IMG/VR virus record: IMGVR_UViG_3300021411_000020
Location: 1 to 24,786 of that record
Source: a virus
Taxonomy: Duplodnaviria; Caudoviricetes
Length of the DNA stretch: 24,786 nucleotides
Strand: one strand, 5' to 3'
Shown here: one piece after another, positions 1 through 24,786 of the stretch
Numbering within the stretch: position 1 is the stretch's first letter
How the letters are laid out: the number at the start of each line of letters is the position of its first letter
Program-made: the position numbers and the translations under genes
The notes under the pieces: model-generated
The model's database searches: none
What the model was told of the DNA's origin: nothing
What the model saw: only the letters and a program-made list of their open reading frames with translations

Positions 1-67
1 AGCTTCTAGGTACATGCTCACTTGAGAAGTGACAGGGAGTAGCACAGTGTCACCCTCAGGTACGTAC

Positions 68-96
68 TTGACATGGACGCGTAAGCGGCCTAAGGT
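68..96 (+). promoter_or_regulatory. SigA/HrdB-type promoter, leaderless transcript
   Basis: TTGACA (68-73), 17-nt spacer, TAAGGT (91-96); ATG at 104 lies 7 nt downstream with no RBS. Confidence 0.75.
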
Positions 97-103
97 CGTT
101 GAC

Positions 104-337
104 ATGAACCAGACAGAGACCCTCGTAGCGGTCGCGGTGTGCGGCCTCCTCCTACTCCTGATCCCGCTCGTGATCGAGCTCCGATCCACTAGCAAGCGCC
201 GGACCAAGTTCTACCCGTGGCCCGTGACCGGACACGTCGCGCTCCTCGACATGGACGAGTGGGACTACGAGCTCGCTACCCAGGACTCCGACCAGTGGGC
301 CGCACAGGCGTACGCGATGTACATGGAAGATGTCTGA
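104..337 (+). CDS. small membrane protein, hypothetical
   Basis: ORF 29..337 restarted at ATG 104 (MNQTETLVAVAVCGLLLLLIPLVI..); N-terminal hydrophobic helix; start fits the promoter. Confidence 0.65.
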   Translation: MNQTETLVAVAVCGLLLLLIPLVIELRSTSKRRTKFYPWPVTGHVALLDMDEWDYELATQDSDQWAAQAYAMYMEDV

Positions 338-404
338 CCGAGAGCTCGCACCCAGCTCGATTCCGTGCTAGCTTGATCAGACACACAGAGAGAGGATCTC
401 GACC

Positions 405-719
405 ATGGCCGTCTACGTACACGCTCCGCTCCCCGGTCCGTTCACTATCTCGCACAGGATAGGCGGCCGAAGGCGCGCCAAGACCGATTACCGTGGTCTC
501 GGACTCGCCCTGGCCTTCCTGTCGATCGTGGCTCTGTTCATGACCTGGTGGGCACTCACCGTGGTCACGACCACGGTCGGGATCACGGCCGTGTTCCTCG
601 GTCTCGCCTTCGCCCCGTTCAAGGGTAAGCGAGCCTTCGGCCCGGCTACCGCGATCTTCCGGGTCTCGGTCTCGTACTGGCGGTTCATCGTCCGGGCGTA
701 CAAGAGGGTCATCGCATGA
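405..719 (+). CDS. membrane protein, hypothetical
   Basis: RBS GAGAGGA upstream; two hydrophobic segments. Confidence 0.7.
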   Translation: MAVYVHAPLPGPFTISHRIGGRRRAKTDYRGLGLALAFLSIVALFMTWWALTVVTTTVGITAVFLGLAFAPFKGKRAFGPATAIFRVSVSYWRFIVRAYKRVIA

Positions 720-862
720 AGGTCTGGGTGCTTACCTGGTCCGATGTCGACGGGCCGAACGTGCGCGTGTACTCGTCCCTGCCGCTGCTCGAAGCGGGCA
801 AGGCCTCCTATACCCCACTGGGCGCACCACACGGTGTGGACGTAGTTGAGGTGGACCAGTGA
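716..862 (+). CDS. hypothetical protein (48 aa, MKVWVLTWSDVDG..)
   Basis: ATGA overlap with the previous stop; RBS-like GAGGG; read by hand, below the ORF-track cutoff. Confidence 0.6.
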   Translation: MKVWVLTWSDVDGPNVRVYSSLPLLEAGKASYTPLGAPHGVDVVEVDQ

Positions 863-936
863 CCATTACCTGGATCCTTCTCGGCGCCCTGGTCGGTGGC
901 ATGCTCGTAGCCGGTTGGTGGGCTCAGGATGACTGA
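859..936 (+). CDS. 25-aa single-TM micropeptide
   Basis: GTGA overlap; RBS GAGGTGG; MTITWILLGALVGGMLVAGWWAQDD. Confidence 0.5.
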   Translation: MTITWILLGALVGGMLVAGWWAQDD

Positions 937-1033
937 CGAGGCCTGTACCGGAGACTGTGTTGCGTGCCCGTTTGCGTGTCACGCCGAAGCTGAACCCAAG
1001 ATCGAGGTGATACCTAATGTCAGTGAAGCTTGA
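929..1033 (+). CDS. 34-aa Cys-rich micropeptide
   Basis: MTDEACTGDCVACPFACHAEAEPKIEVIPNVSEA; fills the gap between neighbours with short overlaps. Confidence 0.4.
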   Translation: MTDEACTGDCVACPFACHAEAEPKIEVIPNVSEA

Positions 1034-1322
1034 TTGGGATGGAGACTCAACTCACGATCTCGTCACTAAGCAGTTTTACGAGACAACTCGCGGCCTGTTT
1101 TTCATCGTGACGGAAGCGATCCTCCCGCTCGGGTACGAGGCTCGGATCATGAGCAAGGCGTACGAGACCATGGTGTTCTCCCGCCACCCGTCCAGTCCCG
1201 AGACCGCAGAGCGCGAAGCGATCGCCGAAATGACTCCGATCTGGCTCAAGATCCAGGCCGAGATCCAGGAGGACGAAGACGCTGAACGCGCCTACCTTGC
1301 GGGTGAGGACGAAGCAGAGTAG
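1017..1322 (+). CDS. hypothetical protein
   Basis: 101-aa ORF, RBS GAGGTGA, acidic C-terminus. Confidence 0.7.
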   Translation: MSVKLDWDGDSTHDLVTKQFYETTRGLFFIVTEAILPLGYEARIMSKAYETMVFSRHPSSPETAEREAIAEMTPIWLKIQAEIQEDEDAERAYLAGEDEAE

Positions 1323-1394
1323 ACTTATCGGAAGCCCTAGGCCGTGAGCCCTAACCGGGTACGCGGTCTGGTGGCATGTGCAAAGGAGGTCGCT

Positions 1395-1439
1395 ATGATC
1401 GCTGATGTAGATACCACCAAGGGGGTGATCCGAGTCTAA
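1395..1439 (+). CDS. 14-aa leader/micro ORF
   Basis: Strong RBS AAAGGAGGT; MIADVDTTKGVIRV; TAATG coupling to the next gene. Confidence 0.4.
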   Translation: MIADVDTTKGVIRV

Positions 1440-1672
1440 TGGCAGTCTCCGGACTCCAATTCGGGCGCGGTTCCGCGCTCTGGCGGTATTGGACTACGGG
1501 CCTTGGTCAGGCCAAGTGGCTGACCTCGCCCGAGCCTTGGACCACGCTCCGTGCCTTGCTCGTCAAGGCCGGAGTGCCAGTCCTCCAAGCACCCGGTCTC
1601 GCAACAGAAGTAATGAGGGCTACGCCCGAAGGGCGGGCCGCGTTTAAGCTTCACCACCCGAACAAGGGATGA
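1439..1672 (+). CDS. hypothetical protein
   Basis: 77-aa ORF in operon orientation, ends 4 nt before the glycosyltransferase. Confidence 0.55.
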   Translation: MAVSGLQFGRGSALWRYWTTGLGQAKWLTSPEPWTTLRALLVKAGVPVLQAPGLATEVMRATPEGRAAFKLHHPNKG

Positions 1673-1676
1673 ACCC

Positions 1677-2339
1677 ATGGCCCCGCACACGATTGTCCTT
1701 ACCAACGGCCGCAAAGACTGCCTAGAGCAGATGTTTGCCTCTTACGAGAAAAACGTCGCGGGCGCGGCCCCGGGCACGATCGTTGACGATTCCGGAGACC
1801 CCGGGTACAGGCAGTACTTGTCTCAGACCTACCGAGACTGGCAAGTTTACGCGGTGGCGGACAGGGCAGCAGGATACTCCACAGCCATGCAACGCGTCTG
1901 GGCGCTTGCATCCCAGCATCTGAACGTGTTCCTGGTAGAGGACGACTTCGTGTTCACTCGACCGGTGGACCTGTCTTGGCTGCAAGGTCTCCTGGACACG
2001 GAGCAACATCTATCTCAGGTCGTCCTCCTGCGTCAACCGTGGTTCCCAAACGAGATCGAAGCCGGAGGCCTGATCCAGGCTCTCCAGGCCCGTGGTGAGG
2101 ACGTTACCCCGAACACGAACGGTACCGACGTGTGGTTTGAGCACCAGGCAACCTGGTCCTCAAACCCGACCGTGTTCCGAGGAGGAGCTTGGGTTCGTCA
2201 ACACCCTTGGCCTTCAGGGGAGGGGTCCGAATATCGGTTCGGTCGCCAACTTGTAAGCGAAGATTACTACTTTGCCTACTATGGCGACGACATCGAGTTT
2301 GTAGAGCACATCGGCCAGCGATCGGGATTTGGACATTGA
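1677..2339 (+). CDS. glycosyltransferase, GT2-like (GT-A fold)
   Basis: IVLTNGR N-terminal strand, IVDDSGD, VFLVEDDF (DxD-like), C-terminal VEHIG. Confidence 0.8.
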   Translation: MAPHTIVLTNGRKDCLEQMFASYEKNVAGAAPGTIVDDSGDPGYRQYLSQTYRDWQVYAVADRAAGYSTAMQRVWALASQHLNVFLVEDDFVFTRPVDLSWLQGLLDTEQHLSQVVLLRQPWFPNEIEAGGLIQALQARGEDVTPNTNGTDVWFEHQATWSSNPTVFRGGAWVRQHPWPSGEGSEYRFGRQLVSEDYYFAYYGDDIEFVEHIGQRSGFGH

Positions 2340-2917
2340 GCGTCGCTATCTGTATCCCGTGGCGATCCGCGCCCAAACGCGAACCCCTACTGCGAGCCGT
2401 GCTAGATACTCTGCTCGGGTTTTCCGTGTACTTTGGTGAGTCAGATCCGGGGGAATTTTCTCGCTCCCAAGCAGCCAACAGGGCGGTGGGCCAAGCCCTC
2501 GACGCGGGCCACGATGTGGTCGTGGTCAATGACGCAGACACGATTTCTACCCGACGCTCGCTGCTCACTGCCATTGAACTCACCCGAGAAGACGGCGAGC
2601 CCCGGCTACCGTATGACGAGTACGTTCTTATGGACCAAGCCCAAACCGACCTGTACTCGGTCACGGGGCTTCTCCCCAACGGACCCACGTACGACAACGC
2701 GTGTTCAGGCGTACTTGTCTTTCGTGCTGATTCCTGGCGAGAGATCGGCGGGTTTGACGAGCGCTATCGTGGTTGGGGGCATGAAGACTCGGATATGGGT
2801 GTTCGCGCTCAGTTCGCGCGAGTGCCCGGACGGGTCTGGTCTCTCTGGCATGAGCCAGATGATCGATCCGTATCCAACCCGAGGAACCTCAAGATCTTTA
2901 ACGACACACACCACTGA
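2336..2917 (+). CDS. glycosyltransferase, GT2/GT7 galactosyltransferase-like
   Basis: Probable TTG start overlapping the previous TGA (MSVAICIPWR); FSRSQAAN, VVNDAD, GGFDERYRGWGHED, WH motifs. Confidence 0.85.
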   Translation: MSVAICIPWRSAPKREPLLRAVLDTLLGFSVYFGESDPGEFSRSQAANRAVGQALDAGHDVVVVNDADTISTRRSLLTAIELTREDGEPRLPYDEYVLMDQAQTDLYSVTGLLPNGPTYDNACSGVLVFRADSWREIGGFDERYRGWGHEDSDMGVRAQFARVPGRVWSLWHEPDDRSVSNPRNLKIFNDTHH

Positions 2918-2918
2918 C

Positions 2919-2949
2919 GAGGGCCCGACTCCGGTCGGGTCTTCTCTTT
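2919..2949 (+). terminator. intrinsic terminator
   Basis: GAGGGCCCGAC-TCCG-GTCGGGTCTTC stem followed by TCTTT. Confidence 0.7.
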
Positions 2950-2982
2950 AGCCCTGATGCTAGCATCCTAGAAAGCTAGGCC

Positions 2983-3276
2983 ATGGCCACGAACTGGAAC
3001 CGGGACAAGCGCGAGGACCGAGAGTACTTCTCGTCCACGGAAAGCCGAGCGGTCCTCAGACGCGACCGGTTCAAGTGCTACCAGTGTGGCGAACGCGCGA
3101 CCGAGGTCGATCATATCGTTCCGCAGGCTGAGGGCGGCCCTCACGAACCCGAGAACGCGGCCGCTATCTGCGGACCGTGTCACAAGACAAAGTCCCGTGC
3201 TGAGGCCCTCAGGGGCTACAAGCGCAGACAAGCCAAGCTCCGGCTCCCAGAAGACCCACATCCTTTCTACTCTTAG
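2983..3276 (+). CDS. HNH endonuclease (packaging-associated)
   Basis: VLRRDRFKCYQC..EVDHIVP..GG..N..CGPCHKTK; directly upstream of the terminase genes. Confidence 0.92.
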   Translation: MATNWNRDKREDREYFSSTESRAVLRRDRFKCYQCGERATEVDHIVPQAEGGPHEPENAAAICGPCHKTKSRAEALRGYKRRQAKLRLPEDPHPFYS

Positions 3277-3288
3277 GGGTTGATCCCA

Positions 3289-3720
3289 ATGCCAGGCTCA
3301 CCGATGAAGCGTTCTGACGAGAAGATGGGACGACCCCACTCCGCTGCTGGCTCTCCCTCGAACGTAGACAAGATCGAGTTCGTGGCGGACCTGACCATCC
3401 CGGAACCCGGTCCTGATTGGGCACCGATCACGCTGTACGCGTGGCAGGCCTATCTCAACTCCCCCGGCTCGATCTACTACTCGGAGACGGACATTACCTA
3501 CGGCTGGATCACGTGCGAGGCTATCAACGTAGCCGTGCGCGACGGTTCGGCCATGAAGATGGCCGCTGCCGATTCCATGATGAGAGCGGCCCTGTTCAAC
3601 GAAGCGGACCGGCGCAAGGCCCGTATCGAGTACACGCGTAAACCCGTGGAAGCAAACCCGGAAGCGGACGCGAACATAGCCGAGTACCGTGCTCGGAGAG
3701 CGGCCCGCGCTTCCGAATAG
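3289..3720 (+). CDS. terminase small subunit
   Basis: Position between HNH and TerL; MPGSPMKRSDE N-terminus, PEPGPDW..W, EADRRKARIE as in actinophage TerS; alternative TTG start at 3280. Confidence 0.8.
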   Translation: MPGSPMKRSDEKMGRPHSAAGSPSNVDKIEFVADLTIPEPGPDWAPITLYAWQAYLNSPGSIYYSETDITYGWITCEAINVAVRDGSAMKMAAADSMMRAALFNEADRRKARIEYTRKPVEANPEADANIAEYRARRAARASE

Positions 3721-3736
3721 CCCTGGAGGCTGACCC

Positions 3737-5320
3737 GTGCCCGCGATCCGAATCCGCCCTAACCGGCCACCAGCTCAGCGAACTCTCGGTCATGCGGCTA
3801 TCGAATGGGCGATGCTCAACCTCGTACACGCGGTCACGGGCCTACCTTGGGTTCCTCTCCCGGAACACGAGCGGTTCATAGAAACGTACTACGAGATCGA
3901 CGAGCACGGTGATTGGCGCTACTCCCGCGCGTACATGCGCCGAGCCCGAGGTACTGCCAAGTCCCCTCTCGCGGCAGTCCTTTCGGCCATTGAACTCTGC
4001 GGACCCTGCCGGTTCGGGGGTTGGGATGAAGACACCCTCCCGATCGCTATCCCCGAGCCCGCGCCTTGGTGCCAGATCATGGCGACCTCGGTGCCGCAGA
4101 CTCGGGCGATCTTCGATATCGTGGCAAACTCGTTCTCGCCACAGGCAATTATGGACTACGGCCTGGAGATCGGCAAGGAACAGATCACTAAAGCGTCCTC
4201 TCCCCGAGGTCGGCTTGAAGTCATCCCGAACAACGCTCGCGCACTTCGTGGCGCGAGGCCCACGTTCATCGCCGTAGACGAGACCTCAGAGCTTGTAAGC
4301 GGCAACGGGGGACACGCGTCCATCACTCGTATCGACGGTAACCTAGATAAGAACCCGGGCGGACGCGCTCGCAGGCTGGACCTGTCGAACGCGTACGTTC
4401 CGGGAGAAGACTCGGTCGCCGAACGTGTCACTGTCGCGTGGGGGAAACAGGTACAGGCATGGGGATACTCGCACGTGCTCTTGGACTCGCTCGAAGCGGA
4501 CCCGAACCTGAGACTCACGGACGAAAACGAGCTTAGGGAAGCTATCCGGCAATCGTCCGGAGACGCTACCTGGCTTAACGTGGAACGCCTGGTCCGTACC
4601 GCGAAGGACCCGGACAAGGCGGTATCCCACTTCCGCCGAGAACACCTGAACCAGATAACGTCCGAGGAAGACTCCCTTATCTCAGCCCAGGCTTACGACC
4701 GGCGCGCGACGTGCACGGCCTTGCTTCCGGGAGAGAAGGTCGTCCTCGGTTTCGATGGGTCACTATCCGGAGACGGGACGGCGCTGGTCGCCTACCGCAT
4801 GTCGGATCGATCCTTTCACCTTCTCCACTACCAAGAGCCGGATCCTCTGGAGCCGGACTGGAAGGTGGACGAGGAAGCTGTAGACGACGCGTTCCGCGCG
4901 GCTATGGCCAAGTACACCGTACTCGCAGCCGGTTGTGACGTGCACCCGTTCGAATCATGGGTACTCGCCTGGAACCGGGACTTCGGCGCGAAGATGAAGG
5001 CAGAAGCGTCCACCTCGGGTCCATTGATCCGGGACAACCGCGCTGCCAGGCGAGACCTTACCCTTGGTTGTGAGTCACTGGTTGGCGAGATCAACTCGGA
5101 GAAGATCGGATTCGCCGAGAACTCAGTACAGATGCGGCAGCACTGGCTCAACGCTAAGAAAGCGGAGAACCGGTACGGCATCAATTTCCGAAAGGAAACA
5201 AAGAACTCGGTCAGACGCGTGGATATCGTTGCAGCCTCGCTCATGGCCTACCTTCTCTCCCAGAAGCTGGACGCTATCGCAGAGAAGAAACCAAATCGGG
5301 GACACGCCTACGGCTGGTAG
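3737..5320 (+). CDS. terminase large subunit
   Basis: Walker A-like RARGTAKS, Walker B IAVDE, nuclease LGFDGSLSGDGTAL, C-terminal VDIVAASLMA. Confidence 0.95.
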   Translation: MPAIRIRPNRPPAQRTLGHAAIEWAMLNLVHAVTGLPWVPLPEHERFIETYYEIDEHGDWRYSRAYMRRARGTAKSPLAAVLSAIELCGPCRFGGWDEDTLPIAIPEPAPWCQIMATSVPQTRAIFDIVANSFSPQAIMDYGLEIGKEQITKASSPRGRLEVIPNNARALRGARPTFIAVDETSELVSGNGGHASITRIDGNLDKNPGGRARRLDLSNAYVPGEDSVAERVTVAWGKQVQAWGYSHVLLDSLEADPNLRLTDENELREAIRQSSGDATWLNVERLVRTAKDPDKAVSHFRREHLNQITSEEDSLISAQAYDRRATCTALLPGEKVVLGFDGSLSGDGTALVAYRMSDRSFHLLHYQEPDPLEPDWKVDEEAVDDAFRAAMAKYTVLAAGCDVHPFESWVLAWNRDFGAKMKAEASTSGPLIRDNRAARRDLTLGCESLVGEINSEKIGFAENSVQMRQHWLNAKKAENRYGINFRKETKNSVRRVDIVAASLMAYLLSQKLDAIAEKKPNRGHAYGW

Positions 5321-5345
5321 ATCTGGCTGAGCGAAGGGACAACGC

Positions 5346-6806
5346 ATGAGTTTCGAAACGCTCTCACTCCTACAGGGAGTAAACGAAGGTATCTGCCTCA
5401 ACTACTTCCTTTACTTCCGGGCCCACCAGACTCCGCGCAATACCTCGCTCATGGCTCCACCCGAATACCGGTACGCGTACTTCACTTCTATCTCGTTCTG
5501 CCGCGTAGCTTGCCAGATCCTCTCGGAACGGATCGAACTCAACACGATCCAGACCGACTCCAAGCCCGCTACCGAGTTCCTTCAGAAGACCCTGAAGGCT
5601 AACGGTGGTGCGGACATGATGAACCAAGCTCACCTTTCCGCTATGGAATACGGCCGCGCTTACCTGATCCCATCGGGCGGTGACCGTGAAGACGGTACGC
5701 CCGTGATTCAGGTCGTTCAAGCCCGGGACATGGTCCACGCAATCGACCCGTACACGGGTGAGGTAGTGGAAGCTCTCCGAGTCTATGGCCATCACCGTGA
5801 GAAGCGCGCGTATTACACCCAGGACAAGACTACGTACCTGATCTCGTCCGGGGACGGTTGGGTCCCTGACCCGAACGCGCCCGAGACACCGACCGTGACC
5901 GGTAAGTGCGCCGTGTTCCCGCTCATGTGCCGCCAAGATATCGGCAAGCCATGGGGCCGACCCGAGTCCAAGGACGCGTTCAAGCTCCAGGACGCCGCGT
6001 GCCGCGTCGCCACGGACATGTCCATCGCGTCCGCGACGATGGCCACCCCTCAGCGTGTGCTGTCCGGGGTCGAGCCCGAGGACTTCCAAGAGAAGAACCC
6101 GGACGGAACCCCCAAGCTGGACGCTGACGGGAACCCGGTCCTGACCACGGGCGATCAACTGTACACGTCCCGGCTGTTCACGCTGTCGGATCCTCTGGCC
6201 AAGATCGCAGAGTTCACGGCAGCCCAGCTTCAGAACTACTCGATCGCCCTGAACTCGATCACTCGTCAGGCCGCGGCTATCTTGGGCGTTCCTCAGTCGA
6301 TCTTTGGCGTGGCCTCAGACTCTAACCCGGCGTCGGGCGACGCCATGACACAGGACGATGCTCGTTTGGTCCGGAGGGCCGAACAGCTGACCCGTGGATT
6401 CGAGCCCGGTTGGCGTTCTTTGTTCGATTTCATCCTAGAAACGAACGGGTTCGCGGACCAGTCCGATACCATTGTCCTCCGCTGGTACAACCCCCAGCTT
6501 CCGAACCTGGCCAGCCGCGCAGCGGCTGTGTTCCAACTTGCTGCCGTGGTCACGGACGGGAAACCGCTTTACGACTGGGACGCGCTCCACCAGCTTCTCG
6601 GAGACGACCAGGTAGACGTTGATGCCATGCGGGATCGTATCGAAAAGACCCAGATCGAGAACGCGCTCTTGGGGGCAGCGGCGCCCGCTCCGGCGGAACG
6701 CCTTCTCCCTGCTCGTGGGAAGTTCGACACCATCCCGCCCACACCCAAAGAACCGCCCACGGGTACGGCCAATCCGGCTCAATCCCCTAACCCGGCTAGC
6801 CATTGA
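5346..6806 (+). CDS. portal protein (SPP1 gp6-like)
   Basis: 486 aa after TerL; YGRAY, PWGRPE, NPASGDAM motifs. Confidence 0.9.
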   Translation: MSFETLSLLQGVNEGICLNYFLYFRAHQTPRNTSLMAPPEYRYAYFTSISFCRVACQILSERIELNTIQTDSKPATEFLQKTLKANGGADMMNQAHLSAMEYGRAYLIPSGGDREDGTPVIQVVQARDMVHAIDPYTGEVVEALRVYGHHREKRAYYTQDKTTYLISSGDGWVPDPNAPETPTVTGKCAVFPLMCRQDIGKPWGRPESKDAFKLQDAACRVATDMSIASATMATPQRVLSGVEPEDFQEKNPDGTPKLDADGNPVLTTGDQLYTSRLFTLSDPLAKIAEFTAAQLQNYSIALNSITRQAAAILGVPQSIFGVASDSNPASGDAMTQDDARLVRRAEQLTRGFEPGWRSLFDFILETNGFADQSDTIVLRWYNPQLPNLASRAAAVFQLAAVVTDGKPLYDWDALHQLLGDDQVDVDAMRDRIEKTQIENALLGAAAPAPAERLLPARGKFDTIPPTPKEPPTGTANPAQSPNPASH

Positions 6807-7678
6807 ACACGGCTAAGTTTCGACGGGCTAAAGAACTCGTCTACTCGAACCTAGTGTCTCAGATCGCGCTTAAGGTGGCCCGGTACATCGGCTTGCCCGT
6901 GACTCCGGGCCTCCTCCAAGCGCTGCACAAGGACACTAAACCGATCGTAGACGCTGGTCGGAACAAGGCACAGGCCGTTGCTTATCAGGATTACCTCGTG
7001 TTCATCAAGAACGTGGACCCCGTACCTCGTCTGGAACTCAACCGATTCACGGACGAGCTTTGGGCGGGGTCCCTGGCGAAGCTGACCAAGGACCAGGAAC
7101 TGTTCACGCCTCACGTAGCGGTTGATGTCGCGCTCAGGTCCGATTACTGGGCTCGGGACGCTGAGTGGGGACAGCGTGTGGACTCTGCTAAACGGGATAA
7201 CCGTATCGGCAAGGTCGCACGAGTAGACCACGAACCGCCCACGTGCGCGTACTGCACACTGCTGAACTCGCGAGGAGCCGTGTACCTATCCGCGGACACG
7301 GCCGCGCGCACGCTTCACGTAGCGGACACGTGCTCACTCGAATTCGTGGCCAAGGGCTCTACCGATTACCCGGGTAAGGCACTCTCCGAAGCGGCTTTGG
7401 TCAAGTACAAGGAAGCCGCGAAGCGAGCTAATCCCCCGACCACGGATAATATCCTCCGTGAACTGAATAAGGCCGGTTCTTCGGACAACACCCCCGGTCG
7501 TGTTCGAGCCCATGCCCAAGACCGGGTAATGGCCAGTGCCGAAGGCAAGCTCCAGGAAGCCCAGGCGCGGGTTCACGCTCTGGAGATTATGCAGCCCACT
7601 TCAGAATCGGCCCGTCTCCACAAAGACAAACTTCTCGCCCGCTATCGCGGGCTAGTCGCCCAGCTAACAAGGGATTGA
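6803..7678 (+). CDS. capsid maturation protein (actinophage protease/MuF-like annotation)
   Basis: Between portal and scaffold; ARV..TCAYCTLLNSRGAVY..H..C motif. Confidence 0.7.
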   Translation: MNTAKFRRAKELVYSNLVSQIALKVARYIGLPVTPGLLQALHKDTKPIVDAGRNKAQAVAYQDYLVFIKNVDPVPRLELNRFTDELWAGSLAKLTKDQELFTPHVAVDVALRSDYWARDAEWGQRVDSAKRDNRIGKVARVDHEPPTCAYCTLLNSRGAVYLSADTAARTLHVADTCSLEFVAKGSTDYPGKALSEAALVKYKEAAKRANPPTTDNILRELNKAGSSDNTPGRVRAHAQDRVMASAEGKLQEAQARVHALEIMQPTSESARLHKDKLLARYRGLVAQLTRD

Positions 7679-7682
7679 TTCC

Positions 7683-8135
7683 ATGCCTGAAACCGGATCG
7701 CTCGAAGGCTTCCCGCCCGAGGCAGTGACCTATATCAAGGATCTTCGCAACGAAGCGGCCCAGTATCGCACGGAGCGGAACGAGGTCCGAGCCAAGTACG
7801 AGGAAGCCGGGTCTCTGCTCAAGGACGCGAACACGAAGCTGACCGAGCTTGGTTCGCTTCAGGAGACGCACGAGAAGACCCTGACCGAGAACGCCTCTCT
7901 GGCCGACAAGTTCAACCGTCTCTCGGTCGCTGCCAAGTTCGGTATCGCGGATCACGCGGACCGGCTCAAGGGTGCGACCGTGGAAGAGTTGGAGACGGAC
8001 GCAAAGACCCTTGCCGACACGTTCGGTAAGCAGGGCCCTCCCCGTCTGGGTAAGGATCCGGCCGCTGGCCAGGACTCTAACGGGCCCAAAATTGACCCTG
8101 TGATCGAAGCGTTCAAGCGCGCAGGGGTGCTCTAG
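7683..8135 (+). CDS. scaffolding protein
   Basis: IKDLRNEAAQYR, coiled coil, RLKGATVEELETDAKTL. Confidence 0.88.
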   Translation: MPETGSLEGFPPEAVTYIKDLRNEAAQYRTERNEVRAKYEEAGSLLKDANTKLTELGSLQETHEKTLTENASLADKFNRLSVAAKFGIADHADRLKGATVEELETDAKTLADTFGKQGPPRLGKDPAAGQDSNGPKIDPVIEAFKRAGVL

Positions 8136-8204
8136 ATAAGAGCTTGATGCTCGCGTTTATAAGTTCGGCGCACATCCGCGCTCTTATCGAAAGGACCTAG
8201 CCTA

Positions 8205-9131
8205 ATGGCTATCCCCGACCCGTCCCTGATTGGGACTGGCAATTTCTTCATCAACCCGACTGACCTCGTGGTTGACCTGTCCGACTCCCGTAAGTACTCG
8301 TTCGTGCAGCAACTGGGCCGTCAGGTTCAGTTCGGCTATGCGGGTGGTCGGTACTTCAACGTGTCGGACCTTCAGGGCGGGTTCGTCGCGTCCGAGGCCG
8401 GTCTGAAGCCGGTCAACAACCCGGCTACGGTCAAGGGCGCGATCTCGGTCCAGGAATGGGCCGTTGTCGTCCCGATCCCGAAGCGCCTGTTCCAGGCTAA
8501 CCCGGGCAACGCCATTGAACTGATCCGCGAGCGCATCCCGCAGGCTTACGCCCGTGGCTTCGATGACCTTGCCACGACCGGTGCTGGCGTCTCGGGTCAG
8601 TCGAACCTGAGCCAGGTTACCAAGACCGTCGCTCTGGGAACCGCTTCTGTCGCCAACGGCGGCCTCTGGGCGGACTTCAACGCTGGTCTTCGCCTCCTGC
8701 TCAAGGACAAGAAGAACTTCACCGCTACCGTCCTGGACGAGGTTATCGAGCCCGATATCAACTCGGCCGTTGACCTTCAGGGTCGTCCGATCTGGAATGA
8801 CGTTCCGGTCGGTGCGGATTCCAACTCGGTTACCAACGGTCGCCTGCTCCGTCGTCCGGCCGCGTACGTCAAGGGTATCACTCAGGGTGCAGGCCCGACC
8901 GAGACCGTTGGCTACATGGGCGACTGGGACCGTCTGCTGTGGGGCCAGATCGGCGCCATGGACTTCTTCGTCTCGCAGGAAGGTACGTACACTGACAACC
9001 TCGGTGTCGTTCACTCCGCCGTCCAGGAAAACCTGATCCTGTTCCGTGCTGAGGCACTGCTCGGGGTCCAGGTTGCGGACCCTGCTGCGTTCGTTCGTGT
9101 TCTGAACGGTACCGAGCCCGCTACCAGCTAA
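8205..9131 (+). CDS. major capsid protein (HK97 fold)
   Basis: 308 aa after scaffold; DLQGRPIW, GYMGDW, QENLILFRAE..G..V.DP.AF; strong codon bias. Confidence 0.93.
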   Translation: MAIPDPSLIGTGNFFINPTDLVVDLSDSRKYSFVQQLGRQVQFGYAGGRYFNVSDLQGGFVASEAGLKPVNNPATVKGAISVQEWAVVVPIPKRLFQANPGNAIELIRERIPQAYARGFDDLATTGAGVSGQSNLSQVTKTVALGTASVANGGLWADFNAGLRLLLKDKKNFTATVLDEVIEPDINSAVDLQGRPIWNDVPVGADSNSVTNGRLLRRPAAYVKGITQGAGPTETVGYMGDWDRLLWGQIGAMDFFVSQEGTYTDNLGVVHSAVQENLILFRAEALLGVQVADPAAFVRVLNGTEPATS

Positions 9132-9153
9132 TCCTAACCGGAGGGCAATACCG

Positions 9154-10239
9154 ATGACTGAACTAGTATTGCCCTCCGGAACACGGGTCGGTGTAGATCC
9201 GGAAGGTGCGCGCCGGTTTCTCTTTCAAGGCGCACGACTTGTCAACCCGAGTCCACGGCCAGAACGCAAACGAGTCCCTCACGGTGACAAGGTCCGCGTT
9301 CTGGCCGTGGTCCACGGTTGGTTCCCGTACCTCGCAGCCGGGTCCGAGCGAATGCTCCAGCACATGCTGGACGCTCTGCCTCGGGACGAGTTCGAGGTTC
9401 ACATCCTCTCGGCAGGGGCCACGGACCCGAGACAGCACGGGACCGAGTACGAGTACGAAGGCGTAGGCGTGACCCTCGGGTATAACCCGCCCTTCACCCC
9501 GGACCTTATCGTGACGCACCACGGGCCATCGGCCCGAGTGTGCACCCAGCTCAAGGAAGAGTTCCCGGGTGTGCCCTTAGTCGCGGTCTTCCACAACGAG
9601 CGCTTAGACATTCCCGATATCCTGGCCTTGAACGCTGACTTGAACGTGTACAACACGAAGTGGGTTAAGAAGGCCATCGGCGAGAACGGTATCGTGATCC
9701 ACCCCCCACTCGAATACGAGCGCCATCACGTAGATAAGACCGGTAACGCGGTTACCCTGGTCAATCTCCAGAAGAATAAAGGTGTGGACACACTCCACCG
9801 CCTGTGCTCGCTCATGCCCGATGTCAAGTTCTTGGGCGTGACCGGCTCTCACGGCAAGCAAGAACCGATGCCGTTCCACAATCTCGAAGTTCTCCCCACT
9901 ACCCAGGACATGCGCGAGGTCTGGTCACGGACCAAGGTCCTTCTCGCTCCCTCGGAGTACGAGTCTTTCGGCATGGTCGCGGCTGAGGCCTGTGTCTCGG
10001 GCATCCCCACGATCGCGCACCCGACACCCGGCTTGGTTGAGTGCTTGGGCTTTGCCGGGATCTTCGTGGACCGAGACGACACCGCTACCTACGAGCGGGT
10101 CCTGAGACGTCTTCTCACGGACCGGCAGATGTACGAGGAGCATTCGGCCATGGCCTTTGAACGAGGCCGTCAGATCGTCGCTCAGACCCAACGCGAACTA
10201 ACTCGGTTCGTGAACGCTGTCAGGAAGTTGGTGAGGTAA
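9154..10239 (+). CDS. glycosyltransferase family 4 (GT-B fold)
   Basis: AGSERML, KNKG, LAPSEYESFGMVAAEACVSGIP (EX7E); RBS GGAGGG. Confidence 0.9.
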   Translation: MTELVLPSGTRVGVDPEGARRFLFQGARLVNPSPRPERKRVPHGDKVRVLAVVHGWFPYLAAGSERMLQHMLDALPRDEFEVHILSAGATDPRQHGTEYEYEGVGVTLGYNPPFTPDLIVTHHGPSARVCTQLKEEFPGVPLVAVFHNERLDIPDILALNADLNVYNTKWVKKAIGENGIVIHPPLEYERHHVDKTGNAVTLVNLQKNKGVDTLHRLCSLMPDVKFLGVTGSHGKQEPMPFHNLEVLPTTQDMREVWSRTKVLLAPSEYESFGMVAAEACVSGIPTIAHPTPGLVECLGFAGIFVDRDDTATYERVLRRLLTDRQMYEEHSAMAFERGRQIVAQTQRELTRFVNAVRKLVR

Positions 10240-10686
10240 ATGACCGTAGCCGTTGCTGCCGATGTCGCTGCGCGAATCGGTCGACCCCTGACCACGTTCG
10301 AGACCGCCCGGGTAACCGCGTTCTTGGAAGACTGCGAGGTCGAGATCATGCGTCTCGGACCTACCCGGCTCACGGACCCGGCATGGATCCCAGCTGTGAA
10401 GTCGGTAGAGTGTTCCGTAGTTATCCGAGCGGCTCGACTCCCGGACTCATTGGGAACTGTAGTTCCAGCGATCGAGAACGCGGGCTTTGCCTCTGCTCCA
10501 GCCGTGCAAGGTGCCATTTACCTCAGGCGTGAGGAGCGCCGTAGGCTCGGTCTCCCGCTCAGCGGTGCTGTGAACATGTCTCCGCAACCCGTCAAGATCT
10601 TCGGATTCCCCGACTGGTGGAACTCGCCCGAGGACGACGGAGATTTCGGTCCGTTCGGTGAGTGGTCTATCTGGTCGGAGTGGTGA
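10240..10686 (+). CDS. head-to-tail adaptor
   Basis: ADVAARIGRPLT..FLED..V..V.R..G.IYL..EE..LG pattern; synteny. Confidence 0.8.
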   Translation: MTVAVAADVAARIGRPLTTFETARVTAFLEDCEVEIMRLGPTRLTDPAWIPAVKSVECSVVIRAARLPDSLGTVVPAIENAGFASAPAVQGAIYLRREERRRLGLPLSGAVNMSPQPVKIFGFPDWWNSPEDDGDFGPFGEWSIWSEW

Positions 10687-10687
10687 T

Positions 10688-10993
10688 ATGGAGAATATCA
10701 ACATCTACGCCACGTGTGAGCGGATTATTGCTCACTCACCAGAGGTAGAGCAGGCTCTCGGAGATGAGACCTTCAAGATCACGGTCCTCGCTCGATCCAA
10801 GCTCGCGTCCCACTTCCACGATGGCGACCACAGGGTTACCCAGACCAAGGGCAAGGTGGATCACTTCGTGAACCTTGAAGGTCCGTCCGCGCTCTCGGTA
10901 GAGGAAGGCCACTTCTCGGGTAAGGGTCTCAACACCGTGTACGTGGAAGGTCTCCATATCCTTCGAGACTCGGTCGGAGCGAGGGTCGCATGA
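10688..10993 (+). CDS. neck/tail-completion protein (DUF5403-like)
   Basis: ATG at 10688; ALSVEEGH..EGLHILR motif; synteny. Confidence 0.7.
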   Translation: MENINIYATCERIIAHSPEVEQALGDETFKITVLARSKLASHFHDGDHRVTQTKGKVDHFVNLEGPSALSVEEGHFSGKGLNTVYVEGLHILRDSVGARVA

Positions 10994-11400
10994 CAGCTCA
11001 AATCATCGATCCGGTCTCTATCCTGACCGAGGTCCTCGAAGGGGCGGGATACACGTCCGTGCATTCGGACCTACTCACGAGCGACGCTCTTTCCAGCTCG
11101 TGCTACGTCTGGCTATCGGAACAACCTGGGAACACTCCTCATATCGCGTACGCTAACCGGCCAGCCGTAGGCGTGGCCGTGTATTCCAAAGACGGGTACA
11201 CGGCCTCTCGCCGACACGCGTACGATATTCAGGCTCTGCTCGCGGACTCTATCGGAGTCCAGTATCCGAGCGGGGGTATTCACAGGGTAATCACGGACAT
11301 TCAACCGTACAGGATGGATCTTCCCGGGATGCCGTACAACGTGGGCAGGACCTACGCTCAGTATTCACTGATAACTAGCGACTTCAGAAAGTGGAGCTAA
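10990..11400 (+). CDS. tail terminator
   Basis: 136 aa immediately before the major tail gene; ATGA overlap. Confidence 0.7.
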   Translation: MTAQIIDPVSILTEVLEGAGYTSVHSDLLTSDALSSSCYVWLSEQPGNTPHIAYANRPAVGVAVYSKDGYTASRRHAYDIQALLADSIGVQYPSGGIHRVITDIQPYRMDLPGMPYNVGRTYAQYSLITSDFRKWS

Positions 11401-11404
11401 GCTT

Positions 11405-12010
11405 ATGGCACTGCCAGGCTTGATTGACACAGGTTATTTCATTCCCTCCCGCACGGTCCTTTACACGGCCGTGACCGATACCGTGGCCCCGGCTGCGACC
11501 TCTACCGCGCTCGACACCCCGGGTGCTCCGTGGATTATCCTCGGGCACATCGGCGACGAGACCGCCTCGGGTAACGCGACATTTACCCGTGATGGTGGAT
11601 CTGTCACTACCAAGGGCTCGATCACGAAGCGGGCTATCCGCTCGCTCGTTGACCCGGTCAACTCCGGTATCGACGTGGATATCTCCCAGTGGACTCGGGG
11701 TGCTCTCGCCCTGTACCACGGCAACACCGGGGGATCGACTCCCGGCACGTTCGCTGTCGAGGGTGCCTCCGATGGTGGGGTAACCGAAACCGCGATGCTG
11801 ATCGTCTGGGAAGACGGCGCGTCCCGCGTCGGCCTGTACGCGCCTCGCGTGTCCTGGTCCGGTCGTGACGTTATCAAGACGGACTCGATCCAGGACGCGG
11901 TCCTGATCCCGCTTCACGCTGGGTTCCTGGACTCGAACACGGTCGTCGGCCCAAACTCGAAGCCTCTGCGGTACGAGTGGCTGAGCCCGTCCCTGCTCGC
12001 ACTGAGCTAG
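11405..12010 (+). CDS. major tail protein
   Basis: W..LGH, FTRDGG, ALALYHG, GLYAPRVS motifs; synteny. Confidence 0.85.
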   Translation: MALPGLIDTGYFIPSRTVLYTAVTDTVAPAATSTALDTPGAPWIILGHIGDETASGNATFTRDGGSVTTKGSITKRAIRSLVDPVNSGIDVDISQWTRGALALYHGNTGGSTPGTFAVEGASDGGVTETAMLIVWEDGASRVGLYAPRVSWSGRDVIKTDSIQDAVLIPLHAGFLDSNTVVGPNSKPLRYEWLSPSLLALS

Positions 12011-12044
12011 TAGGCTGAGCCCGCTAACGCGGGTAACCGGTAAC

Positions 12045-12080
12045 GACCGGCAGGCGGAGTCGTGGACCGCCCCTTTACTT
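12045..12080 (+). terminator. probable terminator after major tail gene
   Basis: GGCGG..CCGCC stem followed by CCTTTACTT; preceded by two further hairpins. Confidence 0.45.
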
Positions 12081-12137
12081 AGCTACCCAGTCTCCTAGCC
12101 CGGGAAACTGGTCCTTTTAGCAAACCTGGAGTTTGAT

Positions 12138-12494
12138 ATGACCGCCCTCGCAGCCCTCCGCGCCAAAGCAGCCGAGAAGTACAAGCCGTACCCGATCGAG
12201 TTCGATGACGGTACCTCGGTCACGCTCCAGTCGATTCTTGAGCTTTCGAAGGATGACTTGGCCGCGTTCAACGCCAGTTCGAAGCGCCTTACGGCGCTGG
12301 AAGAGGACCAGGATCTGGATGTTCTCCGGGAAGAGTTCATCTCGATCCTCGCGGGTGTTTCCTCGGACAAGGCCCTGACCGCGTCCAAGCTCGAAGCTGA
12401 AGGTCTGGGCACTCTGACCGTGATCTTCGAGGATTACGCGGGCTCGCTCTCGGAGGGTACCAAAAGCGAGGCAATTGCTGGAACTACTAGCTGA
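12138..12494 (+). CDS. tail assembly chaperone (G-like)
   Basis: 118 aa between major tail and tape measure; RBS GGAG. Confidence 0.82.
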   Translation: MTALAALRAKAAEKYKPYPIEFDDGTSVTLQSILELSKDDLAAFNASSKRLTALEEDQDLDVLREEFISILAGVSSDKALTASKLEAEGLGTLTVIFEDYAGSLSEGTKSEAIAGTTS

Positions 12495-12876
12495 TTACGA
12501 AGGGCCCTTGACCGCTGACTTCCAGCGCGTCTACGGGCTGAGGCTCGTCCTCGCCGTGGAAACCCATGACGAGGACGAGCTTCTCGAACTCGTAATCTGG
12601 TTACCGGCCGCGAGCGCGCTCCACTCGTGTATCGAGGCCAAGGGCGATCCGACTAAGGCCCGGCAATTGTTCGGCTGGGACGCGCAAGCGGACCTTAGTC
12701 TGGGCATCGCTAACTTGATCGCGCACCAGACATTCGTACTAGCCCAGGTCAACTCCCAGAAACGTATCACGGAGCCCGAACCCATCACCGGGCCTCGGGC
12801 TAGTCACAAGCCGAGGTCGAACCTCAATGACGCAGGCGGGATCGCAAGAGCCCTGCTCCAAGCTCAGAAGGGGTAA
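12463..12876 (+). CDS. tail assembly chaperone extension (T-like), probably reached by frameshift
   Basis: LTADFQRVYGLRL..LP..S motif; overlaps the G ORF in the +1 frame; TTG at 12475 has no well-spaced RBS. Confidence 0.75.
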   Translation, partial: KARQLLELLADYEGPLTADFQRVYGLRLVLAVETHDEDELLELVIWLPAASALHSCIEAKGDPTKARQLFGWDAQADLSLGIANLIAHQTFVLAQVNSQKRITEPEPITGPRASHKPRSNLNDAGGIARALLQAQKG

Positions 12877-12878
12877 GC

Positions 12879-15458
12879 ATGGCTATCGTCGCGACCGCGT
12901 CCGTACGGGTCAAGCCTGACCTGACCACGTTCCGAAAGGACTTGGCAGCCCAGCTCAAGGGTATTACGGCCACGGTCACGGTCGGTATCAAGCTAGACAC
13001 TGGCAAGGCCACCGCCCAAGTCGACGAGTTCGTAAAAAAGAACTCCAAGAAAAAGGTCACGGTCCAGATTGATGCAGACGCAAAGAAGCTTGACGCGGCC
13101 AGTAAGTCACTGGACAAGTTCGTCAAACCCTTTGCCCTGATCAGTCTAGGAGCAGTGGGATTTACCGCTATTCAGACCGTTCTTCAGGGAATCGTTCCGC
13201 TCTTGATCTCAGCCGCTGGTGCGGCTCTCTTGATCCCGGGCGCGATGGCAGCCGCTGGCCTTGCCATGGTCACGGTCAAGCTCGGCGCGGACGGGATTAA
13301 GAAAGCGTTCGCCCGGCTAACGCCGACCCTGAACACGCTCAAGGCAGCGGTCTCCGCTTCGTTCCAGTCCGGGCTAGCGCCTGCGGTCAACAACCTGAAA
13401 GTGATCATCCCCCAGCTAATCCCGGGGTTCAAGGGTGTGGCTTCGGCCATTTCCTCGGTCGCGGTCAGCTTCACGTCCATGCTCAAGTCCAACGCGAACG
13501 TGGTCATCCTCCGAGGCCTGCTCTCGTCCACGGCTGCTATCATCCGTAACGTGGGTGCGGCCCTGGCTCCCGTGGGACAGGCTTTCCTCACGATCGCGGG
13601 TGTGGCAGCGGGTGCGCTCGCTGGTCTTACCGGTGGATTTGGTGCGGCAGCGACGAAGTTTTCAGCGTTCGTTACCGCGTCCGCGAAGTCGGGTGCGATC
13701 TTTAACTGGATCCAGGGCGGCCTTGCGGCCTTGAAGACCTTGGGACAGATCGCGGCTCAGGTTGGTCACATCGTTCTCGCCGTGTTCCAGGGCCTGTCCT
13801 CGGGCGCGGGTAACCTCGGTGGAGCGCTTCTCCCTGCCCTGAAGGCCATCAACACGGCCTTGTCCTCGGGCGCTGGCCAGAAGGCTCTCCAGGCTCTGGG
13901 CTTCGCCTTCTCCCAGCTTGGTCAAGCAGTGGGCAAGGACTTGCTCGGTGTCCTAACAGCGGTCCTGCCGCTTATCACAGGGCTCTTGAACTTCATTGGG
14001 AACCACGCCCAGCTCGTGCTTACCCTGGCAGTGGGTATCTTTACCATGGTCAAGGCTCTGTCTTTGGCAGCTGCCGTGACCAAGGTCGTTATCCCGCTGA
14101 TGACCTTGCTTAATATCGAGATGGATGCTAACCCGATCGGTGCCGTGGTCCTCGCTATCGAGGCCTTGATCGCGGTGGTTATTCTAGTCATTGTCTATTG
14201 GAAGCCGATTATCGCTTTCTTCAAGACAGTGGGCAGCGCGATCGCTTCCGCGTTCCACGTCGCTATTGACTGGGTGGTGGGTGCGTTCCATAGCACGGTC
14301 AGTGCTATCACCGGATTCTTTGGATCGATCGGGACGTTCTTCTCCGGTATCGGGTCCTCGATCGCTTCCGGGTTCCAGGCCGTTGTAGCATTCTTCGTGG
14401 CGCTCCCGGGTAGGATCGGTAGCTTCCTGGTCTCGCTTCCGGCAGTGATCGGGAACGCGCTACTGGTCGCTCTCAAGTTCGCGCTTACCGTCGTGATCCA
14501 GGGTATCGAATGGATCATCGCCGAGTTCATCGCGTTCCCGATCCAGGTCGTACAGATCCTGATAAACTTCGGTCAGGCGATTGGGACGTTCTTCTCGACC
14601 ACGTTCGTGACTTGGGTCCAGGCATTCGCAAGCTGGATCGTGTCCGTGGTCCAGTTCTTCATCGATCTCCCGGGCAAGATCCTGGCAGCGGTGGCGAACT
14701 TCGGAGCTATGATCGGGGCCTGGATCACCACGTCCGGGGTCACACTGCTAACGAACCTCGGTAGCGTGATCGTGTCCGTGGTCCAGTTCTTCATCGACCT
14801 TCCAGGTCGAGTGATCCAGGCCGTGTCCAACTTTGGGTCTAACCTCGGGTCCTGGATCCGGACCTCGTTCAGTATCTTGGTAGCGGCCCTCCCGGGCGCG
14901 TTCTCGGCAGTAGGCTCGTTCTTCTCCAACCTCCCGAGCCGGATTCTTAGCGCGCTCGGTAACTTGGGCTCGCTTCTGCTGAGCGCTGGCGGAGATCTAG
15001 TCCGAGGTCTTTGGGCTGGAATCCAGGCAATGGCTTCCTGGCTCTGGGACAAGGTCACCGGCTTTGTCGGTGGGATCGTGGACAAGGTCAAGTCCTTGCT
15101 GAAGATCTTCTCCCCGTCCCGGGTCATGCGTGACCAGGTCGGTAAGTACATCGCTCAGGGTATCGGTGTCGGTATCGAGGCCGAAGCCCCGTTCGTGTAC
15201 AAGAAACTGGACGCTCTCGCCAGCGGAATCTCTAACCAGATTTCGGGCTTTGGCGTAGGAATGTCCTTGTCTGATCAATTGGCCGGAACGTTCAACACAG
15301 CGGTCGCGGCTTCGGCCTCGATCGTGGCCACTCCGGTAGTCGTGAACGTGTCTCCGAACCCGGAAGGTATCAAGGACTTTATCAACGTCCAGGTCGATAG
15401 CAACAACCGTCAGATCGTTCGTGGGGCTAAGGCCGGAACCGGAGGTACGACCACATGA
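12879..15458 (+). CDS. tape measure protein
   Basis: 859 aa Ala/Gly-rich; MDANPIG, periodic aromatic repeats, IFSPSRVMRDQVG. Confidence 0.95.
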   Translation: MAIVATASVRVKPDLTTFRKDLAAQLKGITATVTVGIKLDTGKATAQVDEFVKKNSKKKVTVQIDADAKKLDAASKSLDKFVKPFALISLGAVGFTAIQTVLQGIVPLLISAAGAALLIPGAMAAAGLAMVTVKLGADGIKKAFARLTPTLNTLKAAVSASFQSGLAPAVNNLKVIIPQLIPGFKGVASAISSVAVSFTSMLKSNANVVILRGLLSSTAAIIRNVGAALAPVGQAFLTIAGVAAGALAGLTGGFGAAATKFSAFVTASAKSGAIFNWIQGGLAALKTLGQIAAQVGHIVLAVFQGLSSGAGNLGGALLPALKAINTALSSGAGQKALQALGFAFSQLGQAVGKDLLGVLTAVLPLITGLLNFIGNHAQLVLTLAVGIFTMVKALSLAAAVTKVVIPLMTLLNIEMDANPIGAVVLAIEALIAVVILVIVYWKPIIAFFKTVGSAIASAFHVAIDWVVGAFHSTVSAITGFFGSIGTFFSGIGSSIASGFQAVVAFFVALPGRIGSFLVSLPAVIGNALLVALKFALTVVIQGIEWIIAEFIAFPIQVVQILINFGQAIGTFFSTTFVTWVQAFASWIVSVVQFFIDLPGKILAAVANFGAMIGAWITTSGVTLLTNLGSVIVSVVQFFIDLPGRVIQAVSNFGSNLGSWIRTSFSILVAALPGAFSAVGSFFSNLPSRILSALGNLGSLLLSAGGDLVRGLWAGIQAMASWLWDKVTGFVGGIVDKVKSLLKIFSPSRVMRDQVGKYIAQGIGVGIEAEAPFVYKKLDALASGISNQISGFGVGMSLSDQLAGTFNTAVAASASIVATPVVVNVSPNPEGIKDFINVQVDSNNRQIVRGAKAGTGGTTT
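14636..14797 (+). repeat. 30-bp perfect direct repeat within tape measure
   Basis: GATCGTGTCCGTGGTCCAGTTCTTCATCGA at 14636-14665 and 14768-14797 (132-bp period). Confidence 0.85.
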
Positions 15459-16873
15459 GCGTGACCGCTACGTACAATCCTGACATCGGCCGTGTCCAGC
15501 TCGTGTTTAACGGGTTCGACACGGCCGTTGATCAGGCCAAGGTCGAGCGCCTCGACCCGAACGGTGTGACCTGGTCCGTGATCCGGGGCGGTGACGTAGT
15601 CGCTGTCACGGCGGGAGCAGGGGCTATTGACGACTTCGAGTTCGTGCCCGGGGTCCTGAATACGTACAGGGTCTCGGGTGTAGACACAGGCTTTGCCACG
15701 TTCGTAGCTCAGGGCGCGCAAGCAACCGGCAATAACACGGCCCTTGTCCCGGCTCTCCCAGCGGGCTTGGTCCCGGGCGATACGATGCTCTTGTTCGCGG
15801 CTATCCAGAACTCGGGTACGGGTACGCCCCCTGCCACGATCACTGGCTGGACTCAGCTCGTGACCTATGGCCCGGTCGCGATCTACTCGCGCCGGTACGT
15901 GACCGGTGACGTAGCCCCGACCGTGACCTTTGTCGGCGGGGCAGTGGGTGCGTCCACGTCCGCGTACATCGCAGCGTGGCGGAACATGCTGGACACGTCC
16001 GAGTCCCTCACAGGGCTTATCCCGACCTCGCAACAGAACATCCCAATCAACTTTATAACCCTGAACGCGACCGGACGCACGGTCGTGTCGTTTGCTTGGA
16101 AGCAAAATGGCGCGGCTACAGCCGGGTCCACGCTCGTGCCCGGGTTCACGTCCACGGTCACGCTGGCGAACGCTCTCGGGTCGGGACAGTCCCTGTTCTA
16201 CTCGTACCGGCCAGCGGACGGGACTATCCCGGTCCTTTCCGGGCAGACCCTAACCGTGACCGGCGGTGTGGCAGCGATCTCGAGAAGCCTGATCATGAGC
16301 TTTGCACCCGCTCCGTACCAGATTCAGCAGACGGCCACGATCACGCCGACGTTCGCGTACGGCGAGTACTGGCTCAAGAACCCGTCCAGGCCCGGACTCA
16401 ATATCCCGGTCACGGTCGTGGATATCGGGGACATTTCTCGTCCCGCTCGAACGGCCACGTTCGATGTTCTTGGGCGCACCCTCCCAGTAGCGGTCACGGA
16501 CGTGCAAGGGTCACGGCGCTTTGACCTGACCCTGGACTGCCCGGACAACGCCACAGCGGCGGACATGGACAATCGCCTGTCAACGGGCGACCCTATGTTC
16601 CTGCAAGGACCCGGTCCCAATGACATTGTCCCTACCGTCTACTTCGTAGCCGGAGACGTAACCAAAACCCGGGACGTCAAGGGGTGTGGCTCTACCACGT
16701 TCACGATCCCGGTCACGGAAGTGGCTAGGCCAGGGAACACGGTCTACGGCCTGACTTACGTCTGGCAGGATGTTATTAACGGGTACGCAACCTGGGCCGA
16801 TGTCTTGGCTGCTGTCGCTACCTGGTCCGATCTGATCTCCAAGGTGTCGAACACAGTCGTAATCGTAAGCTAA
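15455..16873 (+). CDS. minor tail protein (distal-tail-like, with inserted domain)
   Basis: First gene after TMP; WLKNPSRP, VLGRTLPVAVTDV, C-terminal TW.DV repeats. Confidence 0.8.
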   Translation: MSVTATYNPDIGRVQLVFNGFDTAVDQAKVERLDPNGVTWSVIRGGDVVAVTAGAGAIDDFEFVPGVLNTYRVSGVDTGFATFVAQGAQATGNNTALVPALPAGLVPGDTMLLFAAIQNSGTGTPPATITGWTQLVTYGPVAIYSRRYVTGDVAPTVTFVGGAVGASTSAYIAAWRNMLDTSESLTGLIPTSQQNIPINFITLNATGRTVVSFAWKQNGAATAGSTLVPGFTSTVTLANALGSGQSLFYSYRPADGTIPVLSGQTLTVTGGVAAISRSLIMSFAPAPYQIQQTATITPTFAYGEYWLKNPSRPGLNIPVTVVDIGDISRPARTATFDVLGRTLPVAVTDVQGSRRFDLTLDCPDNATAADMDNRLSTGDPMFLQGPGPNDIVPTVYFVAGDVTKTRDVKGCGSTTFTIPVTEVARPGNTVYGLTYVWQDVINGYATWADVLAAVATWSDLISKVSNTVVIVS

Positions 16874-16881
16874 GGAGAGCC

Positions 16882-18015
16882 ATGCGCCCGGTAACAGACT
16901 CGTTCTTGTCCGCTGTCCGGGGCTCACACAAGGCTATCTTCAGGGCCCGGATTCTTGCTCCAGGTTTAGTCGGAGTGAATCCGGGCCCGCTTAACACTGA
17001 CGGTTCTCCTCTGAACGAGATCCCTATCTTGTCTGGGGATGTTACGTTTGACACGACAGCGGACGTGAACTCCACTCTGGACCTTACTACCAATATAGCC
17101 TGGCCTGGACTCCCGACCTCGCTCGGTAACCCGTACGGGTCCGAGATCTATGTCGAGCGTGGGGTTCAGTACGCGAACGGTATCAAGGAATACGTCGGGC
17201 TCGGGTACTTTCGTATCGACTCGATCGAGCAGCAGAACGCGCCCAAGGGTACGCTCCGGATCACTGGCTCGGACCGGATGGCCAATATCCGGGACGGGCG
17301 CCGTGCTCAGCCGATCCAGTTCTCGGCAGGCGCATCGGTCGGAGCCGTGATCGATTTCGCCGTAGGCGAAATAGTCCCAGGACTCGTCACCGTGTACGAC
17401 ACGAGCTTGTACACGACCTTCCTCGTAGCGGACGCGGTCATGGACCAGGACCGGATAGGTTTCGTTCAGAACCTCGTAGCCGCGTACGGGAAAGTGGCCT
17501 ACTTCGATTACGCTGGTCGGCTCCAGATCAAGTCCGCACCTTCGCCCACGAGCCAGCCCGTGTACACGATCAACTCCGGGACTAACGGCGTGCTCGTGTC
17601 CATGGACCGAGCCATCTCCCGGGACGGGGTGTACAACGCAGTGGTCGTGACCGGCGAAGCCGCTGGGCAACTTCCCCCGGTTATGGCTACGGCCTACGAT
17701 ACGAATCCTGCTTCCCCTACCAGGTGGGGTGGACCGTTCGGGTACATCCCCGAGTTCTACTCGTCTTCGTTCCTGACGACTTCTGCTCAGTGTCTATCCG
17801 CCGGTAATGCCATTCTCACGAACGCGACCGGGGTCCCGTACTCGGTATCGCTCGGAGCCGTCCCTAACCCGGCTCTCGAAGGTTGGGACGTTATCAACGT
17901 CTCGTACGCGACCAGCGCCAATTCTGAGACGCACATCGTTGACAAGATCTCGTACGGGCTCTCGGTCTCGGGACCGATGGGTATCGATACTCGCAAGCAG
18001 TACATCACTAGCTAA
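16882..18015 (+). CDS. minor tail protein (baseplate hub, DUF5047-like)
   Basis: MRPVTDSFLSAVRGSH, LGYFRI, SRDGVYNAVVVTGE, PNPALE.D. Confidence 0.85.
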   Translation: MRPVTDSFLSAVRGSHKAIFRARILAPGLVGVNPGPLNTDGSPLNEIPILSGDVTFDTTADVNSTLDLTTNIAWPGLPTSLGNPYGSEIYVERGVQYANGIKEYVGLGYFRIDSIEQQNAPKGTLRITGSDRMANIRDGRRAQPIQFSAGASVGAVIDFAVGEIVPGLVTVYDTSLYTTFLVADAVMDQDRIGFVQNLVAAYGKVAYFDYAGRLQIKSAPSPTSQPVYTINSGTNGVLVSMDRAISRDGVYNAVVVTGEAAGQLPPVMATAYDTNPASPTRWGGPFGYIPEFYSSSFLTTSAQCLSAGNAILTNATGVPYSVSLGAVPNPALEGWDVINVSYATSANSETHIVDKISYGLSVSGPMGIDTRKQYITS

Positions 18016-18026
18016 GGACTGAATCC

Positions 18027-18716
18027 ATGGACGCAGCGGGAATCGCTCAGCTTCTCACGGCCGGTATCGCTCCGCCTGTCGGCTCCGCTGACATGGGATT
18101 TCACACTGGCGTTATCAAGTCCTGGGATGAGTCCTCGGGTGTGAACGTGGTCACTGTTCAGGGCGTGGACTTCTCTAACCTTGGATGCGTCCAGGGTGGT
18201 ATCGGGGTCTTGTACCAGTCCGGCGACGTAGTCGCCGTGATGCGGTTTCAGACTCGGTACTTTGTCTTCGGTAAGATCGCGGCCCCGGGTGCTGGTGCGG
18301 CGAATCAGATTCGGTCTGCTTCGGTCACGACCACAGTCGCTAACGTGCCTCCTCAGGGGTACGGAGACCTCCCCGGGTCCGCTGGACCTACACTTACCAA
18401 CGTGTATATCGGTTCTTCACGTAGGTGTCTTGTTATGGTATCCGCCCAGATGAACGCCAATAACGCGGCAGGGTTCGTGAGCGTCTCTGTTACGGGTGAC
18501 TCCACTGTTTCTCCCGGTGGCATCCGGACCGGCCAGGTGGGTGGTGTTGGGGGGACAACCACGGTACAGGGCAGCGGTGTAGGGATATTCACCCTTACGT
18601 CCGCAGACGGCCTTAATTCGGGATTCCATACGTTCACCTCTAAATATGCGGTCTCGGTCGGGACCGGAAGTGGTGTGGATTTCTACAATAGGTGCCTCAC
18701 CGTAATCCCATTCTAA
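18027..18716 (+). CDS. minor tail protein
   Basis: OB-fold-like N-terminus (GDVVAV..FVFGKI) plus beta-rich C-domain; synteny. Confidence 0.75.
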   Translation: MDAAGIAQLLTAGIAPPVGSADMGFHTGVIKSWDESSGVNVVTVQGVDFSNLGCVQGGIGVLYQSGDVVAVMRFQTRYFVFGKIAAPGAGAANQIRSASVTTTVANVPPQGYGDLPGSAGPTLTNVYIGSSRRCLVMVSAQMNANNAAGFVSVSVTGDSTVSPGGIRTGQVGGVGGTTTVQGSGVGIFTLTSADGLNSGFHTFTSKYAVSVGTGSGVDFYNRCLTVIPF

Positions 18717-18725
18717 GGAGTCCAA

Positions 18726-19307
18726 GTGCCTCAGACACCGATTTACAGTCTTCGATACCCAGCCTTGACCGATCAGCCGAACGGCCCTGCTCAGATCGGG
18801 AACCTAGCCGCTGACACGGAAGCGGGCTTGGTCGCGGTCAACGGAGCCGCGTCCGCAGGCGTGGCCGCTGCCGCTGTCGTGGTCGGTGGCAAGCGCTACG
18901 TCACAGGCACGGCCCTCGCTACGACCTCGTCCGGTACCGAGATATTGACCGCCACAGACACGGGCGCGATTAACTACGTCAACGGCCAGGTGTACGAAGT
19001 CGAGTGGTCGTTCTATCACCAGCTCTCGATCGGCACGGACGTGTTCAAAGTCCGGATCCGGCTGACGAACACGGCCGGTACGATCCAGGTCGAGGACGAT
19101 CTCCAGAACGAGCCGATCAACCAGCCACTGGTCAAGGTGTACAAGTTCCTGTACAAGCCCACAGTCACGGGCGCGGCCACGTTCGTAGGGACGATGTCCC
19201 GCGTGTCCGGTACCGGTGGCCTGGACTCGAAGGCGTCCGCTGGCGGGCTCTCGTACTTTAAGGTGACCAAGCTAGGCGTTGCCTCGACCACGATCACGGA
19301 CGTATAA
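18726..19307 (+). CDS. minor tail / fibre protein
   Basis: RBS AAGGAG; TP.YSLRYP..TD.P....I.NLA N-terminus typical of actinophage fibres. Confidence 0.75.
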   Translation: MPQTPIYSLRYPALTDQPNGPAQIGNLAADTEAGLVAVNGAASAGVAAAAVVVGGKRYVTGTALATTSSGTEILTATDTGAINYVNGQVYEVEWSFYHQLSIGTDVFKVRIRLTNTAGTIQVEDDLQNEPINQPLVKVYKFLYKPTVTGAATFVGTMSRVSGTGGLDSKASAGGLSYFKVTKLGVASTTITDV

Positions 19308-19327
19308 CCCCTACTAGGAGAGCACCT

Positions 19328-19645
19328 ATGACAGACGTAATCGGTGCCCTCGCGCAATTGGGCCCGGTCGGGATCGTACTTATCATCTTGATCGTGGTCG
19401 GGTACCAATGGCGCCAATCCAGCAAGGGTTATTCCACGGAACTAGCCAGGATCACGGCCTGGTACAAGGGTGAGTTGGACCGGTTGGACGATGACCGGGA
19501 CTCGGGATTCGCCTCGCTCAAGGAAGAGATCGCGGGTCTCAAGCTCGAAATACGGGCGCTGAGACAAGATCTGGATATAGAGCGTGCCGCTCGGCGCGTA
19601 GCCGAGGAAGAGGCTCACCAGCTCAGGACTAGGACGAACCTATGA
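19328..19645 (+). CDS. single-TM coiled-coil membrane protein (lysis-associated)
   Basis: N-terminal TM, then heptad-rich charged region; RBS AGGAG. Confidence 0.7.
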
Positions 19646-20316
19646 ACAACACACTCCCCATTCCTCCTCCCGCACCCTTGATCAAGCCACCCCCCTCGCG
19701 TGCACGCCTGACCTGGGCTGCGCTCGTGATCGGGGTCCTAGCCCTGATCGGGGTCACCCTTCAGGGCTTCGCCCTTCAGAAGACGGCGGATACCGCGAAG
19801 GGTGCCGCGACCGCGTCCCAGAACCAAGCGCAGTCGCTGTCCCAGCAAGTCACGGACGCGTGCGCGAAGGGGGGCACGGCCGCTGCTGAACTCGGGCCCG
19901 CGTGCGCGAACGCAGCTGGGATCAAGGCCACCCCGCAACCGGCTCCGGTAAACGGTGCTATCGGGCCCCAGGGCCTGCCCGGTCCGCAAGGGGTCAAGGG
20001 CGATCCCGGTATCCAGGGTCTTCCCGGGCTCGTAGGCGCGCACGGCGATCCTGGCCCTGTAGGGCCCCCGGGAGCGACCGGGGCTACCGGTCCGAAGGGA
20101 GACACCGGAGCCACGGGTAAGGCTGGCACAGACGGCTCTCAGGGCCCGCAAGGGACACCTGGTGCGGCAGGGCCTCCGGGCGCTACCGGGTCCACGGGCT
20201 CGACCGGCCCCCAAGGGCCACCTCCCGCCTCCTGGATGTGGACTGACACGCTCGGGACCCACACCTGTACCCGATCGAATACAGATGACTCGGCTCCGAC
20301 CTACGACTGCACGTGA
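19642..20316 (+). CDS. membrane-anchored collagen-like protein
   Basis: TM helix, Cys pair, long Gly-X-Y tract, C-terminal TCTR..YDCT. Confidence 0.8.
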
Positions 20317-20322
20317 GGAACC

Positions 20323-21234
20323 ATGACAGAGCTATTCGTAGACTACAGTGCAGGTAAGCTGACCTCGTCCGCGATCCGGGCAGCGAACTTCCAAGGCGCA
20401 CCGATCACGGGCGTTATCCGATACATCGACCACCCAAGCCTGCTCGGGACCAAGCACACGAGCGTGGCCGAATACACGGACCTGGTCTCGGCTGGTATTA
20501 AGGTACAGCTTGTGTTCGAGGTCGGTACCAATGACAGCGCTGGCGGGTACGCGGCGGGGGTCTCGTACGCTCAGCGGGCCAAGGCCGGAGCGGACCTGCT
20601 CGGGTACACGGGCGTGATCTTCTTTTGCAACGACTCACCCACACTCTCGTCCGTGGTGAACTGGCAAGCTTACCTAACCGGAGCGGTCTCGGTCCTGGGC
20701 AAGTCCCGGGTCGGAGCCTACGGGTTCCGGAACGCGATCGATTCCGCGTGGGGGCTCGTGTCCGCGTACTGGCAGTGTGGCGCGCTATCGGCCGTTCGCT
20801 CGGGCGTGAACTCGTACCAGTGGAACAACGGGAACATGTCCATTGCCGGTATCGTGTGCGACGTCAACTACGTGTACTCGTACTACACCCCTGCCGGACC
20901 AGGACCAAGCCCTATCTCAGGCTCTAGTGAAGACCCTTCGGAGGAATACACCGTGCAGATCCCAGCGGGAACGAACGTTCGACAGGCTATCCCGTGCGAT
21001 GGCAAGACCAAGATCTGTTTCCAAGCCGGATTTGGGCAGCCGATCGATGGGCACGTCTGGTTCATCGGCGATACCAAGCCCGGAGCCGGACCTCAGTATC
21101 TGGGGAGCTCCCCCCAGCTCGTGCACATCGATTCGGACAAGCCCGGTCCGGTCACGGTCCCGGACAACTGTCGCGTGGTCCAGGTCGAGCTGACGTGCGC
21201 GGTACCGTTCACGGCTTGGTGCGCGACCTCGTAG
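20323..21234 (+). CDS. endolysin, DUF1906 (GH25-like) catalytic domain plus C-terminal domain
   Basis: VDYS, GVIRYI, LVFE, IFFCND, GAYG, YWQ, CDVN motifs; Pro/Ser linker. Confidence 0.85.
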   Translation: MTELFVDYSAGKLTSSAIRAANFQGAPITGVIRYIDHPSLLGTKHTSVAEYTDLVSAGIKVQLVFEVGTNDSAGGYAAGVSYAQRAKAGADLLGYTGVIFFCNDSPTLSSVVNWQAYLTGAVSVLGKSRVGAYGFRNAIDSAWGLVSAYWQCGALSAVRSGVNSYQWNNGNMSIAGIVCDVNYVYSYYTPAGPGPSPISGSSEDPSEEYTVQIPAGTNVRQAIPCDGKTKICFQAGFGQPIDGHVWFIGDTKPGAGPQYLGSSPQLVHIDSDKPGPVTVPDNCRVVQVELTCAVPFTAWCATS

Positions 21235-21235
21235 A

Positions 21236-21612
21236 GTGAAGATCCTACCAGTTGCACATGCAATCGAGTAAGGAATCGATCTGGTCCTTGCTCCCGGTAG
21301 CGGACCCGTGTGACGCGTCAGCGGCTAAGCGGGGGAGCGTCAGGGTTACTATTCAAGGTCGATATCATGATCCCGTCACCGTACGGAGTCCTTCGGCCTG
21401 GCGGCCTAGTCCTCCGAGTGGAAGCGGATACATGGACTCGTACTTGTTCTAAGAGTCTGAAAATAAGACTTAGCAGGTCAGAGCCTGTTTCTGGTGGGAA
21501 ATCGAAGCGGATAATCGTGATCATAGGTATATGCCCGTTCCGGCATAAGCCCTGGTCAGAGGTGGTATCTAAACGACACTAAGTCTTTGACCTGTCACAG
21601 TAGGAAGGTCAC
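21236..21612 (+). ncRNA. candidate large structured non-coding RNA, family not recognised
   Basis: No credible ORF; nested helices found by eye (see findings); several G-U pairs favour the + strand. Confidence 0.55.
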
Positions 21613-21614
21613 GC

Positions 21615-21869
21615 TCAGTATCCGAGGGAGTGGGCAAAGTCCACGACCGAGGTACCGACCGGAACCGAGACCTGAACGTACGCGCCCAGGTCGTCTCCCA
21701 GGCTCTCACCGAAGAACACGGCCTCGGTCATGGTCTCGGCCGAGATGAAGTACTTACCGTCCGAGTCAATGACCAGAATCTCGTCTCCGCCCGCGTGAAC
21801 GATCTTGTTCACGTCGGCGTGGCCGTTGATCCGGCTGTGGCTGCTGGTGGGGGTGCTGTGGTCGCTCAT
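21615..21869 (-). CDS. hypothetical protein (84 aa), leaderless
   Basis: Phage-like codon usage on the - strand; own promoter 6 nt upstream of the ATG. Confidence 0.75.
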   Translation of the reverse strand: MSDHSTPTSSHSRINGHADVNKIVHAGGDEILVIDSDGKYFISAETMTEAVFFGESLGDDLGAYVQVSVPVGTSVVDFAHSLGY

Positions 21870-21875
21870 ATGAAA

Positions 21876-21904
21876 ACCTTAACCCGATCGTCTACCCTTG
21901 TCAA
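21876..21904 (-). promoter_or_regulatory. SigA/HrdB-type promoter, leaderless transcript
   Basis: On the - strand: TTGACA (21904-21899), 17 nt, TAAGGT (21881-21876). Confidence 0.78.
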
Positions 21905-21913
21905 GGGAGTTCC

Positions 21914-22141
21914 ATGAACAAGCTTCTCGTCCTTGTCCCCCAGTTCAAGAAGGCACTGGCCGCGCTCGTTGCCGCGATCGTGTCCGCAGGCGGTATCGCG
22001 GTTCTGTTCCCGGGTCTGTCCGGCAGCCTGGCCGCGACCATCACCGGGGCCGTGTCCCTGCTCGCTGTCGTGCTCGCACCCAAGAACAAGGTCGAGGCCC
22101 CCGGACTCGCTCCGGATCAGCCCACGAACCCCGGTTCGTAA
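21914..22141 (+). CDS. holin (2 TM)
   Basis: KKALAALVAA..; two hydrophobic helices, PKNK tail; RBS AAGGGAG; near the endolysin. Confidence 0.7.
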   Translation: MNKLLVLVPQFKKALAALVAAIVSAGGIAVLFPGLSGSLAATITGAVSLLAVVLAPKNKVEAPGLAPDQPTNPGS

Positions 22142-22181
22142 TCTCGGACCGGTTCCCTAACCGAACCCTTGGAGGTTTCAG

Positions 22182-22448
22182 GTGTGGGAAGCAGTGATCG
22201 TAGAGTTTGTTCGCGATGCTCTGCGACGTATCGAAAGGTTGGAACACCGAATGTCCCAGACCGATGACGCTATCGCGGCTATCGCCGCTTCCGTGAACAA
22301 GGTTGCTACTGACGTAGCCACGCTCCAGAGCGAGGTTGCGAACAGTGGGGACTCGGCTACCGCTGCGAAGCTCCAGCCGATCCTGGACCAGCTCAACGCC
22401 CTGGACGCGCTGACCCCGGACCCGGTTGAGGTTCCTCCGGCTTCGTAG
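22182..22448 (+). CDS. coiled-coil hypothetical protein
   Basis: GTG start with RBS GGAGG; alternative ATG at 22251. Confidence 0.65.
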   Translation: MWEAVIVEFVRDALRRIERLEHRMSQTDDAIAAIAASVNKVATDVATLQSEVANSGDSATAAKLQPILDQLNALDALTPDPVEVPPAS

Positions 22449-22453
22449 ATACA

Positions 22454-22492
22454 AGAAAGGCCCCGTACTCGCGATGAGTACGGGGCCTTTCT
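22454..22492. terminator. bidirectional intrinsic terminator
   Basis: 17-bp perfect stem AGAAAGGCCCCGTACTC-GCGAT-GAGTACGGGGCCTTTCT between convergent genes. Confidence 0.92.
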
Positions 22493-22496
22493 ATGT

Positions 22497-22634
22497 CTAG
22501 TCCTTTTTCTCGATAGCCTTGCGGAGACGCTCGTTCGCGTCCTTCTCTTCTCGGTTCAGCCTGTTGATCCGTTCCTCATCCTCGCGGACCTTACGCTGAG
22601 CCTCTTTGTCGTCCTTGGCGTTGTGACGGGCCAT
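22497..22634 (-). CDS. small charged hypothetical protein (45 aa)
   Basis: MARHNAKDDKEAQ..; RBS GAGAGAGG about 8 nt upstream. Confidence 0.6.
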   Translation of the reverse strand: MARHNAKDDKEAQRKVREDEERINRLNREEKDANERLRKAIEKKD

Positions 22635-22636
22635 GA

Positions 22637-23026
22637 TCATAACCTCTCTCCGCTGGTTGGTCCCCAGACAGTAGCATGGCACGAGCAGGTAGCGCAATGA
22701 CCCGAGCCAGGGATCCAGGACGGAGCCGACTCGTGCTGAGCCCGGTCATCGATATAGCTAGCGACCAGGATCTTCCCGGTTACGATGAACTTAAACGGGA
22801 TCGCGTACTCGTTGAGCGCTGCCTCGATCGCGGCATAGTCCGTGCTTGGCCTGGCGGTGTGCACGATAATCTTGTACCCAGCCTCGTACGTTTGCCGGGC
22901 CTTGACTACGTTCTCCCAGATCGGCTCTCCGATGTCTGAGGTCGGGTTCTCGATTGACCACAAGGACCGGAACAGGGTTCCGTCAAAGTCAACGCCTAGC
23001 CACTTGAGCGGTTCGGAGAAGGTCAC
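22637..23026 (-). CDS. HAD-superfamily phosphatase (PNKP phosphatase-like)
   Basis: GVDFDGTL (motif I), HTAR (II), GK, YIDDRA (IV). Confidence 0.8.
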   Translation of the reverse strand: MTFSEPLKWLGVDFDGTLFRSLWSIENPTSDIGEPIWENVVKARQTYEAGYKIIVHTARPSTDYAAIEAALNEYAIPFKFIVTGKILVASYIDDRAQHESAPSWIPGSGHCATCSCHATVWGPTSGERL

Positions 23027-23051
23027 GGCACACGCTCCCAGACCGGTTCCG

Positions 23052-23168
23052 CTACTTCCACGTGGCCAGTCCTCTTGGGCTCAGCCTGCGCATCCCAGCA
23101 CCCGACCAGCAGAGTACGCCTCGGTACATAGGCTCGTCCTGGATGTAGTTACGCGTGGTACTACTCAC
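23052..23168 (-). CDS. small hypothetical protein (38 aa)
   Basis: GTG overlapping the upstream stop; fills the gap in the - strand operon. Confidence 0.35.
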   Translation of the reverse strand: MSSTTRNYIQDEPMYRGVLCWSGAGMRRLSPRGLATWK

Positions 23169-23709
23169 TCTCGCCTCGCTCTTCCGTGGTCTCGAACCCG
23201 CACGCGGCGTAGCCCGCGAGGTCGACCCAGTTATCACGCTTATCCGGGCTAGCGATCAGGCGCGCCATCTTGAGCTGGATCATGATCATAGCAACGTCAG
23301 TAGCCGTGAACCTTTCCTTGAGCTTGTGCCCGAACTGGACGTTGAGAAGATCCGCCGTGTTCTGGAAGTTCTGGGTTGGGGTTCCGTACGAAGCGTTCCT
23401 GTCGCCTGTGATCAGGGACTCGGCCTCTTGCAAGACCTTGGCCCGGGGTGAGTCCGAGGGAAGGTTGTCGTTCTTGTACCCTTCGTGCACGGCTTCGAGG
23501 TTGTGGTAAGAACAAGCCTTCGTCCGAGCCACGCCATCGAACTTGACCGAACACGCGGCCTCGCCCACTTCTTGGACGGTTCCCGGGGTTCGCATCATGA
23601 ACAGGCCCCGGTCCCGGAACACGTCCTGAGACCCGCGCTGGCCGATGAACCGGACTCGGTCACCGACCTTGAACGGCTTATCGAACTGGCCTTCCGATGA
23701 CTTGATCAT
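23161..23709 (-). CDS. DUF6378-like protein with N-terminal SH3/KOW-like domain
   Basis: LQEAESLITGDRNASYG.P..NF, LKMARL, DNWVDLAGYAA; N-terminal FKVGDRVR. Confidence 0.78.
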   Translation of the reverse strand: MIKSSEGQFDKPFKVGDRVRFIGQRGSQDVFRDRGLFMMRTPGTVQEVGEAACSVKFDGVARTKACSYHNLEAVHEGYKNDNLPSDSPRAKVLQEAESLITGDRNASYGTPTQNFQNTADLLNVQFGHKLKERFTATDVAMIMIQLKMARLIASPDKRDNWVDLAGYAACGFETTEERGESE

Positions 23710-23712
23710 TCC

Positions 23713-23913
23713 TTAGCCTCCGATCGCGGATATGGTAAACGCGAGCGCTCCCCAAAACATGACCCCGGACACGAGTCCGAGAATGACCCGGGCCACGCCC
23801 ATCTGTGCCCGGGTGGATCCCTCGACCCTGCGACTGCACGCGGCCAGTAGGAAAATCGAGCCCGCTACCCAGAGCACGAGCGCGACTATGGATTGTGCGA
23901 GTACCCCGATCAT
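23713..23913 (-). CDS. small membrane protein
   Basis: Two hydrophobic helices; ATGA overlap. Confidence 0.65.
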   Translation of the reverse strand: MIGVLAQSIVALVLWVAGSIFLLAACSRRVEGSTRAQMGVARVILGLVSGVMFWGALAFTISAIGG

Positions 23914-24098
23914 TTCTTGAGCGCCTTCCTGAGTTGCTTCCGACCCTTGTCCGTGAGCTGGATTTCCACGAACTGGTGTGTGACCGAGTCCGTGACGTCA
24001 AGCCAGAACTCTTCCCGATAATCGTCCTGGTTGTGAAACCGGGTCACGATCAGGTCGTCGCTGTGGCCAACCTCGATCGCGGTTGTATTTGAACCCAT
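23910..24098 (-). CDS. hypothetical protein (62 aa)
   Basis: ATG coupled to the polymerase stop (TAATG); MGSNTTAIEVGH.. Confidence 0.65.
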   Translation of the reverse strand: MGSNTTAIEVGHSDDLIVTRFHNQDDYREEFWLDVTDSVTHQFVEIQLTDKGRKQLRKALKK

Positions 24099-24786
24099 TA
24101 GTGAGCTGCCTCTTTCCAGGTTCGTCCCGGCTCTCCGTGCGAGAGTGGGAAGTGGATCGCCTGGCCACCCTTCGGGTGCCAGGTTCGTGTGAAGCATTCA
24201 ATCACAAGCGCGATGTCTCTGTCAAGCGTAGCCTTGGCCAGGCTCATGAGCACGGCATCATGAACGGTCAGCTTGAGCCTGCGGAGCAGGCGGTCAGGCA
24301 AGCGCACGCACCCTTCCAAGAGAAGCTCATGAGTAGCGTTCTGACCGAGCAGAGCCGGACCCTGGGTTACTTCACGACCAGGCTCCGTGACCAGACGCGT
24401 ACCCCAGTCATTGACCACGTACCCGTGCATCCTCGCGAACTTGGCTACCCGGTCTTGCCACGCGACCACACCAGGGTACTTGGTGTTGAGCGCTACCAGG
24501 AACGCCTTGCACTCAGGCTCGGGCATGCCTGTGGTCATGGCCATCTTCTGAGCACCGATCTTGTACCCCCAACCGTGACCCGGGGCCTTAGCTCGTTGCC
24601 GGTATCCAGCCGGGTCCGTGGCCACGGCCTCAGCGCCCCATGCAGCAAGAGCATTGATCATGTGCCCGTCTGCTCCTGGGAGAAAGCGCTTGGCGAACTC
24701 ACGGTCTCCGGAGTAGGCCGCGACCGCGCGAGCGTCCGCGTTCGAGAAGTCGAACTCAACCAGAAGATCGTCGTCGGAATCAGCGA
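24098..24786 (-). CDS. DNA polymerase family A, C-terminal part (runs off the window)
   Basis: Motif A EFDFSNADAR, motif B RQRAKAPGHGWGY, motif C TVHDA; frame open to the window edge. Confidence 0.9.
   Translation of the reverse strand, partial: ADSDDDLLVEFDFSNADARAVAAYSGDREFAKRFLPGADGHMINALAAWGAEAVATDPAGYRQRAKAPGHGWGYKIGAQKMAMTTGMPEPECKAFLVALNTKYPGVVAWQDRVAKFARMHGYVVNDWGTRLVTEPGREVTQGPALLGQNATHELLLEGCVRLPDRLLRRLKLTVHDAVLMSLAKATLDRDIALVIECFTRTWHPKGGQAIHFPLSHGEPGRTWKEAAH

Follow-up and report, generated by a model that had tools for sequence, protein, structure and literature searches.

Large multi-domain RNAs of phages and prophages that have no known function have been described, namely GOLLD and ROOL, and the same account reports that ROOL has pseudoknots and that expression of GOLLD goes up during lysis (PMC12286853). 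Mycobacteriophages L5, D29 and StarStuff make abundant non-coding RNAs that are supported by RNA-seq, and those of L5 and D29 are described as abundant and toxic, with a function that is not known according to that report (PMC5712189). The long RNAs of phage K are a further precedent for abundant phage non-coding RNA (PMC9241854).

Here we describe a candidate structured non-coding RNA of 377 nt on the + strand (21236..21612) of a virus record, where it lies between a lysin gene and a putative holin gene; the window referred to below is the whole stretch of DNA that was analysed (24,786 nt). The candidate is non-coding, folds with a z-score of -3.68 and has no match in Rfam. It resembles GOLLD and ROOL in being a predicted large multi-domain phage RNA, and the pseudoknots reported for ROOL have a predicted counterpart here, but it is shorter than GOLLD (many of the GOLLD members described are longer than 800 nt) and, unlike the case of GOLLD, its window is without a tRNA (PMC12286853). 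It also differs from both in having no match to either Rfam model and in being a single sequence found in an insert in an actinophage lysis cassette. Like the RNAs of L5, D29 and StarStuff, it would be an intergenic actinophage RNA, encoded in a genome whose late arm runs rightward and whose early arm runs leftward (PMC5712189). However, those RNAs are placed by the report at the right genome end behind Pleft, or in the 63-64 gap of D29 (PMC5712189), whereas the candidate lies in the late lysis unit, is predicted from its sequence and has no blastn similarity in a search of 50,697 phage records. That search returned matches of 19-29 nt only. Opposite-strand morons occur in phage lysis cassettes, and the locus resembles them in that a small reverse gene, equipped with a host-type promoter of its own and with a terminator-like hairpin, sits between lysis genes; unlike them, it carries a 377-nt folded non-coding block that lies downstream of the moron and faces it, rather than in a leader.

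The virus record is linear and 58% complete; its + strand carries siphovirus head and tail genes, and a leftward arm includes the DNA polymerase gene. Since the terminase and the polymerase have their closest matches in actinophages and the named relatives of the lysin come from Amycolatopsis, the host is likely an actinomycete. The lysin is an endolysin of the Rv2525c-like/DUF1906 glycoside hydrolase type (20323..21234, + strand; PHROG endolysin E 5e-13; PF08924); full-length homologues cover 99% of it, so the gene is full length and not interrupted by the adjoining gap. The putative holin is a hydrophobic protein of 75 aa (21914..22141, + strand), recognized by its hydropathy and by 71% identity to the gene directly 3' of the lysin in L027, the closest relative obtained, while a family search in PHROGs and Pfam was without a match. 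The late unit is closed by a terminator-like hairpin of 17 bp (22454..22492, + strand), seen in the fold and in hairpin-only Rfam hits below the gathering score. A small coiled-coil gene between the holin and this hairpin (22182/22254-22448) is not found in L027.

Several other features of the window were recorded in passing. Two glycosyltransferase-like genes (1677-2339 and 9154-10239), one of them in the head-gene block, are possibly involved in capsid or DNA glycosylation. A 14-bp hairpin with a 14-nt loop (9134-9175) encloses both the start codon and the ribosome-binding site of the glycosyltransferase-like gene that follows the capsid gene, with translational control as a possible role, and a second stem of 15 bp lies inside that gene at about 9250-9313. 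An overlapping pair of tail assembly chaperone genes, both phrog_393, occupies 12138-12876 in the usual frameshift arrangement.

The preliminary description of this DNA overlooked that the gap lies within an insert that also includes a minus-strand gene. The lysin and holin genes of L027 overlap at stop codon and ATG, and the alignments with the window stop at 21225 and restart at 21914 (amino-acid identity is 60% for the lysin, 71% for the holin and 88% for the polymerase). The insert of 688 nt (21226..21913), for which L027 represents the empty site, consists of the RNA gap, an 84-codon gene, a promoter and a new ribosome-binding site for the holin. Eleven further lysin loci were fetched, two of which end at the lysin stop; in all nine informative loci the next ORF begins within 43 nt. 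Three lysins at 93-99% identity (P0131-P0133) carry the same C-terminal extension encoded by the junction, with identical last three residues, a hint that the junction did not arise by misassembly.

The 84-codon gene (21615..21869, - strand) is accessory and moron-like, with a phage-like codon score of +0.29 and GC3 of 0.86. Its product has one full-length homologue (P0122, 65%, on a contig of 26.8 kb), no family in PHROGs or Pfam, and Atlas hits that stay below 0.9 with TM below 0.5; in the protein collection both this product and the holin are the sole members of their clusters. A housekeeping-type promoter, TTGACA-17-TAAGGT (21876..21904, - strand), ends 7 nt upstream of the ATG, and the gene is therefore likely leaderless. 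The same hexamers at the same 17-nt spacing recur at 68-96 (+ strand), also shortly upstream of an ATG, and both sites probably precede leaderless early genes. Similar promoter-plus-ATG units are seen in L027 on small reverse genes 3' of the holin terminator. A hairpin with a short U run behind it spans the 84-codon gene's stop codon (21573..21622, - strand; -20.4 kcal/mol; z -2.38 on the - strand and -0.25 on the + strand); it is the likely terminator of this gene and overlaps the 3' end of the candidate RNA, and the terminator scan did not pick it up. The candidate RNA probably came together with the 84-codon gene from a donor that had convergent late and early transcription units.

The gap itself (21235-21614) measures 380 nt, compared to 127 nt for the second largest gap in the gene list of the window, and its GC content is 52.6% versus 60.4% for the window. 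It is non-coding. With a codon model whose 19 training genes score between +0.11 and +0.39, the six ORFs that lie mainly in the gap or enter it score between -0.16 and -0.62, and none of the six gap translations is present in the protein collection. The longest of these ORFs lacks homologues at E values up to 10 as well as Atlas hits, and its recognition value is low. A search of all gap frames against Pfam and PHROGs yielded nothing better than E 0.05, and a decayed gene was rejected on that search. The initial observation that this is the largest gap in the region and holds no credible gene is borne out by codon use and protein searches as well as by size.

Comparison to known RNA families was made with Rfam 15, a collection that includes GOLLD, ROOL, OLE, raiA, HEARO, RNase P, 6S, Ms1, SRP and riboswitches. 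There were no matches in 21200-21650 at E values up to 10 and none in the whole window at E values up to 0.5. The absence of known signatures noted earlier agrees with these searches: ARAGORN found no tRNA or tmRNA genes, the Rfam models of RNase P and group I introns did not match the gap at E values up to 10, and those of group II introns (domain 5 with the catalytic triad, and D1-D4), circularly permuted introns included, matched neither strand of 20500-22500. By these comparisons, the candidate RNA belongs to none of the Rfam families tested. As for retron or DRT systems, the 38 window proteins scanned include no reverse transcriptase (the record being 58% complete), and the neighbours of the gap are a lysin, a moron and a holin. 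A phage attachment site was rejected, as the window contains neither an integrase nor a tRNA-like core and L027 is without the region. Antisense control of phage start sites by anti-RBS pairing was likewise rejected: in the 35 phage start regions of this 58% complete record the duplexes lie between -21 and -41 kcal/mol, where controls average -34 (sd 5), and only two of the 35 have a 9-nt match.

Folding was assessed against shuffled sequences, the check proposed in the preliminary description, and on the + strand the gap beats chance. The minimum free energy (MFE) is -142.3 kcal/mol (z -3.68; 0 of 100 shuffles as good), with a z-score of -3.6 on re-test, compared to -120.6 kcal/mol on the - strand (z -2.29; 2 of 100 shuffles as good). 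The + strand also folds better in each of three sub-domains, with z-scores of -1.26, -2.25 and -3.25 on the + strand versus -0.78, -0.95 and -2.55 on the - strand, consistent with the original suggestion of a + strand RNA. With respect to real phage DNA, however, the z-score of the gap is not exceptional: among 50 natural tiles taken from loci of related actinophages (mean z -1.5; 15 shuffles each), six reach -3.6 or lower, and three of 41 window tiles remain at -5.2 to -5.4 upon re-test, two of them containing the 17-bp terminator-like hairpin. Local folding is weak, with a best z-score of only -2.5 among 120-nt windows inside the gap, and the long-range pairs add no more than they do in shuffled sequences (25 of 150). 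Among the strongly folding tiles, 1201-1577 (z -5.2) is without a long terminator hairpin and contains a 116-nt gap (1323-1438) whose predicted fold is branched; Rfam gave no match there. In related phage loci, tiles at 12064, 15080 and 15834 of L013 and at 3016 of L002 have z-scores of -4.4 to -6.1 (15 shuffles each).

The helices named in the preliminary description are all present at the coordinates given there and can be enforced jointly, but the resulting nested model has an energy of -128.8 kcal/mol, 13.5 kcal/mol above the MFE. The ends are predicted to pair, as first proposed. The closing stem (4 bp, a 3x3 loop and 6 bp; 21236..21248 paired with 21600-21612, + strand) has a pair probability of 0.93-0.94, ends of this kind pair in 34 of 5000 shuffles when 15-nt ends are considered and in 93 of 2000 with 20-nt ends, and the stem reaches to within 2 nt of the stop codon on either side. 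Inside it, on the same strand, arm 1 is predicted to be a 5-bp hairpin (21251..21264; pair probability 0.95), arm 2 a 9-bp hairpin with a 10-nt loop (21266..21293; 0.95) and arm 3 a long irregular hairpin with two main helices (21296..21353; 0.88-0.97). Arm 4 is a large branched domain (21364..21521; z -2.25 on the + strand, -0.95 on the - strand), and arms 5 and 6 are hairpins at 21526-51 and 21554-92 (21526..21592 together; z -3.25 on the + strand, -2.55 on the - strand).

This arrangement departs from the first reading mainly at its "domain 1", which had been proposed as a nested structure. The inner helix of that structure (21290-95 with 21333-38) excludes the 9-bp hairpin 21266-93, which has a pair probability of 0.95. 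Nucleotides 21275-82 lie in the 10-nt loop of this hairpin, and their pairing with 21356..21363 (+ strand), an 8-bp duplex of -10.3 kcal/mol, would therefore form a pseudoknot; in the predicted fold the region reads better as a hairpin plus pseudoknot than as nested helices. As for "domain 2", which corresponds to arm 4, its outer 8-bp helix survives when the domain is folded alone, but the inner arrangement is ambiguous and the MFE structure is without the domain. A six-arm wheel in which domain 2 is enforced and the pseudoknot strands are set aside has an energy of -132.8 kcal/mol, to which the duplex adds -10.3 kcal/mol before loop penalties; the total is close to the MFE of -142.3 kcal/mol, with loop penalties not yet included.

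The hairpin-plus-loop pseudoknot motif, with thresholds that were set post hoc after inspection of the sequence, occurs in 5 of 3000 shuffles, in none of 478 window tiles and in 10 of 978 natural tiles, and was not found on the - strand of the gap; a looser definition of the motif is matched by 182 of 1000 shuffles. The six-arm wheel with its pseudoknot is a prediction from a single sequence. The candidate RNA also contains direct repeats of 10 nt (21421-21430 and 21504-21513) and 8 nt (21476-21483 and 21554-21561), with spacings of 83 and 78 nt, which permit alternative pairings. Internal duplication was rejected as their source: the self-alignment of the candidate is ordinary (42 of 300 shuffles), and a 10-mer repeat is found in 88 of 2000 shuffles.

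Searches for homologues of the RNA covered viral records and plasmids; they relied on exact patterns and single-sequence models and are weak in that respect. In eight related virus records, among which L027 and L028 are not included, blastn gave one match of 14 nt. Of the 7, 14 and 44 loci that came up in three pattern scans of viral contigs, not one extends past the seed, and two single-sequence covariance models, a type of model that is insensitive, matched none of 28 records (15 obtained via proteins and 13 via patterns). A plasmid search gave a single intergenic match in Rhizobium (56 nt, 81%, E 0.1). It was rejected as a homologue: it does not extend, its z-score is -1.0 and neither RNA model detects it, and model R1, which rested on this chance alignment, was discarded. 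Used as single-protein queries, the lysin, the capsid and the 84-codon protein brought up no viral relative in a set from which very close records may be missing, and a scan of the genome collection gave one chance match of 17 residues. No such RNA is described in the titles and opening lines of abstracts of the literature searched; the tables of candidate RNAs outside Rfam that belong to two papers (PMC5737381, PMC8040213) may contain it.

Taken as a whole, a selected RNA structure of some kind in the gap is the probable explanation, and a + strand non-coding RNA, as first proposed, is the best single reading of a sequence that is non-coding, folds better on the + strand and has ends that pair; the "ribozyme" part of that proposal is unsupported (47 of 901 shuffles, see below). 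More specifically, we favour an accessory late RNA that would be released by cleavage of the lysis transcript and work in trans, with a probability of roughly 0.4. Scans from the lysin to the holin found no promoter and no terminator on the + strand, and expression of the holin would need read-through. For these two reasons the RNA would be made late and within the lysis transcript, by transcription reading through from the lysin; the earlier suggestion of co-transcription with the late operon stands as far as the scans are concerned, with the read-through itself inferred. Host nucleases would then trim the candidate RNA out of the late lysis message. For a trimmed RNA to be stable, it would require paired ends and a 5' pseudoknot, and the predicted structure offers both, which is why a released, trans-acting RNA is favoured here. 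The closing stem and the pseudoknot would protect the trimmed product, which would accumulate as a stable RNA. In the most speculative step, it may function purely as an RNA, either scaffolding a host RNA-binding or anti-phage factor or acting as a decoy for it, by analogy with GOLLD, ROOL and the RNAs of L5 and D29. Its mode of action may also resemble that of the long RNAs of phage K. The candidate is dispensable given that L027, the closest relative, lacks it. Several observations weigh against the trans-acting RNA: six of the 50 natural tiles fold as well and no search gave a homologue, the sole clear promoter in the insert faces the opposite way, and nothing indicates a specific partner or target.

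The absence of homologues, the comparable folding of those natural tiles and the weak local z-scores also fit what we consider the most serious, though unlikely, alternative, namely that the gap is unselected or decayed foreign non-coding DNA brought in with the 84-codon moron, in which nothing but the minus-strand terminator hairpin has a role and all other pairing is due to chance. A GC content below that of the window and the absence of the region from relatives point in the same direction. Chance pairing would not readily explain ends that pair in register with both stop codons, or a pseudoknot motif seen in about 1% of natural tiles. Moreover, there is no trace of a decayed gene better than E 0.05, and 380 unused nucleotides would be odd for such a tightly packed genome.

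Somewhat more doubtful is a cis-acting mRNA element that remains on the lysin message, shielding its 3' end and setting the amount of transcript that gets to the holin, or insulating late transcription from the convergent early gene, with the consequence that lysis timing would be tuned. Its location would suit such a role, as the structure starts 2 nt past the lysin stop, the terminator scan is without a match from lysin to holin, and a strong opposite promoter adjoins the holin ribosome-binding site. Against this, 377 nt and six arms go far beyond the needs of a stabilizer, relatives couple lysin and holin directly, and 5' and 3' ends that pair with each other point to a free unit.

The orientation of that promoter raises the question of a functional RNA on the minus strand, transcribed from the promoter of the 84-codon gene and forming with its product a protein-plus-RNA pair of an antitoxin-like or decoy-like kind. 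The insert's sole clear promoter does drive the - strand, the gap and the gene are jointly missing in L027, and the z-score is -2.29; but folding is worse on this strand, both overall and in each sub-domain, the pseudoknot motif is lacking there, and the hairpin with the U run at the stop of the 84-codon gene would end the transcript near 21570. We regard the minus-strand RNA as improbable.

A divergent group I-like self-splicing ribozyme is less probable still. Helices in the order P3-P4-P6-P7-P9, followed by G21613, can be drawn on the + strand with near-canonical spacing (P3 21280-86/21476-82, P4 21289-95/21333-39, P6 21340-44/21456-60, P7 21465-73/21579-87, P9 21588-93/21606-11), the P7 candidate being a perfect 9-bp helix, and this order is absent on the - strand although 47 of 901 shuffles have it too. 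Group I introns have a P1 with a U-G pair at the 5' splice site and A-rich junctions, and splice with a guanosine cofactor. By eye, the gap offers no usable P1 with a U-G pair and a poor P8, and the junctions (J3/4, J4/5, J6/7 and J8/7) are without the conserved A-rich residues. The nested part has an energy of -121.8 kcal/mol, 20 kcal/mol above the MFE, Rfam Intron_gpI gives no match and no gene is interrupted. The least probable alternative, a small foreign protein gene of 71-90 codons with atypical codon use (21310/21367-21582, + strand), has in its favour a 93-codon open frame and a partial ribosome-binding-like sequence upstream of the ATG at 21367, and can be set aside on its codon score of -0.20 to -0.24, its GC3 of 0.5, its absence from the protein collection and the lack of a homologue, an Atlas hit or a high recognition value already given for the longest ORF.

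We conclude that the locus holds a credible orphan RNA candidate, predicted from a single sequence and unproven in fold and function, and that its value for now is that of a lead. The boldest form of the favoured interpretation, a new class of large phage RNA that is six-armed and pseudoknotted, is excised, moves from phage to phage as a cassette with the 84-codon gene and acts alone as a ribozyme or as a decoy of a host anti-phage or transcription factor, is doubtful. The size of 377 nt and the existence of a natural empty-site relative in L027 make the candidate convenient for transcription, probing and in vitro assay, and its position between lysin and holin means that any effect on lysis timing could be tested directly. 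If true, a new RNA class of soil-type actinophages would enlarge the set of structurally striking RNAs to which GOLLD and ROOL belong.
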